A DNA stretch of 64,000 nt from Spirochaetia bacterium. Its GTDB lineage: Bacteria; Spirochaetota; Spirochaetia; CADAEX01. Position 1 is the first letter of the stretch; every line of letters starts with the position of its first letter. The notes below the pieces were generated by a model. That model was not told the origin of the DNA. It ran no database searches and saw only the letters and a list, made by a program, of their open reading frames with translations. The stretch spans positions 1,088,001 through 1,152,000 of the forward strand of contig OY759746.1 in the NCBI GenBank assembly GCA_963662795.1, written 5' to 3'. Below are positions 1 to 64,000 of the stretch, piece after piece. Made by a program: the position numbers and the translations under genes.

Positions 1-1
1 A

Positions 2-967
2 GCTCCCCGTGAACTCGGAATGCCTGAATATTATATTGATAAAATGAAAGACAACGGATTTGAAGTAAATATTTTTGATTCAATAGACAGCTATATGGAA
101 ACAGGACAGACAGCGCCGGTCTGGTATTTCACAAGGCCGCAGCTTGAAAGAATGGGCGATGATATCCTGAAAAGACAGGATGAACTGCGGTATAAAATTA
201 TTTTCAGAAAAGAATTTCTCGAAAAAATCCCGGAAGATACTATTTTCTATCATCCCCTGCCCCGGCACAAACTATATCCTACAATTCCCACCTTCCTTGA
301 CACGACGTCTCTTAACGGATGGGAAGAGCAGTCTGCCAACGGCATGGTAATCAGAATTATACTGCTCGGCCTGGTTGCAGGAATAATAGGTTCTGATTAT
401 AAATCCGGGGAAAGCGGCAGGGCGTATACCCCGGATTCTGAAGATTTTATCGAAGAACTGCCGTTAAAGGAAACCATAGTCACCAAGGATTATGCCGAAG
501 GGGTAAAACCCATCTCAAACGGCCTTGTTATCGACCACATATGCAGGGGAGAAAGCGAGAAAGAGATAAGGGAACACCTTGCAAGAATTATAAGAGTCCT
601 TGAACTCTACGGAAAGGGCGGAGAATGGATAAGCAGGTCAAGAAGCGAACAGGATAAGATGAAAGGGATGATTTTCAGACCCGGCCATCCCGAACCGGGA
701 ACAAAAAAAATGAAACAGCTTGCGGCCCTTGCGCCGGGATGTACTGTAAACATTATAAATGAAAGAAAGGTTATAAAAAAACTGAAGCTGCAAATGCCTC
801 CCCGAATTTTTAATTTTCCCAATATCTGCTGCAGAAATCCGGACTGTATCAGCCACAGCTCGCAGGGGGAGCATGTTCCTGCGGAATTCAACAGGATAAC
901 AGGCGATAAATTCAGGTGTAAATACTGCGAAAAACCGCACTCCTTCAAGGAAATCTGGATACAATAA
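2..967 (+). CDS. pyrBI: Aspartate carbamoyltransferase, fused catalytic + regulatory chain (5' end outside window)
   Basis: Frame open from window start. Catalytic motifs YFTRPQLER and FYHPLP are followed in frame by PyrI features: 'NGLVIDHI', 'APGCTVNII' and Zn ligands CRNPDC...CKYCE. Confidence 0.93.
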   Translation, partial: APRELGMPEYYIDKMKDNGFEVNIFDSIDSYMETGQTAPVWYFTRPQLERMGDDILKRQDELRYKIIFRKEFLEKIPEDTIFYHPLPRHKLYPTIPTFLDTTSLNGWEEQSANGMVIRIILLGLVAGIIGSDYKSGESGRAYTPDSEDFIEELPLKETIVTKDYAEGVKPISNGLVIDHICRGESEKEIREHLARIIRVLELYGKGGEWISRSRSEQDKMKGMIFRPGHPEPGTKKMKQLAALAPGCTVNIINERKVIKKLKLQMPPRIFNFPNICCRNPDCISHSSQGEHVPAEFNRITGDKFRCKYCEKPHSFKEIWIQ

Positions 968-988
968 AAAATCAGGAGAAAATAATTA

Positions 989-1642
989 ATGGCAAAAGCT
1001 GTGATTTTTGACATGGACGGTGTGCTTGTAAACAGCGAACCTTACCATTTTGAAGCGGAAAAACAGATCCTCGCAAAAATGGGGATTACGATAACAGATA
1101 AAGAAATTCAAAGCTTTGTCGGACTTGCAATGGATAAAATGTGGGCGAGATTAAAAGAGAGCTATTCGCTTGAAAAAAGCATTGAAGGGCTTCTAAAAGA
1201 GGATACAGAGTTCAGGGTTAATTTTTTCAGGGAAGCAGGAAAAATAAAACCGATAGACGGGGTGACAGACCTTATTTCCGGTATAAAATCTGCCGGATTA
1301 AAATCCGCGGTTGCTTCCTCATCCCATCCTGATCTCATAAGGGTTCTTCTTGAAGCCGCAGGCCTTGCGGAATTCTTCCCTGTTTACTTAAGCGGTTTCC
1401 AGGTAAAAAGAGGGAAGCCTGACCCTGATATTTTTATAGAAACAGCAAGGCGTCTTTATACAGGGTGCGGGAGCTGTGTTGTAATAGAAGACTCTGAAAA
1501 CGGGGTAAAGGCCGCGAAAAAAGCCGGTATGAAATGCATCGGGTACAGCAACCCGTTTTCAGGAAATCAGGATCTGTCTGATGCAGATATAATCATCAGC
1601 AGCTTTTCCGATATTAAGGCGTCTTTCCTAAAGGATTTATAA
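989..1642 (+). CDS. HAD-superfamily hydrolase, beta-phosphoglucomutase/CbbY-like
   Basis: Motif I FDMDGVL, ASSS, GKPDPDIF, VIEDS..G; SD aggag upstream. Confidence 0.9.
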   Translation: MAKAVIFDMDGVLVNSEPYHFEAEKQILAKMGITITDKEIQSFVGLAMDKMWARLKESYSLEKSIEGLLKEDTEFRVNFFREAGKIKPIDGVTDLISGIKSAGLKSAVASSSHPDLIRVLLEAAGLAEFFPVYLSGFQVKRGKPDPDIFIETARRLYTGCGSCVVIEDSENGVKAAKKAGMKCIGYSNPFSGNQDLSDADIIISSFSDIKASFLKDL

Positions 1643-1689
1643 AAAGGCTGGGGGAAACATTCTTCCCCCAGCGGGCAGGTTCCTTTTTT
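1641..1689. terminator. Probable bidirectional intrinsic terminator between convergent HAD and ftsH
   Basis: Stem gctgggggaa/ttcccccagc (1647-1672) flanked by A-run and T-run. Confidence 0.6.
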
Positions 1690-1696
1690 ATGACTT

Positions 1697-3658
1697 TTAA
1701 CCGGCCATAAACTCTTTAAACTCAACAGCATCCACCGTCTCAACCTCAAGAAGCCTCATGGCAATCCTCTCGATAAGCTCTTTTTTTGAAGCAAGAAGCT
1801 TTAAAACGTGCTCATACCTGCTTTTTATAATATTATATATTTCCTCATCAACATACTGATGTGTTTTTTCTGAATACTCTCTCGAAAGGCCTGCTCCGGC
1901 CGGCTCTCCCATATAAGTGCCGCCCCGGCTTGTTAGAACAACATTTTCGAATTTTTCACTCATTCCATAATCTGTAATCATCTTTCTGGCTATATCTGTA
2001 GCCCTTGTCAGATCGTTTGCAGCACCTGTAGAAATTTCATCAAATATCACCTTTTCCGCAGCCCTTCCGCCAAGCAGGACATCTATCCTTCCCAAAAGGT
2101 CTCCGCGCGAAAAAAGGAACCTGTCTTCTGTCGGCATCTGCAATGTGTAACCGAGAGCTCCTATCCCGCGGGGAATAATTGTAATCTTCTGGACAGGATC
2201 CGCCCCTTCGGTAACCGCTGCAATGACCGCGTGCCCTGTTTCATGATAGGCAACTATCTTTCTTTCCTTTTCGTTAAGCAGTTTGTTCTTTTTACGGAGC
2301 CCCGCGACACTTTTTTCAATCGCTTCCATGAGGTCACTCTGATTGACCTTGTCCCGTCCCGCACGCACTGCAAGAAGAGCTGCTTCATTTATAATGTTGG
2401 CAAGGTCTGCCCCGGCAAAACCCGGAGTAGCACGCGCAATCGCGTTAAGATCTACTTTTTTATCAAGCTTCACTTCCTTTGAATGAAGCATGAGTATCGC
2501 TTCCCTGCCGATAAGATCAGGCTTATCAACAATAATCTGCCTGTCGAACCTGCCGGGGCGCAGCAGCGCCGGATCAAGCACTTCCGGCCTGTTTGTGGCA
2601 GCAAGGAGAATTACCCCTGTAGTGGAATCAAAACCGTCCATCTCAACAAGAAGCTGATTGAGTGTCTGCTCTCTTTCATCATTGCCGCCGGCAACACTTA
2701 GCCGGCTCTTGCCTATTGCATCAAGCTCATCAATAAAAACAATACACGGCGCCTTCTCCCTGGCCTGTTTGAAAAGATCCCTTACCCTTGCGGCGCCGAC
2801 ACCGACAAACATTTCAACAAAATCAGATCCGCTCATCCTGAAAAAAGGGACTTCGGCGGTACCTGCCACAGCCCTTGCAAGAAGTGTTTTACCTGTTCCG
2901 GGAGGGCCGACAAGCAAAACGCCTTTCGGTATTTTTCCCCCGATTTCGGTATATTTAACAGGGTTTTTAAGAAAGTCTACAACTTCTTCAAGCTCTTCCT
3001 TTGCTTCATCAGCGCCCGCTACATCGTTAAATGTAATCTTTATGTTCCCCTCAGCAACAATCTGGGCTTTGTTCCTTCCGAAAGTCATAACCCCGGCTCC
3101 GGGATCACCAATCTTTTTCAGCATAAACCGCCAGACAAACATCAGCAGGGCAAAAGGGACAATCCATCCCAGAAGAAGATCAACAATATATGAGTTCTTT
3201 TCCTTTATTGCGGAATAATTAATTCCCTTGCTGTCAAGAAGCTCAATAAATCCCGGATCATCAACAGGAACTGTTTTATAGATCGGGCCATCCGGATTAA
3301 TCTGCCCGTCCTGGCCGATGGTTCCTTTTACTCCGATATAATAATCTTCCTTAAGCTGAACAATATTAATACTGTTATTTTCAATCCTGCTTTTAAATTC
3401 ACTGAAAGGTATCTTCTGCTGAATCTGTTCCTTTACATAAGTATTTACCAGCATCAGAAGGATCATACCAATAACAAAAAACCATATTGAAAAATGGAAC
3501 TGTCCTTTATTGAATTGAGGAAATATCGGCGGAATTTTCTGGGGACCGCAGTCCTTGCAGTCCTTATTCCACTGATTATCGCTGCCGCCCTTCTGGTTTC
3601 CCTTCTGGCTTCCTTTGGGGTTTAAGCTTGAGACATTTTCTTCTTTATTCTTTTCCAC
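1697..3658 (-). CDS. ftsH: ATP-dependent zinc metalloprotease FtsH
   Basis: Two N-terminal TM segments, Walker A GPPGTGKT, Walker [26 protein letters not shown] zinc motif. Confidence 0.97.
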
Positions 3659-3785
3659 TATTCTATCCTCTTTTTCCCGGGTGTAAATTATTGGAAATAT
3701 TTACCGGGTGCAATTCTTACCAATAATATAAGTTTCAGGAAGGTAAAAAGCAAAAGAAATAAGGGGGATTAAGACTGTCCGGCAA

Positions 3786-4994
3786 TTAATTTTCAAGGAT
3801 TGTTATTTCAACCCTCCTGTTCTTTTTTCGCCCTTCTTCATTTGAGTTATCCGCAACAGGTTCACTTGAGCCTTTGCCCTGTATCCTTATCTGTTTTTCC
3901 TCTCTTACGCCCAGAGACAGCAGATACTCTGCGACTGCTCTTGCTCTCTGAAGGGAGAGTACCCGTCTCCCCTCTTCACTCCCCGCGAATGCGGTATGTC
4001 CTGTAATTAGAATATCCTGCATCGGATTTTTAAGAAGTATTTCCCCTATTTTTTCAATTTTATGCAGCTCGGCATCCATAAGCTCATAAGAGTCGGGCTG
4101 GAACTGGATATTGTCTATGGTTATTTTAACCCCTTCATCAACTTTCTCAACCGCTACGCTGCTGAAACCTGAACTGTCAAGACTTTCTCTCATGTCCCTC
4201 GCAAGAGCGTCCCTGTCCATATCTGCAGATTCAACAACTTCAGCCTTGGCCTTCCCTGTATATTCTACAGAATCGCCTGTAGAAAGATCAAGAACAAGGT
4301 CAAATTCTTCCGAGTAGCTGTGCGGCCGTCCTGCCGTGTTGTCCCATTTCAATATCTGACTTGAATATCCTGTAACCCGTACCGGATAAATTGCCTCTTC
4401 ACGCCCCATCCCTGTAAAACCGGATTTGTGAAAAACACTGTATTTTATACTGATAAAATCAAACCTGCCCGTCTCATCCTTTCCAAGATACTGGTATGAA
4501 ACTGTAACCGGGAATTCGTAAGGCTGCGGCAGACGAAAACTTTCCCTGAAATCATGGACCTCGCTTGCTTCAGCGCTCCAGGTATCGCCGGGGCAGATAT
4601 CCCTTTCAGGAAAGACAGGAACATCCCTTACGACAGGCATATAGTATTTACTGTCAATATCATAAAACCCCCGGCTGTCTCTCCAGAAAAGTGATTCATA
4701 ATCTTCGGTCAATTCATATGTTGAATATTTCCCTGCACTTCTCTCTGATGTCTGGAATCTGCCATGGAGAAGTCCGCTTCCATCCTTTGCTTCAAGAGTT
4801 TCAACAGATATTCTGTTCAATAGTCTTGCGCTGTGTGAATATGCCCTGTTTATGTAAACATCTTCTTCAACTTCAGATACTATCCTGTATTTTTCTCCGG
4901 CCCTGTATTTATACTCAAAGACATCTGCCGAAGCCGGTATGGAATGAACCAGCAGGATAAACGCCAGCAAAACATTTATCTTTTTATCAAACAT
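3786..4994 (-). CDS. Secreted OmpA/MotB-family peptidoglycan-binding protein
   Basis: Signal peptide; C-terminal OmpA domain (ITGHTA...LSLQRARAV...NRRVEI). Confidence 0.88.
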   Translation of the reverse strand: MFDKKINVLLAFILLVHSIPASADVFEYKYRAGEKYRIVSEVEEDVYINRAYSHSARLLNRISVETLEAKDGSGLLHGRFQTSERSAGKYSTYELTEDYESLFWRDSRGFYDIDSKYYMPVVRDVPVFPERDICPGDTWSAEASEVHDFRESFRLPQPYEFPVTVSYQYLGKDETGRFDFISIKYSVFHKSGFTGMGREEAIYPVRVTGYSSQILKWDNTAGRPHSYSEEFDLVLDLSTGDSVEYTGKAKAEVVESADMDRDALARDMRESLDSSGFSSVAVEKVDEGVKITIDNIQFQPDSYELMDAELHKIEKIGEILLKNPMQDILITGHTAFAGSEEGRRVLSLQRARAVAEYLLSLGVREEKQIRIQGKGSSEPVADNSNEEGRKKNRRVEITILEN

Positions 4995-5089
4995 ATTTAC
5001 TCCTTACGGTATAACTTCGCCTGTTTTATTGACAAATCTCCGAACAGAGACTATTTTTTAATTATAAGTTACATCATCAGGAAGATATA

Positions 5090-6298
5090 TTGCATCAGTC
5101 AAAACTTACAGAAGATAATGAAAATTACAGGCAGATAATTGTAAAAGCGGGATTCAGGGGTCCGACTCCGTTTCAGAAAAAGCTGATTCCTGCATCTCTT
5201 GATAACAGGTACATAATTGCAGAAACAAGCGAAGGGTGCGGGAAAAATCTGGGAATTGCTGTTTCTGTAATACTTCAGACTGATTTTTCATTTTCAGGAC
5301 TGAAGTTCTTAATAATTGCATCATCTCCGGATAATGTAAAAAAAATAAATAATATTTTCAAAAAACTTTTTTCAAAAAAAATAACAAATCTCACGGTAAT
5401 TGCAGCAAGTTCGGAAACAAATATCAAAAAAGATTATAATCTGCTGCGCAAACAGCCTGATATTTTTATCGGCACCCCTGACAGAATAATTGATCATATA
5501 AGAAGGGATAACATATCATTCGAAGGAATACAGGGCTGCATAATTGAAGACAGCTGTATAGATGACTTTTACGGATTTGAAAAAGATATTGAGTTTATAT
5601 TTTCAAAACTCAGCAGAAAGCAGACTTTTATTGTACTTACAAAAAAAAGAGAGCACGCATATTCATTTTACCATTATTTTAAAAAACCGGTAATCATAAA
5701 AATTGAAGAGAAAGAAGCAGTAATGACAGAAAAAAAATCAATCGAAAGCGGATATATAAAAAACATTACAGATCAGATCAAACAAAGCCCTGATATTAAG
5801 GAACTTGCAGACATCAAAAAATTGATTAAAAAAAATGTCCCCTTTTTTATGAGAGGCTATTTTACGGCCTTTCTGCTCCGGAAACTTTATGACGGAACTC
5901 CGTTATTTGAAAGAGAAAAGACGGCTTCAGGCGAATACAAAACCCTTTTTATTAATGCGGGCAGAAATAAGGGTTTTTTTATAAAAGATATTTTAAATAT
6001 CTTCTCTTCATCCGGCCTTGCGGATAAAACAGATGTAAAGAACATAAAAGTTCTTGATAATTATTCATTTGCAGATGTTACATCAGCCCGGGCAGAGAAA
6101 ATCATTCAAAACCTGAACAATACTGTATTTAAAGGGAAAAAACTAAGCATCAGCCTTGCGAGAAGCACGAGAAGCAGTAAAACACCGGACAGGAACGCTT
6201 CATACCGGAAAAGACCTGGGCGAGCCGCTGCAGCAGGCAGCCAGTCGATGCATGCCGGTCCGCCGTCAAAAGGGCAATCAGGATTATCAGCTGAGTGA
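5090..6298 (+). CDS. Degenerate DEAD-box-like N-terminal domain fused to a DbpA-type RNA-binding domain
   Basis: GFRGPTPFQ (Q motif), GTPDRIIDHI (motif Ib), no DEAD motif, no RecA2 domain. C-terminal LFINAGRN...KVLDNYSFADV resembles DbpA RBD. Upstream TTGACA-N17-TATTTT (5029-5057). Confidence 0.7.
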   Translation: MHQSKLTEDNENYRQIIVKAGFRGPTPFQKKLIPASLDNRYIIAETSEGCGKNLGIAVSVILQTDFSFSGLKFLIIASSPDNVKKINNIFKKLFSKKITNLTVIAASSETNIKKDYNLLRKQPDIFIGTPDRIIDHIRRDNISFEGIQGCIIEDSCIDDFYGFEKDIEFIFSKLSRKQTFIVLTKKREHAYSFYHYFKKPVIIKIEEKEAVMTEKKSIESGYIKNITDQIKQSPDIKELADIKKLIKKNVPFFMRGYFTAFLLRKLYDGTPLFEREKTASGEYKTLFINAGRNKGFFIKDILNIFSSSGLADKTDVKNIKVLDNYSFADVTSARAEKIIQNLNNTVFKGKKLSISLARSTRSSKTPDRNASYRKRPGRAAAAGSQSMHAGPPSKGQSGLSAE

Positions 6299-7492
6299 TG
6301 CAATAAACAGATATGTTATTGCGGCATTAACGGCCATACCCGCGCAGAATACCGCAATTGAAATATACTCATATATCCTTGATTTTTTTCTGCATTCCCT
6401 TGAAAGAAATGCAGGGTTTCCCTCTATTATTATGTTTTCAATGAGCGGATCCGCAGGAGCTTTACCTGCCTGAAAAAAGTAATAATAGTCGGATCCTGAT
6501 ATCCTGTTTTTATTTACAACAGACGAGCTTCTGATCTTTACATTGCCGCTGCCGCATAATCTGGCAGCATCTTCCTGAGAATCAAGCATTCTGAAGCAGT
6601 AATTTATCCCTTTCTCAGGATCCATGCAATATTCGCTTTCGTTAAAATGATCTCCACTGAAAAACCTGAGCGGCAGTTTTAAAAGGTCTCTTTCCGCTCT
6701 TAAAAATCTCGCTTTCTTCCAGAAATGCCTGTATGAAAAAAACAAAATGACACCAGGAGGGAAAAGCGGCATAAAAGGGACAAGACTTAATAAAAGCGTA
6801 ATTTTCGGCAGAAAAGTAAATCCCGGTATTGAATAGAGATAATAGGCGGTCAGAAAAAGTGAAAATGAACCTGCGATAAGGGAGACAGGAGTAAAGGTGT
6901 TCCAGAATTCATTTCTGTGTCTCCCTGCCCAGACACCTCTTCGAAGAAGGGTATCAGGTTTGCCGTCATAAATAAGGAATGTAATATTATCATTACCGGC
7001 AGACTTGAAAATAGCTTTCCCCTTCTCAAGGAAAAGAGGTCCGCATACCATAACATCTGTCTGCTGCGAGAGAGAATGAAATCTTTCCCATTTAAGTACC
7101 TGCGGCATCTCATCAATGATTATTTCGCTGTTATCTTCATAAATATCATTTTCCTCTTCTGTATGCGAAAAGGCAGGTATTAAATATATTTTAACCTTGT
7201 TCATATCAACTGAAACCGTAAAATTACCGCTTCTGAGCCACACCTCATATTCATTCTGTATTGCTTCCAGAGAGCCGAAAAATTTATAGGTGCCTGTATA
7301 TCCCGATACTCCGGCTTTACTTGAGTATCCGGCAGTACGGGCTTTCTGAAAATCAATAACAGGAACTGAGGAGGAGGCAATGATTTTTTCCCTGAATTCC
7401 CTCCATTCCCTTCTGGCGATGAACGCTCCCGTTCCTGGAATCATTAAATAGAAAAAAAATGTTATGGATAAGACAAATATCAGATAAAACAT
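6287..7492 (-). CDS. Hypothetical membrane protein
   Basis: 401-aa ORF with about 4 hydrophobic segments; abuts upstream ORF (1-nt gap). Confidence 0.7.
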   Translation of the reverse strand: MFYLIFVLSITFFFYLMIPGTGAFIARREWREFREKIIASSSVPVIDFQKARTAGYSSKAGVSGYTGTYKFFGSLEAIQNEYEVWLRSGNFTVSVDMNKVKIYLIPAFSHTEEENDIYEDNSEIIIDEMPQVLKWERFHSLSQQTDVMVCGPLFLEKGKAIFKSAGNDNITFLIYDGKPDTLLRRGVWAGRHRNEFWNTFTPVSLIAGSFSLFLTAYYLYSIPGFTFLPKITLLLSLVPFMPLFPPGVILFFSYRHFWKKARFLRAERDLLKLPLRFFSGDHFNESEYCMDPEKGINYCFRMLDSQEDAARLCGSGNVKIRSSSVVNKNRISGSDYYYFFQAGKAPADPLIENIIIEGNPAFLSRECRKKSRIYEYISIAVFCAGMAVNAAITYLFIASLS

Positions 7493-7493
7493 T

Positions 7494-7880
7494 TTACGCG
7501 GTAAGATTCAGCAATGAACCGGGTTCGTATATGCCCTGAAAATATCCGGAATTTGCCGAACCCAGCCGGCTTCTAAGCTCTCCGGAAAAACCTGTAATAA
7601 GGTGTTCAACATCTGCATTGCTTTTATTTTCAAGATCAACGCTTATATCCCTGCTTTTAATTTTACTGATCTGATCGATAAGGGTATCAAGCTGTTTAAG
7701 CCGGGTTAATGAAACACTGCCGCTGCTGTGAAATGACGGTACTCCGGTTATATGCTTTAATGATGCATATCCGCCCAAAGGGTTATTTACCTGTACAGCT
7801 ATCCTTCCCCCTGAATAAGCAGCCCTGACTATATGTGAAAAAGGGATTGAAGAATTTGAAACAGCCGAAATTGTTTCCAT
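7494..7880 (-). CDS. Hypothetical protein, probably sigma28-controlled
   Basis: 128 aa, SD gagga, ends YEPGSLLNLTA; GCCGATAT upstream. Confidence 0.7.
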   Translation of the reverse strand: METISAVSNSSIPFSHIVRAAYSGGRIAVQVNNPLGGYASLKHITGVPSFHSSGSVSLTRLKQLDTLIDQISKIKSRDISVDLENKSNADVEHLITGFSGELRSRLGSANSGYFQGIYEPGSLLNLTA

Positions 7881-7898
7881 TTTTATCCTCTATAAATA

Positions 7899-7926
7899 AT
7901 ATCGGCTGTTTTAAAATGTTTATTAT
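7899..7926 (-). promoter_or_regulatory. Candidate sigma28 (FliA) promoter
   Basis: Exact -10 GCCGATAT (7899-7906). The -35 is imperfect (TAAT at N15 or ATAA at N16). Confidence 0.55.
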
Positions 7927-7928
7927 AA

Positions 7929-8285
7929 TTATCGGTTCATTTTCTCATCTGAGGTTTTACAGGCTATACACATAAGGGCATAAGGAATTGCGTTAAGCCT
8001 TTCTTCAGGAATTTTTTTACCGCATTTCATGCAAAGTCCGTATCTTCCGTTTTTTATTCTTGACAATGCGGAGTCAATAAGCCTTAGCCTTTTAATATCC
8101 TGAGAGCTGACTGTTTCAAGCATTTTTCTGTCAATATCATCAGCTGCAATATCGACAAGATCTTTAGGGTCTATGTCTTCAACAAGAGACTTGAATGAAT
8201 CGTTTTCTGATATCAGGTTATTGATAATTTCTTCTTTTAAGTCAAATAATGCCTTTTCCATCCGTTCCTTAAATTCATTATCCAT
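7929..8285 (-). CDS. dksA: RNA polymerase-binding factor DksA/TraR family
   Basis: Coiled-coil tip DLVDIAADD (DxxDxA), C4 zinc finger CMKC...CIAC. Start moved to ATG 8285 (SD gagga). Confidence 0.9.
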   Translation of the reverse strand: MDNEFKERMEKALFDLKEEIINNLISENDSFKSLVEDIDPKDLVDIAADDIDRKMLETVSSQDIKRLRLIDSALSRIKNGRYGLCMKCGKKIPEERLNAIPYALMCIACKTSDEKMNR

Positions 8286-8318
8286 AAATATCCTCAACTT
8301 TTTCAATTTCAGATTGGT

Positions 8319-8388
8319 AATTTGCACAATTTCTCATGTAATGTCAACCTTATTCTTTGTTGACAAAGGATTTTTATTAAAATATTAT
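8319..8388. promoter_or_regulatory. Back-to-back sigma70 promoters for dksA (-) and infA (+)
   Basis: Minus: TTGACA(8347-8342)-N17-CAAATT. Plus: TTGACA(8360-8365)-N17-TATTAT(8383-8388). Confidence 0.6.
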
Positions 8389-8426
8389 AGTACTGATTTA
8401 TAAGTAGAATTAAAGCTGGAGGGAAC

Positions 8427-8645
8427 TTGGCTAAAGAAGAAGCAATTGAAATCGACGGTATTGTAAAAGAATCTCTGCCCAATACACTGTTCAAGGTAGA
8501 ACTGAAAAACGGACACATCATAATGGCCCATCTTTCCGGAAAAATGAGAAAATTCTATATCAGGATAGTACCTGGTGATAGAGTAAAAGTTGCATTATCC
8601 CCTTATGACCTTACAAGAGGAAGAATAATATACAGGGAAAAATAA
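8427..8645 (+). CDS. infA: Translation initiation factor IF-1
   Basis: MAKEEAIE...SGKMR...[21 protein letters not shown], 72 aa; TTG start with SD ggaggg. Confidence 0.98.
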
Positions 8646-9032
8646 TTATTTCAGAATAACCCATCTGGAACCTGATCCGCCGTTTTTATTGTCAGGAATG
8701 CCTGTAATTCCGGCGAAAGGACACTCTTTTAATACTTTATCAACTACACCGCTTAAAACTGACCTTTCCGGTGAATGAAGGCCTTTCCCATGTATTATCT
8801 GGACTTTTGTCAGCCCTTTATTTTTACAATCAGAGAGAAATCTCCATAAAGCTTTTTCAGCTGCCTCTGATGTAAGACCGTGAAGATCAAGGGAGGCCTG
8901 CACATGCATTTTTTTAAGCTGTTTTATGTCTGTTAATCCCTTTTGTCCGGAACCGGGACTGAGTTCTTTATCCTTATCGGGATATTTTGTGTTCTTTTTT
9001 TCCCATGCTTCAAGTACATCACCAAAATTCAT
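8646..9032 (-). CDS. Smr/MutS2 C-terminal-domain protein
   Basis: LDLHGLT, IIHGKGLHS, GGSG motifs. Confidence 0.9.
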   Translation of the reverse strand: MNFGDVLEAWEKKNTKYPDKDKELSPGSGQKGLTDIKQLKKMHVQASLDLHGLTSEAAEKALWRFLSDCKNKGLTKVQIIHGKGLHSPERSVLSGVVDKVLKECPFAGITGIPDNKNGGSGSRWVILK

Positions 9033-9036
9033 GATT

Positions 9037-10656
9037 TCATTCCAATATAATGTTTTTTTTGTCTATCCAGCCTTCTTCTTCCCTCTCAGGCAGTTTAATG
9101 AGATAAAAACTGTCCTTGCTGTCAAGAATTCTGACTTTGGTTTTTTCCTCAAGTTTTGTTTTTATATTTCCGCCGATTTCCGGGATTGAATAGACAGGGA
9201 CATTACTGCCGCTGTCTGACTTCAGTTCGCCGTATAAAGGCGGGGAAAAGACTAATCTGTAAAATAAAAACAGAGCTGCAGCGGCAGCTGATAAAATTAC
9301 AGGCACAATAAATACTTTTTTCCCTGTTTTCCGGCTGATAAAAAAAACTGCAGGAACCAGTAAAAGGACAAATATAATTACCATTATTTTAATGGCAACT
9401 CTCCCCTGAAACAGGGATGCCGGACTGGACGGTAATATATCGGAAGATACAGGAATATTATACAAAAAATCAATCTCTTTTTTTACCCCCGGCGCTCTTT
9501 TAAAACCCATTCCCGGTGGCAGTTTAAAATAGCTTTCTTCAAACCAGGTAAAATCCGGAATTGTAAGTACCAGTTTTTCAGGGATCAGATTTTTATTTAC
9601 AGGGTTTTTAATTCTTTTGAGCAGACAGGTAGTTTCCCTGTAACCTCTGAATAGTTTTCCTTCCGGAGCTATGTCAGACTGATCTTTAATTAAAGTTATT
9701 TCAGCAAATTCCGGATTATCTGTATAAGGCAACGGAATATTTATTCCAAAAAAATTACCTCTTCCTGTTATTTTAAGCTTAATGACAACAGGCTTGTCAT
9801 CTGAAACTGTATTATCCGATATTTCATATTTATAGATAAAATCGCCGATAGCTCCGGTGCCGCTGTCTGTCCCTGGAGCCTTATCAATAAATACAGGAAT
9901 CCCCTTAAGAACTGTCCGGTAGCCGGCTGACCCTTTGGAAAGAAATATTTCTACATCAGGCAGCAGAGTCTCGCCAGGCTTTATGGCTGTAAAAATATGA
10001 TCATGGAATGAAACATCATAGATTTCTCCGGTCATTACCTTTTTAGCAAAGAGCTGTTTTTCATTTTTTTCTGCTGAGCTTGATATTTTTCTTACATAGC
10101 CTTCCTGTTTTTGCCTGACTGCAGTCTCAATCATCAAATCTGAAGTTTCAATGTTTTCAATAATAAACTGAAGAGGAATAATTTCGCCTGGAAAATATCT
10201 CTCATCAGGAATATTCCACTTTATACTTGGGGGGACTTTATCAAAACGCCCCATTATCTGAAAAGTATTGGCAGCGGTAATAAATACAGGGATTGTCAGA
10301 TGTGTCTTTTCTGCTGTTTTTACTTTAAAGCTTTCAATTATAAACCGTCCCTCTTTCTCAGGAAGAAAATAGTAATCAACAATTGAACCATTTCTTCCCG
10401 GTCTGATGAATGGTCCGTTAACAATTGAAAGCCCCTCAGGAATTGAAGGAGCGGTTATTGAAAATTGTGCAGGTGCCAATTCAGGGATAAGGATGCTTAG
10501 CTTAAACTCTTCATTGACAAGAAAAGATGTTTTTTCAAGTATTATTTGCCCGATATATTGATCGGCCGAGATGTGAAAGTTTAAACCAATAACTAAAAAG
10601 AGCGCGGCTACCAGTCTTTTTTCTTTACGCTCTCCTCTCCTGCAGCATCCTGCCAA
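9037..10656 (-). CDS. BatD-like secreted/membrane protein with C-terminal SH3b-like domain
   Basis: Signal peptide, Ig-like repeats (GAIGDF...LKITGRGN), TM pair, EGWI SH3-like end; position in Bat operon. Confidence 0.7.
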   Translation of the reverse strand: MAGCCRRGERKEKRLVAALFLVIGLNFHISADQYIGQIILEKTSFLVNEEFKLSILIPELAPAQFSITAPSIPEGLSIVNGPFIRPGRNGSIVDYYFLPEKEGRFIIESFKVKTAEKTHLTIPVFITAANTFQIMGRFDKVPPSIKWNIPDERYFPGEIIPLQFIIENIETSDLMIETAVRQKQEGYVRKISSSAEKNEKQLFAKKVMTGEIYDVSFHDHIFTAIKPGETLLPDVEIFLSKGSAGYRTVLKGIPVFIDKAPGTDSGTGAIGDFIYKYEISDNTVSDDKPVVIKLKITGRGNFFGINIPLPYTDNPEFAEITLIKDQSDIAPEGKLFRGYRETTCLLKRIKNPVNKNLIPEKLVLTIPDFTWFEESYFKLPPGMGFKRAPGVKKEIDFLYNIPVSSDILPSSPASLFQGRVAIKIMVIIFVLLLVPAVFFISRKTGKKVFIVPVILSAAAAALFLFYRLVFSPPLYGELKSDSGSNVPVYSIPEIGGNIKTKLEEKTKVRILDSKDSFYLIKLPEREEEGWIDKKNIILE

Positions 10657-11267
10657 AGTGGGACCTCCCCTGAAAACATGAAATCAAGTAATTTATCTGT
10701 GCTCTCTTTTTTAATCCGTCCTTTATTTTTACCATCGCCGTCTGTATCCGAATTCGAATCTGACAATGCAGATTTACCGGCGGCTTTCTTCCTTCTCTCC
10801 TCTTTAAGCATTAAAAGGGAAAGCTCAAGATTCCAGATTAATTTTATATCACTATTATCAATTAGAACAGCATTTTTGAAAAAACCTGCCGCATTTTCAT
10901 AGTCGCCTCCTGCATATGAAATAGAGCCCAGTTCATAGTTTATTCTGAATTCCAGCGATTTGTCTCCCCCATGGACAATAGATCTCAGTTTGTTTTCTGC
11001 GCTCTCCGTTTCACCTATTTCCCTGTAAACCGAGGCAATATTAAAATCAAGATACCTGTCGATACCCTCTTTCTGCCCTGTTTTTTTTGATAAGGATGCC
11101 CTGCCGAAATCCGCAAGAGCTTTTCCGTATTTGCCTTTTTGGGCAGAATATATTCCCGAAAGATTATCATAACAGGCTTTTGGATACGAGCATGAAAAAA
11201 AGAGGAAAAGCAGAGATAAAACAGCGGATAACTTTATAAAACGGTCTGCGGTATTATTACGTGTCAT
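10608..11267 (-). CDS. BatC-like TPR protein
   Basis: TPR-like helices, 'WNLELSL', acidic tail ending KKDW; ATGA overlap with upstream stop. Confidence 0.72.
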   Translation of the reverse strand: MTRNNTADRFIKLSAVLSLLFLFFSCSYPKACYDNLSGIYSAQKGKYGKALADFGRASLSKKTGQKEGIDRYLDFNIASVYREIGETESAENKLRSIVHGGDKSLEFRINYELGSISYAGGDYENAAGFFKNAVLIDNSDIKLIWNLELSLLMLKEERRKKAAGKSALSDSNSDTDGDGKNKGRIKKESTDKLLDFMFSGEVPLWQDAAGEESVKKKDW

Positions 11268-12208
11268 ATAATACCCCGCCATTTAATACCTTTAAGTAAA
11301 AGGGCGGCAAGTAAAATCAATATGCCGGAAGCAGTAAAATATCCTGAAAGATCATTTTCCTCAGTAGTTTCCATTGGAGCCGGGGGGACCTGGATTATCT
11401 CTTTATATGAAAGAACTCTTGCCCCTGGAAGATTCCCCAGTTCTCCAATCATTTTAAAATCAGGAGTTGACAGGATTTCTGAACCTGGAACAGATGCGGC
11501 TGTTTTTCTGTCAGGAGGGATTATAAACAAGGAAATATTATTATCTTTGATCTTTTTACCTATTGCCTGATCCATATCATCAAAGGAACCTTTTTCAGGC
11601 TCTTCCCCGTCTGTAAAAAGATAGATTATTTTCTCTGTCTTTTCATGGAGAGGAAAGGAAGCCAGTGCTTTTGAAAGCCCTTTCCCTATATCTGTTCCTG
11701 CCTGGGAATAAATATCAGAATTGATACCGGAGAGAGAGTCAATAACTGCATTATGTCTGTTTTCCGCAAGAGGAATAAGTGTATACGCCTCTCCTTTGAA
11801 TATTATAATACCGGAACGCCCGGTACTGCGTGAAAAAATTTCCGCGGCAGCTTTTTTACTTTTTTCAAGCCGGCTTTCCCCATCTCCGTCATCAGAGAGC
11901 ATGCTGCGTGAAACATCAAAAACAAAGAGGGTGTCTTTAAGAAAGGCAGATGAAGGCCCGCCGTCCTCTCTTTTGTTTTTTAAAATAACAAATGGAGAAG
12001 CCAGGGACAGGATAATCAGGGATAGCCCAAAGCAGTAAAGAACTGCGAGATAGAAATACTTGATTTTAAAAAGAGATGCCGCCTCTTTTTTTTTCCTGTA
12101 AACTGTAACAGTATAAAAAAAATCAGATCTCTCTGTTCCGGTTTTCAAAGCTGTGAAAAAAATTGCAAGAGGCACCAGTAACAGGAAAAGAATTTCCGGA
12201 TTTTTCAA
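11264..12208 (-). CDS. BatB-like vWA-domain membrane protein
   Basis: MIDAS DVSRSM, SRLEKSK, GTDIG, FTDGE; TTG start overlapping upstream TGA. Confidence 0.8.
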   Translation of the reverse strand: MKNPEILFLLLVPLAIFFTALKTGTERSDFFYTVTVYRKKKEAASLFKIKYFYLAVLYCFGLSLIILSLASPFVILKNKREDGGPSSAFLKDTLFVFDVSRSMLSDDGDGESRLEKSKKAAAEIFSRSTGRSGIIIFKGEAYTLIPLAENRHNAVIDSLSGINSDIYSQAGTDIGKGLSKALASFPLHEKTEKIIYLFTDGEEPEKGSFDDMDQAIGKKIKDNNISLFIIPPDRKTAASVPGSEILSTPDFKMIGELGNLPGARVLSYKEIIQVPPAPMETTEENDLSGYFTASGILILLAALLLKGIKWRGII

Positions 12209-13221
12209 GGCAGCAGCTCCTTTAGAAAATAAACCTTGAGAATCATGGAAAGCAGCAGCATGACTGCACCCGGAATTAAAAACCAATTTGAGAAATCAGC
12301 CTTTTCAATCTCTGTTTCCATTTTCACTTCCGGCCCTTTCAAACCGGCAGCAAGGATACCGAGGTCAAGCTTTCCCGGATTTTCCAAAAAATAGCCGCCC
12401 GTATATTCAGAAATCTGTTCAAGCACAGCAGGATTATAACTTTCAGAAATCTTTCCCCTTACGGCAGATCTTACAGGACCCGGATCAACTACAACATCAA
12501 GGCTGCCGGCTGCGCTTCCTGTCGCAATGCAGCTGACAGGAATCCCAAGTTCAGAAGCCATCAGGGCTGCGTCAAGCGGAGGGAGCTCGCCGTAATTGCT
12601 TCCCCCGTCAGATATAATAATTATTCTTTTCCCTTCAGATTCAGAATTTCTAAGGTAATAAAGGGCAGTCCCAAGAGCTTTGCCCAATGCGGTAGCCTCT
12701 CCGAGTTCCATCACCCCTGCTGATTCAAGACGTTCCCTGAATGCGTCTTTGTCCGGGGTCGGAAGAAGGACTATAGCGGCATCGCTGCCGAAAAAGAGGA
12801 GTCCGGGGTAATCGTTTCCCGATGCCTCTGCAATATCAAGGGCTGCTTCCTTTGCAATTTCAAGTCTTGTTTTACCGTTTTCCTTTATCGCCATGCTTGG
12901 AGAAATATCAAGCAGAATAAAATAATCATCCCCCTTTGCAAGATATTTATCGTTTTTCCTGAGAGCCTGCGGCCCTGAAAGTGAAAATGCAATCAGTATT
13001 ATGGAAAGCATAAAAATCAGGTTTACAGTTTTATGCATAATCCTGCCCAGGATTTCTGCTGTATGAAGGTTTCTGTTTATCCGGCCCTGAGAAACTGCTT
13101 CCGATACACAGACGTCTGACGCAGAGTCAAGGATTCCTCCCCTGCCCCTCCTTTTGCCTGAAAACCAGAAAACAACCAGGGATATCGGAAGAAGAACAAG
13201 AAAAAAAGGATTTTCAAACAC
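12205..13221 (-). CDS. BatA-like vWA-domain membrane protein
   Basis: MIDAS DISPSM, TRLEIAK, TALG, ISDGGSNYG; GTG start with SD aaggag. Confidence 0.82.
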   Translation of the reverse strand: MFENPFFLVLLPISLVVFWFSGKRRGRGGILDSASDVCVSEAVSQGRINRNLHTAEILGRIMHKTVNLIFMLSIILIAFSLSGPQALRKNDKYLAKGDDYFILLDISPSMAIKENGKTRLEIAKEAALDIAEASGNDYPGLLFFGSDAAIVLLPTPDKDAFRERLESAGVMELGEATALGKALGTALYYLRNSESEGKRIIIISDGGSNYGELPPLDAALMASELGIPVSCIATGSAAGSLDVVVDPGPVRSAVRGKISESYNPAVLEQISEYTGGYFLENPGKLDLGILAAGLKGPEVKMETEIEKADFSNWFLIPGAVMLLLSMILKVYFLKELLP

Positions 13222-14173
13222 TGCCGGTATCTCCTTTTTCTCTCTTTTCAATTTTATCTTCCTTATCCAGTGCCAGTGCAAAACTGTAGATTTTTTCAGC
13301 TGTTTCCTTTAATTTCGTCTCGCCTGAAATTGTAAAATCTTCTGCCCCCTCATTTTTCTCAAAAAAACCGTCTGAACAGGCTGATGAACCGGGTGAAAAT
13401 CTAATGGCATCGAGAAATAAGAGTTCATCCGCGGGAGGATGTTCAATAATTTTTACAATCTCTTCTGTTGTTAAGCATGTAATTTTTTTTTCTGTTACAA
13501 TTTCAAGAAACTCTTTCAGTGATTTAACAATTTTACCTGAGACAACTCCGGCAGCTGTTTTACCGTCCCCGGCCTTGTCCCGGAGTGATGCCGCATAAGG
13601 ATTATCCGCAATACTTTCAAGAATCAAAAGAAGTTCTTTTCTGCGGTTTCCCTGTTTCTTCAGATTCAATATTTTGATTAACTTTCCCGGCAGTTTTTTA
13701 ATTATCAGCAGGGATAAAAATAAAGCAGAAATAAAAAGAGCGGCCATAAACGCGAAAAGCATTCTTGTCCCCGGCAGCAGCAGCATCACTCCGGAAGGAT
13801 TTCCCGGATCATCGGGGTTTTGATCAGTCAATGCAGATTCTATCGAAACCGGTATGTGCGAATAAATATATTTACCCGCCCTTATTTCAGGCAGGTATGC
13901 AATTGAAGGGTCAAGCGGAATAAACCAGAGCAGAATTTCTTCTTCATCATAATTCACCCTGATATCGAGAAGATGAAACCATTTGTTGTTTTCTATTGAG
14001 ACAGCACCTGCGTCAGATTTATCAAGATCATCAGACACTGAAATTCTGACAAAACACTTCATACCGGTTTTAATAACTGCCGGATTATAAACAGCTTCCG
14101 TAAACCTGCCGGATTCAAGTGCGCCGGCTGAAACTGCAATAAAAAATACAAAAACCGTTAAAATCTTTCTCAT
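13214..14173 (-). CDS. Hypothetical membrane-anchored protein of the MoxR/Bat operon
   Basis: Signal peptide, central TM, 'LTTEEI' motif; overlaps both neighbours. Confidence 0.7.
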   Translation of the reverse strand: MRKILTVFVFFIAVSAGALESGRFTEAVYNPAVIKTGMKCFVRISVSDDLDKSDAGAVSIENNKWFHLLDIRVNYDEEEILLWFIPLDPSIAYLPEIRAGKYIYSHIPVSIESALTDQNPDDPGNPSGVMLLLPGTRMLFAFMAALFISALFLSLLIIKKLPGKLIKILNLKKQGNRRKELLLILESIADNPYAASLRDKAGDGKTAAGVVSGKIVKSLKEFLEIVTEKKITCLTTEEIVKIIEHPPADELLFLDAIRFSPGSSACSDGFFEKNEGAEDFTISGETKLKETAEKIYSFALALDKEDKIEKREKGDTGSV

Positions 14174-15057
14174 CGTTTCCGCATCTTGAAAAAAATATTC
14201 ATTCTCTCAAATAAATTATCACCGGTTGATATATCAAGCACTTGGATACCGAGCTTTGCCGCCCGGCCTGCAACATTGTCCGCCGGAAAGGTATAAGACG
14301 AAGCGCTGTTCCGCCGGGAAGCAGATCTGTAAAAAAGTTCTCCCCTGCCCGGCTTAACTGCAGGGTCATTATCTAATGCATTAAAAGAAAAACTGAATGA
14401 AGGATTAATCTCAAACGGGTCTGTAATCCTGAAAACAACACAATCGGTACGGGATGAAAGTTTCAGGATTTTTCCCCAGGGTACCTCGCATTGCATATCA
14501 GATATTATAATACAAATACCGTTTTTTCTGAAACTGTCCGGAAGGGCAGAGCATGCCGCGTCAAGATCAGTGCCTGCGAATGCAGGTACAGAATCAAGTA
14601 TTTTTTCCGCAATTGCAAAGACATGATTTCTCCCGGAAGCCGGAAGAATAAGATCTTCCGTTTTCCCCGAAAATAACACAGCTCCTGTTTTATCCCTGTT
14701 AAGGCCTGCGGAAAATCCGAGAAGTGAAGATACTACAGCAGCTGTTTCAAGTTTTGTCTTTCTTCTGTTTTTAAGATTGCCGCCCATTGCCATAGAAGAG
14801 GAAATGTCAACAAGAAGATATAATTCAAGATCCCTCTCCTCCTGAGTTATTCTTGTAAAAGGCTTCCCTGTTTTTGCAAGGGCATTCCAGTCTATCATCC
14901 TGAAATCATCTTCATCTGTATATTCACGCAACCCTGCCAGCTCGATTCCTCTCCCCCTGTAAAGAGACCTGTAGAGGCCGGGAAGCCCCCCGCTCCTGCT
15001 TTTGCGGATAACCAGTTCAATTTTTTTTATTTCAGAAAGAATCTCTTCCCGTTTCAT
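14170..15057 (-). CDS. DUF58 family vWA-like protein
   Basis: GRGIE...LREY...D.RMIDWN...LLVDISSSM. Confidence 0.9.
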   Translation of the reverse strand: MKREEILSEIKKIELVIRKSRSGGLPGLYRSLYRGRGIELAGLREYTDEDDFRMIDWNALAKTGKPFTRITQEERDLELYLLVDISSSMAMGGNLKNRRKTKLETAAVVSSLLGFSAGLNRDKTGAVLFSGKTEDLILPASGRNHVFAIAEKILDSVPAFAGTDLDAACSALPDSFRKNGICIIISDMQCEVPWGKILKLSSRTDCVVFRITDPFEINPSFSFSFNALDNDPAVKPGRGELFYRSASRRNSASSYTFPADNVAGRAAKLGIQVLDISTGDNLFERMNIFFKMRKR

Positions 15058-15059
15058 AT

Positions 15060-16022
15060 TCAGGGAGTTTTTACTGCACCGAGAATTGTTTTAATTACCG
15101 CATCAGAATCAATCCCGTCAGCCTCAGCTTCAAAGCTTCTTATTATTCTGTGCCTTAGAATATCCCCGGCAAGCTCTTTTACATCCTCAGGAAGAACCCA
15201 TTTTCTCTTTTCCAGCATTGCCGTGATTCTTACGCATTTCATAATCCCGATCGACGCCCTCGGTGATGCGCCGTATTCAATATATTTGTTCTTTTTTCTG
15301 GTTTCCCTTACAATGCTGATAATATATTTTTTTATTTCTTCATCCACAGTTACAGCTTCAGCCGCATGGAACAGGGCGGAAATATCTTCGGGATATAATT
15401 TCTCAAACAGCGCCGGAAACTCCTTTTCCCCTTTCTCATGAAGATTAAGTATTTCCATTTCTCCCTCGCCGGATGGATATCCAAGATCAAGTTTCATGAG
15501 AAAACGGTCTGTCTGCGCTTCAGGAAGGCGGTATGTGCCGTCCTGTTCGATGGGGTTCTGGGTTGCAATAACAAAAAAATTATCAGGGAGTTTCAAAGTT
15601 GAATCTCCGATAGTTACCTGCCGCTCCTCCATTGCCTCAAGCAGTGCGGACTGTACCTTTGCAGGAGCCCTGTTGATCTCATCGGCAAGGACAATGCCTG
15701 CAAAAACAGGCCCCTTTCTTACGGTAAATTCCCCTGACTGAGGGATAAAAACCATGCTTCCTGTAATATCGGAGGGAAGAAGATCAGGCGTAAACTGTAT
15801 CCTTGAAAAATCGCTTCCGGAAATCTCTGCCAGAGCCTTTGCTGCACGGGTCTTTGCAAGGCCGGGAACCCCTTCTATAAGGACATGACCCCCCGCAATA
15901 TATGCTGTCATGAGCCGGCTGAAAAGAAAATCCCCGTCAACAATAGTCCGGACAAAGTACTGCCTTGCTTTTTCAAGCCTGTCAAGAACACTTTGTATTG
16001 CCTCTTCCTGTACATTTTCCAT
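15060..16022 (-). CDS. moxR: MoxR family AAA+ ATPase
   Basis: [52 protein letters not shown]. Confidence 0.95.
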
Positions 16023-16046
16023 GACAGTTAACCTCTTTTATTAAAA

Positions 16047-17342
16047 TCAGGATCTGTAATCAGCGTTCTCCCTGACATACCCGTATGACAGGTCTGTACC
16101 ATATACGATTGCGGACCCGGTACCTTTAGTCCCCATTCTGACATCAATATCAACTGTCAGATCATGGGCCGGGAACTCTTTGTGCTCTGAATCAAGCATT
16201 CTTGATTTCAGATATTCAGACAGTCTCACCTCTTTCTCCTGATCAAGCCTGAAAGAGCCTTTTTCAAAAACCACCTCACCGCCAAGCGCTATTACAAGGC
16301 TTTCCGGTGAAGCAGAAGTATCAAGCTCCATGCCGTTGTTTCCCGCATAATCGCCGATGGAGGAAAGAAGGCGACCTACATTGGGATCGTTTCCAAAAAC
16401 AGCTGTTGTTACGAGAGGCGAGTTTACAATTGCCTTGCCTATGCTTCGGGCGGTATTAAAGTCAGAAGCTCCTTCTACATTTACTTTTATGACATGGCCG
16501 GACCCTTCGGCATTTCTTACAATATCGCGCGCAATATCTGAACATACTGAAAGAAGGGCATCTTCAAACACCTGGGGAGAAACTGCGGGTTTTAAACAGG
16601 AACTCATGATCACGACAGTGTCACTTGTGCTCTGGTCGCTGTCAACAGATATGCAGTTATAGCTTTTCTCAACAACCTTCTTTAGTATCTGCCGTAAGGT
16701 ATCCCGTTCAATTGTAACATCTGTCATGATGTATGAAAGCATTGTCGCCATATTGGGCTCTATCATACCCGCCCCTTTGGCAATACCTACAATACGCCCC
16801 TCTCCGACTTCAGCGGAACGGAGTTTGGGGAAAGAGTCTGTCGTCATTATCCCTTTTGCAAGGTTTACCGCGCTCCCCCCTTCCAGGGATGCCACAAGCG
16901 CAGGGATGTTTTTTTCCATTTCCTTAACCGGAAGTCTCCATCCTATTATTCCGGTAGAGGACGGAAAGTATTCATCCGGCGATGTTCCGGTCTCCTCCGC
17001 CAGTTTTTCAAGCAGAGCGAGGGAATCCCTGACGCCTGATTCAATACAGACATTTGCAATTTTATTGTTTATAAGCACGCCGCGAATCCTGCCGGAAGCA
17101 AGCCTCTCCTTCCCCAGGATGACAGGCGCGCCCGGGCATTTATTGCGGGTAAAAGCAGCTCCGAATACCGAAGTCGGCTTATCAAGCATAAGCAGGGACA
17201 TTCTCATCGGCAGCGGCTTCTCTACAGGCCTTTCAGCAGGGAAAAAAGAAAGGGGAAGGACGGCGGTTTTAAATCCTTCCGGCAATTTTCCCCTTTTTTC
17301 CAGTTCAATGATGTATTCTTCTTTAGTGTTATATTTTTCCAT
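16047..17342 (-). CDS. argJ: Bifunctional ornithine acetyltransferase / N-acetylglutamate synthase
   Basis: IMTTD, AKGAGMIEPNMATML (autocleavage site), DQSTSDT, NADYRS C-terminus. Confidence 0.95.
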   Translation of the reverse strand: MEKYNTKEEYIIELEKRGKLPEGFKTAVLPLSFFPAERPVEKPLPMRMSLLMLDKPTSVFGAAFTRNKCPGAPVILGKERLASGRIRGVLINNKIANVCIESGVRDSLALLEKLAEETGTSPDEYFPSSTGIIGWRLPVKEMEKNIPALVASLEGGSAVNLAKGIMTTDSFPKLRSAEVGEGRIVGIAKGAGMIEPNMATMLSYIMTDVTIERDTLRQILKKVVEKSYNCISVDSDQSTSDTVVIMSSCLKPAVSPQVFEDALLSVCSDIARDIVRNAEGSGHVIKVNVEGASDFNTARSIGKAIVNSPLVTTAVFGNDPNVGRLLSSIGDYAGNNGMELDTSASPESLVIALGGEVVFEKGSFRLDQEKEVRLSEYLKSRMLDSEHKEFPAHDLTVDIDVRMGTKGTGSAIVYGTDLSYGYVRENADYRS

Positions 17343-17393
17343 AGTAATAAATACTATATTTAGTTAAAGGCTCAATGTCCACTATACAGAAGA

Positions 17394-19661
17394 TTACCGG
17401 CCGAAAGCTTCAGGATTAATTACAGAGTATTTTCCGTCTGCACCGGCTGCATGTATTTTCCCATCCCTGTAGGTAAGCGCAGTAAGGGGCAGCCCTGTTT
17501 CAGCCTTTTTTAAGGCCTTTCCGGATGCAATATCATAGAGCGTAATTACACCGTCAGGCATTGATGCATAGACTGTTCCCAATTCTCCCCTGCAGAATGA
17601 GTTTACACCTGCCCTCTCGCCCGATGATACGCCGTCTGCTTTAAAAAATTTCAGAATATTACCGGAAAGGACAGCGATGCCGTCACCGGAAGCAATAATT
17701 CCAGGCAGAACGCCCTCACCGGCCGGCTCAAAGCTGCCGCTCCAGAGGAATTTACCTGTTTTTATGTCAACTGCGCTGATGGTTCCAAGGGTACCTGCAA
17801 AGTAGACTGTATCCCGGTCTGCTGCCCCGGTCATTCCAACGGGATTACCCATCGAGACAGGAATTGAAGAAACAGGCGTATCGCCTGCGCCGAATATCTG
17901 CAGGACGCCTTTGTCTGTAACTGTCAGCAGCATATCTCCGGAAGGAAGGGGATTTGAAACTATGGTATCCGGCACTTTTATTTTCCTGGAAAGAGCAAAC
18001 TGTTTGCCGTCAATTTTAAGAACAGAATCCCCGCTGTTTATAAAAATGTTGTCTCCGGCCGCAACAGGTTTCCGGTAAATGGAATTCTCAAGAGTCAAGG
18101 CACCTGACTCCTGCCAGTCTGATGAATCAAGGGCTTTCAGTGTGCTGCCTGAAACAAAGGCAAGCTTTCCGCCGGAAAAAACAGGGCCGTCGTCTAAAGG
18201 TTCAGAAGAGGTATAAACAGTTTTTCCTTCCGATGAAATTACGGAAAAAAGTCCGCTGTCTCCGGCAAGGGCGTAATACCCGCTGCCTGCCTGAGCAATG
18301 GAATCAACCCTTTGAAATCCTGTTTCAAAAGAATAGGGGACAAGAAGGAGCTGAAGGTTAATCCGTCTTTTTTCAGTTACCCCTTTTTTTATATCAATCT
18401 CAAAATCTTCCTGTCTGTACTCTTTTTTCTTTATGCTTACCTTAAGCTTTTCCCCCGGATCAAAACTTCCCCTGTATGTACTTTTAAACGGACCGTTATT
18501 GCCGATGTAAATTTCAGCATCTGATGGAGTCACAGATATTTCAGCATATCCCTTTTCAGGTTCCGCAGGTTCAAGTTTTATAATATATATCTGCCCTGTA
18601 ATTTCGGAAACCGCGATTTCCTTTTCAAACGGAACAAAACCTTCCTTTTCCGCCGTAACTTTCAGGATCCTGTCCCTTGAAAAAAGCGCGCTTACAGAAG
18701 TAAAACCTGCGAAATTATCGTCAAAATATATTTTTGAGCCATCCGGTTCAACCTTGATAATAATCTCGGCAAAATCATCTCCTGCGCCTTTTATAAACAT
18801 GGAATCTGTTATTTTAAGTTTCCCGCTGTTTTCAGGGCTCATCTCTTTTACAGCAAGAACAGCCTTTTCAGCTTCTGCCGATACAGCGGCTGCAGCCTGC
18901 CGCAAAAGAGCTGAAGCGTCTTCAGCTGAAATTTTTTCTGTTTTCAGATCATCTGCCGTCTTTTCCGCTTCAGCGAGTGTAAGCCTTACTTTATCAAGTG
19001 AGCCCGGATCAAGTGTTATTTCATTTCCCGCCTCTACAAGTGGAAAGTTTTCCTCAACAGCCCTGAGGACAGCGGCAATATCACCGTTCCCTGTATCTAA
19101 TTTCTCTTTTAGTCTTTCAACTTCATCCGGATAAGGGAGCAGCTGGATTGACCCCGATCTTACGGCAAGCATCGGGCTCCCCCCGGCTGTTTCACCGGAT
19201 GAAACGAGGAACTCCGTACCGCGCACACCGAATGCTGCGGATGCTGTTTTAACAGTAAATTTTTCATCTGTCAGAAGTTTTTCCACCTTGCTTAAAACTG
19301 TCCCTGATATTAATGAAAAGCCTATATCTGCCCTGTTTTCAAGGGACGACAGCCTGTTTATTGCAAGCTCGGTATCACCTTCCATTCTTATAATACTTTT
19401 ATTGTCTATCAAAAGCTCAAGATAGGAATCAGGCGCTGTCTTTAAAACATTCCCCTGTTTCAGCCTGTCTCCGATAGAAGCAGGAGCTGAAGAGCCGTCT
19501 GACAGTATTGAAGCCTCTCCTGAAATAAATGTAATAACAGATTCAAGTTCCTCTGCAGGAGCAGGAGATTCAGTTTTTTTTCTGCAGGAACTTATCTGAA
19601 AAATAATGAGTATTGATAAAAAAAAATATAAAATTACTGGAAGATAATTTTTTCTGGTCAT
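17394..19661 (-). CDS. Lipoprotein with FecR domain, PEGA repeats and PQQ-like beta-propeller
   Basis: Lipobox ISSC, FecR motif TASAAFGVRGTEF, two PEGA-like repeats (VEPDGSKIY, VTPSDAEIY), propeller with 'DIKTGKFLW'. Confidence 0.75.
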   Translation of the reverse strand: MTRKNYLPVILYFFLSILIIFQISSCRKKTESPAPAEELESVITFISGEASILSDGSSAPASIGDRLKQGNVLKTAPDSYLELLIDNKSIIRMEGDTELAINRLSSLENRADIGFSLISGTVLSKVEKLLTDEKFTVKTASAAFGVRGTEFLVSSGETAGGSPMLAVRSGSIQLLPYPDEVERLKEKLDTGNGDIAAVLRAVEENFPLVEAGNEITLDPGSLDKVRLTLAEAEKTADDLKTEKISAEDASALLRQAAAAVSAEAEKAVLAVKEMSPENSGKLKITDSMFIKGAGDDFAEIIIKVEPDGSKIYFDDNFAGFTSVSALFSRDRILKVTAEKEGFVPFEKEIAVSEITGQIYIIKLEPAEPEKGYAEISVTPSDAEIYIGNNGPFKSTYRGSFDPGEKLKVSIKKKEYRQEDFEIDIKKGVTEKRRINLQLLLVPYSFETGFQRVDSIAQAGSGYYALAGDSGLFSVISSEGKTVYTSSEPLDDGPVFSGGKLAFVSGSTLKALDSSDWQESGALTLENSIYRKPVAAGDNIFINSGDSVLKIDGKQFALSRKIKVPDTIVSNPLPSGDMLLTVTDKGVLQIFGAGDTPVSSIPVSMGNPVGMTGAADRDTVYFAGTLGTISAVDIKTGKFLWSGSFEPAGEGVLPGIIASGDGIAVLSGNILKFFKADGVSSGERAGVNSFCRGELGTVYASMPDGVITLYDIASGKALKKAETGLPLTALTYRDGKIHAAGADGKYSVINPEAFGR

Positions 19662-19840
19662 TGAAAGCCCTCTGGAATTACCTAAAGTACTGAATATACT
19701 TTAAGCAGGTTATTTGCTGCTGATACTGAAAGCATCATGTAACATGTAATTAAAGCAGCGGATGCCTTTGACGCCTTATAACACATTTAAATATAAGTAA
19801 GAAAAAAGCAAATTTCAACCGGATGGATAATTATGACACT

Positions 19841-21157
19841 TTATACTGATGCTTTTATGTCTGCAGTATCGCTCTGGAGTTCCGCACTTGCGATATTTGC
19901 CCTCGCAAGCTTCCTGGAAAGCAGCTTGGCAAGAAACAGGCCGTACTGGGGATATTTCTTTATTATGTCAATAAAATTCTTTCTCGGCACTTTTATCATT
20001 ATACCATCTGTTTCTGCTATTACTGTTGCGCTTCTTTCATTGTTGAGGAAAAAAGACATTTCACCCATGAAGACGTCAGCAGGATTCAGTGTCCCTACTT
20101 TCTTGTCCCTGTGCCATACGCTGTACCTGCCGGAAGAAATGTAATAGAGTGAATCCCCTATTTCACCTTCCCTGCAGACAATATTGCCTTTTTTCATATA
20201 GATCATCTCTTCTTCGGAGAAACCTTCGGGTGCTTCACGGGAAGCGTCTTTTTCATGCCTGATCTGCAAAAGTACGGCATTCCCTTTAAGGTTATAGGCA
20301 ACCCTTTCGGCAAAAACACTTGCCATTCTTATTCCCCTGCCGTGAAGAGCATAAGCGCCCTCTTTTTCGATCTTTGCCTTTAATTTATAGATATCAAAGC
20401 CGGAACCCTCATCTCTTATTATGAATTTGCTCCTGGTCCTTGTTATATCCCATTCGACCCTGACCCTCTTTCTCTCAATATCCTCATTACGGCATTTATC
20501 AGCAATAAGATCCATAATGTTGCCGCCGCCATCGAGAAAAGCTGTTTTTTCATCAAAGGTTATCCCGCAATTCCCGTGTTCAATTCCATTGATTATAAGT
20601 TCCGAAAGGATAAGCTGCAGATGCATTCTTGATTCAGGTTTCACAAGTCCGCGCTGAAGAAGCATGGATGAGACAAGACCAGCATATATTGATACTGCAA
20701 AAGGATCATTACCAATTTCAAAAGACCCGACATCCTTGTCAAAGAGTTTTTCCGAAAGGTCCCTGTTGAAGACAATCTGCTTGTTTTCAAGGATTATCCC
20801 TACACATCTGGTTATTGATGTCCTGAAACGGATTGAATCAAGAAGAGACAATATATTGAATTCGGGGTATTTTTTCATAAGATCTTCTTCATTGGTCCTG
20901 TCCTGGTCAAAAATCCCGATAATCCCGAAATTGTTTATCCAGCTGTCTTTTCTGATTTTTTCCATGATGGAATCAATTTCAAGACCGGAATCCGAATAAT
21001 TAATTATTAAAAGTTCAGGAAGTTCAAAGTTGATAAAATCCAGAATATCATCTTCACAGCCGAGTATCTTGTAGTTTCTTATATTGTCACGGGCAAAAAG
21101 CCCTTTTATCTCCCTGTTTATCCCCTCTTCCGAATTAATAACCCCTATATAACTCAT
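19841..21157 (-). CDS. Signalling protein: receiver-like domain + HATPase_c (anti-sigma/Ser kinase-like) + cNMP-binding domain
   Basis: ELIINGIEHGN (N box), IRDEGSGFD (G1), HGRGI (G2); C-terminal REGEIGD...GEMSF...RSATV. Confidence 0.8.
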   Translation of the reverse strand: MSYIGVINSEEGINREIKGLFARDNIRNYKILGCEDDILDFINFELPELLIINYSDSGLEIDSIMEKIRKDSWINNFGIIGIFDQDRTNEEDLMKKYPEFNILSLLDSIRFRTSITRCVGIILENKQIVFNRDLSEKLFDKDVGSFEIGNDPFAVSIYAGLVSSMLLQRGLVKPESRMHLQLILSELIINGIEHGNCGITFDEKTAFLDGGGNIMDLIADKCRNEDIERKRVRVEWDITRTRSKFIIRDEGSGFDIYKLKAKIEKEGAYALHGRGIRMASVFAERVAYNLKGNAVLLQIRHEKDASREAPEGFSEEEMIYMKKGNIVCREGEIGDSLYYISSGRYSVWHRDKKVGTLNPADVFMGEMSFFLNNERSATVIAETDGIMIKVPRKNFIDIIKKYPQYGLFLAKLLSRKLARANIASAELQSDTADIKASV

Positions 21158-21313
21158 AAATACTCCATTAAATTCAATCTTTTTTAAAACAGCTGCTATT
21201 GACCTTACAGTTTAAAATGTATACATTCCTTGTTTTATTATTTTATATAATGAATTATCGGTAAATGAGCTTATAAATTATAGTTCCATAGAGTATTATT
21301 ATGGAGGTTAAGA

Positions 21314-22306
21314 ATGATAACACCCTATATCAAATCAATCGGTTATTATGTTCCTGAGAAAACTGTCTCAAATGATGATCTTGCAAAGGTTATGGATACT
21401 TCAGACGAGTGGATATTCTCCCACACAGGGATTAAAAACAGACATTTTGCTGGAGAAAATGAAAATAATTCCGATCTGGCGACAAAAGCCGCAGAAATCG
21501 CAATGAAAAAAGCAGGGATAACTGCGGATGATGTTGACATGATATTCGCATGTACCACAACACCTGATTATTTAAGTTTTCCTGCAACCGCCTGCATTGT
21601 ACAGGAGAATATCGGTGCAAAAAATGCCGGGGCTTTTGACTTAAGCGCTGCCTGTTCCGGATTTATTTACGGAGTTGAAACCGCATCTACCTACATAAAA
21701 TCAGGAGCTTACAAAAATATCATTGTAATTGGCTGCGAAGTCCTCAGCAGGATTATTGATATGTCAGACAGGAATACGGCAGTTCTTTTCGGAGACGGCG
21801 CCGGGGCAGTTGTAATATCACCCTGCGAAGACAACAAGGCAGGAAGCGCTATTGTTTCATCCCACCTGAGGTCTGAAGGGAGCGGAGCTGAATTCCTTAA
21901 AAGGCATGCCGGGGGGACGAAAAACCCGTTTATCCCCGGGAAAAGCGACCCGCAGGAGCTTTTTCTTTTTATGAACGGCAGGCAGGTATATAACTTTGCT
22001 ATTCGGGCAGTAACAGATACAGTCCTGTCCCTCATGGAAAACAACAATCTTAAAATTGATGATATCAGGTATATTTTCCCTCATCAGGCAAATATCAGGA
22101 TTATAGAAGGGGTTGCAAAAAGATCTTCTATCCCTATTGAAAAGTTTTATTTAAACATTGAGAGGTTTGCCAATACCTCAGCGGCAAGTATACCAATCGC
22201 GATCGGGGAGGCAGATGAAAAAAGCCTTCTTCAGAGGGGAGACAATATTTTAACGGTCGGATTCGGTGGCGGTCTTACTTACGGCGGCAATTACATCAGG
22301 TGGTAG
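21314..22306 (+). CDS. fabH: 3-oxoacyl-ACP synthase III
   Basis: AACSGF catalytic Cys, LFGDGAGA, PHQANIRI, ANTSAAS, GFGGGLT. Confidence 0.96.
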   Translation: MITPYIKSIGYYVPEKTVSNDDLAKVMDTSDEWIFSHTGIKNRHFAGENENNSDLATKAAEIAMKKAGITADDVDMIFACTTTPDYLSFPATACIVQENIGAKNAGAFDLSAACSGFIYGVETASTYIKSGAYKNIIVIGCEVLSRIIDMSDRNTAVLFGDGAGAVVISPCEDNKAGSAIVSSHLRSEGSGAEFLKRHAGGTKNPFIPGKSDPQELFLFMNGRQVYNFAIRAVTDTVLSLMENNNLKIDDIRYIFPHQANIRIIEGVAKRSSIPIEKFYLNIERFANTSAASIPIAIGEADEKSLLQRGDNILTVGFGGGLTYGGNYIRW

Positions 22307-22327
22307 TCTTTTCCTGATTCGCAGATT

Positions 22328-24283
22328 TCATTGCCCAGGGAACTGGCTGACAGTTTTGTATATACCGCTGTTGATGAAAAGTCTTACAACTTCGCTGTCA
22401 AGCCTGCCGGCAGAAGCTTCTTCCTGAAGTATTGCAGCGGCTTTTTCTGCCGGAACAGATTTTTTATAAGGCCTGTCGCTTGCAGTAAGCGCGTCAAAAA
22501 TATCAGAAACAGCCATGAGGCGTGATTCAAGCGGTATAGCATCACCTTTTATGCCGTCAGGATATCCGCTGCCGTCAAGAGCCTCATGGTGTCCTTTCGC
22601 AATTTCAGGAATCCAGGCCATATTTTCAGGCCATGGTATATTTTTAAGAAAGTCATAGGTATGTCTTGCGTGAGACATTATTTCTTCCCGCTCTTTCTGA
22701 GTCAGCGAGCCTCTTTTAACACTAAGGAATTCATATTCTGTTTCTGAAAGAAAATCATGGCTTTTTTCTTTCTTGATTTCAGCTAAAATATCTCCTGGTT
22801 CAGAATCAAGAACAGCAGGCTCATTGGCGGAAATTACCGTATCGCGGTATTTTTCAATTTTTGCTGTTTCAATCCCTTCCTGGACTATGAGATCTTCAAG
22901 TTTTACCTTATATCCAAGATCAGAAGAGTCAAGAGCAAGTCTTGCCTCAAGATATTTGATTTTTATATTGTTTTTAATGTTGTCAAATCTTAAGAGTATC
23001 TGTTCAAGCATCCCCGGATAAAGCTTTTTTGCTTTTACAAGTACATTTTCGCGTACCCCGACTTTTCCAAAATCATGAAGAAGACAGGCATAGCGAAGGC
23101 CTTTAAGCTGATCATCGGTAAATCTGACATCATTGAAGAACTCCTTATCCGCGGAAACTGCCTCGGCAAGCATTACAGTATACTTTGCTACTCTTGAAGA
23201 GTGGCCGCTTGTAGCCGGGTCCCTCTGCTCAATTGCTTTTGCTGAAGCCCTGACAAGGCATTCAAAAAGCTCTTCAATCTCATGATAAAGCTGGTTGTTG
23301 TCAAGCGAAACTGCAGCAAGTGAGGAGAGGGAAAGAACTATTTCCTCATCTGCCCGGTCGAAAGGGAGCACAGACTCTTCTGCAATATCATGACCGGATA
23401 AAACAATATTTTTTTCCCTTTTTTTGTTTATCAGCTGGATTACCCCGATTATTTTTTCCTTGTGATTTTTCATGGGTACCGTCAGCATGCTTTTTGTCCG
23501 GTATCCGGTACTTTCGTCATAGCTTTTATTAAAACTGTATTCAGCTGATGAGGGAATCGAATAGGCATCATCAAGTTTTATAACCTCTCCGGTAATTGCC
23601 ACATAACCGGCAATTGATTCTTTCTTGACCGGCATCCTGAATTCAGAAAAATCTGTGGGGTTTGAGTCGTTATGGGCTATTTTGAAAATCATCGAAACAG
23701 TCCCTGTTTTTTTATCAGGGTCAAGCAGATAAAGACTGCCTGCGTCAGATTTTGTAACTTCGCGTGTTTTAGCCATTATATAGTTCAGAAGTTTCGAGTT
23801 ATCCCGTTCAGCCGAGAGGGCTATCCCTACTTTCAGGAATTCCCTGTTAAGCTTTTCCTTTTTCTCAAGCTCAGTGCGGTAGTAGTTTTCCTGTTTTTTC
23901 TGAAGTAAAATATTGCCGTAATTCTCAAAAACCTGATTGAGAACTTCCATATCAGAATTTTCATTGAAACGAAAATAGATATTAAGCCTGGAGATTAGAT
24001 TGTTTTCTTCTGAATTGCCGCGGTCTCTTTTATTTCCGGCTTTGGTTTTTGTTTTTTTTTCAGAGAAAAACAGAACCGGATATTTTGCATTGATAATTTT
24101 TTCAAGGCCGGGACTGTCTGCATCGTATTGGCAGACTATCAGTCCGGAATCTTTTTCCATGACATCTGAAAAATCATCTGTTCTTATAATCTCTGTTTTG
24201 AAAAATGAGGTATTTTTTTCTGAAAAAAAAGGCAGATCATGGATCCTGCTGATATAGACAATATTGCGCATCGGTAGACTCAA
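22328..24283 (-). CDS. GAF + HD-GYP c-di-GMP phosphodiesterase
   Basis: GAF (SIAGYVA...TGYRTKSMLTVP...NKK), GHSSRVA, LLHDFGKVG, HHEALDGSGYP, RPYKK. Confidence 0.92.
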   Translation of the reverse strand: MSLPMRNIVYISRIHDLPFFSEKNTSFFKTEIIRTDDFSDVMEKDSGLIVCQYDADSPGLEKIINAKYPVLFFSEKKTKTKAGNKRDRGNSEENNLISRLNIYFRFNENSDMEVLNQVFENYGNILLQKKQENYYRTELEKKEKLNREFLKVGIALSAERDNSKLLNYIMAKTREVTKSDAGSLYLLDPDKKTGTVSMIFKIAHNDSNPTDFSEFRMPVKKESIAGYVAITGEVIKLDDAYSIPSSAEYSFNKSYDESTGYRTKSMLTVPMKNHKEKIIGVIQLINKKREKNIVLSGHDIAEESVLPFDRADEEIVLSLSSLAAVSLDNNQLYHEIEELFECLVRASAKAIEQRDPATSGHSSRVAKYTVMLAEAVSADKEFFNDVRFTDDQLKGLRYACLLHDFGKVGVRENVLVKAKKLYPGMLEQILLRFDNIKNNIKIKYLEARLALDSSDLGYKVKLEDLIVQEGIETAKIEKYRDTVISANEPAVLDSEPGDILAEIKKEKSHDFLSETEYEFLSVKRGSLTQKEREEIMSHARHTYDFLKNIPWPENMAWIPEIAKGHHEALDGSGYPDGIKGDAIPLESRLMAVSDIFDALTASDRPYKKSVPAEKAAAILQEEASAGRLDSEVVRLFINSGIYKTVSQFPGQ

Positions 24284-24336
24284 TCTCCATTTATAATCCG
24301 GCAGATATATATTTTTCGGCAGGGAAGGGGTTTATT

Positions 24337-25128
24337 CTAACCTCTTTTTGTAAATCGCTCCCTGATTACAGGACAAAAAATGCTTCTGCCTGATACTATA
24401 TAATCTCTGCAAACAGAGCGGTCATAGAGCTCGCTGTAGTCTACGTCCTTTCCGCTGTAATAGGAGAACTCAAGACCGGCCCTTTTTACTATAGCATGCG
24501 CGGCCGCGATATCCCAGATATTGCATGGCGGAATAATTGTTCCTGCTACTGCGCTGTGGAGAAGAGGAGATACAATATTAAGGACAGCAGCACCGGCAGT
24601 CCTTATTTTTCCCTTAAACTGAGAAAAGTCAAATTTATGGTGCAGCCGTGAACCGGTCATCACCTGTATCCCTTCAGGTTCATCTTCCATTTCAAGATCC
24701 GCAGGGTTCAATTCAACTCCGTTTACTGAAACAGGGGAATCCAGATCACAGAATAAGAATGATCCGTTTTTACCTCCCCAAAGGGGAGCATAAACTATCC
24801 CGCCGACAGGCTGGTTGTTTTTAAGCAGCCCGACAGAGACGCACCAGCCCGGCATAAACTGGCTGAAAGAATCTGTCCCGTCGATCGGATCAACGGCAAA
24901 ACAGTATTCCCTGCTGTTATCATAACTTCCGGCTGTCTCTTCAGTTACAAGATTAGCCTCCGGATAAAGCGATGTAATAGCCTTTGAAAGGTATTCATTG
25001 AGTTCCCTGTCTATATGGGTTATTACGGATCCGTCTTTTTTAAAGCTGCGCCTTACTTCGAGCTGCCCTTCGGCCGCCCTGTCGCCGGCGTTTTTCACAA
25101 ATTCCAAAAGTGGTTTGATTGTTTTCAT
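24337..25128 (-). CDS. Inositol monophosphatase family protein
   Basis: TEE, DPIDGT, WDIAAA motifs. Confidence 0.9.
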   Translation of the reverse strand: MKTIKPLLEFVKNAGDRAAEGQLEVRRSFKKDGSVITHIDRELNEYLSKAITSLYPEANLVTEETAGSYDNSREYCFAVDPIDGTDSFSQFMPGWCVSVGLLKNNQPVGGIVYAPLWGGKNGSFLFCDLDSPVSVNGVELNPADLEMEDEPEGIQVMTGSRLHHKFDFSQFKGKIRTAGAAVLNIVSPLLHSAVAGTIIPPCNIWDIAAAHAIVKRAGLEFSYYSGKDVDYSELYDRSVCRDYIVSGRSIFCPVIRERFTKRG

Positions 25129-25249
25129 ATATGTTCCTAACTATAAATAAAATACTGCGGCAATGCAAGACAGATATAAATCCGGTGCTCCTGCATGATA
25201 ACAAGTGAACACATAACAAAATAAATTTAAACCGTATAATAAGGAATTG

Positions 25250-25278
25250 TTGATTTAATAGCGTTATAATAGTAATAT
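25250..25278 (+). promoter_or_regulatory. Probable sigma70 promoter of tRNA-Ala
   Basis: TTGATT-N17-TAATAT, ending 17 nt upstream of the tRNA. Confidence 0.45.
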
Positions 25279-25295
25279 ACTGAATATGTAAAAAG

Positions 25296-25369
25296 GGGGG
25301 TGTAGCTCAGTTGGCTAGAGCGCTTGAATGGCATTCAAGAGGCCGCGGGTTCAATTCCCACCACCTCCA
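25296..25369 (+). tRNA. tRNA-Ala (anticodon GGC), CCA not encoded
   Basis: Cloverleaf: acceptor GGGGGTG/CACCTCC with G3-U70, D stem GCTC/GAGC, anticodon arm CTTGA-AT GGC AT-TCAAG (A32/U38 typical of Ala-GGC), TTCAATT T-loop. Confidence 0.97.
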
Positions 25370-25377
25370 TAATAAAA

Positions 25378-27033
25378 ATGAGTGATTACAGAAACAACAG
25401 CAGACAATCAGAAAACAGCTCAAATGATATAGATCCTGAAATTGCGGACCTGATCGGTCTTGAAGAAACCGATCCTTCAGACAATCCCGCATTTCTCGAC
25501 TTGTTTTCAGATGAAAAACAGGATGAAGAGATATTTCTCCCTGATGACGATATCGGAAAACAAAAATTCCCGGAAATAACCAGGATTGAAGACGAGCCCA
25601 AACCATACTTTAATGACAAGGAATACTATAAAACAGCGCTTTCAGGAGAAGGCGCTGTTTCACAGAGGTTCCATTCTCTCCTTTCAGACTTTCTCAAGGC
25701 AGATAACCCTAAAGACAAGACTCTCTTCAGGGAGAGGCTGATCCTTTCATACTGGGAGCTTGCATCCTCTATAGCCGGTAAAATAAACAGTTCAATACCA
25801 ATACCCAAGAAAATGCTTCTCAGGTTCGGTGTAGTACTGCCTACCCTTATAAACAAAGAGCAGCGATTTGTATTATCAAAAATCATAATGGAAAATGAAA
25901 CCGGTGAACCTGTATATTATACAGATGAATGGCTTAACAAGATTGCATCCGGCGAAATTGCTCCTTCTGTAACTGATGAAACCAAAAAAATTAAAGGCAA
26001 TCAAGGCAGAAAAATAAATATGAGCCTTGAAAAAGAGCGCGGACACCGGGATGCCGTGTTCGGGCTGATTAAAAGCAAAATATCTGCAATTACAGATATC
26101 GAAAATTCTCTTGCCGAAAAAATATCATTTATAAAAAAACACGCGCTGCTGGCAAAATACGGCAATATATCCGCCCCGTACGCACCGGAACAGAAAACAG
26201 CCCTTTCAGAGATGCAGGAGCTGCTCAGAAGACTTTCGCAATATGACAGGGAACTTTCGACTGCTGTCGAAAACATGGATACCGCGGTAGAAAAAATAAA
26301 AGAACTTGAACAGAAATCAAAGGATGAAGGAGAAGCAGGCTCTGTAGACCAGCAGGTTATCATAGAAGAGTTTATGACTGTAAAGCAGATGGCAAAGATG
26401 AGTGTCGGGAGAAAGGGGAATCATCTGCCGATTCTCATGCAGCAGTACATGCGGGCAAATATCCGGGAAATAGCTACACGTGAAAATGTAATAAACACAA
26501 TGGCTGAAATTGAAAAGATTGATCCCGGTCTTTTCAGGAGGACATTCAAACGGCAGACTAACAGGATTATTCCACATACCATAATACTCCCCTGCTACGG
26601 CGAGTTTGGAATATGCTGGGAACCCTTCCAGAAATTCAACAGGGCAACCAGCAGAGGACGAATCGGCATACCGCTTTATCCCAAAGATCTTAAAACTGCA
26701 ATTATTTACGCCCTGGGTGATTTAAGATGGCAGGTTGCAAAAGAAACTGCATCCTATTACTGGATGGAAGAAGGTCTCACCGGCTGGTATTACCAGTGGT
26801 TTACAGACCAGAAAAGAAGGGGAGATGTCAAGGAATCATTTATAGCCGACTATTACCTCTGGCTGACAAAAGAAGCAGATGGAATGCAGAAGCTTGACAA
26901 GGATGTACGAGGTGTTTTCTGGAGAAATATACCCTTCCCTCAGGAACTTAAAGAGAAACTCAGGAACAGGGGATTTGTTTATAACGAGCTTTACAAGAAA
27001 GACATGAACATAGCCATGTCAGACGGTTATTGA
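25378..27033 (+). CDS. Conserved hypothetical cytoplasmic protein with central coiled coil
   Basis: 551-aa ORF. Start reassigned to ATG 25378 because the track start (25324) lies inside the tRNA. Confidence 0.8.
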   Translation: MSDYRNNSRQSENSSNDIDPEIADLIGLEETDPSDNPAFLDLFSDEKQDEEIFLPDDDIGKQKFPEITRIEDEPKPYFNDKEYYKTALSGEGAVSQRFHSLLSDFLKADNPKDKTLFRERLILSYWELASSIAGKINSSIPIPKKMLLRFGVVLPTLINKEQRFVLSKIIMENETGEPVYYTDEWLNKIASGEIAPSVTDETKKIKGNQGRKINMSLEKERGHRDAVFGLIKSKISAITDIENSLAEKISFIKKHALLAKYGNISAPYAPEQKTALSEMQELLRRLSQYDRELSTAVENMDTAVEKIKELEQKSKDEGEAGSVDQQVIIEEFMTVKQMAKMSVGRKGNHLPILMQQYMRANIREIATRENVINTMAEIEKIDPGLFRRTFKRQTNRIIPHTIILPCYGEFGICWEPFQKFNRATSRGRIGIPLYPKDLKTAIIYALGDLRWQVAKETASYYWMEEGLTGWYYQWFTDQKRRGDVKESFIADYYLWLTKEADGMQKLDKDVRGVFWRNIPFPQELKEKLRNRGFVYNELYKKDMNIAMSDGY

Positions 27034-27068
27034 TTTTCTTTCAGTATGGCTGGAGCCTGACGGCATCT

Positions 27069-27575
27069 TTACCGATTCTCTTTTTTTACCCATATCATTG
27101 TAAGAAAAAGGAAAAACCCGAAAACAACTATCGAAGAGTCTGCAATATTAAAAGTAGGCCACCTTTCAAGGCCGAAGATGCCGTAGAATTTCACATCAAT
27201 AAAATCCACAACTCCCTCAGGTCTGAAGAAGCGGTCAATCAGGTTCCCAAGTCCTCCGCCGACAATTCCCCCAAGAGCCCATCTCTGCGGCATGGTTATT
27301 TCATCGGTTTTGATAATATAGATTATAAGCAGAAACAGTATTAAAAGCGGGAGAAATGAAAACAGGGCGGTACGGAAACCGTCCGGCAGATTCTGGCCCA
27401 GGCTGAATGCTATAGCCTTGTTTCTCACGTGAATAATTCTCAGAAAACCGTTAAGAAATGAATATTTTATAGTATAAGGTTCAATCCCGGCTACTATCAG
27501 GAATTTGGTCAACTGGTCAAAAATTATAACAAAAAAAGTAAGACTGAACGGTATTAGTTTATCTTTCAGTTTCAT
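27069..27575 (-). CDS. lspA: Lipoprotein signal peptidase II
   Basis: DQLTK, N..IAFS, GNLIDR, VVDFI, FNIADS. Confidence 0.95.
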
Positions 27576-27607
27576 TGTAAACCCCAAAGCTGTATTTTTT
27601 TCGGATA

Positions 27608-28369
27608 CTATAATCCGGTCGGTATATCAATGAAACAGGTGTCAAGGGCAAGTTTTTCCCTTACTGTTTTTTCTACATTCTTTATACCAAATATTTCTGT
27701 AAGATAATGTCCGGCAGATATTACATTTATACCGGCTTCAAGGCATTGATGATATATCTGGTGAGATATCTCGCCTGTTATGTACAGATCAAGCTCTTCA
27801 TCAATAGCCTGCTCTACTTCCCGGCAGGCGCCCCCTGTAATGACACCGGCGCTCATGTTTTTTTCGGGTCCGAATTTCAATACGGAAAGGATATCCGTGT
27901 TTTTTAAACCGAAGGCGGCTATAACCTCTTCGCAGGTTTTCCCTTCAGGGAAAATTCCCTTAAATCCGATTTTTTTCCCGTGATACTCGCCAAAAGGCTT
28001 CAGATTTTCAAGTCCTGCTTTTACTGCAGCTGAAACATTATTGCCGAGGAGAGGGTCCATATCAAGCGGCAGATGGGCTGCGTATAACGATAAATTATTC
28101 TCAAGCATAAAAGAAAGGCGTCTGAAATAATCTCCTGTTATGGTTTTTTCAGTTCCCCAGAAAATCCCGTGATGGACAAAAAGCATATCCGCGCCATGCT
28201 GTGCAGCCCTTTTAAATGCCTCAAGCGATGCATCAACAGCAAAAGCGATCTTTTTAACTTTCCCTGTTCTGTTCGAAACCTGAAGTCCGTTTAATGACCT
28301 GTCAAAGCTTCTCATTTCGTCGATATTCAGAATAGAGCGAAAAAAGCTGTCAACTTCCTTAATATCCAT
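27608..28369 (-). CDS. Nif3-like dinuclear metal-centre protein (YbgI family)
   Basis: NGLQV, VHHGIFW, AHLPLD, TGE, AGHYLTE. Confidence 0.92.
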
Positions 28370-28376
28370 ATAATTT

Positions 28377-28429
28377 ATTATATATTTTTATATCATCCTT
28401 GACAACAAACACTTCCTTTACAATATTAT
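28377..28429. promoter_or_regulatory. Overlapping divergent sigma70 promoters (nif3-like and lon-like), both apparently leaderless
   Basis: Minus: TTGTCA(28405-28400)-N17-TATAAT-N7-ATG. Plus: TTGACA(28399-28404) and TATTAT(28424-28429)-N6-ATG, with a long 19-nt spacer. Confidence 0.55.
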
Positions 28430-28435
28430 TCTTTT

Positions 28436-30829
28436 ATGAATACATATAAAAAACTTGATGCCAAAGAACTCGAATACAGTACAAAACTGGAAGAAATAGC
28501 CTCACTCAGAAAAACACCGGTAAAAACCTTTATGGCGGGCCAGAAAAGGGCAACAGATGCGCTGATGTTCGGAACCAGGCTTAGAAAAACAGGCTACAAT
28601 ATATTTGTTACAGGGAACACCGGGACAGGGCGCCACACAGCTATCCGTAAAATACTTGAAAATTTCAGGAATGACATTCCGCTGAAGGATATTGTCTGTG
28701 TCTTCAATTTTACAAATCCTGAAAACCCGGGAATACTTTATCTTCCACGTGGAAAAGCCGCAGGCTTTAAAGGCAGTCTTGCAAACCTTATAACCGCTGT
28801 AAAAAAAAGAATAAGAAGCAGAATTGAAAGCGACAGCTTTAAAAAACAGAAAAATACAATAATCAAATCCTGTGAAGATATTGAAAAAGACCTTCTTTTA
28901 AAGTTTGAAACAAGCCTTAAGGAGGGGGGATTTCTTCTTGTAAGCTCAACAACAGAAGATAATGAAATGATTTCAGATATCATGCCTGCCGTCGATGGTA
29001 AACCCATAGATTTTGAGGAACTCCAGAAAATGGCAGACAACGGACAGCTTTCAGAAGAGGACCATGAAAAAATAAGAAGCGATTATTTCAAACACCTTGA
29101 TGCTCTGCAGGAGCTGCTTAGAAAACTTCAGCACAATAAGATTGAAATGGAAGACAAGCTGCTTGAAACAGAGAAGAAATTTGTTGAACCGGTAATAAGA
29201 TCGGAAATTGACTATCTTATCTCGGATTACATGCAGAATGATGTAAAGAAATATCTCTCCGAGCTTAAAAAAGATATTCTTGAGCGACTTTATTTGTTTA
29301 TTGATGAAGAGGAAGATACGGAAAGTGATGAAATAGAAGAAGCCGACCTGGACGAGGAACAGAGATACCAGGTAAACATTCTTGTTGACAACTCAAAAGT
29401 AAAACAGGCGCCGGTAATATTTGAATCGTACCCCACATCGTCAAATCTTTTCGGAACTGTCGAAAACAGGGTTGAATACAATATTGAATTAAAAAGCAGT
29501 TTCATGATGGTCAAGGCAGGCTCATTAATAAAAGCTACAGGCGGATTTCTTGTTCTGAATGCAGAAGACCTGTTTCAGGAGGAAACTACATGGGACCATC
29601 TTAAAAGGGCGCTTAAAAGCGGAGAGGTACAGATTCAGCAGCCGATTTCACCGTTCAATCCGTCAGGCGGTTTTCTTAAACCTGAACCTGTTAAAATTGA
29701 TACCAAAATAATAATAATTGGAAACGAAAGCATTTATGATGTTCTTTATAACAGCGATGAGGAATTTGAAAAATTCTTTAAGGTTACTGCAGAATTTGAC
29801 TCGGAAATGGAAATAAATAACGAAAATACGCTTCAGTATATTGGTTTTATAGAAGAGCAGATAAAGAAAAAGAAAATGAAATCAATAACAGACAACGGCA
29901 TACAGGCAATCCTTGATTACGGCATCCGGCTGACTGAACACAGAAAAAAATATTCGACAAAATTCTCAAAAATTCTGGATCTGCTGGTTGAGTCTGACTA
30001 CTGGGCCGACGAATTCGCACATGAAGTTATTGACAGGCCGGATGTGGAAACAGCAATCACTAAACGGAACAGCATGAACAGCCTTCAGGAAGAAAAGCTC
30101 ACATCAATGATGGAAGAAGGGACAATAAAAATCTGCGCTGAAGGTAAAAAAACCGGGGTAGTGAACGGACTTGCGGTTTATGACAGGGGGTTCTATACAT
30201 TTGGAAGACCGTTTCTCGTATCAGCAACAGTCGCGCCCGGAGATGAAGGGATAATCAATATTGAAAGGGAAGCAGGACTCTCAGGTGAGATATATAACAA
30301 GGCGGTAATGATAATCGAAGGATTTGTCCGTTCCTGTTACGGAAAAAACTTTCCCGTTTCAATGTTTGCAAGCATCTGCTTCGAGCAGTCATACGGGGAA
30401 ATAGAGGGAGATTCAGCGTCTTCGACAGAGATTTATGCGCTTTTGTCTGCAATAACAGAAATCCCCATAAGACAGGACATAGCTGTTACCGGGTCTGTAA
30501 ACCAGTTCGGACAGATACAGCCGATAGGCGGTGTAAACGAAAAAATTGAGGGGTTTTACTCAATATGCGAAAAATTCGGCCTTACAGGGACGCAGGGGGT
30601 AATTATCCCGCAGTCCAACGTCAAAAACCTGGTTCTTGGAAAGACAGTAAAGAATGCGGTAAGAGATGGCAGATTTTCAATCTATCCGATAAGCCATATA
30701 AATGAGGGGCTAAGTATCCTGTCCGGAATTGATGCGGGAGAAACCGATGAGAAAGGAGCATTTCCAGCCCGTTCTTTCAATAAAATTGTTGAGAAAAAAC
30801 TGAAGGAATTATCAAGGAAAAGCAAATAA
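28436..30829 (+). CDS. Lon-like (LonC/LonB-type, S16) protease
   Basis: GQKRA, AGSLIKATGGFLVL, catalytic GDSAS Ser and NEKIEGF Lys, AVTGSVNQFG. Confidence 0.92.
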   Translation: MNTYKKLDAKELEYSTKLEEIASLRKTPVKTFMAGQKRATDALMFGTRLRKTGYNIFVTGNTGTGRHTAIRKILENFRNDIPLKDIVCVFNFTNPENPGILYLPRGKAAGFKGSLANLITAVKKRIRSRIESDSFKKQKNTIIKSCEDIEKDLLLKFETSLKEGGFLLVSSTTEDNEMISDIMPAVDGKPIDFEELQKMADNGQLSEEDHEKIRSDYFKHLDALQELLRKLQHNKIEMEDKLLETEKKFVEPVIRSEIDYLISDYMQNDVKKYLSELKKDILERLYLFIDEEEDTESDEIEEADLDEEQRYQVNILVDNSKVKQAPVIFESYPTSSNLFGTVENRVEYNIELKSSFMMVKAGSLIKATGGFLVLNAEDLFQEETTWDHLKRALKSGEVQIQQPISPFNPSGGFLKPEPVKIDTKIIIIGNESIYDVLYNSDEEFEKFFKVTAEFDSEMEINNENTLQYIGFIEEQIKKKKMKSITDNGIQAILDYGIRLTEHRKKYSTKFSKILDLLVESDYWADEFAHEVIDRPDVETAITKRNSMNSLQEEKLTSMMEEGTIKICAEGKKTGVVNGLAVYDRGFYTFGRPFLVSATVAPGDEGIINIEREAGLSGEIYNKAVMIIEGFVRSCYGKNFPVSMFASICFEQSYGEIEGDSASSTEIYALLSAITEIPIRQDIAVTGSVNQFGQIQPIGGVNEKIEGFYSICEKFGLTGTQGVIIPQSNVKNLVLGKTVKNAVRDGRFSIYPISHINEGLSILSGIDAGETDEKGAFPARSFNKIVEKKLKELSRKSK

Positions 30830-30926
30830 CCTCTGGTTAACGGCAGACAGTTACAGGCATTTAAAGTAATAAATTTAAATTTATGATGCAATAAAATGCC
30901 TTACCGTTATAAGTTGTGACATTTTA

Positions 30927-30956
30927 TTGACAGATGGAAAAGTTAAAGACTATACT
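30927..30956 (+). promoter_or_regulatory. sigma70 promoter of the HDOD gene
   Basis: TTGACA-N18-TATACT. Confidence 0.6.
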
Positions 30957-31043
30957 CAAATATAAATTAAAAATCGGTTATAAAGTGATTGCTTCCTTAA
31001 AAGTTTGAGGGGACCTTAATTCAGCAATCCAGGCGGGAGAAAA

Positions 31044-32531
31044 ATGCCAGTTAATATTGATGTTCCTAAAATTCAAAAAGCTGTCCGGAATTCTTTACCT
31101 TTGGCAATCAAAACACACAAAATAAACCACGAAACTGAAGAATATCTTGAACAGATTCTTGATGTATTTCTTGCTGAATTCGGGCAGAAAGAACTTCTGC
31201 CGCAGATATCCTACTGCATGAGGGAACTGGCGGTAAACGCAAACAAGGCAAATACCAAAAGAGTCTACTTTATGGAAAAAGATCTGGATATCGATAATGA
31301 AGATGATTACAGGGAAGGGATGAATTCATTCAAAGAGGTAACTCTTGATAATATTGAACATTATCTTGAAAAGCAGAAGGAAAAAGGGCTCTATATAAAA
31401 ATTATTTTTCATGCATCTCAGGGAGAACTTACTCTTTCCATACGCAATAATGTAAAAATATCGAAAAAAGAACAGATGAGGGTCTATGACAGGATCGCCC
31501 GGTCAAGGGGCTTCACATCGCTTGAGGAAGCAATGTCTGCTGTACTGGACAGCTCCGAAGGGGCCGGCCTCGGACTTGTAATACTTGTCCTTATGCTTAA
31601 AAAACTGGGTCTTGATGAAGAAGCTTTTGATCTGGATGTTGAGGGGGAAGAAACTGTTTCAAAGCTGATTATTCCATTCTCCGAAGTGCACAAGGAAAAT
31701 CTCCATATTCTTTCAAGGGAAATAGTAAAAGAAATCAATCAGCTTCCGCAGTTCCCTGAAAATATAGTACAGCTGCAGAAAATGATTGACGATCCGGAAT
31801 CAGAAATAACAGATATATCAAAGCATATTGCAATGGATATAAGCCTTACAGCGGATTTGTTAAAAATTGTTAACTCGGCCCAGTATATGCTTCCCAAAAA
31901 AGTAGATAACATTACGGAAGCGGTAAAACTTGTGGGTCTCCGCGGCCTTAAAAACCTTCTTTATTCCTATGGAACACAAAAAATCTTAAAATCAGGATTA
32001 AAGGAACACTGGGAACACGCAAACCGGGTGGCTTTTTACGCATATGTTCTTGCCAAAAATTACATAAGAAAAAAGGAAATACTTGATGATGTTTATATCG
32101 GCGGAATTCTCCACGACATAGGTAAAATCATATTCTTCAATGCACACCCGACAATGCTTGATAAAATAGCAGACCTCTGCAAAAAAAGAGGAATGGGCAG
32201 AAATTTACTTGAGGATCTCTCAGCAGGGCTTAACCACGCTGAAATAGGGGCTCTGATCGCCGAAAAATGGAACTTCCCTGAAGAACTTATTGATTCAATC
32301 AAATACCACCATGAGCCTGAAGCAGCTCCTGCTGACAGGCAGGAAATTGTTGAAACAATCTATTTTGCCAATTCAATTGCGAATTATGAAGAAAAGGGAA
32401 TCGTCTTTGAACAGATTTCGCATAACATACTTAAAAAGTTCGGAATTACAACAGAAGAACAGCTGAACATAATACTGAGCAAGCTTGCAGAAGCGTTTGA
32501 CAGGGAAAATTCAGGGGAGAGACAGAGATAA
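31044..32531 (+). CDS. HATPase-like domain fused to HDOD domain
   Basis: RELAVNANKAN and GAGLGL in N-half; LPQFP...LLKIVNSA...GILHDIGK...HAEIGA...WNFP...YHH in C-half. Confidence 0.85.
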   Translation: MPVNIDVPKIQKAVRNSLPLAIKTHKINHETEEYLEQILDVFLAEFGQKELLPQISYCMRELAVNANKANTKRVYFMEKDLDIDNEDDYREGMNSFKEVTLDNIEHYLEKQKEKGLYIKIIFHASQGELTLSIRNNVKISKKEQMRVYDRIARSRGFTSLEEAMSAVLDSSEGAGLGLVILVLMLKKLGLDEEAFDLDVEGEETVSKLIIPFSEVHKENLHILSREIVKEINQLPQFPENIVQLQKMIDDPESEITDISKHIAMDISLTADLLKIVNSAQYMLPKKVDNITEAVKLVGLRGLKNLLYSYGTQKILKSGLKEHWEHANRVAFYAYVLAKNYIRKKEILDDVYIGGILHDIGKIIFFNAHPTMLDKIADLCKKRGMGRNLLEDLSAGLNHAEIGALIAEKWNFPEELIDSIKYHHEPEAAPADRQEIVETIYFANSIANYEEKGIVFEQISHNILKKFGITTEEQLNIILSKLAEAFDRENSGERQR

Positions 32532-32537
32532 ATGCTG

Positions 32538-33323
32538 TCAGAAATTCCTGATGCTGTTAACCCAGCAGTAAGCAAGTATTCCAAACGCAACTCCTGCGTT
32601 AATTGAACCTTTTAATCCGTATTGAGGTATTGTTACAATTCCCCCGTCAGCTTCTGCAGCTGCAAGAGCAGCGGGGCTGACTCCTGTTTCTTCACTGCCT
32701 ATTATTACTGTCCCTTTGTCAGGGAATTCAAAAGATTCTATAAGCGTTCCTCCTGTTTCAAGGGCAAAAACCGGTCCCGGCAGTACTTCAGGATTTCCCC
32801 TGCTCCAGTTTACTGAACCGGTTGTTCCCATTGAACTTCTTTTTACACGGGGATGAACGGGTGACGGGCTCATAGCAGAAATGAAAATATTTTCAAAGCA
32901 GAACGATTCTGCAGTCCTGAAAATTGACCCGACATTAAAAGGGGACCTTAAGCTGTCAATATAGATATTGATCGGCAATACCTTCCTCACATGTTTACTG
33001 CTTTTGTCAAAAGAAAAGCGGTGCAAATCCCATTCCGCAGGTTCTTTGCCGATTTCCGCAAGGAGAATATGCCGGAGAGTTTCAAGCTGATGCAGATCTT
33101 CCTTTTCAAGATATTCCGGCAGTTCTCCGGTCAGGGTATCAAAAATCTCCTTTCTCTCTGCAGTGATATAACCTGAGAGCAAAGCTGATATCTGTTTTAT
33201 ATATGATGAACTGACTCTGCCTCCTTTATAGATTTCATTTTCCGCAGAAAGAAAGATAATGGCGCATTTTTCAGCCCGTTTATCAGGAGATAATTTTTCA
33301 AGTTTTTTTATTGCGAAAAACAT
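32538..33323 (-). CDS. TrmH/SpoU family RNA 2'-O-methyltransferase
   Basis: RSPFNVGSIFRTA, IGSEETGV, IPQYG...SINAGVA. Confidence 0.9.
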   Translation of the reverse strand: MFFAIKKLEKLSPDKRAEKCAIIFLSAENEIYKGGRVSSSYIKQISALLSGYITAERKEIFDTLTGELPEYLEKEDLHQLETLRHILLAEIGKEPAEWDLHRFSFDKSSKHVRKVLPINIYIDSLRSPFNVGSIFRTAESFCFENIFISAMSPSPVHPRVKRSSMGTTGSVNWSRGNPEVLPGPVFALETGGTLIESFEFPDKGTVIIGSEETGVSPAALAAAEADGGIVTIPQYGLKGSINAGVAFGILAYCWVNSIRNF

Positions 33324-33328
33324 CGGAT

Positions 33329-34453
33329 TTAAAGCGCGCCCCTCAGAATTGAGGCAATTTTTTCATCAGTAATATTAAGAGCTGTTTTTACAAATTCAGG
33401 ATATGCGCCTGATAATACAGCTGCAGAGTTTACAGCCTCTTTTCTGATCCCTGTTTCAGTAAGTCTTATCGGAAGGTTTTTCTTTTTTATCATTTTTCTG
33501 ATATCATTTACAAAATATTCACCATCAGTGTCCTCTTCCTTTACCTCACTCACACTGTTTGCGCAGCAGCCGAGAACAGTTTTGGCAATATCTTCGGATT
33601 CTGAAAAATAATATTCAAAAAAATGGGGCAGAAGTATTGTTGAGAGAAATGATGCCGGAACACCCGTAAGACTGTTAAGCACACGGACAAGATAGTAGAT
33701 GCTGCCCGGGCCGAGCAGTGAATAAGCATAATCAATGCATAAAGCTATATCTGAAAGCTCATCAACAGAAAATTCTTTTCCGATTAAAAGCTTTTTCAGT
33801 GAAGATAAAAGAAGACTGTCTGTAAAGAAGTGTCTTTCCCTGAAGCATAACGCCTCAGCAGCGGTAAAGATTATTTCAAACACAATTGAAGAAAGAGAGC
33901 TTTCAGGAATTGAGTCATAAATTGAAGCATCCTTGATTATCAGGGACGGAAAACGCCCTGTATCAACTATTTTTATACCCCTGTTTCTGCTGTCTGCAAC
34001 GGCAGAAAGCTGTGTAAACATTATGGGATTTCTGATCGAGGAGGGAATTTCAATATAATCCAGTGAGATCCGGTTTCCGGGCTTTTTTAAATTGTCAAGA
34101 ATATCATCACACTCAAATCCGCTGTCTGCCGATGCAGCAGCCAGTCTTGCGATATTCAGGGTACGCTGCCCTCCCAAACCGATAACGCATTGAATATATC
34201 CTTTCCTGATAAAATCAGAGAGAATTTCCGCATCCCTTGAAGCTGCCCGTTTATTTATGTCTGTATATAAGACACAATCAATCCCTTTTTTATTCAGCAT
34301 TGCCGAAATCCCGGAAGCTGCGCTGTCCGTAATGTAAGGATCCCTTACCAGGACAGCCCGCCTGCAGCCTGGTTTTAGATATGCCGGGAGTCTGTCAATT
34401 TTTCCCCTTCCGCATAAGATCCGGCTTTTTATATCAATTTTCAGTTCCTGCAT
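33329..34453 (-). CDS. Iron-containing alcohol dehydrogenase-fold protein, divergent
   Basis: Overall pattern (ILCGRG, VIGLGG, IEIPS, LPIRLTETGI) fits Fe-ADH, but GGGS and the metal His residues are not visible. Confidence 0.65.
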   Translation of the reverse strand: MQELKIDIKSRILCGRGKIDRLPAYLKPGCRRAVLVRDPYITDSAASGISAMLNKKGIDCVLYTDINKRAASRDAEILSDFIRKGYIQCVIGLGGQRTLNIARLAAASADSGFECDDILDNLKKPGNRISLDYIEIPSSIRNPIMFTQLSAVADSRNRGIKIVDTGRFPSLIIKDASIYDSIPESSLSSIVFEIIFTAAEALCFRERHFFTDSLLLSSLKKLLIGKEFSVDELSDIALCIDYAYSLLGPGSIYYLVRVLNSLTGVPASFLSTILLPHFFEYYFSESEDIAKTVLGCCANSVSEVKEEDTDGEYFVNDIRKMIKKKNLPIRLTETGIRKEAVNSAAVLSGAYPEFVKTALNITDEKIASILRGAL

Positions 34454-34489
34454 AAAAGTTCTCTCCAGACACTATTAAATTGCATAATT

Positions 34490-34526
34490 AAAAAAAAAGC
34501 AGAGAAATGATATTTCATTCTCTGCT
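34490..34526 (-). terminator. Intrinsic terminator after flgM
   Basis: agcagagaaatga/tcattctctgct stem followed by a T-run on the minus strand. Confidence 0.7.
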
Positions 34527-34551
34527 GTAATCAAACTGTTTAATATTACTC

Positions 34552-34836
34552 TTAAATTTCAAACATATCAATAATTTTATCTGCAACAGAATTTATTACT
34601 GCGTCATTAATATAGTCGGGATCGCTCATTTTTCTTCTTACTTCTTCAACCCTGTCCATTCTTATATCAGGAGACTGTTTTACAGCTTCCGCTGCCTTTA
34701 AAAGCTCTCCCATAACCCTGGCTTCCGACGATACGCTTATTGAGTCATTTTCTGTCTTATTAGACGATTTAACGGGTTTTTCCGGTTTATTGTAATTCTG
34801 TACAGGATTTATCGATCCAAGCTTATCAATCGTCAT
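34552..34836 (-). CDS. flgM: Anti-sigma28 factor FlgM
   Basis: 94 aa; DSISVSSEA, PDIRMDRVEEVR, VADKII; sigma28 promoter upstream. Confidence 0.88.
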   Translation of the reverse strand: MTIDKLGSINPVQNYNKPEKPVKSSNKTENDSISVSSEARVMGELLKAAEAVKQSPDIRMDRVEEVRRKMSDPDYINDAVINSVADKIIDMFEI

Positions 34837-34858
34837 ATTTACCTTCCTTACATTAGGT

Positions 34859-34886
34859 ATATCGACATTCTTTACCTTGAAATTTA
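34859..34886 (-). promoter_or_regulatory. sigma28 promoter of flgM
   Basis: TAAA-N16-GTCGATAT; the TAAA overlaps the rsmI stop codon. Confidence 0.7.
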
Positions 34887-35564
34887 ATCATATTTTTTTT
34901 CACATACCATGATAGAGAACTCACCTTGAATTTTACTTCTTCCGGCCAGAATGTCAATGATATCTACAGCTGTTCCGCTTAAAATTTCCTCAAACTTCTT
35001 GGTAAGCTCCCTGCCGGCGATAATTTTTCTCTCCGGGGCAAGTTCTTTCAGGTCTTCAAGAAGCTTAAGCACCCGGTAGGGGGATTCATACACGACAAAA
35101 CTTTCATCCCTTTCAAGAAGCTCAGCAAGCCTTCCCCGTCTCTTCCCCTTCTTCGGAGACAGGAACCCGTCAAAAGTAATTCCCCTCCCCGCTGCCCCGC
35201 TTATGCTTACAAGCGCAGTAAATGCCGATACTCCCGGGATAGGGACAATATCAAACCCTTTTTCCCTGCACCTGCGGACAAGGGCCCCGCCGGGGTCGCT
35301 AATTCCCGGAGTACCTGCGTCGCTTACATAGGCTACATTTTCACCACTCTCAAGATGAGAAAGTATCTTACTGACTCCTTTTTCCTCATCAGCCGCGTAA
35401 TAGCTTATAAGGGGTTTTTTTATCTCATATCTGTTTAAAAGCACCCTTGTGTGTCTTGTATCTTCACATGCAATTACATCTGCGTTTTTAAGGGTTTCAA
35501 CCGCGCGGAATGTAATGTCATCAAGATTGCCGATAGGAGTTGCGACAATAAAAAGTGTTCCCAT
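34884..35564 (-). CDS. rsmI: 16S rRNA (C1402 2'-O) methyltransferase
   Basis: VATPIGNLDDIT, ACEDTR, VSDAGTPGISDPG, YESPYR, RELTKKFEE. Confidence 0.96.
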   Translation of the reverse strand: MGTLFIVATPIGNLDDITFRAVETLKNADVIACEDTRHTRVLLNRYEIKKPLISYYAADEEKGVSKILSHLESGENVAYVSDAGTPGISDPGGALVRRCREKGFDIVPIPGVSAFTALVSISGAAGRGITFDGFLSPKKGKRRGRLAELLERDESFVVYESPYRVLKLLEDLKELAPERKIIAGRELTKKFEEILSGTAVDIIDILAGRSKIQGEFSIMVCEKKYD

Positions 35565-35632
35565 AAAAATACTCTAATATTTTATATGATTTACAGCAAC
35601 TCTATTTTATGGATAATGTAACTGAGAACAAA

Positions 35633-36040
35633 ATGGAATATATAGTAATTGCTTTTTTACTTATTCTTATAATAGTACTGGCAGGAATAAAGCTCGGTTC
35701 CGCCGGTAATAATGCTCCTGATAATGCAGGAAAGCCCTCTTTAGAGGATAAACCCTCCGGAGAAGAAAAACCATCAAAGTTTTGCCCCATCTGCGGCTCT
35801 GCGCTTAAAAAGGGAGAAACAGTAAAATCAAAGGTATATCCTGGGCGAGGAGTGGACAGCCTGATGGATGTTTACGGCTGTCCCAGATGTATTCCGCCGG
35901 AAGGCAGGGAGAAAAGAATATGCCCTGTGTGTAAAAAAGAGCTTCCTCCTGACGGATATGTTATCGGCCGCTATTTTGTACGTCCGGGAAAGAAAAGACA
36001 TCTGCATGTACTTGGCTGCACACTCTGCAGAAAAGGATAA
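35633..36040 (+). CDS. Membrane-anchored protein with four CxxC pairs (double zinc ribbon)
   Basis: N-terminal TM; CPIC, CPRC, CPVC, CTLC. Start could be 35609. Confidence 0.72.
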   Translation: MEYIVIAFLLILIIVLAGIKLGSAGNNAPDNAGKPSLEDKPSGEEKPSKFCPICGSALKKGETVKSKVYPGRGVDSLMDVYGCPRCIPPEGREKRICPVCKKELPPDGYVIGRYFVRPGKKRHLHVLGCTLCRKG

Positions 36041-36107
36041 AAAAGGAGGGCACCCCTTATAAAGAGAAATGCCCTCTAAAACCAGCCTTGAATTCCGGAT
36101 TATAAAC

Positions 36108-37757
36108 TTATCTGGTAAGCCAGAGTATCCTGTCCGCAATATATGCTACATGTTCGTTTATCCTGTTAAAATAATTTATCAGGTCTAAATGGACAGACGA
36201 TGTTCCGATCGATTCTTTAAGCCCTTTCTGGAGTCTCTCTATATGAAGTCTTTTGAATCTTGTTTCATCAAGTTCTGCGTACTTTTCTCCGATCTTCTTT
36301 GCCGCAACCGAATCTTCATTAATAAGAGCTTCCACAAGTCTTTCTATATTTTCATTGACCTTTCCGTGAAGCTCCTTAAGTTCTTTAAGACCCTCAGCTG
36401 AAAAAGTCAGGTCCTGATCAATCATTTTTCTCGCCAGTACCATTATATTTTTATCAATCACATCCCCGATTGATTCAAGTTCATTTTCGATATACAGAAA
36501 ATTGATACTTCTCTTGGAGTCTTCTACTCCCATCTCCTTCTGGGATATTTTTGCAAGAAAGAGGATTATTGTCTTGTGGAGAAGATCAACCTTTGAGTCT
36601 GTATCACAGATTTCCCTTATTACTTTCGGGTCTTTTTTAATAAATGCAAGCTCAACCTTGCTGAACATCTCCTTGATAAGGTCCGCAACAACCAGAATTT
36701 CTTTTTTAGACATTTCAAGCGCGATTTCGACACTTCCGTCAATCAGCTGTTCATGGAGATATTTAACACTGAACGGTTTTTCACTTTCCTTCGGAGGAAC
36801 CATTTTCACAAACAAACCGACAATAAAATCAAGAAAAGGGATGATGATTATATGATTTATTATGGGCATGAATGTAAAACCTACAGCTATTTCCCTGGCC
36901 AGGCTGTCAGTATTCAACACTGTGGTTGTGAACCATTTAATCATCCATATGAAAAGACGCTCACCGTTAAAAGGAATTATCAGGAGAATATATACCCAGA
37001 TTACTCCTATTGCCTGAAAGAAAACATGTACGTAGGCAGATCTTTTTGCTTCCCAGTTAAGGGCCAGACTCCCGAGTACAGCAGTGATACATGTCCCTAC
37101 CGCAGCTCCAAGGTTTATAGGAACAGCCTGTTCAAGGGTAATTGTCCCTGCCATAGCCATCGCGATTGTAAGGCCGCTTGTCGCACCTGAAGACTGGATT
37201 ATCATTGTAAAGAAAAGACCAAGCAATATACCCAGGGCAGGTGTTTCAACCCGCATCATAAGATCCATAAAAGGCTTATATTCCCTTAACGGCTTTAAAG
37301 AGTCGGACATCATATTCATACCGAGAAAAAGAAGACCGAATCCAAAAATCGCAAGGGCTGTATTATTGCCTTTTTTGGTTTTTGCGACAAGCGATGTAAA
37401 AAAACCGCCCGCAATGATGATAGTCGCGAATTTTGATATGGAAGGGAACGCAATCAGATGGGCCAGAAATGTTGAACCAAGTTCAGATCCCAGTGTCACG
37501 GCAAGACTCTGCTGAAAAGTCATAAGCCCCGCCCCTACAAGCGCTGCCTCAAGCACTGTTGTTGCTGATGATGACTGATTTACCATTGTGACACCAAGCC
37601 CTGTCAGGTAGCCCCTGAACCTGCTTTTTGTAAGTGTCAGCATGACTGACTTCATTTTCTCGCCGGCGATTGAAGTCAGATTTTTATTCATGACTATCAT
37701 GCCGTAAAGAAAAACAGCAAGTCCTCCTATTAGAGTGAACAAATTCCAGATACTCAT
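36108..37757 (-). CDS. Na+/Pi cotransporter (NptA/YjbB family) with C-terminal PhoU-like domains
   Basis: Two QSS repeats (NQSSSATT, IQSSGATS), GAAVGTCITA, C-terminal ELESIGD and RINEH motifs. Confidence 0.92.
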   Translation of the reverse strand: MSIWNLFTLIGGLAVFLYGMIVMNKNLTSIAGEKMKSVMLTLTKSRFRGYLTGLGVTMVNQSSSATTVLEAALVGAGLMTFQQSLAVTLGSELGSTFLAHLIAFPSISKFATIIIAGGFFTSLVAKTKKGNNTALAIFGFGLLFLGMNMMSDSLKPLREYKPFMDLMMRVETPALGILLGLFFTMIIQSSGATSGLTIAMAMAGTITLEQAVPINLGAAVGTCITAVLGSLALNWEAKRSAYVHVFFQAIGVIWVYILLIIPFNGERLFIWMIKWFTTTVLNTDSLAREIAVGFTFMPIINHIIIIPFLDFIVGLFVKMVPPKESEKPFSVKYLHEQLIDGSVEIALEMSKKEILVVADLIKEMFSKVELAFIKKDPKVIREICDTDSKVDLLHKTIILFLAKISQKEMGVEDSKRSINFLYIENELESIGDVIDKNIMVLARKMIDQDLTFSAEGLKELKELHGKVNENIERLVEALINEDSVAAKKIGEKYAELDETRFKRLHIERLQKGLKESIGTSSVHLDLINYFNRINEHVAYIADRILWLTR

Positions 37758-37895
37758 TATTCTTCTCCTGTTGTATTAATTACGGAAACCCGGATTCCCG
37801 AATGTTTCACGATAAGCAAATTTCACTGATGCAAAACTCATAAATTTATATTGCATCTGAATTTTCAGTTTCTTAGGTGCTTTTAGAGCATGCAG

Positions 37896-38492
37896 CTAAA
37901 CTGCAGCACCAAGATTAATTTTTGTCAGTGAATTAAATATTCGTTCATTTATCTGGTTTAGTTTTTCAAAAAAATCCCAGTTTAATAATGAATTACGGCT
38001 GTCCTGATCCTGCCGGTTAAGTCTTAAAAACTCAACAAAGGATTTCTGCAGGTTTCTATTATCCGCAGATATTTCCTCAATAAACAATCTGCTGTCTGAA
38101 ACAGTACCCGGCAGGATCTCAGTAAAATATTTTTTTATTTTTTCAAGGATAAGGATTTCCTGTTTTAACAGTAAATCAAAAGAAATACGATTTCCGGCAA
38201 TCCTGATTTTTTCGGTAAAAATAACCATCTCAGAAAAAAGGGATTTTAATTCTGTTTCAATTGAAAAAAAATCTTTCCACCAGAAGGGAAGAATATAATC
38301 ATCCATTGAATTTACTACTGCATAAAAATATTCTGAAAACTCATTTTCATTACGTTCAAGCTCTTCAGCACTCTTGCCGGTATTCACACTGACAGCAAGC
38401 TGGATGAGCTTATTGAGAGAAGCTTCTGCTACTTCTTCAAGTTTTGCCTTTTTTCCAAATAGATTTTTTTCAAACGGTATATTGATTTTCAT
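37896..38492 (-). CDS. Helical protein, distant DUF47/PhoU-like paralog
   Basis: 198 aa, SD aggag; LFGKK..LEE N-terminus and 'YILPFWWKD' segment parallel DUF47 and the upstream ORF. Confidence 0.6.
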   Translation of the reverse strand: MKINIPFEKNLFGKKAKLEEVAEASLNKLIQLAVSVNTGKSAEELERNENEFSEYFYAVVNSMDDYILPFWWKDFFSIETELKSLFSEMVIFTEKIRIAGNRISFDLLLKQEILILEKIKKYFTEILPGTVSDSRLFIEEISADNRNLQKSFVEFLRLNRQDQDSRNSLLNWDFFEKLNQINERIFNSLTKINLGAAV

Positions 38493-38558
38493 ATATTCTC
38501 CTGATATTTTTGCAAATTATTCCGGCTTGTCCGGAAAGAAAAAGCTCCATAATATAGT

Positions 38559-38593
38559 GATAAATGCCGGATTTAACAAATCCGGCATTTATC
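38559..38593. repeat. Perfect 16-bp inverted repeat in intergenic region
   Basis: gataaatgccggattt-aac-aaatccggcatttatc. Confidence 0.85.
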
Positions 38594-38667
38594 GTACAGG
38601 AACTTACTCTATAGCTTTATCCGGCAAAACCGGCAAAACTCCATTACTTTATCCATCAAACCCATCG

Positions 38668-39312
38668 TCAAAGATTTGTAGCGATATAAATTTTCCCAAG
38701 TACACCCTGTATCTCTTCGTTTGATGAATTTATCTGTTCAAAAAGTTCAAGAATTTTCATTCTTGATCCTGGATCTCCGGATCTTTCTTCATAAATTGTG
38801 TTAAGCCTTGAAAAATATATTTTCATAAATTCTTTCATCGCATACTGGTTATTAACCATTATCTGATAAGCGTATTTTCTGTTTACCGAATATTCATTGA
38901 TAAAATTTACGATGTTACGAAGTATTTTTTTCTCATGCTCATAAAACGAAGCATAGGAATCTTCATTTTTATAAATCTGTATTTTATTGAACACCATTAC
39001 TATCTGATTCAGGAGCTTTCTTGTATAATCACTAATCAGGAGTAGCTCATTCCAGCATAAAGGCAGGTAGTGTTTCCTGTTAATAATTTCAACTATTTTT
39101 CCGGTTTGATTTTCCATCGCAGTTTCATAATCATATATTTTGTTTGCTGTGATGAACGGGTCAAAATCATTGCTGCTCTTTTCCATAATCCCGATTACAG
39201 ATAGAACAATATCAATATTCTCAGTTATAGATTTTTCCAGATCTGCCTTTTTTCTGAATATATTATTAAACATCTTTTTTTCCCTCAACAAAGTTATGCC
39301 GACCGAGTCCAT
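38668..39312 (-). CDS. Helical protein, distant DUF47/PhoU-like paralog
   Basis: 214 aa, SD ggagg (alternative start 39273); gapless manual alignment of IYDYE...RKHYLPLCWNEL with VHAAE...RKALIPGSRGDV of the DUF47 at 42935. Confidence 0.65.
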   Translation of the reverse strand: MDSVGITLLREKKMFNNIFRKKADLEKSITENIDIVLSVIGIMEKSSNDFDPFITANKIYDYETAMENQTGKIVEIINRKHYLPLCWNELLLISDYTRKLLNQIVMVFNKIQIYKNEDSYASFYEHEKKILRNIVNFINEYSVNRKYAYQIMVNNQYAMKEFMKIYFSRLNTIYEERSGDPGSRMKILELFEQINSSNEEIQGVLGKIYIATNL

Positions 39313-39342
39313 TTTTTTCCTCCAGTAAACTCATTTATCTAT

Positions 39343-39358
39343 TGCATAATCCGTGCCA
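39343..39358 (-). promoter_or_regulatory. sigma54 (-24/-12) promoter
   Basis: TGGCACGGATTATGCA: GG-N10-GC spacing exact, one mismatch to TGGCACG-N4-TTGCW; 30 nt before the ATG at 39312. Confidence 0.8.
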
Positions 39359-39520
39359 GAAAACAAAGAGTGACGTTTAATTTTTACCTATTTTATTTTA
39401 AATAATATAAATACTTACATAATAATGAGTTATAGAATTTATTAGTGTGTATACCTATCAATAATTATAATTTTGAATAAGAATGGTAAATTATGAAAAC
39501 ATGTTTAATAACACTGCAAT

Positions 39521-39558
39521 TGTAAAATTTCTTTTCATGCATGTAAAAAGAATATACA
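39521..39558. promoter_or_regulatory. Tandem enhancer-like (UAS) dyads for a sigma54 activator
   Basis: TGTAAAATTTCTTTTCA (39521-39537) and TGTAAAAAGAATATACA (39542-39558), TGT-N11-(A/T)CA, 21 bp apart. Confidence 0.6.
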
Positions 39559-39583
39559 CATAATGTTCACGCGATCTGCTTTT

Positions 39584-40984
39584 TCAGGTATCCCCGGATT
39601 CCTTCGTCTCTTCCGGCAGATTCATTTTTTTTGCAAGAGTAACCCTGCTTATACCGAGTATTTTAGCCATGGCTGACTTATTAAAATTCTGCTCCCGGCC
39701 TATCCTGTCTATCATTATTTTTTCCAGTTTGTCATACAGGAGCGGTAAAAGATTATCAGAAGTCCTGTGTTCATTACAAAAATAATTAACAGCCTTCTCC
39801 AGTAAATTCAGCGGCGGCATACTTACAAGCCGCACCTGCATATCATGCAGAGACAGGGATGGTCCCTGTGCGTTTATACATATACTTGTAAGCAGATTTT
39901 CCAGCTCTCTCACGTTACCAGGCCAGTCATACGCGGTAAATTCAGACATAAGATCACTGGCTATCGACGTAAATATCTTATTTAATTTATATGATGCATT
40001 CTTCAGGAAAAAATCAGCAAGCACCGGAATATCTTCTTTCCTGTCCCTCAATGGGGGAATTACAATTTTTGCAACATTTATCCTGTAATATAAATCTTCG
40101 CGAAAACGGCCTGTTTTAACCTCATCATGCAGGTTTCTGTTTGTCGCGGTTATTACCCTTGCCTTTAGTTTTATGTTTTTAAGGCCGCCCATCCGCTGAT
40201 ATTCCTTCTCCTGAAGTACCCTTAGAAGTTTTGTCTGAATCTGCAGCGGCATGTCGCCGATCTCATCCAGGAAAATTGTCCCCTCACCCGCTGCTTCAAA
40301 CTTGCCGATTTTAAGCGATACTGCGCCTGTGAAAGCCTGCGGCTCATGACCGAAGAGTTCATTATCAAGAAGGGATTCGGTCAGCCCGGAACAGTTCACC
40401 GCGATAAAAGGTTCATTTTTTCTGTTGCCGTTAAAATGCAGCGCCCGGGCCAGAAGTTCTTTCCCGGTTCCGCTCTCCCCTGTGATATGCACAACAACAT
40501 CATTATTAACAAGCCGTCCTACGGATTTAAATACATCCTGCATAAGAACCGAATTCCCGATAATTTTTTTCAGTTCATAATTTCTGATATTTTCAGATCG
40601 GATAGTGTTAACATATTTACTCAATTTTCTGGATTCGACAGCCCGTTTCGCCAGAATTGATATTTTATCAATATCAAGCGGTTTCTCTATATAATCATAA
40701 GCACCAAGTGAAGTTGCCTCAATTATTGTTTCAAAATTTCCATGCGCTGTAATCATGATAACCGGGACACCAGGGTCCAGTTTTTTTAGGGATTTCAGAA
40801 TGGCAAGACCGTCTTCACCCGGCATTCTGTAATCAAGAAACACAAGATCCACTTCACGGCTTGAAAAAATATCAAGACCTTCTTTACCGTTATATCCATT
40901 AAAAACTTCATGTTCACTGCTGAATAATTGAGTAAAGCTTTTCTGTATATTTTTATCATCATCTATAACAAGTATTGCCGCCAT
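39584..40984 (-). CDS. sigma54-dependent response regulator (NtrC/AtoC family: REC-AAA+-Fis HTH)
   Basis: IDDD/LDYRMPG receiver, GESGTGKE, ELFGHEPQAFTGA, FLDEIGD, WPGNVREL, AKILGISRVTL. Confidence 0.93.
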   Translation of the reverse strand: MAAILVIDDDKNIQKSFTQLFSSEHEVFNGYNGKEGLDIFSSREVDLVFLDYRMPGEDGLAILKSLKKLDPGVPVIMITAHGNFETIIEATSLGAYDYIEKPLDIDKISILAKRAVESRKLSKYVNTIRSENIRNYELKKIIGNSVLMQDVFKSVGRLVNNDVVVHITGESGTGKELLARALHFNGNRKNEPFIAVNCSGLTESLLDNELFGHEPQAFTGAVSLKIGKFEAAGEGTIFLDEIGDMPLQIQTKLLRVLQEKEYQRMGGLKNIKLKARVITATNRNLHDEVKTGRFREDLYYRINVAKIVIPPLRDRKEDIPVLADFFLKNASYKLNKIFTSIASDLMSEFTAYDWPGNVRELENLLTSICINAQGPSLSLHDMQVRLVSMPPLNLLEKAVNYFCNEHRTSDNLLPLLYDKLEKIMIDRIGREQNFNKSAMAKILGISRVTLAKKMNLPEETKESGDT

Positions 40985-40994
40985 ATCCAGCCCC

Positions 40995-42755
40995 TTAAAC
41001 AATTGGAATCTTATCACTGGTTCTGTAAGGGAGAATTACCCTGAACACAGTTTCATGTTTATTACTTTCAACCTGAATTGTTCCGTAGTGTCTTTCTATA
41101 ATCAATTTTGTTAACGCAAGACCTAACCCGGTACCATCTTTCTTTGTAGTGTAAAAAGGTTCGAATATTTTCCTTATATTTTCATCAGGAATTTCGCTTC
41201 CGGTATTTCTGAATTCCATGACAACGTTTGATTCCTTTATTTTAGTGGAGATATTAAGAAATCCTCCGTCAGGCATTGCCTGAATTGCATTGATTATAAA
41301 ATTTATAAAGCAAATACGTATTTTTTCTCCATCCAGATATACTGCAGGAAGTCTATTTTCAAGATTGCATTCAAGCTTTATATTCTGATGCTCAATATTA
41401 TACTTATACTGATTAACAATATTAAGCAGTATCGAATTAATATCATTTTTGGAAAAATGCATAGGCCCCGGTTTTGAAAACTCAAGTAAATCCTTTACAA
41501 GGTTATTAATTCGGTCAATTTCCTCGAGAATCGCGTTTACTTCCTGAATTCCTCCCTTATCAGAAAGATATCTGCTGCGGATTATCTGAGACATCATTTT
41601 TATTGAACTTAAAGGATTTCTGATTTCATGGGCAAGACCGGCCGACAGTTGTCCGACTGCCGCAAGTTTGGCAGACTTTATCATATCATCCTGAAGTTTT
41701 ATTATCTGTTTATTGTACTTGTGAATCTTTCTGGACAGGTTATTGATGCTTTCCGCTATTATCCTGAATTCATCATTGGATTTTATGTCAACAATAGGAT
41801 CATCACTGCTGAGGCTGAAATTATTAATACCGTCTATGATTTTGCCGAGAGATGTATTTATGTTATTCGCAAGAACCAGATAAGCTAAAAGGGAAAGCGT
41901 GAAACCTATCATAATCATCAGGAAAAGCAGATTACCCATATAAGAAAAATACTGATCGTTGCTTTTTTCCTTAATAAACAGATTGATTGCTCCCCAGTAC
42001 CTGTCCTCTTCCGAGTATAGGGCTTTAAGCATAAAATAGTATTTATTACCCTCAATTTCCTCTTCAAATACAAGTCTGTCTTTTTCCTGTAACTGCTTAA
42101 TCCTGTGATCTTCAATTATTTCAAATCCCTGATACGTAGAGATAATTTTGCTGTTTCCCCAGTAAATACCGTTATCCAGCCCTGTAAGTTTTCTCATATT
42201 TTCTACCAGGTCTTTAGAGAAAAGCGATCCAATCATTAAAAGGCTTATAATCTCCCCGTTTTTCTCCACAGGGGCTACCGCACGTATGGCTAACCCTGAT
42301 TTTCCGCTTTCATAGCTTACAATATTTTTACCGGCAAGCCCTGCCTTTACTATGTTCTGGTCTATTTTCAGGTCACCGCTTTTTGCCGGGTCATGCCCTC
42401 TGATGAGAACTGTTCCGTCAGTCTTTTCAACTTCTATAATATCAAAAATTCCCATCCTGTAAAAATTGCTTAACCGCTTTTCAAGAAGATCAAGGTTGCG
42501 GTTCGATATAAGATCAATTATTTCACTGTCTTTTGATAAGGTTTTAACCGCATTCAGACAGTCATCTTCCTTGAACATAATTTCGTTATAGTAAGCGGTT
42601 ATGCTGTCTTCAAGCCTGACGATATAGGCCTTCTTTACTGAGCTTTTTATCAGCCAGTAACCTATTGAAACAGAAGTAATTGTCGTTACAAGAATTATAA
42701 AAATAAATGAGATGAATATTTTAATATTAAGTCTGTACCTGAGAAAGTAACCCAT
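40995..42755 (-). CDS. Membrane sensor histidine kinase (Cache-like sensor, HAMP, HisKA, HATPase)
   Basis: Two TMs around a Cache-like region (LAIRAVAPV), H-box AHEIRNPL, NAIQAM, FEPFYTTK, GTGLGL. Confidence 0.93.
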   Translation of the reverse strand: MGYFLRYRLNIKIFISFIFIILVTTITSVSIGYWLIKSSVKKAYIVRLEDSITAYYNEIMFKEDDCLNAVKTLSKDSEIIDLISNRNLDLLEKRLSNFYRMGIFDIIEVEKTDGTVLIRGHDPAKSGDLKIDQNIVKAGLAGKNIVSYESGKSGLAIRAVAPVEKNGEIISLLMIGSLFSKDLVENMRKLTGLDNGIYWGNSKIISTYQGFEIIEDHRIKQLQEKDRLVFEEEIEGNKYYFMLKALYSEEDRYWGAINLFIKEKSNDQYFSYMGNLLFLMIMIGFTLSLLAYLVLANNINTSLGKIIDGINNFSLSSDDPIVDIKSNDEFRIIAESINNLSRKIHKYNKQIIKLQDDMIKSAKLAAVGQLSAGLAHEIRNPLSSIKMMSQIIRSRYLSDKGGIQEVNAILEEIDRINNLVKDLLEFSKPGPMHFSKNDINSILLNIVNQYKYNIEHQNIKLECNLENRLPAVYLDGEKIRICFINFIINAIQAMPDGGFLNISTKIKESNVVMEFRNTGSEIPDENIRKIFEPFYTTKKDGTGLGLALTKLIIERHYGTIQVESNKHETVFRVILPYRTSDKIPIV

Positions 42756-42817
42756 ATTGGATTTTATGATATTTGAGAATAAATGTATATATTTCTGTTA
42801 ATTCACACGATCAGACT

Positions 42818-42890
42818 CTAACACAATTTTAAAGATCCTAACTGAATTTTAACATTTTTTATAGACATATATCAATCTATCCGCTATAAT
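42818..42890 (+). promoter_or_regulatory. sigma70 promoter with upstream pho-box-like direct repeats
   Basis: TAGACA-N17-TATAAT (42862-42890); upstream CTAACA-N5-TTAAAG and CTAACT-N5-TTAACA. Confidence 0.55.
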
Positions 42891-42934
42891 CGTTCAATTT
42901 TACAGGAACAAATTTTAATGAAGGAGTAGACTCT

Positions 42935-43579
42935 ATGGCTAAATTGTGGAAAAAACAGGAATCAGTTTTTTCAAAGATTAAGATTTATTTTGAAAAAGCG
43001 GATTTGACACGCGATGTATTTAAAAAAACTATTGCAGATCTAATCAGACAGACACCTGACGTCGATTTTGGAGAGGCAGTGGAACTGGTACATGCGGCAG
43101 AACATGAAGCAGATATCAAGAGAAGGGAAGTTATTACGGAACTTTACCGGAAAGCTTTGATACCGGGATCCAGAGGTGATGTTCTTGGGCTGCTGGAAAA
43201 TTTTGATCAGCTTCCCAATACTTTCCAGAAGATATGCAACCAAATATACTTCCAGAATGTAGTATTTCCTGAAAACTTCAGGGAAAGAATCATTGACCTT
43301 ATAAATGTAAATATTGATGCATATAATCTCACCAAAGATGCAGCATTCTGTCTTTTTGATGAGGCGGATCTGGTAAATAAAACTGAACTCATTTGCGAAA
43401 AGGAAAGAGAATCAGATGCAAGGGAAAGAGGACTTACACGTGATATCTTTAACACGGATATGGAACTTGCCCTTAAAATGCTTTACAAGCAGATTATCAT
43501 TTCCATAGGTAATATTTCAGACATAGCAGAAGATATTTCAGACAGGGTTGAAATAGCTGTCATAAAAAGGAGACTATAA
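42935..43579 (+). CDS. DUF47 (TIGR00153) phosphate-transport regulator, Pit accessory protein
   Basis: EHEAD..RR, LIPGSRGD, ERESD, ISDIAED; directly upstream of PiT. Confidence 0.9.
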   Translation: MAKLWKKQESVFSKIKIYFEKADLTRDVFKKTIADLIRQTPDVDFGEAVELVHAAEHEADIKRREVITELYRKALIPGSRGDVLGLLENFDQLPNTFQKICNQIYFQNVVFPENFRERIIDLINVNIDAYNLTKDAAFCLFDEADLVNKTELICEKERESDARERGLTRDIFNTDMELALKMLYKQIIISIGNISDIAEDISDRVEIAVIKRRL

Positions 43580-43582
43580 TAA

Positions 43583-44524
43583 ATGTTCAGGCTGTTAAGC
43601 GGAATATTTATGGGCTGGTCTCTAGGTGCCAATGATTCCGCTAATATATTTGGCACGGCTGTCTATTCAAGAATGATCAGGTTCAAGACAGCTTTATTCT
43701 GGCTTTGTATTTTTATTGTTTTAGGGTCAATGCTGCAGGGCGCGGCAGGGATGCATACATTAAGCGGTCTCGTTGTGCAGAATATGAATACCGCTTTTAT
43801 TACAGCGTTTGCTGCTGCATTGACTGTTACTGTTATGACGTTTTATGGTCTTCCGGTATCAACTTCCCAGGCAATGGTCGGGGCGATAATGGGGATTGGG
43901 GTTGTAATCGGACAGATTGATTTTTCAAAACTTCCAAAAGTTTTTGCATGCTGGGTTGGTACACCGGTAGGATGTGTTATTGCAACAGTAATACTGTATC
44001 CGCTTCTGAGTAAGCTTTTTTCAATTCTTAAAATGAATATATTCAGGCAGGATTCTGTACTCAGATGGGGACTTATAGCAGTAGGCTGTTACGGGGCATA
44101 TTCTTTGGGAGCCAATAACGTAGCTAATGTCACAGGCATATACATCGAAACAGGTCTTCTTAATGTAACCCAGGCGCTGATTCTCGGCAGCCTCAGCATC
44201 TGTATCGGGGCAATTACCTACAGCAGAAAAGTAATGATGACAGTCGGGGAAAAGCTTGTAAGACTTGACGCCTTCAGCGCATTCGTTGCTGTTCTCTCAA
44301 TGTCGATAATATTAAATATTTATGCAGTAGTAGGCGTACCGGTTTCTTCGTCACAGGCGATAGTCGGAAGTGTACTAGGTATAGGTATTGTTAAAGGTGT
44401 TAAAACCATCAACATAAGGACCTTAATAAATATTGTAATAGGATGGCTGACAACTCCAGTAATTGCAATGATAGTATCAATTGCATTATATGTCGGAGCA
44501 ATAAAAATACTTGGGATAAACTGA
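43583..44524 (+). CDS. Inorganic phosphate transporter, PiT family
   Basis: GANDSAN and GANNVAN signature motifs, PVSTSQ and PVSSSQ repeats. Confidence 0.93.
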   Translation: MFRLLSGIFMGWSLGANDSANIFGTAVYSRMIRFKTALFWLCIFIVLGSMLQGAAGMHTLSGLVVQNMNTAFITAFAAALTVTVMTFYGLPVSTSQAMVGAIMGIGVVIGQIDFSKLPKVFACWVGTPVGCVIATVILYPLLSKLFSILKMNIFRQDSVLRWGLIAVGCYGAYSLGANNVANVTGIYIETGLLNVTQALILGSLSICIGAITYSRKVMMTVGEKLVRLDAFSAFVAVLSMSIILNIYAVVGVPVSSSQAIVGSVLGIGIVKGVKTINIRTLINIVIGWLTTPVIAMIVSIALYVGAIKILGIN

Positions 44525-44539
44525 TTATCATTTTAATAC

Positions 44540-44575
44540 ATAAGCCTGCGGCTGTTTACCGGAGGCTTATTTTTT
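44540..44575 (+). terminator. Intrinsic terminator after PiT
   Basis: ataagcct...aggcttat stem followed by T-run. Confidence 0.7.
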
Positions 44576-44591
44576 GCTACCTTAAAAATAT

Positions 44592-45086
44592 ATGAATGAA
44601 GAAATAATCCAGCTTTGCGACCTGAAGGGAACCCCCTGCGGCACCTCTCCCAGATCAGTCTGCCACAAAGATCCGTCACTTATACAGATGGTAGTTCACC
44701 TTATGGTAATGAATTCAGGAGGCAGCTTTTTTCTTCAAAAAAGGGCTTTTTCCAAAGAGGCCTTTCCCGGATACTGGGACACATCTGTCGGAGGGCACGT
44801 AAGCGGCGGGGAAAACCTGATGCAGGCGCTGAAACGCGAGGCTGATGAGGAGATAGGGATTGAATTAATCCATGCAGATTTTGTCTTTAAAAAGCTGTAT
44901 TTTATGGAAAATGAAACAGAGATGTCTTTCTTTTATAAAACTGTTTATGACGGTCCTTTCAGGATAGACAATGACGAAGTCACAGAAGGACGCTTCTTTA
45001 CAGCCGGAGAAATAAGTCCCCTGATAGGCACGAATATATTTACTCCAAGCCTTGAAAACGGGTTTTTGGCTATTTCAGGCAATTAA
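44592..45086 (+). CDS. NUDIX hydrolase (IDI/YfcD-like)
   Basis: LQKRA...PGYWD, Nudix box GGHVSGGENLMQALKREADEEIG. Confidence 0.9.
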   Translation: MNEEIIQLCDLKGTPCGTSPRSVCHKDPSLIQMVVHLMVMNSGGSFFLQKRAFSKEAFPGYWDTSVGGHVSGGENLMQALKREADEEIGIELIHADFVFKKLYFMENETEMSFFYKTVYDGPFRIDNDEVTEGRFFTAGEISPLIGTNIFTPSLENGFLAISGN

Positions 45087-45988
45087 AACATAGGAGTCGG
45101 ATAAATATTTGACCACTGATTAACAAGGTCCAGAAAATCCTTGAGCGGTTTTGAAAAATACTTGTCGCTGTGATATATCATGTAATACTTTCTCCTAAAA
45201 TTTTTGTCCTCAACCGGAACAGCGACAAGCCGGCCGCTGGCAACTTCTTCCGTAACCATATTATTGGATATAAAAGCAACACCCATTTCATGCTGGACAA
45301 GCCGCTTTATTGCTTCACTGTTTGATATTTCATAATTCACATTCACATCAATTTTATACTTTCTTATAAAACTGTCTGTTATTTTCCTGGTCACAGACCC
45401 TTTCTCGTGAAGAATCAGGTTGCATCCCTGGAGGTCGGCAATCTCGAGCCTGTCCCGTCTGGTCAGCGGGAAAGCAGGGTTTGCGATCAGGACAATATTG
45501 TCCTCAAGAACTTCATGCACAGATATTTTGGGATTCTGGATCGGTTTTGATATGAATCCTATATCATTATTCAGGTCAGCTGTATTCTCAATAATACTGT
45601 CATTATGCCCAATCATGACTGAAATATTTATATCCTGATTGGTTCTTTTATAGTATTTAATGATGTAGGGAATATAATAGGCCCCGAAGCTTTCACAGGA
45701 AAGGATATTGATTTTACCCTTGCTGTATTGCTGAAAATCCCTGATACTTTCCTCAGCCTGGCTTTCCATATCAAATATTTTATCTGCGATACTGTATAAA
45801 TGCTCGCCGGCATCAGTCAGAACAACTTTTTTACCGATAATATCGAGGAATTTAAGGTCATAATGACTCTGGAGCTGTTTAATCTGTTTGGTAACAGCAG
45901 GCTGAGTGATGCAAAGAACATCAGCGGCTTTTGTGAGACTTTTATACTTTGCTGTATAATAAAATGTCTTTAAATGATAGAGATTCAT
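45083..45988 (-). CDS. LysR-family transcriptional regulator (CysL/CmpR-like)
   Basis: HTH SLTKAADVLCITQPAVTKQIKQL, EKGSVTR, SEAIKRLV. Confidence 0.95.
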   Translation of the reverse strand: MNLYHLKTFYYTAKYKSLTKAADVLCITQPAVTKQIKQLQSHYDLKFLDIIGKKVVLTDAGEHLYSIADKIFDMESQAEESIRDFQQYSKGKINILSCESFGAYYIPYIIKYYKRTNQDINISVMIGHNDSIIENTADLNNDIGFISKPIQNPKISVHEVLEDNIVLIANPAFPLTRRDRLEIADLQGCNLILHEKGSVTRKITDSFIRKYKIDVNVNYEISNSEAIKRLVQHEMGVAFISNNMVTEEVASGRLVAVPVEDKNFRRKYYMIYHSDKYFSKPLKDFLDLVNQWSNIYPTPMF

Positions 45989-46024
45989 AACTATTGTTCA
46001 TGTTAATGATTACCCAACCGGCAG

Positions 46025-46741
46025 TCAAGTATATTTTAAGATATTATCAAGCTCCAGAAGCGCTTCAAGCCGGTTTATCTCGGGAACCTGAAAAGCGGGC
46101 TCAGGCCAGTTTCTTTCAACTGAATAATGCTTCAGCCAGACAGGGTTTAGGCCGGCGTTTTTACTGCCTTCAATGTCAATTTTCATATCATCCCCGATAA
46201 ATACCGCTTCTTCTCCCTTTACTCCCAGTTTTTCAAGTATTATCCGGAAAGGGACCGGGTCAGGTTTTGCAGGGATATCACCTTCCCCGGCAATAACAAT
46301 AGCGTCAAACAAGACTTCAAGCTTTCTATATTCTTCGTTATCAAGAGCTTTTGTGCTCCCGTCTTTCTGCGAGTTTGAAACCATACCCAGTTTATATTTT
46401 GTTTTAAGTTTTTCAAGTACACTGACCGTTTCGGGAAAGAGACGCATGCTGCTCCCTACAATCTTCCAGTATTCATCTTCAAGCTGCATCAAAAAACCTT
46501 CATCAACCGAAGCTTTATACTTTGAACACAGCGTTATCCATACATTTTTCCTTGAAAAATCAGATCTGCTAAAATGTTCTTTTCTCTCTTTACGGTAATC
46601 CTCAATATATTCATCCCAGGAGATGCCGATGGTTCCGATTCTTTCAAACAGATCTCTTTGTGATTTTTTTTCTGCAGTTTTATATCCGTCTGCGGCTGAT
46701 CCAAGAGTCTGAACAAAATCAAAAACTATGGCTTTTATCAT
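46025..46741 (-). CDS. HAD-superfamily (IA) hydrolase
   Basis: FDFVQTL, VSN, KPDP.PF, FIGDDMKIDIEG; SD aggag before ATG 46741. Confidence 0.85.
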   Translation of the reverse strand: MIKAIVFDFVQTLGSAADGYKTAEKKSQRDLFERIGTIGISWDEYIEDYRKERKEHFSRSDFSRKNVWITLCSKYKASVDEGFLMQLEDEYWKIVGSSMRLFPETVSVLEKLKTKYKLGMVSNSQKDGSTKALDNEEYRKLEVLFDAIVIAGEGDIPAKPDPVPFRIILEKLGVKGEEAVFIGDDMKIDIEGSKNAGLNPVWLKHYSVERNWPEPAFQVPEINRLEALLELDNILKYT

Positions 46742-46806
46742 ATTCTTCACTCCTGTTTATATTCACACTGCCGGAATATTTACATTTTTTTCCATAGCCG
46801 GATTAC

Positions 46807-46833
46807 AAAAACGGGCTCCTCAGGGAGCCCGTT
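46807..46833 (-). terminator. Intrinsic terminator after the acylating aldehyde dehydrogenase
   Basis: aacgggctcc/ggagcccgtt stem, TTTTT on the minus strand. Confidence 0.75.
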
Positions 46834-46865
46834 GCAGTTAGTTCGCTAAAAATCAATCTATAGCA

Positions 46866-48257
46866 TTAACCAATCAGTTTTTTAGCCTTTTCAAGATATG
46901 GACCATAAACTTCTTCATCTGTCGGCACATACTCAGGTATAGGAACAGCCATTCTCGTGGTATTCATAAAATGCCTGTAGTTGATGTTATCGCTGTGACT
47001 GTTGCCTGTCCATGTTCCGCAGCCGATTGTTGTTGTAAATTCGTGACCGGCGAAAAAGCTGCCGCTGTTTACAATTGTATTCGGCATATTGATATTTACC
47101 CTTCCGGTTGGAATATATTCGGCAAGCCTTTCCCACTGCTGGGGTTTTGCGGAATGAAGTGCGCATGAATGCCCGATTCCGGAGAAGAGCAGATTCTTTT
47201 TGAGAGTTTTGATTTCCTCTTCAAAATCTGTCCATGTCCATACGGTAAGGACAAGGGAGAGCTTTTCATTTGAAAACATGTCTTCAGGTCCGATTTTTTG
47301 CCCTTTTACCATAATGAATTTTGTCCCTTCAGGAACAGAAATGCCTGCAATTTTTGCAATATTCTGAACAGAAGATGCAACAATATCCCTGTTAAGGGTG
47401 TGTCCGTCAGGCCACATTGCTTTTCTGAGTTTTTCCCTGTCTTCATCGCTTAAAAGGAATCCGCCTACTTTTTTAAGCTCTTCCATCATTTTGTCATATA
47501 CTGAAACATGAATCGATACAGCATTTTCTGATGAGCATGATGTTGCATTGTCAAAAATCTTTGATCTCATAACACAGTCAGCAGCTTTTGCAAGATCAGC
47601 TGAAGGATCAATAATTGCCCTTACATTGCCTGCACCTACGGTGATGGCTGGAGTACCGGCTGCATGAACAACCTTGATAAGGGCTTTTCCGCCTGTAGCG
47701 ACTGCAAAATCACATGTTGACATGAGTTCTACTGTTTTTTCGTTTGTAGGCTCTTCAATGCAGAGCATCAGATCCTCAGGAGCTCCGAATGCCTTGAGTG
47801 CTTTTCTTCCATATTCAACAGTTCTGAATGTAGACTGCTTTGTTCTCGGATGGGGCGAGCAGATCATGGCATTCCTTGTTTTAAGAAGTGAAAGGCCGAT
47901 AAAACAGGTTGTTATCGTCGGGTTGGTACAGGGGACGACATTGGCAACAACACCGATCGGTTTGGCGTATGTCTTGATTCCCTTTTCTTTATCATCTTTA
48001 ATGAGACCGCAGGTTTTCTTCCCTTTCATGTCCCACATTATTCCTCTTATCTTGTTAGCCTTTTTTACCTTGTCTTCATAAACACCCATTCCGGATTCGT
48101 CAACTGCAAGTTTTGCAACTTCGCGGGCAAAGTCTTCCTTCTGCCACTGCCATGCGACTACCGCAAGCATTTCATCAACCTTTTCCTGGGGCCAGAATTC
48201 TATTACCTCAAATGCTTTTCTGGCTCTGGCATACATCTCTTTAATATTATCAGCCAT
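46866..48257 (-). CDS. CoA-acylating aldehyde dehydrogenase (SauS/SucD/AdhE-N-like)
   Basis: PIGVVANVVPCTNP, ATGG, VGAGN, SKIFDNATSCSSEN (catalytic Cys), EKLS, GCGTW.GN..SDN; as recalled, closest to sulfoacetaldehyde dehydrogenase SauS. Confidence 0.85.
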   Translation of the reverse strand: MADNIKEMYARARKAFEVIEFWPQEKVDEMLAVVAWQWQKEDFAREVAKLAVDESGMGVYEDKVKKANKIRGIMWDMKGKKTCGLIKDDKEKGIKTYAKPIGVVANVVPCTNPTITTCFIGLSLLKTRNAMICSPHPRTKQSTFRTVEYGRKALKAFGAPEDLMLCIEEPTNEKTVELMSTCDFAVATGGKALIKVVHAAGTPAITVGAGNVRAIIDPSADLAKAADCVMRSKIFDNATSCSSENAVSIHVSVYDKMMEELKKVGGFLLSDEDREKLRKAMWPDGHTLNRDIVASSVQNIAKIAGISVPEGTKFIMVKGQKIGPEDMFSNEKLSLVLTVWTWTDFEEEIKTLKKNLLFSGIGHSCALHSAKPQQWERLAEYIPTGRVNINMPNTIVNSGSFFAGHEFTTTIGCGTWTGNSHSDNINYRHFMNTTRMAVPIPEYVPTDEEVYGPYLEKAKKLIG

Positions 48258-48285
48258 TTCCTTAAATCTCCTTGTTTACACCTGA

Positions 48286-48314
48286 CATTACCCCGGTAAT
48301 TTACCAGGGTAATG
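48286..48314 (-). other. Intercistronic stem-loop
   Basis: cattacccc-ggtaa-t-ttacc-a-gggtaatg between the lyase-like genes and the dehydrogenase; no T-tract. Confidence 0.5.
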
Positions 48315-48400
48315 GTTGTTTTTCAGATACTTAAATTCCTGTTGTGCAGGTTTATAACTGCAGGACGTTTGTAAAAACATCCTGCAGATTCATTAGAATA

Positions 48401-49465
48401 CTATTTTTTTGAAACACTGGCCTTTCTTGGGTCCTCAATAACATACGGTATAGAGTAAGCTGAACCTTTGAGTCTTTCCATTTCTTTCCAGCCTTTATCC
48501 CAATCCTTGGCAGTCTGATACTGTGTCCCTTTTTCCGGTCTTTCAGAAAGCGCAGGAACCGGCTTGTCAACCGGACCGTCATACCACTCTTTCGGAGTAA
48601 GTGTCTGGCCAAGAACGTCTGAAGATTCTCTTTCCATCTCTTCAATTGCATGGGAACCTGCAGCAAAGGCCCTTGTAACTGACAAAACACACCAGGCAGC
48701 ATCGCTTGAAAACTCAAGCTCCATCATTGCAGCTGACATTGCTCCTATCATATCGACTTCCACATAGCCAATCTTTTCCTTGGCAGCTTTAACTATTTCT
48801 TTCATAAGTGGAACATATCTGAGTTTTTTTACGCCTTTAAGTTTTTTCTCTGCAAAATCAAGAAGCTTTGAAGGTGTTGGATCTTTTACATAAAGATCTG
48901 AAACACCGAAATGGTCTTCATACTTGCATTCATCTACGCAAAGTTTTGCAGCATCTGCAAGACTCATTCCTTCTTCTACTTTTGCAGCATATTTTGCAAG
49001 CATCTTTCCTGTTGCGTCATATGAAGCATAGGAGTGGCCGAAAGCAAGAACTGAACCGCCGCAGGCCTGTGTTACATAAGACTTGCCTCTTGCGATAAGT
49101 CTTGCTATAAGGGCAGGATTTGAAAGTCCGTCTTCAAGGCCGAGAACCATTACATATTCAAGTACATCTTTCTCTTCCTTAAGAGGAATTCTTGCCTGAT
49201 AATCAATAAAGATAATATCACAAGTACCATAACCTGCTTCAACAAGTTCTGTTGTGTCATAACCTCTTGTGACAATCCTGTGGATATTCTTGTAGGCAAC
49301 TTCAGATACCCATTTAAATCCTTCACGGTTGTCCGGGGGAAGTGTACCGACCTCCCTGTTTGTATAGTCAAATTTCAACTTTGGACTTGCAAGGTTTCCA
49401 ATAGTAGGTCTCTTTGCAAATTTCATCTGTCCGATTCTTTCATCTGAATGTTTTACAGCGCCCAT
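48401..49465 (-). CDS. Citryl-CoA lyase-like (citrate synthase fold) protein, subunit B, catalytic residues degenerate
   Basis: IVTRGY..TEL, RIP, EDGLSNP, VLAFG, DPT, DMIGA, TRAF..GSHAIEE; clearly paralogous to the upstream ORF. Confidence 0.75.
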   Translation of the reverse strand: MGAVKHSDERIGQMKFAKRPTIGNLASPKLKFDYTNREVGTLPPDNREGFKWVSEVAYKNIHRIVTRGYDTTELVEAGYGTCDIIFIDYQARIPLKEEKDVLEYVMVLGLEDGLSNPALIARLIARGKSYVTQACGGSVLAFGHSYASYDATGKMLAKYAAKVEEGMSLADAAKLCVDECKYEDHFGVSDLYVKDPTPSKLLDFAEKKLKGVKKLRYVPLMKEIVKAAKEKIGYVEVDMIGAMSAAMMELEFSSDAAWCVLSVTRAFAAGSHAIEEMERESSDVLGQTLTPKEWYDGPVDKPVPALSERPEKGTQYQTAKDWDKGWKEMERLKGSAYSIPYVIEDPRKASVSKK

Positions 49466-50349
49466 CTTTTATATTCTCCTGATTCTAACTGTTTCTTTGC
49501 ATAAGCCTGTCTTTCTGACATAGGAGGCACTTCCCTGTCTTCCGGACCCACATATTTGATCATGGCGAGGTCAAGCATCTGTACCATCGGTTCATTTCTT
49601 GATGCAGCCCAAGCCCTTCCTTTTTTAAGTGTATAAAGAGCGTGACATGCGCAGCTGAAACCTCTGGTCACACAGCCGATAACCCATGCTGCATTCGGAG
49701 CAAAACCCATATCAGCAAGTGCTACGTTTCCGGCTCCTACCATGTTAACTGCTACATAAGCTCTTCCTTCAGCAGCTCTTCTTGCGTAGAATTTCTCTTC
49801 AAGTGCTCTCTGGAATTTAAGGTAAACACCGCCTACTCCGAGTTCTTCCTGTTTGAGGTGTGTCGGTTCAGCTCTCGGATCACCGTCAAGGTGCTGGGGC
49901 TGTCCCATTCCCATAACCGCAAGGCCTGCATCCATGTACTCTGTTACGCATTCACCGGCAACCTGCTCAGGTGTTTTATCCTGTTTGACTGCCCTGTCAA
50001 GATATTTCTTGATCATGTATCCGTGAGCAGCTCCGGGTCCGTGCGCTCCGCCGAATGTCATTATTGATGATGCTACAGCCGCGGGAAGCATAGGGTGACC
50101 GTTAATAACTGCAATAGAACTTACTGCAGAAGGCGACATAGAGTGCTCAAGAAATTCAGCAACTTCGTAGTCAAGCATGGCTCTTTCATTTTCCGCAGGA
50201 ATCCTTCCCTGAAATAGCACAAACAGTGCGTCGGCAAAAGTGTAACCTGCCTCGGCAAGATCACTTACATTAAAACCCCTTAAAACTGTCTTTTCTTCTG
50301 TCTTGTAGGAAATGGCAGTTTTTCTCTGGATCAATGGTTTCCGATCCAT
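49453..50349 (-). CDS. Citryl-CoA lyase-like (citrate synthase fold) protein, subunit A
   Basis: KTAIS...LRGF..SDL, GRIP, EHSMSPS, FGGAHG, GMGQ, DPR, NMVGA, TRGF..ACH; SD aggagga. Confidence 0.8.
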   Translation of the reverse strand: MDRKPLIQRKTAISYKTEEKTVLRGFNVSDLAEAGYTFADALFVLFQGRIPAENERAMLDYEVAEFLEHSMSPSAVSSIAVINGHPMLPAAVASSIMTFGGAHGPGAAHGYMIKKYLDRAVKQDKTPEQVAGECVTEYMDAGLAVMGMGQPQHLDGDPRAEPTHLKQEELGVGGVYLKFQRALEEKFYARRAAEGRAYVAVNMVGAGNVALADMGFAPNAAWVIGCVTRGFSCACHALYTLKKGRAWAASRNEPMVQMLDLAMIKYVGPEDREVPPMSERQAYAKKQLESGEYKRWAL

Positions 50350-50456
50350 TATCTCCTCCTATAAATTTTGACTCCAATAATATAATGACCCTGTCTGCAG
50401 CTGCATTATTTATCATTATTCACTGCAAATTAAGATCAATCATTTTTCTATAACAA

Positions 50457-50522
50457 AAGTTAGATTATTCAATACATAATGTCAACTTATTTATATTCAT
50501 TACTTTGATAACTGAGAGTTAT
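50457..50522 (-). promoter_or_regulatory. sigma70 promoter with two LysR-type ATAA-N7-TTAT boxes
   Basis: TTGACA(50485-50480)-N17-TAACTT; ATAATGTCAACTTAT (50476-50490) overlaps the -35; ATAACTGAGAGTTAT (50508-50522) lies at about -65. Confidence 0.7.
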
Positions 50523-50691
50523 TAAAAAGCGGTTTTTGCGGGTAAATTTGACCTGCAGGGGCAATTTAGCTGCATTTTCCAAATTTTTAAAACTGAGGTT
50601 TAAATCTGTATAGCAGACATTTATTATAACAAACAAACTATACTATTTTGCATTTTTATATTATTATGGGTGTTAATAAAAAATCGTTATT

Positions 50692-50722
50692 AAAGAACAA
50701 CTGCACCGCAGTTGTTCTTTTT
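50692..50722 (+). terminator. Terminator-like hairpin just upstream of citrate synthase
   Basis: aaagaacaactgc-acc-gcagttgttcttt then tt; 36 nt before the start codon. Confidence 0.55.
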
Positions 50723-50758
50723 CCTTTCAAAAGCAGATATTTTCATGGGGAGAACACA

Positions 50759-52102
50759 ATGAACAGTGATTTTATAACAAAAATGAATGCCTTGGTTATT
50801 GCAAACAATAAAATCGACCCTGAACTGTATAAAAAGTACAATGTAAAAAGAGGACTCAGAAACAAGGACGAATCAGGTGTACTTGTCGGACTTACTGAAA
50901 TCGGCGATGTCCACGGTTATCTTTTTGATGAGGGAGAAATGCTGCCTGACGAAGGGAGACTTCTTTACCGCGGTATAAATATCAAGGATTTAGTAAAAGG
51001 AATGATAGCAGATGACCGCCACGGCTTTGAAGAAACAACCTACTTTCTCCTTTTCGGCGAACTTCCTTCATCTGACCAGCTTGAAGAATTTAATATTGTC
51101 CTTGATTCCTACAGGAACCTGCCTAACGGTTTTGCAGAAGACATGATAATGAGGGCGCCAAGCCGCGATATCATGAACAAACTCGCCAGGAGTGTTTTGG
51201 TATCATATTCATACGATAAGGATGCTGACGATATCAGTATTAAAAATGTACTGCGTCAATGCATAGAACTGATTGCCCGTCTTCCGACTATGGCGGCCTA
51301 CGGCTATCAGGCTAAATCCCATTATCACGATGGCAAAAGTCTTGTTATCCACAAGCCTAAACCCGGAATAGGAACAGCCGAGAACCTTCTGCATCTTATC
51401 CGCAGCAACAGCGAATATACAAAACTTGAAGCCCAGGTCCTCGACCTTGCCCTCGTTCTTCATGCAGAACATGGAGGGGGCAACAATTCTACCTTTACAA
51501 ATCATGTTGTCACATCAACAAATACAGATACCTACGCTGCAATTGCTTCCGCGTTATGCTCCATGAAAGGCCCCCGGCACGGCGGTGCAAACAAAAGAGC
51601 CCTCAATATGATGGACAATATTATGGAAAATGTTAAAGACTGGAACAATGAAGATGAAATTTGCGGATATCTTGGAAAAATACTGAAAAAAGAGGCTTTT
51701 GATAAAACAGGACTTATTTACGGTTACGGACATGCAGTTTATACACTTTCAGACCCGAGAGCAGTACTGCTTAAAGCCAAAGCGGCAGAACTTGCTGAGG
51801 AAAAAGGACTTGATAAGGAATTCAACCTGTACAGGAATGTTGAAAAGCTTGTCCCTGAAGTTCTTTTCAAAGAAAAAGGTTATGAAAAAAAGATATCGGC
51901 CAATGTTGATTTTTATTCCGGCTTTGTCTACAGGATGCTGAACATCCCTACAGCGCTTTACACTCCAATTTTCGCGATTGCGAGAATGGCCGGCTGGTCT
52001 GCCCACAGGATTGAAGAGCTTATAAGCGGAGGCAGAATAATCAGGCCTGCATACAAGAATGTTTCTGAAAGAAAGGAATACGTTCCTCTACCTTCAAGAT
52101 GA
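50759..52102 (+). CDS. gltA: Citrate synthase (Si-type; citrate/2-methylcitrate synthase family)
   Basis: GRLLYRG, HAEHGGGNNST, GPRHGGAN, GYGHAVY, DPRA, ANVDFYSG, AIAR, IIRP; start ATG 50759 with SD ggggag. Confidence 0.92.
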   Translation: MNSDFITKMNALVIANNKIDPELYKKYNVKRGLRNKDESGVLVGLTEIGDVHGYLFDEGEMLPDEGRLLYRGINIKDLVKGMIADDRHGFEETTYFLLFGELPSSDQLEEFNIVLDSYRNLPNGFAEDMIMRAPSRDIMNKLARSVLVSYSYDKDADDISIKNVLRQCIELIARLPTMAAYGYQAKSHYHDGKSLVIHKPKPGIGTAENLLHLIRSNSEYTKLEAQVLDLALVLHAEHGGGNNSTFTNHVVTSTNTDTYAAIASALCSMKGPRHGGANKRALNMMDNIMENVKDWNNEDEICGYLGKILKKEAFDKTGLIYGYGHAVYTLSDPRAVLLKAKAAELAEEKGLDKEFNLYRNVEKLVPEVLFKEKGYEKKISANVDFYSGFVYRMLNIPTALYTPIFAIARMAGWSAHRIEELISGGRIIRPAYKNVSERKEYVPLPSR

Positions 52103-52159
52103 TAAGTGAAATACATTGATTTTACTTTTGGGGTAAAACAAGAAAGAAAGGAAAAAAAA

Positions 52160-53956
52160 ATGAGATTTTTCAACCTGAGTTCAATTAAAGCCAGGATATT
52201 TATCGGATGCCTGTCGCTGATGTTTATTTTCAGTATCGCACTTGGTTTTATGCTCTACAGCAGCGAAAGAAACACTAAAACAGTAAATTATGTTACCGAA
52301 CAGCTGGTTCCTGTAACAGTTGAGCTTCTGGACCTCCGGAATCAGATAAAAGAACTTGAAATGCTTTTTTATGATGCATCGCTGGCAAAAGACAATAAGT
52401 CGATTGCGCTTGCCGAATCAATTTATGCAGACATTCTGTTAAAAATAAGCAATATAAGGACAAACCTCGACGGAACAAAATTCAGTGACATAGCAGATCA
52501 CTTTGAAGCATCAGAAAGTGTTTATACAATGTTCTATGATGAAGGGATAAAAATGGCTATGGCATATATGAACAAGGGAGATGATTACGGCAATTCCCTT
52601 AAAAAACTCGGATTTGCCCCCTTGTCTACACGGCTGCAGGATGAAATTCAGTTAATCGTTACCCGGTTAAAAAAAGAACTCTCAGAGACAACGGTTGCAG
52701 CCGGAAATGTCATGGAATTCTCCAGGAATATTACAATTATCCTTGTTGCCATAAGCATAATTATATCCCTTTTCATGGCAATGCAGATTGCCAATTCACT
52801 TTCCAAACCCATAAGTGTAATGATAGACTCAACAACCAGAATTGCAGAAGGAGATCTCTCCGTTCTTCCCGTATACAGTAAAAAGGATGAAATAGGTAAA
52901 TTCTATGAGAATTTTGCAACTGCGATAAACAGCCTGAAGAACCTTATTTTTGAAGTAAAAGACGCATCCGGAAATACTGTAAACATAAGTGAGAGGATAA
53001 TCGCATCTGCCTATGAGACATCAGGAAACATAGAAAGCATACTGCAGCTGATTGCATCTGTAAAAGAACTTTTTGGATATCTTTCAAAAGCAGTCAGCAC
53101 AACCTCCGAATCTGTTGAAAGCATCACTAAAAACATTAATTCACTTACAGAAATGATAAATGATCAATCTTCGGCAGTTACACAGACATCAACATCACTG
53201 GAAGAACTTTCTGCCACAATAAATAATGTTAATAATATCGCAAATACAAACCTGGAAGAATCGCGTGAATTAACACAGATAACGGTTCAAGGGGGAGAGA
53301 AAATAGAAGACACAAAAATCATAGTAGAGGAAATAGCCAATCTTGCCTCTGACATGTATGAAATACTTGAAATTATCAACAATGTAGCACGGCAGACTAA
53401 TCTTCTTGCAATGAATGCTTCCATTGAAGCGGCCCATGCGGGAGAATTCGGTAAAGGCTTTTCTGTTGTTGCAGACGAGATCAGAAAACTTGCTGAATCA
53501 ACAAGTGACAACTCAGGTAAAATAAACAGTCTGCTTGAAATGATAAATGGAAAAATAGCAGCTGCTACCAGCATTTCAGGCGAAAGCCAGGCAGGATTTG
53601 CCGCAATCGACACAAAGATGGTGAAATTTATTAACGCCTTTACAGAGATAGCCTATAACATGAATGAAATGTCTTCCGGGACAGGAGAACTTAACCAGGC
53701 CGCATCCAGCCTTGCCGGTATAACAAAAAATATTGAAACAAGCGCTTCAGGTATAAACTCAAGAACAGAACAGATTGCCAAAATCATCGGACAGCTCAAT
53801 TCGACATATAATGAAACGAATACCGCTATCACAGAAATTGACAGCGTAGTAAGAAATATTCAGGATTCAATGAAGAACCTTGTCAAACTTACCGGCAACA
53901 ACAGTGATATCGTAACCCAGCTGGACAGTGAAATAAACAAATTCAAGCTTGTTTAG
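52160..53956 (+). CDS. Methyl-accepting chemotaxis protein
   Basis: Two TMs, helical sensor domain, HAMP (KKDEIG), QTNLLAMNASIEAAHAGEFGKGFSVVADEIRKLAE. Confidence 0.95.
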   Translation: MRFFNLSSIKARIFIGCLSLMFIFSIALGFMLYSSERNTKTVNYVTEQLVPVTVELLDLRNQIKELEMLFYDASLAKDNKSIALAESIYADILLKISNIRTNLDGTKFSDIADHFEASESVYTMFYDEGIKMAMAYMNKGDDYGNSLKKLGFAPLSTRLQDEIQLIVTRLKKELSETTVAAGNVMEFSRNITIILVAISIIISLFMAMQIANSLSKPISVMIDSTTRIAEGDLSVLPVYSKKDEIGKFYENFATAINSLKNLIFEVKDASGNTVNISERIIASAYETSGNIESILQLIASVKELFGYLSKAVSTTSESVESITKNINSLTEMINDQSSAVTQTSTSLEELSATINNVNNIANTNLEESRELTQITVQGGEKIEDTKIIVEEIANLASDMYEILEIINNVARQTNLLAMNASIEAAHAGEFGKGFSVVADEIRKLAESTSDNSGKINSLLEMINGKIAAATSISGESQAGFAAIDTKMVKFINAFTEIAYNMNEMSSGTGELNQAASSLAGITKNIETSASGINSRTEQIAKIIGQLNSTYNETNTAITEIDSVVRNIQDSMKNLVKLTGNNSDIVTQLDSEINKFKLV

Positions 53957-53962
53957 GTTTTA

Positions 53963-55606
53963 TCAATTCTCATATATGTTTCTTGCCAGGGGGACCCTTC
54001 TCCCTATTCCAAAAGCCCTCGGTGATATTTTCAATACCGGCGGCGCCTGTACCCTTTTATGCTCTGATCTTGCCACAAGAGAGATAACAGAGCCCACAAG
54101 TGCATCATCGAAACCGTATCTGACAATTTCTTCCCTTGAGCAGTTCTCAACAATATAAAGCTTAAGAATTTCATCAAGAATAGAATACGGCGGCAGCGAA
54201 TCCTCATCCTTCTGATCAGGTCTGAGTTCCGCGGATGGGGGTTTTGATATTATCAACTGTGGAATTATATTCCCTCCTTTTGTGTTGATATACCTGGAAA
54301 GAGCAAATACATCTGTTTTGAAAAGATCTCCGATTATTCCGATCCCGCCTGCCATGTCGCCGTACAATGTACAGTAACCGGTTGACAGCTCGCTCTTGTT
54401 GCCTGTCGTGAGAAGCAGCGATTTCCACTTATTGGAATACCCCATCATGAGCGTTCCCCGTATTCTTGCCTGAAGGTTTTCCTCTGCAAGATCAAAAGGT
54501 TTTCCCCTGAAAAAGGGAGCAAGCTGCTTTATGAACTGATCGTATATTGGTTTAATAGGTATGGTTTCAAGTTCAAGCCCGAGATTGGAAGCAAGAAGCC
54601 GGGCATCTGTAATACTTCCTTCAGATGAAAACTCGGACGGCATGGCAAATACTTTGACATTTTCCTTTCCTATAGCCTTAACAGCAAGTGCTGCAACCAA
54701 AGCAGAATCTATCCCTCCCGAAAGGCCCAGATGGACTTTTTCGAAGCCGCATTTGCCGAGATAATCCCTTAAACCCAGAATCAAAGCTCTTTCAATATCA
54801 CTGTAGTAATCTTCTTCAAAATTAATCTTTTTATAATTTTTTTCTGTATCATAAATAAATAAATCTTCCTCAAATCCCTTTCCCGAGATGATAAGGCTGC
54901 CGTCTCTGTCTGATACCATTGAATTCCCGTCAAAAATAAGACTGTCATTTCCTCCCACAGAATTAACATAGACAACAGGAACAGCCCCTTTTCTGCTTAT
55001 ACTGCTTATCAGATCGAATCTTGTTTTTCTTTTACCAGCAAAAAACGGAGAAGCAGAAGGAGAGATAATAAGCTGAGCCCCCTTATCAAGCAGTTCTTTC
55101 ACAGGGTCATCCTCATACCCCTGTCTGAAACCGTCAGGAGAATGGCGCCACAAATCTTCACATATTGCAATTCCTGTTTTTATCCCGCAGATATCAAATG
55201 TTTTTCTTGAGGATGCTGATTCAAAATATCTTGATTCATCAAAAACATCATACGAAGGCAGAAGGGTTTTTGCCTGGCTGAAAATAATTTCTCCGTTTTT
55301 TATAACACTCACATTATTGCAATAGCTTTTCCCTTTGCTGTTCAGATTACGGGAAACATGCCCGACAGCCGCCGCAATTCCGGCAGGAATATCTTTCTGA
55401 AGCCTCCGTAAAGATTCTTCATTCTTTTCATAAAAAATATCCTGATCAAGCAGATCGAGAGGCGGATAGCCGCACAGGGCGAGCTCGGGAAAAATAACCA
55501 GATCAGCGCCTTCAGCCAGCGCCGTTTTTATGTATTTCAGTATTTTTTCCCTGTTGCCTGAAAAATCGCCGATAATTGTATTTATCTGTACTGCTGCAAT
55601 TTTCAT
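53963..55606 (-). CDS. nadE: Glutamine-dependent NAD+ synthetase
   Basis: Nitrilase domain (FPEL, ICEDLW), GLSGGIDS, ENLQARIRG, TGNKSE, PSAELRPDQKDEDSL. Confidence 0.96.
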   Translation of the reverse strand: MKIAAVQINTIIGDFSGNREKILKYIKTALAEGADLVIFPELALCGYPPLDLLDQDIFYEKNEESLRRLQKDIPAGIAAAVGHVSRNLNSKGKSYCNNVSVIKNGEIIFSQAKTLLPSYDVFDESRYFESASSRKTFDICGIKTGIAICEDLWRHSPDGFRQGYEDDPVKELLDKGAQLIISPSASPFFAGKRKTRFDLISSISRKGAVPVVYVNSVGGNDSLIFDGNSMVSDRDGSLIISGKGFEEDLFIYDTEKNYKKINFEEDYYSDIERALILGLRDYLGKCGFEKVHLGLSGGIDSALVAALAVKAIGKENVKVFAMPSEFSSEGSITDARLLASNLGLELETIPIKPIYDQFIKQLAPFFRGKPFDLAEENLQARIRGTLMMGYSNKWKSLLLTTGNKSELSTGYCTLYGDMAGGIGIIGDLFKTDVFALSRYINTKGGNIIPQLIISKPPSAELRPDQKDEDSLPPYSILDEILKLYIVENCSREEIVRYGFDDALVGSVISLVARSEHKRVQAPPVLKISPRAFGIGRRVPLARNIYEN

Positions 55607-55724
55607 AAATAAACCTCTTTTACAAAAAATATATTATAAAGGGAAAAATCACAACACTACAATCAATACATGGATATCGCTTTAATTGACATGTGCGTTG
55701 AATAAAATATAAAATCAAATCTCT

Positions 55725-56396
55725 ATGGAAGAATCAGTATTTATCGTTGATCAGGGAACAGGAAGCGGAAGAAAAATATCGGATGCCTTTTTATCAGGCG
55801 GCTACAGGGTTATAAGAACAGAAATTGAACCTTCGGACAGTCCGCAGCAAAGTGAAGATGACAGGTTTATAAGGCTTAAATGGAATTGTTTTTCACCATT
55901 TTCATCAAAAAATGTTATTCTTGGCCTCAGGCTCTATAATGAAATTAAATATTCAATAATAATTTTTTCATCCCCGGAAACAGATATGCCTTTATTCAGG
56001 CAGAATCATGCAGAAATACAAAAGTCGATTGATTTTTATATTAAAAGCCAATTATTGATTACGAGAGAACTTCTGGGGGAGCTTTCAAAACATAAACAGT
56101 CCCGCCTTTTTCTGGTACTGGAATGCCGAGGCAATAGCACAACAGCGTACCGGCAATTTTTCAGGGCATTAATAAATGATATGCTGAATGAACAAAAAGA
56201 CAATGGAATAATAATAAACGCATTTGAGTCAGGGAAAGAAAGTGATGAAGCCTTTGCTAAATATGTTTACAGCACAATACGTGGCAGAGCCTTAAAATCA
56301 AAGGGGAAATGGTTCAGAAAATTCAGCTTTTTGAACTACATGCTGAATCCATTCGGTCTTGATATGTTCCACGTTAAAGAGGACAGGCAGGACTAA
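55725..56396 (+). CDS. Hypothetical protein, degenerate short-chain-dehydrogenase-like fold
   Basis: N-terminal VFIVDQGTGSGRKIS..F...GY.V resembles an SDR Rossmann start; no intact YxxxK. Confidence 0.55.
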   Translation: MEESVFIVDQGTGSGRKISDAFLSGGYRVIRTEIEPSDSPQQSEDDRFIRLKWNCFSPFSSKNVILGLRLYNEIKYSIIIFSSPETDMPLFRQNHAEIQKSIDFYIKSQLLITRELLGELSKHKQSRLFLVLECRGNSTTAYRQFFRALINDMLNEQKDNGIIINAFESGKESDEAFAKYVYSTIRGRALKSKGKWFRKFSFLNYMLNPFGLDMFHVKEDRQD

Positions 56397-56441
56397 CTGC
56401 CCCCGATTGACTTCCAATCCGTTATTATATATTGTTTTACT

Positions 56442-57674
56442 ATGAAAATATGGGTTAAATATCTGATCGGGCTGGTACTTGGAATAATTGCCGGCATTGT
56501 TTTTTCAAATAGTTCATCTGCGGCTGTGCAGGCGGTAAAACCTTATGCTGATATCTTTATTCACATTGGAAGATACAGTTTTTATCCTCTTGTATTTTTT
56601 TCACTTACCATCGGGATTCACGAACTGCTTCTTAATAAAAAATTTTTTGTAATCCACAGAAATACCTTCCTGATGATTATTACCGCTGCTTTTTTCACAA
56701 CCATTATAGGAATTTCAATTACACTGCTTTTTTCGCCTGAAAGAATACCCGTGCTTCTTGAAAAGAAAACTGTAGAAACAATAATGCCGCTGTCAGAACA
56801 GCTTTTTTCCATATTTCCAAAGAATCTTTTTATAATTTTTTCCGATAATGGCAACTTCATACTCCCTACAGTTTTTCTTGCATTACTTTTGGGCGTTAAC
56901 CTTAATTTTGACAAAATTGTAACAAAACCTGTCGTTCAGCTTTTTGATTCCTTAAACCGTATTGCGTACAATATCAACAGCCTAATCCTCGAAATAATGG
57001 CGCCGGGAATGGGATTCTTTTCTGCATATCTTTTTTTTACAGTTTCATCAATCAGGCAGATAGCGCTTTACAAACAGCTTTTTTTGATACTTTTTATATG
57101 TACGGCATTCATGATTTTTCTCGTTTTCCCGGCTATACTTTACATGATCGGATTTAAGGAAAAACCGTATAAGTATCTGTACGCCATTGCAGGAGCTGCC
57201 ATAGCAGGTTTTTTAACAGGGGATAATTATCTTTCCAGCAATGTTCTCATACGCCATTGCCACGAGAATCTTGGCATTTCAAGGCAGACAGGATCGGTAT
57301 CGGTCACACTTTTTGCAATATTCGGCAGGGCAGGAACAGCTCTTGTCTCGTCAGTCTGTTTTATTCTTATGCTAAAGTCCTATTCAAGTATTGATATAAA
57401 CTTTCTTCAGATACTTTATGTTGCACTGTTGATTTTTTTGGTATCGTTTACACTTTGTTCAGTTCCCGGAATGGGAGTAATGGTACTTCTTACAATTGTT
57501 TCAACAATATACGGACACGGGATTGAAGACGGCTACCTGATGTTCAAGCCGGTACTGCCTCTTCTGCTCAGCTTCGCTGTTCTTGTTGATGTTGTAACGG
57601 CCGGAATCTCATCAATGATAATAGCCCATCTTGACGGAGAAAGAAACGATATAGAGATAAGGGAATTTATCTGA
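56442..57674 (+). CDS. Dicarboxylate/amino acid:cation symporter (DAACS) family, divergent
   Basis: Multi-TM; PLVFFS, IFPKN, FGRAGTAL, SVPGMG. Confidence 0.8.
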   Translation: MKIWVKYLIGLVLGIIAGIVFSNSSSAAVQAVKPYADIFIHIGRYSFYPLVFFSLTIGIHELLLNKKFFVIHRNTFLMIITAAFFTTIIGISITLLFSPERIPVLLEKKTVETIMPLSEQLFSIFPKNLFIIFSDNGNFILPTVFLALLLGVNLNFDKIVTKPVVQLFDSLNRIAYNINSLILEIMAPGMGFFSAYLFFTVSSIRQIALYKQLFLILFICTAFMIFLVFPAILYMIGFKEKPYKYLYAIAGAAIAGFLTGDNYLSSNVLIRHCHENLGISRQTGSVSVTLFAIFGRAGTALVSSVCFILMLKSYSSIDINFLQILYVALLIFLVSFTLCSVPGMGVMVLLTIVSTIYGHGIEDGYLMFKPVLPLLLSFAVLVDVVTAGISSMIIAHLDGERNDIEIREFI

Positions 57675-57680
57675 TATTTT

Positions 57681-58340
57681 TTAGTTTCCGGGACTCTTTT
57701 CCTGTACTTTAAACGAAAAGATAAGACAAAGCCGGACTGACAGCTGATCAGTAATCGCCCCTCCGTCCCACAGATGATACAGCGGAAACAACAGGTCAAG
57801 ACGGCTTTTAAACGATTTCAGCGGCGAATAATTCCATTCAATCAGACCTCCCGCTTCAAGAAATATAAATCTGCCGCCATAAAAATAAGAGAGGATATCT
57901 GCTTTCTGTGTGTCACCCTCTCCCCATGTTTTCATGGGAACCCTGAGGACCAGAAGAGGAGAGGCAAGCCATCCCCAATCAATATTTTCTCTGAGGCGGT
58001 ACTTCATCACATAGGGAGAATCAAGGAAAATGCTCAGCAGCAAAACAGAATCCGCGTATTCGATCTCTGCGGGCAGGGCCATGCTTTCTTCTGCCGACCA
58101 GAGATAGTAATTTGCTGTCATTGCAATTGATGGCTCGATAAAACTATTCTCTCTGAATGCAAAACTTGCAGCAGCCCCTATAAACGGAAGTATTGGAGAA
58201 GGGGCTCCCTCAGCGCTGCTGTTGCCGGTAAACATAACCCCGCCCATGGCGCCGATTGAATCAATTCCATATAAAGAGAAAGAGGTAAAAGGAAAGACAG
58301 CAAGAAAGAATATTGCAATATATTTTTTCATTTCCATCAT
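57681..58340 (-). CDS. Hypothetical secreted protein, possible small outer-membrane beta-barrel
   Basis: Signal peptide, alternating aromatic/hydrophobic strands, C-terminal VRLCLIFSF strand. Confidence 0.6.
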   Translation of the reverse strand: MMEMKKYIAIFFLAVFPFTSFSLYGIDSIGAMGGVMFTGNSSAEGAPSPILPFIGAAASFAFRENSFIEPSIAMTANYYLWSAEESMALPAEIEYADSVLLLSIFLDSPYVMKYRLRENIDWGWLASPLLVLRVPMKTWGEGDTQKADILSYFYGGRFIFLEAGGLIEWNYSPLKSFKSRLDLLFPLYHLWDGGAITDQLSVRLCLIFSFKVQEKSPGN

Positions 58341-58352
58341 CTAATTAAATTA

Positions 58353-59495
58353 CTATTGAGTAATTTTTTCAACCTTTTTTTCATTTATTATCGAAAGACC
58401 GGCTTCCCCTGTAAGGTAAAACTGCTGATGTTCCCAGGCTGCATATAGTTTTCCGTTCTGCCAGTAAAGTGCTGTATAAAAATAATCATCCGGAAGTTTA
58501 TCAATTTCCAGCATTAATATTTTATTATTTTCAGCCGTATAGATCCTCTTGCCGTAAGTAAAAAAATACTTTCCGTCTCCATCCGCCGCATTTATTTTCT
58601 CATACTTTTCCCTGTTTCCGTTAAGACTGCCGGCTGAATACTCAAGAGGTGCCGGCATATCAGGATCGCGGAGAGTCAAATCTATTATTTTATCTGTTCC
58701 ACCCGTTATTTCCAGAAGCTGATCTATGTTTTTTTTCAACAGGACCGGGGCAGTGCTTTTTTTCAGCTCCATTATTGAAGATTTAAAAATCTGCTCGGTT
58801 ATCTCTCTTATATTCCCCCCCTCAGGTGTAGTGTGGGTAAAATATCTGAAGAGTGTTTTTGTTTTACTGCTATGTTTCCAGGCTGAATACCAGACTTTTT
58901 CTTTCAGGTTGAGTTCTGTAAGTGAATATCCCTCCGGAAAAGAAGGATAAGCCGACGGCTTATCCGGAGCATATTTTTTAACAGTATTTCCCTTTAAATC
59001 AATTTCAACAAAAGGATCAGAATCACCAGAAAGATAATCACCGGGAAAAAAAGTATTTTTATATATATGACATAAAATGGTATTCTCTTTTTTTATGATA
59101 TTCCCTGTAGTTTTTTGTGCAAAATTCTCAGCGCCAAAATAAGAAATATCACCCTCCCCTCCGCCCAGGCTAAAAAGGGCAACCCCTTTTCCGTTAACAC
59201 AGACAGCTGTCCCATTATCTGTTCCCGCGATATCTGAGATCCTCACGGATAAAGGCCACGGATAAAGTGCCTCTGCATTCTGAAGTTTATTTTCCGGGGA
59301 ACTGATTTCCCTGAACCACCCTTTAGAACCTCCTTCCCTTTCGAGGAGCAGATGTACTATTGGCGATACTGCTTCTGCATCAGCTTTTATTTCAGATTGT
59401 GCTGAATCTGATGAGTTTTTTACACAGCCTGTCAGAAGCAGCAATACAAGAAAAATATTGGCTGTTATCGGGTATATGGATTTTTTACTGATCAC
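58353..59495 (-). CDS. Hypothetical lipoprotein
   Basis: Lipobox LLTGC; beta-rich body. Confidence 0.7.
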   Translation of the reverse strand: MISKKSIYPITANIFLVLLLLTGCVKNSSDSAQSEIKADAEAVSPIVHLLLEREGGSKGWFREISSPENKLQNAEALYPWPLSVRISDIAGTDNGTAVCVNGKGVALFSLGGGEGDISYFGAENFAQKTTGNIIKKENTILCHIYKNTFFPGDYLSGDSDPFVEIDLKGNTVKKYAPDKPSAYPSFPEGYSLTELNLKEKVWYSAWKHSSKTKTLFRYFTHTTPEGGNIREITEQIFKSSIMELKKSTAPVLLKKNIDQLLEITGGTDKIIDLTLRDPDMPAPLEYSAGSLNGNREKYEKINAADGDGKYFFTYGKRIYTAENNKILMLEIDKLPDDYFYTALYWQNGKLYAAWEHQQFYLTGEAGLSIINEKKVEKITQ

Positions 59496-59498
59496 TTC

Positions 59499-60173
59499 TT
59501 ATAAGGCAAGTGTCTCTACCATATATCTTACAGAGACAGAATCCTTTTCAGTTATTGTTTTTGCGATAACAAGAACCATGCTTCTCTCGTCAGGAGACAG
59601 GAAGATTTTCCTTATACTGTAACCTGAAACATTTTTCCTCTTAACAGAAGGAGTCCCGGCTGTATATGCTTTTACCGGTGATGAAGAGCTTTCCGCAAGA
59701 ATTTTTATCCCAAAAGATGATTCAGGAGCGGCAGAACTTCCGGAAACATTCTGCTGAAGGCTTATTTTATATGCTTTCCCTGTTTTAAAATCCCTGAATT
59801 CAAGATCTCTTACAGGGTCACCATTGATATTAATATAAAGACACCGGCCTTTTTGAAGCGGGTCTATACCGGCCTTTTTTGCCGTATCTGATATTTCAAA
59901 TAATCCTTTATAAAAAGCACCGGTTCCATCCTCCATGGAATAAGCTGTAAGAGGATACTGTTTTTTGATTACCCCGTCTTTTGTAAAGCTGTTTTTGGGA
60001 ACATCAACTGTATATATATCTGAATACACAGATGTTTCTGATACCCCGTACTGGGCAAACATAAAATATCTGGAATCACCGGAAAAACCTATATCGGTGA
60101 AGGTCGCGATATCACCCGCAAAAAGAGAATAACTTCCCAAAAAGTATGAAATAATTATTAATATTTTCCGCAT
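59499..60173 (-). CDS. DUF2259-like secreted protein
   Basis: Signal peptide then AGD.A.F..IGFS.D..YFMFAQYG, and RYMVET at the C-terminus. Confidence 0.75.
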   Translation of the reverse strand: MRKILIIISYFLGSYSLFAGDIATFTDIGFSGDSRYFMFAQYGVSETSVYSDIYTVDVPKNSFTKDGVIKKQYPLTAYSMEDGTGAFYKGLFEISDTAKKAGIDPLQKGRCLYININGDPVRDLEFRDFKTGKAYKISLQQNVSGSSAAPESSFGIKILAESSSSPVKAYTAGTPSVKRKNVSGYSIRKIFLSPDERSMVLVIAKTITEKDSVSVRYMVETLAL

Positions 60174-60266
60174 ATTTTTTCATCCCCTAATTTCTTATCG
60201 AACAAAACATTGTCTTTCATGAAAGATTTTTATATTATTGAACTATCAGGGACAGGTATAAAAATT

Positions 60267-61043
60267 ATGACAATAACATCAAGGAATAGCATTGCGCTTG
60301 GAATTATTCTATTATTATCTTTTATAGTACTTTTTTTACTGATTGCCCCTTTTTCACTTACCAGGGGCAGCACAGCTTCCGGTTTTAGGGATTTTCTGAC
60401 CCCCAACTATATTTATTCTGTTCTTCTTATTATCTATGCCATGGCAGTGATGATTTATGTCAGAACATTTTTCTATAAGACAAACAGCCACGAAATATTC
60501 TTCTTCATGCTGTTCCTTTTAACAATCATGTTTGAATCCTCCCGTTCCCTTATCGTCATTTTAAAGTATCTTGACTCTCCATCAAGCTACATAATGTTTC
60601 TTTCAAGAACAGCTTATTTTGGTAAAATTTGCGGTACTGCCGCTCTATTTGCCGCAGCTTTATTTTCCTCTGAAATTGAAACAAGAAAGCTTGATACCCC
60701 GATAATAATTATTGTTGTCCTCTCTTTTTTGCTTTCCTCTTCAATTCCGCTTTCAGACAATTTACTGCAGAACAGCTATTACAGTCCCGGTTTTTTTAAT
60801 TATTTTATTTTTGCGCTGATTTTTATTGATATACTTACAATTATAATTTTTTTTATTATTTTCTTTCAGAAAAAAAACAGGGAATACCTGCTGCTTGCTC
60901 TCAGCATACTGCTTATCTCATCAGGAAGAGAGATTTCGTTTTATTTTTCGTCTATTGAATATTTTTCAATCGGAATTATTTTTATGATTATCGGAGCTGT
61001 TCTTTATTCAAACAATCTGCACAGTATATATAAATGGTATTAA
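60267..61043 (+). CDS. Hypothetical polytopic membrane protein
   Basis: About 8 hydrophobic helices; start uncertain (60210-60267). Confidence 0.7.
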   Translation: MTITSRNSIALGIILLLSFIVLFLLIAPFSLTRGSTASGFRDFLTPNYIYSVLLIIYAMAVMIYVRTFFYKTNSHEIFFFMLFLLTIMFESSRSLIVILKYLDSPSSYIMFLSRTAYFGKICGTAALFAAALFSSEIETRKLDTPIIIIVVLSFLLSSSIPLSDNLLQNSYYSPGFFNYFIFALIFIDILTIIIFFIIFFQKKNREYLLLALSILLISSGREISFYFSSIEYFSIGIIFMIIGAVLYSNNLHSIYKWY

Positions 61044-61072
61044 AAAAGCCTGCACAAAAGTACAGGCTTTTT
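61043..61072. terminator. Bidirectional intrinsic terminator
   Basis: aaaaagcctg...caggcttttt between convergent genes. Confidence 0.75.
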
Positions 61073-61100
61073 ATATTCACAGTCATACGTTGATAAAATA

Positions 61101-61721
61101 TCAAAGCAGAATCATTGCTGTGTAACCGGCCGTTATCGGAATTATAAAATTATCATAATCACCAAGTGGAAATGCCTCTGTAACAGTTACCACAGCGGCT
61201 ATTATAATCGAAACACGGCTGTTTCCTGTTACTGTAAGCGAAGAAATATAAACAGCCAGAAAACACGCAAAACTTCCTTCAAAAGTCTTTCCGCCTGTAA
61301 ATGGTATTTTTATGCTCCCGAAAACCTTTCCCGCAACACTCGCCAGACCATCTCCGAATGCCAGCGCATAGATTGCTATCTTTGCGGCATTCTCCGGATA
61401 AAACAGCAGGGCGGCCATTGCACCAAGGGCCAGCGTCACCGGTCCGCCTGCAAATCTTCCCCTGTCTCTTTCCCTGAGAGCAAATTCCTTAATTCCTGAA
61501 ATAAAAGCCAGACTATACCCCTGGGCCCTTAGAAGTTCAGACCATGAATATATTATTGTACCGCCGCCAAGAAGAGCCAGTGCAAGTCCTCTGTCAAAAC
61601 CTGCCAGCAGCGGAACCAGCCCTATCAGCATATGTATGGTTTTTCTGAATAATTCTGTCCTGATTTCATCAAGTCCTGCGGTAAAATCTTTAACTGTTGT
61701 ACTAATTGCAATCTGATTCAA
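61101..61721 (-). CDS. CTP-dependent polyprenol/diacylglycerol kinase family (phytol/dolichol kinase-like)
   Basis: RKTIH, LAFGDGLASVAG, KTFEGS, E...DNF.IP; TTG start with SD gaggtg. Confidence 0.85.
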   Translation of the reverse strand: MNQIAISTTVKDFTAGLDEIRTELFRKTIHMLIGLVPLLAGFDRGLALALLGGGTIIYSWSELLRAQGYSLAFISGIKEFALRERDRGRFAGGPVTLALGAMAALLFYPENAAKIAIYALAFGDGLASVAGKVFGSIKIPFTGGKTFEGSFACFLAVYISSLTVTGNSRVSIIIAAVVTVTEAFPLGDYDNFIIPITAGYTAMILL

Positions 61722-61755
61722 GCATACACCTCATCTTTGGAATCAATAAGTAATA

Positions 61756-61771
61756 TGCAATTATTATGCCA
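61756..61771 (-). promoter_or_regulatory. sigma54 (-24/-12) promoter
   Basis: TGGCATAATAATTGCA, close match to TGGCAC-N5-TTGCW; 34 nt before the start codon. Confidence 0.8.
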
Positions 61772-61847
61772 ACATAAGGTTTTTCAACATTTTAATAACT
61801 TCTTATATGATAAGGATTTATTTTTAGATATAGCCGGCGCTTAATTG

Positions 61848-61893
61848 TATTATCATGTTAGTGTATAAATTATTATACACTAACATGATAATA
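61848..61893. repeat. Perfect 21-bp inverted repeat with TGT-N12-ACA core
   Basis: tattatcatgttagtgtataa-atta-ttatacactaacatgataata. Confidence 0.85.
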
Positions 61894-61939
61894 TTTATAA
61901 AATCTAACCCAACCAGGTGTACACTGTTTACAGCCTGAG

Positions 61940-63214
61940 CTAAAGCAGAAAAATCAGTGTATAAACGGTTGTGACTGCAAGTGTCAAAACCATAAAACCA
62001 AAACCGAACTTTGTGAATGTCCAGAATGTTATTTTATAGCCGCTCTTTTCAGAAATACCGGCTGAAACCACATTCGCAGAAGCACCTACAAGAGTACCGT
62101 TGCCCCCCAGACATGCCCCCATTGCCAGTGACCACCAGAGCGGAGTAATTGCCTCGTTTCCGAGAGAAAGGCCAATATTTTTTACAAGAGGTATCATGGT
62201 CGCAACATAGGGAATATTATCTACAAGAGCGGAAAACAGACCGGAAACCCAGATAAGCAGCACAGATGTTGTTGTTATGTTTCCTTTTGTAAGGCCAAGA
62301 ACATATTCAGCTGCCAGCCTGATAACACCTGTTTCAACCAGCCCTCCTACAAGTATAAAAAGGCCGACAAAGAAAAAAATCGTCCCCCACTCAATATCCC
62401 TGAACAGTTCATCAACATCGTCAAGTCCTGCGATAAGCATTAATACAGCGGCTCCGAACATGGCAATTGCAGAGGCCTCAAGTTTCAGAAATCCATGCAG
62501 AAGAAAGCCCGCTATTACAAAGGAAAGGACAGAAAGGGATTTAATTAAAAGCGGTTTGTTTTCAAGCGCCTTTTTTTCATCAAACTCCATTATTCTTGCT
62601 TTTCTTTCAGTGGAAACCCTCATCTTTTTTCTATAATAAAAATAGAGTATTGAAATGTATAAAAACAGTGAAATCAGAACAGGAGGGCCCAGAGTCACAA
62701 GAAACTGCATAAAATCAAGTCCTGCACTGCTTCCAATCATAATATTGGGCGGGTCCCCTATAAGAGTTGCTGTACCCCCTATGTTTGAAGCAACTGCCAT
62801 GCTGATGACGAAAGGGATCGGGGAAACATTAAGCTCGACTGCGATAAGAATTGTAACAGGAACGATAATAAGCACGGTTGTAACATTATCCAGAAATGCC
62901 GAGAAAATTGCCGTGATCATAATCAGAAAAATGAGGATGACTACAGGTTCTCCTTTCGCCAGTTTTGCAGCCTTTATTGCAACATACTGAAAAAGTCCGG
63001 TTTTCCTGGTTATCCCTACAATTATCATCATGCTTATAAGGAGAAAAATTACATTCCAGTCAATTACACGGAATGCTTCTTCTTCTCCGATAATCTTTAA
63101 AACAAGGAAAAGCGATGCCCCGAAAAGGGCAATAACTGTCTTATTTATCAGCTCGAAAGATATTATCAGATAAAGCACTATAAATATTCCCAGTGCTATA
63201 AACATCATCGTCAT
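61940..63214 (-). CDS. ArsB/NhaD (IT superfamily) ion transporter
   Basis: SAFLDNVTT, SNIGGTATLIGDPPN, SALVDNIP, GGNGTLVGASAN. Confidence 0.88.
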   Translation of the reverse strand: MTMMFIALGIFIVLYLIISFELINKTVIALFGASLFLVLKIIGEEEAFRVIDWNVIFLLISMMIIVGITRKTGLFQYVAIKAAKLAKGEPVVILIFLIMITAIFSAFLDNVTTVLIIVPVTILIAVELNVSPIPFVISMAVASNIGGTATLIGDPPNIMIGSSAGLDFMQFLVTLGPPVLISLFLYISILYFYYRKKMRVSTERKARIMEFDEKKALENKPLLIKSLSVLSFVIAGFLLHGFLKLEASAIAMFGAAVLMLIAGLDDVDELFRDIEWGTIFFFVGLFILVGGLVETGVIRLAAEYVLGLTKGNITTTSVLLIWVSGLFSALVDNIPYVATMIPLVKNIGLSLGNEAITPLWWSLAMGACLGGNGTLVGASANVVSAGISEKSGYKITFWTFTKFGFGFMVLTLAVTTVYTLIFLL

Positions 63215-63217
63215 GTT

Positions 63218-64000
63218 CTAACTCCTCAGTATTCTGTTAAGGATATCCATAAGGGCAAGAACACCTACCACTTTGCCGTTTTCGACTACAGGGATATGCC
63301 TTCTGTTGTTGTTTGTTATTTCAAGTGCTGCTTCAATAATCGATGAATCACGGCCCAGAACAATTGAAGGCTTTTTCATGATTTCATAAACCTTTATTTC
63401 ATCTTCTTTTCGAAAAAGCCTCTCAAGCGGTTCAAAAGATTTCAGAAATTTAAGGTTTCCCATTTTTGTGGCATAATCGGGGATACCCTCTTTTATTACC
63501 GTATTAAGATTTAATTCCCCGACAAAATTTCCTTCCCCGTCGATAACAGGCAGGTAGGTAACACTGTTTTTATAGAAAGTATCCACAAGCTCTTTAAGTG
63601 TAGCGTCGGGATGTGTTGAAAAGAATTTTTCCGACATTATACTCTCGACAGTTACCTCTTCCTTAACCTTGACATTTTTCTTTTCAATCAGGCTGACAAA
63701 TGCTTCCCCGCTTGAAGATAACAACAGTTCTTCATAGAAATCTTTATCTCTTGATATTTTTATCAGTGAAGATAGAGCATTCAGATAAATATTGGAGACA
63801 GTTTTTGATGTCAGGATAAGAACTACGGTCCTGACTTCCCTTTTCCCGTCCATGAATAATTTTTCAGGAAGTAAAATACCGATCAGTATATCATCAAAAT
63901 TATCAAGCCGGGCATGGGGGATTGCTATTCCCGTATCAAAGGTTGTCCCGCCGAGCTCTTCCCTCTCTCTTATCGTCTTTTCAATATAATCCTGTTCAAT
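63218..64000 (-). CDS. PTS EIIA (Ntr/Fru-type) domain fused to a CBS pair (5' end outside window)
   Basis: Frame stays open past the track start to the window end: IREREELGGTTFDTGIAIPHAR (EIIA phospho-His motif), then two CBS domains (LPVID..G.FVG, IPVVENGKVVG). Confidence 0.85.
   Translation of the reverse strand: MEQDYIEKTIREREELGGTTFDTGIAIPHARLDNFDDILIGILLPEKLFMDGKREVRTVVLILTSKTVSNIYLNALSSLIKISRDKDFYEELLLSSSGEAFVSLIEKKNVKVKEEVTVESIMSEKFFSTHPDATLKELVDTFYKNSVTYLPVIDGEGNFVGELNLNTVIKEGIPDYATKMGNLKFLKSFEPLERLFRKEDEIKVYEIMKKPSIVLGRDSSIIEAALEITNNNRRHIPVVENGKVVGVLALMDILNRILRS

Follow-up and report, generated by a model that had tools for sequence, protein, structure and literature searches.

A candidate sigma-54-dependent two-component switch for a phosphate-transporter module in Spirochaetota

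Gene content and regulatory elements of the locus

The locus described here lies within a 64,000-nucleotide stretch of a Spirochaetia genome (GCA_963662795.1 OY759746.1:1088001-1152000; hereafter the window) and comprises genes for a sensor kinase, an NtrC-type response regulator (RR), two small proteins, sA214 and sB198, and a Na/Pi cotransporter with PhoU domains (NaPi), accompanied by a DUF47-PiT gene pair oriented divergently from the kinase, activator and NaPi genes (Table 1). We recovered every described gene at its position, so that the gene set listed by the initial annotation (Cache kinase, NtrC activator, sigma-54 promoter, NaPi-PhoU and DUF47 with PiT) is present as placed.

Table 1. 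Genes and predicted cis elements of the locus, in window coordinates
Feature	Position	Strand	Description
Terminator-like hairpin with T-run	36046-36076	-	12-bp stem, tail CTTTTTTATC; 3' of the NaPi gene
NaPi transporter	36108-37757	-	Na_Pi_cotrans (E 1.2e-49, 2 stretches); PhoU (E 9.1e-17, 2 stretches)
sB198	37896-38492	-	198-aa ORF, sA214 paralog; predicted PhoU/DUF47-fold accessory protein
Hairpin	38559-38593	-	16-bp stem, between sA214 and sB198
sA214	38668-39312	-	214-aa ORF; first gene 3' of the sigma-54 promoter
Sigma-54 promoter	39343-39358	-	TGGCACGGATTATGCA; -24 TGGCAC / -12 ATGCA
Tandem 17-bp dyads	39521-39558	-	TG(T/A)-N11-(T/A)CA, just 3' of the RR stop codon
NtrC-type response regulator	39584-41017	-	Response_reg (E 7.8e-27), Sigma54_activat (E 1e-64), HTH_8 (E 3.9e-8)
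Sensor histidine kinase	40995-42755	-	dCache_3, HisKA, HATPase_c
Sigma-70-like promoter, kinase gene	42846-42875	-	TTGATA-18-TAAAAT, 10/12 positions; consensus match only
Sigma-70-like promoter, DUF47 gene	42862-42890	+	TAGACA-17-TATAAT, 11/12 positions
DUF47/PhoU_div (PitR-like) protein	42935-43579	+	E 4.1e-23; paired with PiT
PHO4/PiT-family permease	43583-44524	+	E 1.4e-53

The kinase is organized in the order TM1, extracytoplasmic dCache_3 domain (approximately residues 37-278), TM2, HAMP-like linker, HisKA and HATPase. The dCache_3 match (PF14827; 40.6 bits, cut-off 25.7) bears out the first half of the Cache-HAMP architecture originally assigned to this protein; as for the second half, no HAMP domain is reported in the window kinase at E 1e-3, where only a HAMP-like linker is seen, and HAMP appears weakly, below the cut-off, in two kinase orthologs. 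The AF2 model of the sensor domain (pLDDT 84.4) shows a long N-terminal helix that carries a double PAS-like fold, in agreement with the profile match. At E<=0.001, a Foldseek search with this model gave 190 matches, most of the top ones being dCache and single-Cache sensor domains; it resembles generic dCache domains (TM 0.4-0.6), with LuxQ, DctB, CitA and amino-acid chemoreceptors as the closest. There is no phosphate sensor among these fold relatives, and the sensor profile retrieved nothing below E 0.039 from the sequences of solved structures. The earlier suggestion that the Cache domain binds Pi or a related anion is therefore not supported by the fold search, which returned generic dCache relatives only.

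The RR has GESGTGKE as its Walker A motif and QAFTGA as its sigma-54 contact loop, which retains the FTGA core of the GAFTGA consensus, with Q instead of G in first place. Its orthologs line up with it from residue 12 onward, which makes the ATG at 40984 its likely start codon. The PhoB model matches the receiver domain only (55.7 bits, positions 3-126), and the phoR model scores 91.5 bits on the kinase against a cut-off of 334. A PhoR/PhoB identity was rejected, as the RR is NtrC-type and not OmpR/winged-helix, and the kinase carries a dCache_3 domain of about 240 aa and shows no PAS match. Membership of the RR in the PgtA family was likewise ruled out (168 bits against a cut-off of 650).

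The sigma-54 element TGGCACGGATTATGCA is located 30 nt 5' of the sA214 ATG. On its own, the motif shows no enrichment in the window (with up to two mismatches, 19 matches vs. 27.9 expected), and the weight of the element comes from its position and conservation rather than from the motif count. We found it in 24/24 orthologous spacers between the RR and the next gene, representing eight families (23 by a loose pattern and one variant, L131, read by eye), at a chance expectation of 0.013 per 250 nt of one strand, i.e., about 0.013 per spacer. The sigma-54 promoter claimed for this locus is thus backed by place and conservation, and not by enrichment. In the window, the tandem dyads, a predicted binding site for the activator, precede the -24 element by approximately 165-215 nt. 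Among 23 orthologous spacers scanned, 19 contain at least one dyad of this pattern (eight of them both), and the remaining four show related half-sites by eye; dyads with the conserved half-site TGTAAA/TTTACA are placed 100-216 nt upstream. A -24 GG/-12 GC promoter with upstream dyads is, hence, present at the target and conserved in the orthologs. The terminator-like hairpin 3' of the NaPi gene would mark the end of the operon, and the one between sA214 and sB198 is a possible partial terminator or attenuator.

The genome contains rpoN (Sigma54_DBD 187.3 bits, above the cut-off), as the initial annotation had asked to confirm, and encodes 13 full-length sigma-54 activators. At least seven of these lie within approximately 2.6 kb of a predicted sigma-54 site, which makes local pairing the rule in this genome. 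Among RNA runs, none was found to cover the region of the locus. PstSCAB-PhoU and a PhoR/PhoB-like pair are also encoded elsewhere in the same genome.

Transporters and small PhoU-fold proteins

The NaPi protein scores 170.9 bits against NF037997 (cut-off 50), with PF02690 in two stretches followed by C-terminal PhoU domains (PF01895, two stretches), and is present as a single copy in the genome according to tblastn. It is predicted to be a Pi transporter, namely an NptA/SLC34-type Na/Pi cotransporter encoded by the last gene of the sigma-54 operon. In turn, the window PiT scores 125 bits against the NCBIfam model of CysP sulfate permease (cut-off 400) vs. 43 bits against PitA. The divergent DUF47-PiT pair was initially counted as part of the circuit. 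Yet, we found no sigma-54 element in the spacer before the divergent DUF47 gene, a sigma-70-like promoter precedes it, one genus lacks the pair at this position and its permease looks CysP-like by score, on account of which the pair is probably not a target of the sigma-54 circuit.

Neither sA214 nor sB198 matches any Pfam family, even at E up to 10 (PF01865 and PF01895 included). The two proteins are related to each other (27% identity, E 7e-10), and sB198 is found in three of the five fetched same-family relatives which retain the region downstream of the RR. The AF2 model of sA214 (pLDDT 85.5, pTM 0.82) consists of six long helices in two three-helix repeats, with 3L39 as the best Foldseek match (TM 0.76-0.78); in VIA, 192 aa superpose on 3L39 with Z 21.0 and an rmsd of 2.4 A, and PhoU structures score Z 17-18. 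An hhalign comparison with the DUF47 alignment reached 62% probability (E 7.7e-5), and the Atlas feature score to DUF47 clusters was 0.89, which we take as a lead only. The DUF47 motif P-x-x-R-x-D is absent from the sA family, where the aligned segment reads L-P-x-x-W, with P84 kept and W87 in place of Arg. On the strength of the model, sA214 is predicted to adopt a PhoU/DUF47 fold and belongs to a small family that escapes Pfam detection and has 32 cluster representatives among 1.84 billion; the two genes described earlier as DUF47-like deserve that name by fold, and not by Pfam profile. Proteins similar to sA precede NaPi-PhoU or PiT in families f1, f29, f58 and f68, and the same position is occupied in f2, f9, f30 and f35 by 228-274-aa ORFs, probable remote relatives of sA (hhalign 87%).

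Conservation of the system across Spirochaetota

Searching with a sensor profile, we retrieved orthologs from 22 of 401 genomes of the class and from three further ones among 401 of the phylum, i.e., 25 genomes from eight families of Spirochaetota; these loci come from related genomes and do not represent independent samples. In 18 of the 21 informative loci, the sigma-54 operon that immediately follows the activator contains a phosphate-family transporter gene; this is NaPi-PhoU in some families (10/21 loci) and, in others, PHO4/PiT (E 1e-73 to 1e-79), which is unrelated to NaPi, with DUF47 (8/21 loci). At one further locus PiT genes are located within 7 kb, and in two, both of family f30, the operon encodes a 260-aa ORF of no assigned family and no transporter. 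The linkage of this kinase and regulator to Pi genes, which the initial annotation named as a check of its proposal, is thus conserved beyond expectation. One ortholog locus is flanked by genes for polyphosphate kinase and H+-pyrophosphatase.

In the kinase tree, NaPi-linked kinases fall on both sides of a branch with 100/100 support, and at least two label changes are forced, which implies an exchange of the transporter while the two-component system was retained. The sensor itself has 33 positions invariant in 20 orthologs irrespective of transporter type (R119, H121, K130 and R158 among them), the majority in the membrane-distal module, so that its putative ligand module is invariant in both the NaPi- and the PiT-linked groups.

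The reverse association is looser. We fetched 20 close-clade NaPi loci from outside the family: only four of them possess the system, three follow a different sigma-54 system together with TctCBA, and 13 show neither. Nine of these 13 are found in or beside sugar or organophosphate clusters (GDPD with PfkB, DeoR with DHH and GHMP kinase, HAD, ABC sugar permeases), and the other four have other or unidentified neighbours. This one-sided linkage indicates that the NaPi transporter is a module which operates under several regulators.

Proposed circuit, its alternatives and known relatives

We consider it probable that the locus encodes a dedicated sigma-54-dependent two-component system which switches on a phosphate-transporter module, and the wiring from the kinase and RR through sigma-54 to this module is well supported by the comparative data. 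In the proposed sequence of events, the dCache_3 domain of the membrane kinase would read an extracytoplasmic signal, and the kinase would phosphorylate the NtrC-type regulator. The latter would bind the tandem dyads just downstream of its own gene and activate sigma-54 RNA polymerase at the -24/-12 promoter, whereupon sA214 would be transcribed, followed by sB198 and the Na/Pi cotransporter, with read-through possibly lowered by the hairpin after sA214. The PhoU-fold proteins would most likely act in a PhoU/PitR-like manner, gating the transporter and/or reporting transport status to the kinase. We infer that the regulator serves this promoter and that the cargo is Pi, and likewise the roles of the PhoU-fold proteins and the transport direction. 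As a classical Pst/PhoR-PhoB-like set is present in the genome, the circuit seems to be an addition and not a replacement; of the alternative, non-PhoBR circuit envisaged at the outset, the route from the kinase and RR via sigma-54 to a transporter operon with PhoU-fold proteins is retained, as an extra circuit beside the PhoR/PhoB-like pair and PstSCAB-PhoU. The signal is the least certain part of the proposal. Tentatively, it may be external Pi or a close oxyanion, in which case a substrate-induced secondary transporter would complement the starvation-induced Pst.

The same wiring could also answer a non-phosphate cue, such as a carbon source (carboxylates included), pyrophosphate, an organophosphate or the ionic environment (pH, Na+, divalent cations), the Pi transporter being co-induced to match metabolic phosphate demand. 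We regard this as somewhat unlikely, despite the carboxylate sensors DctB and CitA among the nearest solved folds of the sensor and the close NaPi-PhoU paralogs that elsewhere end catabolic operons with kinases, phosphoesterases or TctCBA, which shows that the transporter is often co-expressed with carbon metabolism instead of being controlled by Pi. The operons under this system never include catabolic genes, only PhoU-fold proteins and a Pi-type transporter, and the sensor module is identical for NaPi or PiT targets, which fits a signal tied to a feature shared by both. The idea of a circuit serving another oxyanion carried by the transporters (arsenate, sulfate) draws on the inclusion of the sulfate permease CysP in the PiT family and on the best score of the window PiT against the CysP model. 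However, the sigma-54-driven PiTs of the orthologous loci score higher with PitA (62-96 bits) than with CysP (37-52 bits), both the Na_Pi_cotrans family and its PhoU/DUF47 counterparts among the partner proteins are associated with phosphate, and none of the examined operons contains ars or cys genes, which renders this explanation very improbable. The least credible alternative is mere adjacency, with the promoter inactive or served by another activator: the 13 sigma-54 activators of the genome leave room for it, and the genome-wide dyad scan relied solely on a pattern taken from this locus, yet the order regulator-dyads-sigma-54 element-operon is kept in all 24 spacers from eight families despite the change of transporter.

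The transporters might, alternatively, work mainly in efflux, as a release valve induced by Pi excess or imbalance and gated by the PhoU-fold proteins. E. coli YjbB, which shares the NaPi-PhoU architecture, is implicated in Pi export, and polyphosphate kinase flanks one ortholog locus. In PMC13170248, YjbB is reported to be insufficient for Pi import, which leaves cargo and direction not secure, and excess Pi is described as toxic. The same source presents S. aureus NptA, of the same PhoU-domain architecture, as an importer (PMC13170248), and the direction of transport is not readable from sequence. We judge an efflux role to be improbable.

Among known systems, DctB/DctD-dctA of rhizobia and Vibrio (C4-dicarboxylate) shares with the favored sigma-54 phosphate switch a double-Cache kinase, an NtrC-family regulator, a sigma-54 promoter with upstream sites and an adjacent secondary transporter, and the DctB sensor structures 3BY9 and 3E4O are among the top fold matches of the window sensor (TM 0.52-0.59). 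The target here is, however, Na/Pi or PiT and not DctA, the operon opens with PhoU-fold proteins, and the sensor has only the fold in common with DctB (8-10% identity); on the basis of these targets and the profile search against solved structures, a DctB/DctD identity was rejected. In the Dct system the transporter is also a co-sensor for the kinase, which offers a possible model for the action of the PhoU-fold proteins. In Salmonella, PgtB/PgtA, likewise a membrane kinase with an NtrC-family regulator, induce a phosphate-related transporter, PgtP, in response to an external solute, yet that system drives an organophosphate/Pi antiporter and employs an additional sensor protein, PgtC. PhoR/PhoB with PstSCAB-PhoU also ties a two-component system to a Pi transporter and to an accessory protein with a PhoU fold, but the window regulator is NtrC-type with sigma-54 instead of OmpR-type with sigma-70, and its kinase has a large extracytoplasmic dCache domain without a PAS match. 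By domain architecture, E. coli YjbB and S. aureus NptA resemble the window NaPi protein (Na_Pi_cotrans repeats, then PhoU domains); their regulation is not sigma-54-dependent as far as described.

In S. aureus, a separate PhoU-like partner goes with every Pi transporter family (PhoU/Pst, PitR/PitA, NptA-PhoU), and PhoU, PitR and the NptA PhoU domain each modulate a phosphate-responsive two-component system, the OmpR-type PhoPR (PMC13170248). The window holds counterparts of two of these clades (PitR-like with PiT, and NptA-PhoU) and, unlike S. aureus as presented there, an extra stand-alone, Pfam-invisible sA/sB clade as the first product of the sigma-54 operon. We found no published precedent for a sigma-54 phosphate-transport switch in the literature searched, and the system points to an undescribed route of phosphate-transport control.

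Organization of the locus and its sigma-54 promoter

We found that the gene for a dCache_3 histidine kinase is followed on the same strand by genes encoding an NtrC-type regulator, two small ORF products (sA214 and sB198) and a Na/Pi cotransporter with C-terminal PhoU domains (NaPi-PhoU). The regulator has GESGTGKE as its Walker A motif and QAFTGA as its sigma-54 contact loop, and as its orthologs align from residue 12, the true start is probably the ATG at position 40984. A hairpin with a 16-bp stem is located 3' of sA214 and a T-run hairpin 3' of the transporter gene.

Features of the kinase–activator locus and its immediate neighbors (window coordinates)
Feature	Position	Strand	Remarks
Na/Pi cotransporter, 549 aa	36108-37757	-	two PhoU domains
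sB198, 198-aa ORF	37896-38492	-	
sA214, 214-aa ORF	38668-39312	-	first gene after the sigma-54 promoter
Sigma-54 element	39343-39358	-	TGGCACGGATTATGCA; 30 nt 5' of the sA214 ATG, GGAGG ribosome-binding site between
Tandem dyads	39521-39558		predicted activator site
NtrC-type response regulator	39584-41017	-	Response_reg, Sigma54_activat (E 1e-64), AAA lid, HTH_8
Histidine kinase	40995-42755	-	dCache_3, HisKA, HATPase_c
DUF47/PhoU_div gene	42935-43579	+	divergent from the kinase
PHO4/PiT permease	43583-44524	+	divergent from the kinase, with DUF47

On its own, the sigma-54 motif shows no enrichment in the window (19 matches with up to two mismatches vs. 27.9 expected); it carries weight because it is conserved in orthologous spacers, not through its frequency in the window. 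The spacer that follows the regulator gene contains the element in 6/6 loci of the same family and in all 18 further orthologous loci with that spacer available, one of them (L131) having a variant read by eye. In the fetched DNA, a loose sigma-54 pattern has a background of 0.053 per kb and strand, i.e., about 0.013 expected per spacer. Directly after the regulator stop, 100–216 nt upstream of -24, the orthologous spacers contain 17-bp dyads, singly or in pairs, that fit TG(T/A)-N11-(T/A)CA and have half-sites near TGTAAA/TTTACA. At least one dyad fitting the pattern was detected in 19 of the 23 spacers scanned (both dyads in eight of these); in the remaining four, inspection by eye shows related half-sites. 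When the genome was scanned with the dyad pattern derived from this locus, this site only was matched.

In two genomes, insertions separate the regulator stop codon from the dyads. The insert in G456 (L143:10600-16700, ~6 kb) comprises a second copy of the regulator 3' end, a TauE-like gene and a weak match of the DDE-transposase-associated kind, and that in G497 (L145:1250-2250, ~850 bp) a nucleotidyltransferase gene and a 148-aa ORF; the interval looks like an insertion hot spot.

The gene rpoN, on which the sigma-54 system proposed in the initial annotation depends, is present in the genome. Genome-wide, we determined 13 full-length sigma-54 activators and, by a stricter pattern, 21 sigma-54-like sites, with at least seven of the activators located within ~2.6 kb of such a site. 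Another good sigma-54-like element of the window (TGGCATAATAATTGCA, 61756-61771, minus strand) lies 34 nt 5' of a 206-aa ORF.

Phosphate transporter genes linked to the system

In the window's own family (f1) the whole neighborhood is syntenic, so linkage there says little; one genus of this family retains the kinase, regulator and NaPi genes and has no DUF47-PiT pair at this place. Orthologs were searched for with a profile of the sensor domain alone, and the flanks of their loci were examined by tblastn and Pfam. Among 401 genomes of the class, 22 strong orthologs were recognized (21 at E ≤ 1e-85, one split by an insertion) in families f1, f2, f9, f29, f30, f35, and f58, and three more, all from f68, were found among 401 genomes of a phylum sample. 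Six weak matches (E 1e-16 to 1e-24) were taken as other dCache kinases and kept outside the counts. Four of the 25 ortholog loci (G010, G015, G378, and G497) break off at contig ends before any transporter, leaving 21 loci. As far as we searched, the system is confined to uncultured or little-studied Spirochaetota within these genomes, and thus its immediate reach is limited.

The association of the kinase and regulator with Pi genes, suggested initially for this one locus, is borne out by 18 of the 21 loci, which possess NaPi-PhoU or PiT in the operon. NaPi-PhoU follows the regulator in ten loci: in f1 it is accompanied by both sA and sB, by sA alone or by neither, and in f2, f9, and f35 it is preceded by an ORF of 228–274 aa with no Pfam match. 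At locus L019 the sigma-54 promoter lies directly 5' of NaPi, with no small ORF. Eight loci (f29, f58, f68) encode instead an sA-like protein of 202–203 aa and a PHO4/PiT permease of 334–338 aa (E between 1e-73 and 1e-79 for the permeases scanned), along with DUF47 where tested. Of the remainder, one (G298) has an sA-like gene followed by nrdD, with a PiT-DUF47-PiT group 4–7 kb off on the other side of the kinase, and two (f30) have only a 260-aa ORF of no identified kind. NaPi (SLC34-like) and PiT (PHO4) proteins belong to unrelated families and have phosphate transport in common. The sigma-54-driven PiTs score 62–96 bits with the PitA model vs. 37–52 bits with the CysP sulfate-permease model, both below cut-off. 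Twenty of the kinases were placed in a maximum-likelihood tree, in which a 100/100 branch has NaPi-linked proteins on either side and the window's clade groups with PiT-linked clades; the starred branches force at least two changes of transporter type, and as the root is arbitrary, we claim no direction for them. One ortholog locus is flanked by genes for polyphosphate kinase and H+-pyrophosphatase. In another (L016, genome G008), the regulator and PiT genes are each split into several tblastn pieces, which could be frameshifts or assembly errors.

In the reverse direction, from NaPi to this two-component system, the linkage is weak. The class has a NaPi-PhoU clade 51–76% identical to the window's gene, and among 20 loci of this close clade fetched outside the window's family, this two-component system is present at four, another kinase and sigma-54 regulator with TctCBA precede three, and 13 are associated with neither. 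The further close-clade loci G164, G180, G117, G095, G042 and the G004 and G010 tandem paralogs lie outside this count. Nine of these 13 are situated in or beside sugar/organophosphate gene clusters, containing ABC permeases with glycerophosphodiester phosphodiesterase and PfkB kinase, DeoR with DHH and GHMP kinase, HAD phosphatase, or ABC sugar transporters; at the remaining four, the neighbors are of other kinds or unidentified. In view of such varied contexts, the transporter is a module placed under several regulators, often together with enzymes making or using phosphate esters. The TctCBA-type arrangement (L093, L098, L099; all f35) consists of the other kinase, its sigma-54 regulator, a sigma-54-like promoter and tctC-tctB-tctA, followed by the close NaPi-PhoU gene, and the window's genome has a unit like it, of TctC type and with a sigma-54 site, near G000:C1:999850. 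At G004:C4:14038-19636 and G010:C66, three to four NaPi-PhoU paralogs, 40–68% identical to the window's protein, are arrayed in tandem; G004 has no sensor-kinase ortholog.

As for the divergent DUF47-PiT pair, we do not count it as a target of the circuit. In the window it is preceded by no sigma-54 element and by a sigma-70-like promoter (11/12 positions), and none of the same-type pairs near the system in other families is preceded by a sigma-54-like site. The window's PiT scores 125 bits with CysP vs. 43 bits with PitA. In four families, pairs of this type recur at a distance of a few kb from the system and so may be functionally associated with it. An ATAAC-N5-GTTAT palindrome before DUF47 is common to three relatives; a Pho-box-like repeat at this place was dropped, as it is not conserved in relatives. 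In two families a gene for a LysR-type regulator adjoins the CysP-like pair (window 45083-45988, minus strand; L082:15903-16835) and may control it.

The small proteins sA214 and sB198

The two small proteins are paralogs (27% identity, E 7e-10) and gave no match with Pfam or NCBIfam, even at E up to 10, nor any meaningful BLASTP alignment with the window's DUF47 protein. Their homologs are few: four clusters in an index of 5.8 billion proteins and, when 1.84 billion were searched by profile, 32 representatives at E ≤ 0.001. AlphaFold models sA214 confidently (pLDDT 85.5, pTM 0.82) with six long helices, and the first Foldseek match of the model is 3L39 (BT4638, deposited as a PhoU-like protein; TM 0.76–0.78, E 4.7e-5). 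VIA-align gave Z 21.0 with 3L39 (rmsd 2.4 A over 192 residues) and Z 17–18 with eight PhoU or PhoU-like structures, values that clearly exceed what is usual for helical bundles according to the tool. Profile-profile comparison of the sA family with a DUF47 alignment (62% probability, E 7.7e-5, 157 columns) sets the sA-family L-P-x-x-W on the DUF47 P-x-x-R-x-D; DUF47 clusters lying at 0.89 to sA214 in the Atlas serve as a lead only. We read sA and sB as a divergent family with the PhoU/DUF47 fold, in which the DUF47 signature has been lost. The initial designation of both genes as DUF47-like agrees with the modeled fold of sA214 and fails as family membership, in view of the missing Pfam match.

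Judged by hhalign, which gave 87% probability (E 3.8e-6) with large alignments and 52% with smaller ones, the 228–274-aa ORFs of other families are probable remote relatives of the sA family. A predicted complex between sA214 and the cytoplasmic part of the kinase (two copies) scored 0.00 and counts neither way.

Sensor domain and place in phosphate control

Two hydrophobic segments of the kinase flank ~240 residues, which indicates that the Cache domain faces outward. No HAMP domain was detected in the window's kinase at E 1e-3; two orthologs have one below cut-off. In the sensor domain, 33 positions are invariant in 20/20 sequences, whichever transporter type is linked, among them R119, H121, D128, K130, Q133, E149, and R158, and they are mostly located in the first PAS-like module of the model. 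Ligands of dCache domains usually bind in this membrane-distal module. The model (pLDDT 84.4) matches generic dCache domains at TM 0.4–0.6 (LuxQ, DctB, TlpA, CitA, Tlp3, and PctA), so the ligand cannot be read from these matches, and the sensor profile found nothing below E 0.039 among sequences of solved structures. Pi itself is a possible, if rather doubtful, ligand. In G011 the orthologous kinase gene (L017:9345-10160) is interrupted after about residue 163 by ~700 bp holding, in the reverse orientation, an ORF of 271 aa without any Pfam match; this may be a mobile insertion inactivating the sensor.

We propose that the outward-facing Cache sensor would control phosphorylation of the activator, which would bind the tandem dyads beside its own gene and open the sigma-54 promoter; the first product would be a PhoU-fold protein, with the transporter reached by read-through. 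The wiring from kinase and activator through sigma-54 to the transporter operon seems very probable to us, and a role of the system in phosphate transport is likely. The closest working analogy is DctB/DctD with dctA, which has in common the sensor fold, the regulator family, sigma-54 and an adjacent secondary transporter.

Textbook phosphate control in bacteria is one circuit, PhoR/PhoB with Pst and PhoU, whose kinase senses Pi only indirectly. In the window's genome, PstS, PstC, PstA, PstB, and PhoU all score above NCBIfam cut-offs, and there is a kinase and regulator whose best models, PnpS/PhoR and PhoB, both stay below cut-off. The idea of a sigma-54 circuit outside PhoBR therefore holds for an added circuit and not for a replacement, since PstSCAB-PhoU and a PhoR/PhoB-like pair are kept. 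Outside the window (G000:C1:586745-594281), pstSCAB-phoU comes directly after genes for phosphoenolpyruvate mutase and phosphonopyruvate decarboxylase (phosphonate biosynthesis).

The sigma-54 two-component system, the dCache sensor, the PhoU fold, and the NptA and PiT transporters are all known parts; in the open-access papers and preprints searched, we met no description of their combination, of the sensor lineage or of the sA family. In the same literature, supplements excluded, we found neither a sigma-54-dependent Pi-transporter system nor a Pi-binding dCache/Cache kinase. The word phosphate is absent from the D. vulgaris sigma-54 regulome paper, and passages of a D. vulgaris regulator-mapping paper assign phosphate to PhoB only. 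The PhoU-fold proteins described here may be likened to PhoU, PitR and the NptA PhoU domain of S. aureus, which, in passages of PMC13170248, modulate the phosphate two-component system and perhaps the importers too, each Pi transporter family having its own PhoU-like partner.

It is unlikely, in our estimation, that the fuller scheme applies, in which dCache_3 binds Pi directly, secondary transporters are induced through sigma-54 when Pi is available, and sA/sB, as a PhoU-fold clade unrecognized until now, feed back on the kinase or transporter. If true, this would be the first known case of a histidine kinase sensing external Pi through an extracytoplasmic receptor dedicated to it, and a second, substrate-induced arm of phosphate homeostasis beside the starvation-induced PhoBR/Pst arm. 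The locus itself adds a circuit that differs in class from the classical one, an enhancer-binding system of the sigma-54 type whose Cache sensor points outward. In eight spirochete families its conserved predicted output is a PhoU-fold protein together with a Pi transporter from one or the other of two unrelated families. If confirmed, this circuit would offer a candidate direct receptor of Pi (or an oxyanion), testable with a soluble domain of 240 residues; a new PhoU-like family, in a genetic context clean enough for work on the function of PhoU-fold proteins; and a case of regulator-target modularity, with one switch driving exchanged transporters.

Follow-up and report, generated by a model that had tools for sequence, protein, structure and literature searches.

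An overlapping citrate-synthase-fold gene pair in a Spirochaetia bacterium and a possible CoA-thioester route for carbon-phosphorus bond cleavage

A 64,000-nt stretch of the genome of a Spirochaetia bacterium (contig OY759746.1, positions 1,088,001–1,152,000; termed the window) carries two overlapping, paralogous open reading frames related to citryl-CoA lyase, termed A and B, followed by a CoA-acylating aldehyde dehydrogenase (ALDH). The active site motifs of the family are altered in both paralogs, and this raises the question of what reaction the pair carries out. The reading favored here, though not strongly, is that A, B, the ALDH and a HAD-superfamily hydrolase, together with a LysR-family regulator, carry out the later steps in the anaerobic breakdown of 2-aminoethylphosphonate and related phosphonates.

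The cassette and its proteins

Table 1. Features of the cassette region in the window
Feature	Position	Strand	Size or pattern	Assignment
Subunit A	49453..50349	-	298 aa	citryl-CoA-lyase-like, proposed catalytic subunit
Subunit B	48401..49465	-	354 aa	degenerate paralog of A, proposed structural/partner subunit
CoA-acylating ALDH	46866..48257	-	463 aa	proposed phosphonoacetaldehyde dehydrogenase (CoA-acylating), forming phosphonoacetyl-CoA
Terminator-like hairpin	46810..46833	-	10 pairs, 7 G-C, then TTTTGT	pattern match only
HAD-superfamily hydrolase	46025..46750	-	241 aa	cassette-specific, 3′ of ALDH
LysR-family regulator	45083..45988	-	HTH_1 and LysR_substrate domains	probable cassette regulator
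DUF47 (PhoU-like) and PHO4/Pit phosphate transporter pair	42935..44524	+	Pfam	possible phosphate-handling accessory
LysR-type operator candidate	50508..50522		palindrome ATAAC-N5-GTTAT (T-N11-A)	

The open reading frames, the overlap of A and B and the hairpin reported in a preliminary description of this DNA were all verified. A and B overlap by 13 nt (ATGGGCGCTGTAA, as seen in the window itself), and they do so in the other loci with coordinates listed. AGGAG is found 5′ of the ATG of B, and AGGAGG 5′ of that of A. The hairpin lies 33 nt past the ALDH stop codon, between the ALDH and HAD genes; the pattern by itself is weak, since the region displays fewer terminator-like sites (3) than shuffled sequences predict (5.6). 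Because the preliminary description ended at this hairpin, it overlooked two cassette members, the HAD and the LysR. It had noted that no citryl-CoA synthetase is nearby, and a scan of 15 neighboring open reading frames for this type of gene (ATP-grasp or CoA-ligase) found none. In the window, as in 17 Spirochaetia loci, a true citrate synthase gene adjoins the cassette divergently.

Among solved structures, citryl-CoA lyase, PDB 6hxp, is the nearest relative of A and of B (E = 9.8e-17 for A and 8.9e-6 for B). A exceeds the Pfam PF00285 cut-off of 27 with 42.9 bits, and B is under it with 17 bits; the NCBIfam CCL models give 115.5 and 69.3 bits for A/B, far short of the cut-offs of 212. The alignments with 6hxp agree with the earlier motif readings: A retains EH, AHG, DPR and the late Arg, with GYGH changed to GMGQ and NVD to NMV, and the corresponding motifs in B are EDG, SYA, FGV, DPT and DMI.

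Residue conservation was determined from 69 A and 62 B sequences, those of the window included. E68, H69, H103, H109, Q150, Q152, H153, D157-P158-R159, N202, R229 and H236 are invariant in the 69 A sequences. Absence of conservation of the substitutions among homologs had been named beforehand as a refuting result; position 204, that of the catalytic Asp, is Val or Ile in 69/69 A sequences and never Asp. In pig citrate synthase numbering, A retains the equivalents of His274, His238, Arg329 and Arg401, with Gln at His320 and Val at the catalytic Asp. Of the three Arg that bind oxaloacetate, two are invariant in A, as is the enolate-stabilizing His. The 62 B sequences show Asp at His274, Tyr/Phe at His238, Val/Ile at His320, Leu/Met/Ile at Asp375, and loss of Arg329. 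A shows a median identity of 72% to its homologs across phyla, and B one of 51%. The proposed division into a catalytic A and a structural B is consistent with these identities, with the residues retained in A and with the degeneracy of B; an acyl-CoA reaction other than citryl-CoA cleavage, also proposed earlier, fits because the catalytic Asp is invariantly lost. A, B and C3, a single-subunit Asp-less relative, form one clade (14 representatives, support 0.967) in which all lack the Asp, and the B-type proteins are a single clade nested within the Asp-less relatives.

Structure prediction points to the A/B heteromer that had been suggested, with an ipSAE of 0.88 (median of 3 runs) versus 0.00 for the best control, partner pLDDT of at least 87 and at least 92% of contacts shared between runs. 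Of 80 solved complexes, 58 attain the ipSAE mark, as do 2 of 110 mismatched pairs, counts that hold only roughly here because custom alignments and a co-modeled CoA were used. The score may reflect the solved citrate synthase and CCL homodimers, and AA or BB dimers remain compatible with it.

The resemblance of the ALDH to SauS, noted previously, was upheld in that SauS is its best NCBIfam model, though at 487.5 bits versus a cut-off of 600; AdhE gives 389 and the acetaldehyde dehydrogenase model EutH_ACDH 331 bits. The closest solved structure is an acylating succinate-semialdehyde dehydrogenase (8cei, 320.9 bits). The ALDH is thus nearest to enzymes for anionic aldehydes (SauS, then SucD), not to acetaldehyde dehydrogenases. 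Cys241-Ser242 is invariant in 57/57 cassette ALDHs.

The HAD has motif I F-D-F-[G/V]-Q-T, in which position +2 is not Asp, motif IV GDDxxxD, and a cap in which R53 and R56 are invariant and no Lys is. In PhnX and P-type ATPases motif I also lacks the Asp+2 general acid, and motif IV is of the Mg-binding type. A match to the PhnX model TIGR01422 was not obtained at E ≤ 1e-5, and identification of the HAD as PhnX was rejected on this basis. The HAD is a candidate either for a C-P or phosphoryl hydrolysis step or for an accessory function.

Phosphonate genes near the cassette and in its genomes

Neighborhoods were sampled at 80 A-encoding loci that span at least six phyla, with members of Spirochaetia, Desulfobacterales, Syntrophales, Planctomycetota, Opitutales, Chloroflexota and other groups. 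B follows A in 77 loci, the remaining 3 being cut by contig ends; the ALDH comes after A-B in 67/80, and the HAD is 3′ of the ALDH in 52/80. At least one phosphonate marker (PhnW, PbfA, HpnZ-type ADH, PhnCDE or PhnA) is present within 8 kb in 44/80 loci, and PhnW, PbfA, PhnD or PhnE in 31/80; in 13/80, PhnW lies between B and the ALDH. Representatives exceed the curated cut-offs for PhnW-AepZ (415.5 vs 360.8 bits), PbfA (717 vs 525) and PhnA (479 vs 407.55), as do those of PhnC and PhnE. PhnA or a shorter PhnA-like protein is encoded in 11/80 loci, mostly directly after the HAD, and a PhnX-like hydrolase within 3/80. The annotated clusters contain phosphonate genes and phosphate transporters, with no sulfonate gene recognized.

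No phosphonate gene is found within 8 kb of the cassette in the window or in any of the 17 Spirochaetia loci (L001–L017); the link to phosphonates in this spirochaete rests on the other phyla and on dispersed genes of its own. Its genome encodes PhnW (404.7 bits), two PbfA (676 and 633 bits), two HpnZ-type ADHs (333.8 and 328.2 bits, cut-off 328.1) and PhnCDE, all away from the cassette and each beside transporters. PhnX, PhnY, PhnA and PhnJ have no match over cut-off in this genome: the best PhnY-model match, also away from the cassette, gives 271 vs 635 bits, and a PhnA-like gene 172.7 vs 407.55. A PhnX-like hydrolase in an HpnZ/TRAP operon gives 160.6 vs 218.9 bits with TIGR03351 and 111 vs 220 with the PhnX model. 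It retains the equivalents of Asp12 and Lys53, and thus a phosphonatase route may also exist. A PEP mutase is present as well, so the PhnW of this genome could be biosynthetic.

PhnW passes its cut-off in 38 of 50 genomes that carry the cassette, PhnX in 0, PhnA in 4 (all PhnW-negative) and PhnJ in 1; 30 of the 38 PhnW-positive genomes have none of PhnX-like, PhnA and PhnJ, all such absences being weakened by MAG incompleteness. In a 201-genome sample of the phylum, PhnW is over cut-off in 4/6 A-positive versus 21/195 A-negative genomes, kin among them not being independent.

The LysR is a probable regulator of the cassette. It gives 186.8 bits with the aminoethylphosphonate-associated phn_lysR model (cut-off 341), and a relative adjoins the cassette in 22/80 loci. 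The palindrome, a candidate LysR-type operator, is 159 nt 5′ of the A start codon and is the sole exact match in the window (0.03 expected). An exact copy occurs 120–270 nt 5′ of A in 22/80 loci, 16 from Spirochaetia and 6 others, the latter labelled Deltaproteobacteria/Desulfobacterales except L024 (Spirochaetaceae); a common extension is ...GTTAT[CT]AAA-N3-ATGA. A search around the other phosphonate genes in the window's genome did not turn up the palindrome, a point against the phosphonate reading. The association of DUF47/Pit with the cassette is weak: relatives of either are beside it in 7/80 loci from two phyla, and a second palindrome copy is located just 5′ of DUF47 in L004–L006 and was not found there in the window.

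Proposed reaction and alternatives

We infer from this gene content that phosphonoacetaldehyde may be converted to phosphonoacetyl-CoA and then to acetyl-CoA and phosphate, with A/B making the cut; this is considered somewhat better than an even chance. Phosphonoacetaldehyde would come from PhnW, PbfA or HpnZ-type ADHs encoded elsewhere in the genome, and the SauS/SucD-like ALDH would use NAD(P)+ and CoA to turn it into phosphonoacetyl-CoA. The thioester would be bound by the A/B heterodimer, whose citrate-synthase fold is suited to stabilizing an acetyl-CoA enolate, and A/B would then break the bond between carbon and phosphorus, the enolate departing as the leaving group. This would parallel the C-C cleavage by citryl-CoA lyase, phosphorus replacing carbon. 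The base Asp would then be dispensable for enolate formation, and its loss may have made room for the phosphonate. The HAD may participate in, or complete, phosphoryl removal. In 4/10 loci C3 is followed by an ALDH of the cassette type (~60% identical) and an HpnZ-type ADH, one further locus has only the ALDH after C3, and CoA-transferase A/B genes precede C3 in L096; thus the partner enzyme always appears to make an acyl-CoA.

The preliminary description had offered action of A/B on the ALDH product, a sulfo- or phosphono-acetyl-CoA, as its more speculative option. This is now the best supported one, with phosphonate markers at 44/80 loci favoring phosphonoacetyl-CoA; sulfoacetyl-CoA is disfavored by the lack of sulfonate genes in the annotated clusters. 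Some points stand against cleavage by A/B: the enolate still needs a proton after the cut and the usual acid/base Asp is missing, and PhnA or PhnA-like proteins after the HAD (11 loci) would be redundant. No published CoA-thioester route for C-P bond breakage was found in the literature searched. If the route exists, oxidation to the thioester precedes C-P cleavage, so free acetaldehyde would be avoided.

The HAD, not A/B, could be the C-P hydrolase, because it strictly co-occurs with A/B and its motif I lacks the general-acid Asp, as does that of PhnX. It is single-copy in 44/50 cassette genomes, and in the phylum sample it is found in 4/201 genomes, all A-positive, and in 0/195 A-negative ones; the Mg-binding-type motif IV and a cap rich in invariant Arg also agree with this role. 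Its Asp nucleophile would attack phosphorus in phosphonoacetyl-CoA, the thioester replacing the Schiff base of PhnX, while A/B would isomerize, position or protonate the intermediate. However, conservation is far higher in A than in the HAD (82% vs 52% mean column identity), and the structural neighbors of the predicted HAD are PH0459, NANP and 2-haloacid dehalogenases, not PhnX. In addition, 0/5 C3-type genomes (MAGs) with C3 and ALDH have the cassette HAD, so a citrate-synthase-fold protein and ALDH can stand without it. Cleavage by the HAD is thought unlikely.

A PhnX-like phosphonatase may instead cut the C-P bond, the ALDH being an acetaldehyde dehydrogenase and A/B using acetyl-CoA in an unrelated condensation. 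The PhnX-like hydrolase with its Asp and Lys equivalents in the window's genome, its relatives in 11/50 cassette genomes and inside 3/80 loci, and the divergent citrate synthase gene are in keeping with this. It appears distinctly improbable: in 39/50 cassette genomes no PhnX-like protein reaches 100 bits, the SauS model fits the ALDH with a much higher score than the acetaldehyde dehydrogenase models do, condensation would call for the Asp base that A always lacks, and the citrate synthase neighbor is limited to one lineage among the 80 loci.

A similarly low probability, or slightly lower, is given to A/B being a phosphonoacetyl-CoA thioesterase (the hydrolytic half-reaction of citrate synthase), with PhnA or a PhnA-like protein then cleaving phosphonoacetate. 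The 11 loci with such a protein, mostly right after the HAD, and the PhnA-like gene of the window's genome would suit it, but that gene is far under cut-off, true PhnA passes its cut-off in just 4/50 cassette genomes, none of them PhnW-positive, and making a thioester only to hydrolyze it would waste energy that the non-acylating PhnY route avoids.

A sulfonate version, in which sulfoacetaldehyde would be converted to sulfoacetyl-CoA and desulfonated by A/B, draws on SauS being the best ALDH model and on the close analogy of sulfoacetaldehyde and phosphonoacetaldehyde. It is very improbable: the ALDH is under the SauS cut-off, the annotated neighbors are none of them sulfonate-specific, and the SauS partners given in PMC10413351, SauT or the succinyl-CoA-synthetase-type SauCD, do not have the citrate-synthase fold.

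The other earlier option, retro-aldol cleavage of a hydroxyacyl-CoA by A/B with capture of the aldehyde by the ALDH, has the citryl-CoA lyase fold and the downstream ALDH gene in its favor and is the least probable of all, since PhnW, PbfA or HpnZ-type ADH make the aldehyde within the same operons in other phyla, so that the ALDH does not need A/B for its substrate and would act before it, and the equivalent of His320, which in citrate synthase chemistry acts on the hydroxyl/carbonyl, is Gln in 69/69 A sequences.

Comparison with known systems

SauS and SucD provide the closest family model and the closest structure for the cassette ALDH, and their substrates are short anionic aldehydes. The catalytic Cys of the cassette ALDH and the Ser after it align with Cys242-Ser243 of CkSucD (PMC10249356). 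The cassette ALDH differs in falling below the SauS cut-off, in having Ile, Thr or Val at the SucD Lys70 position, and in its partners, A/B and the HAD instead of SauT, SauCD or 4-hydroxybutyrate enzymes.

The proposed route would have in common with the PhnW-PhnX phosphonatase pathway the entry enzymes PhnW and PbfA, the intermediate phosphonoacetaldehyde, a HAD-superfamily protein, the need for a carbonyl-type electron sink beta to phosphorus, and the net products if acetaldehyde is later oxidized to acetyl-CoA. Unlike that pathway, it would place thioester oxidation before C-P cleavage; PhnX is over cut-off in none of the 50 cassette genomes, the window's genome likewise, and the HAD cap has no invariant Lys for a Schiff base. 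With the PhnW-PhnY-PhnA pathway it would share oxidation of phosphonoacetaldehyde at C1 before the C-P cut, and PhnA is present in a minority of loci. The cassette dehydrogenase, however, belongs with the CoA-acylating Cys enzymes of the SauS/SucD/EutE branch, unlike PhnY, the product would be a thioester and not a free acid, and PhnA is over cut-off in only 4/50 cassette genomes.

A/B are of the fold and size class of citryl-CoA lyase (Hydrogenobacter thermophilus Ccl, PDB 6hxp) and the CCL module of ATP-citrate lyase. As in citryl-CoA lyase, A retains the His that stabilizes the acetyl-CoA enolate and two substrate-binding Arg, and the proposed reaction would free acetyl-CoA by cutting a bond at C2. 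In contrast to it, the catalytic Asp and the His320 equivalent are missing in every cassette member, two paralogs are predicted to form a heteromer in place of a homomer, and an acylating ALDH and a HAD accompany A/B in phosphonate clusters, with no citryl-CoA synthetase nearby.

The cassette and its citrate-synthase-fold subunits

The cassette consists of the overlapping citrate-synthase-fold genes A and B, a gene for a CoA-acylating aldehyde dehydrogenase (ALDH) and a gene for a HAD-superfamily hydrolase (HAD), and these four are co-oriented with a LysR-family regulator gene on the minus strand. The A and B genes share 13 nt (ATGGGCGCTGTAA), each is preceded by a Shine-Dalgarno-like motif, and a terminator-like hairpin separates the ALDH gene from the HAD gene.

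Coordinates of the cassette genes, the adjacent citrate synthase gene and the PEP-mutase-like genes of the same genome
Feature	Position	Strand	Length	Remark
A	49453-50349	minus	298 aa	
B	48401-49465	minus	354 aa	
ALDH, CoA-acylating	46866-48257	minus	463 aa	
HAD-superfamily hydrolase	46025-46750	minus	241 aa	
LysR-family regulator	45083-45988	minus		
Citrate synthase	50648-52102	plus		divergent from A
PEP-mutase-like gene	G000:C1:588367-589215			outside window
PEP-mutase-like gene	G000:C1:1470102-1470959			outside window
PEP-mutase-like gene	G000:C1:2493146-2493958			outside window

The divergent neighbor of A is a genuine citrate synthase (710.7 bits, NCBIfam cut-off 426), and the Spirochaetia loci L001-L017 have such a divergent gene in common. 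The open reading frame in the window has a TTG start and 484 aa (relatives have 446-449 aa), its NCBIfam match starts at residue 39, and a terminator-like hairpin (50692-50720) falls within the N-terminal extension; the real start is probably further downstream than 50648. NUDIX genes also lie near the cassette, IPP-isomerase/YfcD-like in Spirochaetia and NudE-like in Deltaproteobacteria. These are two unrelated types, and NUDIX was rejected as one conserved cassette part. Contigs from a sediment RNA library (X20), which may include DNA, are 80%-99% alike and span 47.3-50.3 kb, a stretch that takes in A, B and the first part of ALDH; a library termed X22 is probably DNA. Contigs cannot show transcription, and the X20 coverage says nothing for or against it.

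Protein A belongs to Pfam family PF00285 (42.9 bits, cut-off 27), and B, at 17 bits, is under this cut-off. PDB entry 6hxp is matched by A with E = 9.8e-17 and by B with E = 8.9e-6; both proteins fail the NCBIfam PRK06224 citryl-CoA lyase (CCL) models (best scores 115.5 and 69.3, cut-off 212). In the alignment with 6hxp, A retains the EH, AHG and DPR motifs and the late Arg, GYGH is changed to GMGQ and NVD to NMV; in B nearly all such motifs are gone. These matches and motif readings uphold the preliminary description, where A and B were taken for citryl-CoA-lyase relatives with rewired motifs. Its remark that a citryl-CoA synthetase is missing also agrees with the neighborhood: neither this gene nor any ATP-grasp/CoA-ligase gene was found among 15 open reading frames, ~9 kb either side.

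The position equivalent to the catalytic Asp375 (pig citrate synthase numbering) has V in 37 A sequences and I in the other 32 (n = 69), and L, M or I in 62/62 B sequences. The His320-equivalent (G-x-G-H) is Gln in 69/69 A sequences and V, I or Y in B. The His274-equivalent, which stabilises the enolate, is H69 in all 69 A sequences and Asp112 in 62/62 B sequences. Residues invariant in A (n = 69) are E68, H69, H103, H109, Q150, Q152, H153, D157-P158-R159, N202, R229 and H236. As the substitutions are kept across 69 A and 62 B sequences, with Asp never found at the Asp375-equivalent, they are on this alignment evidence family traits and no single-sequence accident. A is, by sequence, unusually conserved; median identity to cross-phylum homologs is 72% for A and 51% for B. 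Two representatives of A, P0093 (468 aa) and P0104 (427 aa), display an N-terminal cytidylyl/adenylyl-transferase-like domain (PF01467, ~130 residues), which may be a true fusion or a merged gene call.

AlphaFold2 gave a poor model of A alone (mean pLDDT 57.1). The prediction of the A/B complex gave an ipSAE of 0.88 vs. 0.00 for the best control, with partner pLDDT of at least 87, and the runs share at least 92% of contacts. The ipSAE mark that it passes is attained by 58/80 solved complexes and by 2/110 mismatched pairs, counts that are only roughly valid here because custom alignments were used and CoA rode along. The heteromer proposed at the outset is thus borne out as a prediction. The pass shows likeness of the model to solved citrate synthase and CCL homodimers, and AA or BB dimers may form as well.

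Among 1.84 billion cluster representatives, at least 447 relatives were found. The catalytic column of 96 aligned full-length relatives (among P0124-P0273) displays Asp in 51 and no Asp in 45. In a midpoint-rooted FastTree of the 96 sequences, a 14-tip clade (support 0.967) unites A and B with five further Asp-less forms, and within it the B types are monophyletic (support 1.0). Since the B types are nested in an Asp-less clade, B is a duplicate born within an already Asp-less lineage. The non-Asp residues in the 45 representatives are A, T, V, L, I, N and others; most of these 45 fall outside the phosphonate-linked clade, and many CCL-like proteins there may have other chemistry. P0127, 42% identical to A, has no relatives among the genome contigs searched.

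C3, a single-subunit relative of A (~310 aa, 35% identical), keeps the His320-equivalent, and only the Asp is missing. In 5/10 C3 loci it is followed by a cassette-type ALDH (~60% identical to that of the window), and then by an HpnZ-type dehydrogenase in four of the five and by an MFS antiporter in one. C3 is found within a full A/B phosphonate cluster in one locus of the ten, CoA-transferase A and B genes precede it in another (L096), and the remaining three show other contexts. Five C3-only genomes are without A/B and the cassette HAD. The constant pairing, as read from gene order, is that of an Asp-less citrate-synthase-fold protein with an acyl-CoA-making enzyme; this supports a thioester substrate and places the citrate-synthase-fold protein at the following step. 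In two planctomycete loci a GFO_IDH_MocA-type oxidoreductase (L089:4119-5648 and L091:6322-7905) precedes C3 (at 8001), and no ALDH or phosphonate gene was found near C3 in either.

Gene neighborhoods, phosphonate enzymes and a candidate operator

In a collection of 185,579 species (one genome per species), 213 stretches encode a relative of A, and the best 80 of these 213 form the neighborhood set, in which marker proteins were mapped by tblastn. Taxa represented in this set include Spirochaetia, Desulfobacterales, Syntrophales, Planctomycetota, Opitutales and Chloroflexota. B comes after A in 77/80 (the other three end at contig edges), ALDH follows in 67 and HAD in 52, and 22 have a LysR relative next to the cassette. 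One or more phosphonate markers are present in 44/80 loci; PhnW, PbfA, PhnD or PhnE is found in 31, and in 13 PhnW lies between B and ALDH. Neighbor representatives score over the curated cut-offs for PhnW-AepZ (415.5 vs. 360.8), PbfA (717 vs. 525), PhnA (479 vs. 407.55), PhnC and PhnE. The Zn-alcohol dehydrogenase neighbor is of the HpnZ type ("putative phosphonate catabolism associated"), and the MFS neighbor is of the organophosphate:phosphate antiporter type.

Phosphonoacetaldehyde is produced, or is thought to be produced, by PhnW, PbfA and the HpnZ-type dehydrogenase (for PbfA, according to the available text of PMC8154272). The cassette therefore stands at the position expected of a consumer of this aldehyde. 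Of the suggestions in the preliminary description, it is the secondary one, that A/B acts on the ALDH product, which stands, in its phosphonate form (phosphonoacetyl-CoA); no sulfonate-specific gene was recognised among the annotated neighbors of the 80 loci.

A short PhnA-like protein of the alkaline phosphatase family (~365 aa) comes after HAD in eight Syntrophales/Desulfobacterales-type loci (L022, L028, L031, L043, L046, L048, L053 and L065). It scores well under the PhnA cut-off; the copy in the genome of the window (L084:6290-7399), which lies apart from the cassette, has 172.7 vs. 407.55 bits.

Among 50 cassette genomes, mostly MAGs, PhnW is over the cut-off in 38, PhnA in 4, PhnJ in 1 and PhnX in none; a PhnX-like protein of 105-118 bits is present in 11. 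With the PhnX-like protein counted in, 30 of the 38 PhnW-positive genomes (again mostly MAGs, in which a gene may be missing from the assembly) show no C-P-cleaving candidate besides the cassette. A is present in 6/201 genomes sampled from the phylum of the window. PhnW is over the cut-off in 4/6 A-positive vs. 21/195 A-negative genomes of this sample, in which related genomes are non-independent, and the two A-positive genomes that are PhnW-negative are 85% and 64% complete.

The genome of the window is a single contig of 3.93 Mb. Neither in the window nor in L001-L017 is there a phosphonate gene within 8 kb of the cassette. Elsewhere this genome has PhnW (404.7 vs. 360.8 bits), with a GntR regulator and a TAXI-TRAP transporter as neighbors; two PbfA genes (676 and 633 vs. 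525), each with TAXI-TRAP genes beside it; two HpnZ-type dehydrogenases (333.8 and 328.2, cut-off 328.1), each with TRAP genes beside it; and PhnCDE, away from the cassette. By these assignments at least five dispersed modules appear to converge on phosphonoacetaldehyde. An IS1182-family transposase (L086:4297-5835, C1:2824297-2825835; 271.3 vs. 270 bits) adjoins the second HpnZ-type dehydrogenase/TRAP module.

In this genome nothing scores above the cut-offs for PhnX, PhnY, PhnA or PhnJ; the best PhnX-model score is about 110 vs. 220. A PhnX-like hydrolase (L085:10925-11668, C1:711925-712668) is in an operon with an HpnZ-type alcohol dehydrogenase and a TAXI-TRAP transporter, and scores 160.6 vs. 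218.9 with TIGR03351 and 111 vs. 220 with the PhnX model. Since counterparts of PhnX Asp12 and Lys53 are retained in it, a phosphonatase-type route may coexist in this genome. Similar PhnX-like proteins occur inside the cassette loci L040, L057 and L068. One PEP-mutase-like gene scores 405.3 bits (cut-off 319.55) and two are just under (318.7 and 292.8); the organism probably makes phosphonates besides degrading them.

A palindrome, ATAAC-N5-GTTAT (T-N11-A), is located upstream of A, at a distance of 159 nt, and has no second copy in the window (0.03 expected). An exact copy is present upstream of A in 22/80 loci, all of which have an extension of the palindrome in common. Six of the 22 are outside L001-L017, five labelled Deltaproteobacteria or Desulfobacterales and one (L024) Spirochaetaceae. 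The palindrome is a good candidate for the operator of the cassette LysR protein. The genome of the window has 6 copies vs. ~10.6 expected, and none, with one mismatch or less, is upstream of its PhnW, PbfA, HpnZ, PhnCDE or DUF47-Pit genes; a regulon link from the cassette to these phosphonate genes was rejected on this ground. In three Spirochaetia loci a second palindrome is found just upstream of a DUF47-Pit pair (L004:15629-15643, L005:15913-15927 and L006:15682-15696), which suggests that phosphate transport is within the same regulon there. The DUF47 gene of the window (42935) has no palindrome upstream.

Aldehyde dehydrogenase, HAD hydrolase and the proposed reaction

The best family model for the ALDH is that of SauS (NF047625), at 487.5 bits vs. 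a cut-off of 600; the likeness to SauS noted earlier is confirmed at this level. Acetaldehyde dehydrogenase models give 331 (EutH_ACDH) and 389 (AdhE). Residues 4-452 align to the nearest solved structure, succinyl-CoA reductase SucD (8cei), and the ALDH is thus a member of the EutE/PduP/SucD/SauS branch. The catalytic Cys241 is found in 57/57 cassette ALDHs. The SauS and SucD relatives act on short anionic aldehydes, and phosphonoacetaldehyde would fit the ALDH better than acetaldehyde. At the CkSucD distal-carboxylate positions, Ser242 is retained and the Lys70 position is I, T or V; a nearby Lys and Arg are also present in two paralogs of the same genome. Comparison with the CkSucD carboxylate-binding positions and with these paralogs pinned down no specificity residues.

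We take the cassette, whose chemistry we infer, to be most likely a CoA-dependent route within hydrolytic phosphonate catabolism that has not been described before. We give somewhat better than even chances to A/B being the C-P-cleaving enzyme, within a phosphonoacetyl-CoA route. In phosphonoacetyl-CoA, P is on the carbon that in citryl-CoA is joined to C3 of the citrate part. In the citrate synthase fold the acetyl-CoA enolate is stabilised via the His that A retains, and on C-P cleavage the enolate would be the leaving group, giving acetyl-CoA and phosphate. Such cleavage would need no enolate-forming base, which fits the absence of the Asp. The phosphonate could be bound by Arg159, Arg229 and His103 of A, with His109 and His153 as extra invariant His residues. 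Missing from A in the alignment is a third Arg that binds oxaloacetate and that the partner subunit provides in citrate synthase.

The HAD is, judged from its distribution, part of the cassette, because it is single-copy in 44/50 cassette genomes and, in the phylum sample, is present in 4/201 genomes, all A-positive, and in 0/195 A-negative ones. It has the HAD-superfamily phosphotransferase residues D11, K162, D187, D188 and D192, all invariant. Motif I is F-D-F-[G/V]-Q-T, with G or V at the +2 position in place of the usual Asp, and motif IV is GDDxxxD. Phosphomonoesterases use the +2 Asp as general acid, and PhnX and P-type ATPases are also without it. That the HAD, and not A/B, cuts the C-P bond is an unlikely reading, and the probability left over is shared among the other rival readings. 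The cap has invariant R53 and R56; unlike PhnX, with its Schiff-base lysine, it has no invariant cap Lys, and PhnX (TIGR01422) is absent from the 21 NCBIfam hits of the cassette HAD at E ≤ 1e-5. The structure model is confident (pLDDT 92.7), and a fold search gave PH0459, NANP and 2-haloacid dehalogenases as top matches and named no functional relative.

A two-enzyme phosphoryl relay on the thioester, to which we attach very little probability, would use both proteins. The enolate machinery of A/B would shift the phosphoryl of phosphonoacetyl-CoA from carbon to oxygen or another acceptor, in a step resembling a reverse PEP mutase, to give an enol-phosphate or other high-energy phosphoryl species, and the HAD, without a general-acid Asp, would hydrolyse this intermediate or hand the phosphoryl on. 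The HAD-less single-subunit C3 systems would then be directly hydrolytic ancestors. Should the phosphoryl reach a nucleotide, phosphonate would support substrate-level phosphorylation in anaerobes.

Comparison with known phosphonate and sulfonate pathways

In the openly searchable full-text literature, neither a catabolic role for phosphonoacetyl-CoA nor a citrate-synthase-like protein tied to phosphonate degradation was found. The sole paper found to use the term, in the available part of its text, has phosphonoacetyl-CoA as a hypothetical biosynthetic intermediate (preprint 10.64898/2026.01.15.699783). The available parts of a 2023 review of phosphonate degradation (PMC10574752) name no CoA route, and those of the PbfA paper (PMC8154272) mention none. 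In sulfoacetyl-CoA pathways, as described in the available text of PMC10413351, SauS is paired with SauT or with the succinyl-CoA-synthetase-type SauCD.

If cleavage of phosphonoacetyl-CoA by A/B is true, phosphonoacetyl-CoA would be a new intermediate, and acetyl-CoA and reducing power would be gained with neither free acetaldehyde nor oxygen involved. Anaerobes of sediment, gut and digesters widely carry the cassette, its carriers being sulfate reducers, syntrophs, planctomycetes, verrucomicrobia, Chloroflexota and spirochaetes. The route would explain aminoethylphosphonate use by many PhnW-positive anaerobes without any known C-P hydrolase, and would assign a role to a single clade among the many Asp-less citryl-CoA-lyase-like proteins (45/96 representatives are Asp-less). 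Phosphonates are a large organic phosphorus pool. To our knowledge, few types of enzyme break the C-P bond, i.e. PhnX, PhnA, PalA, the PhnZ-type oxygenases and C-P lyase, and A/B would add one more enzyme family to these.
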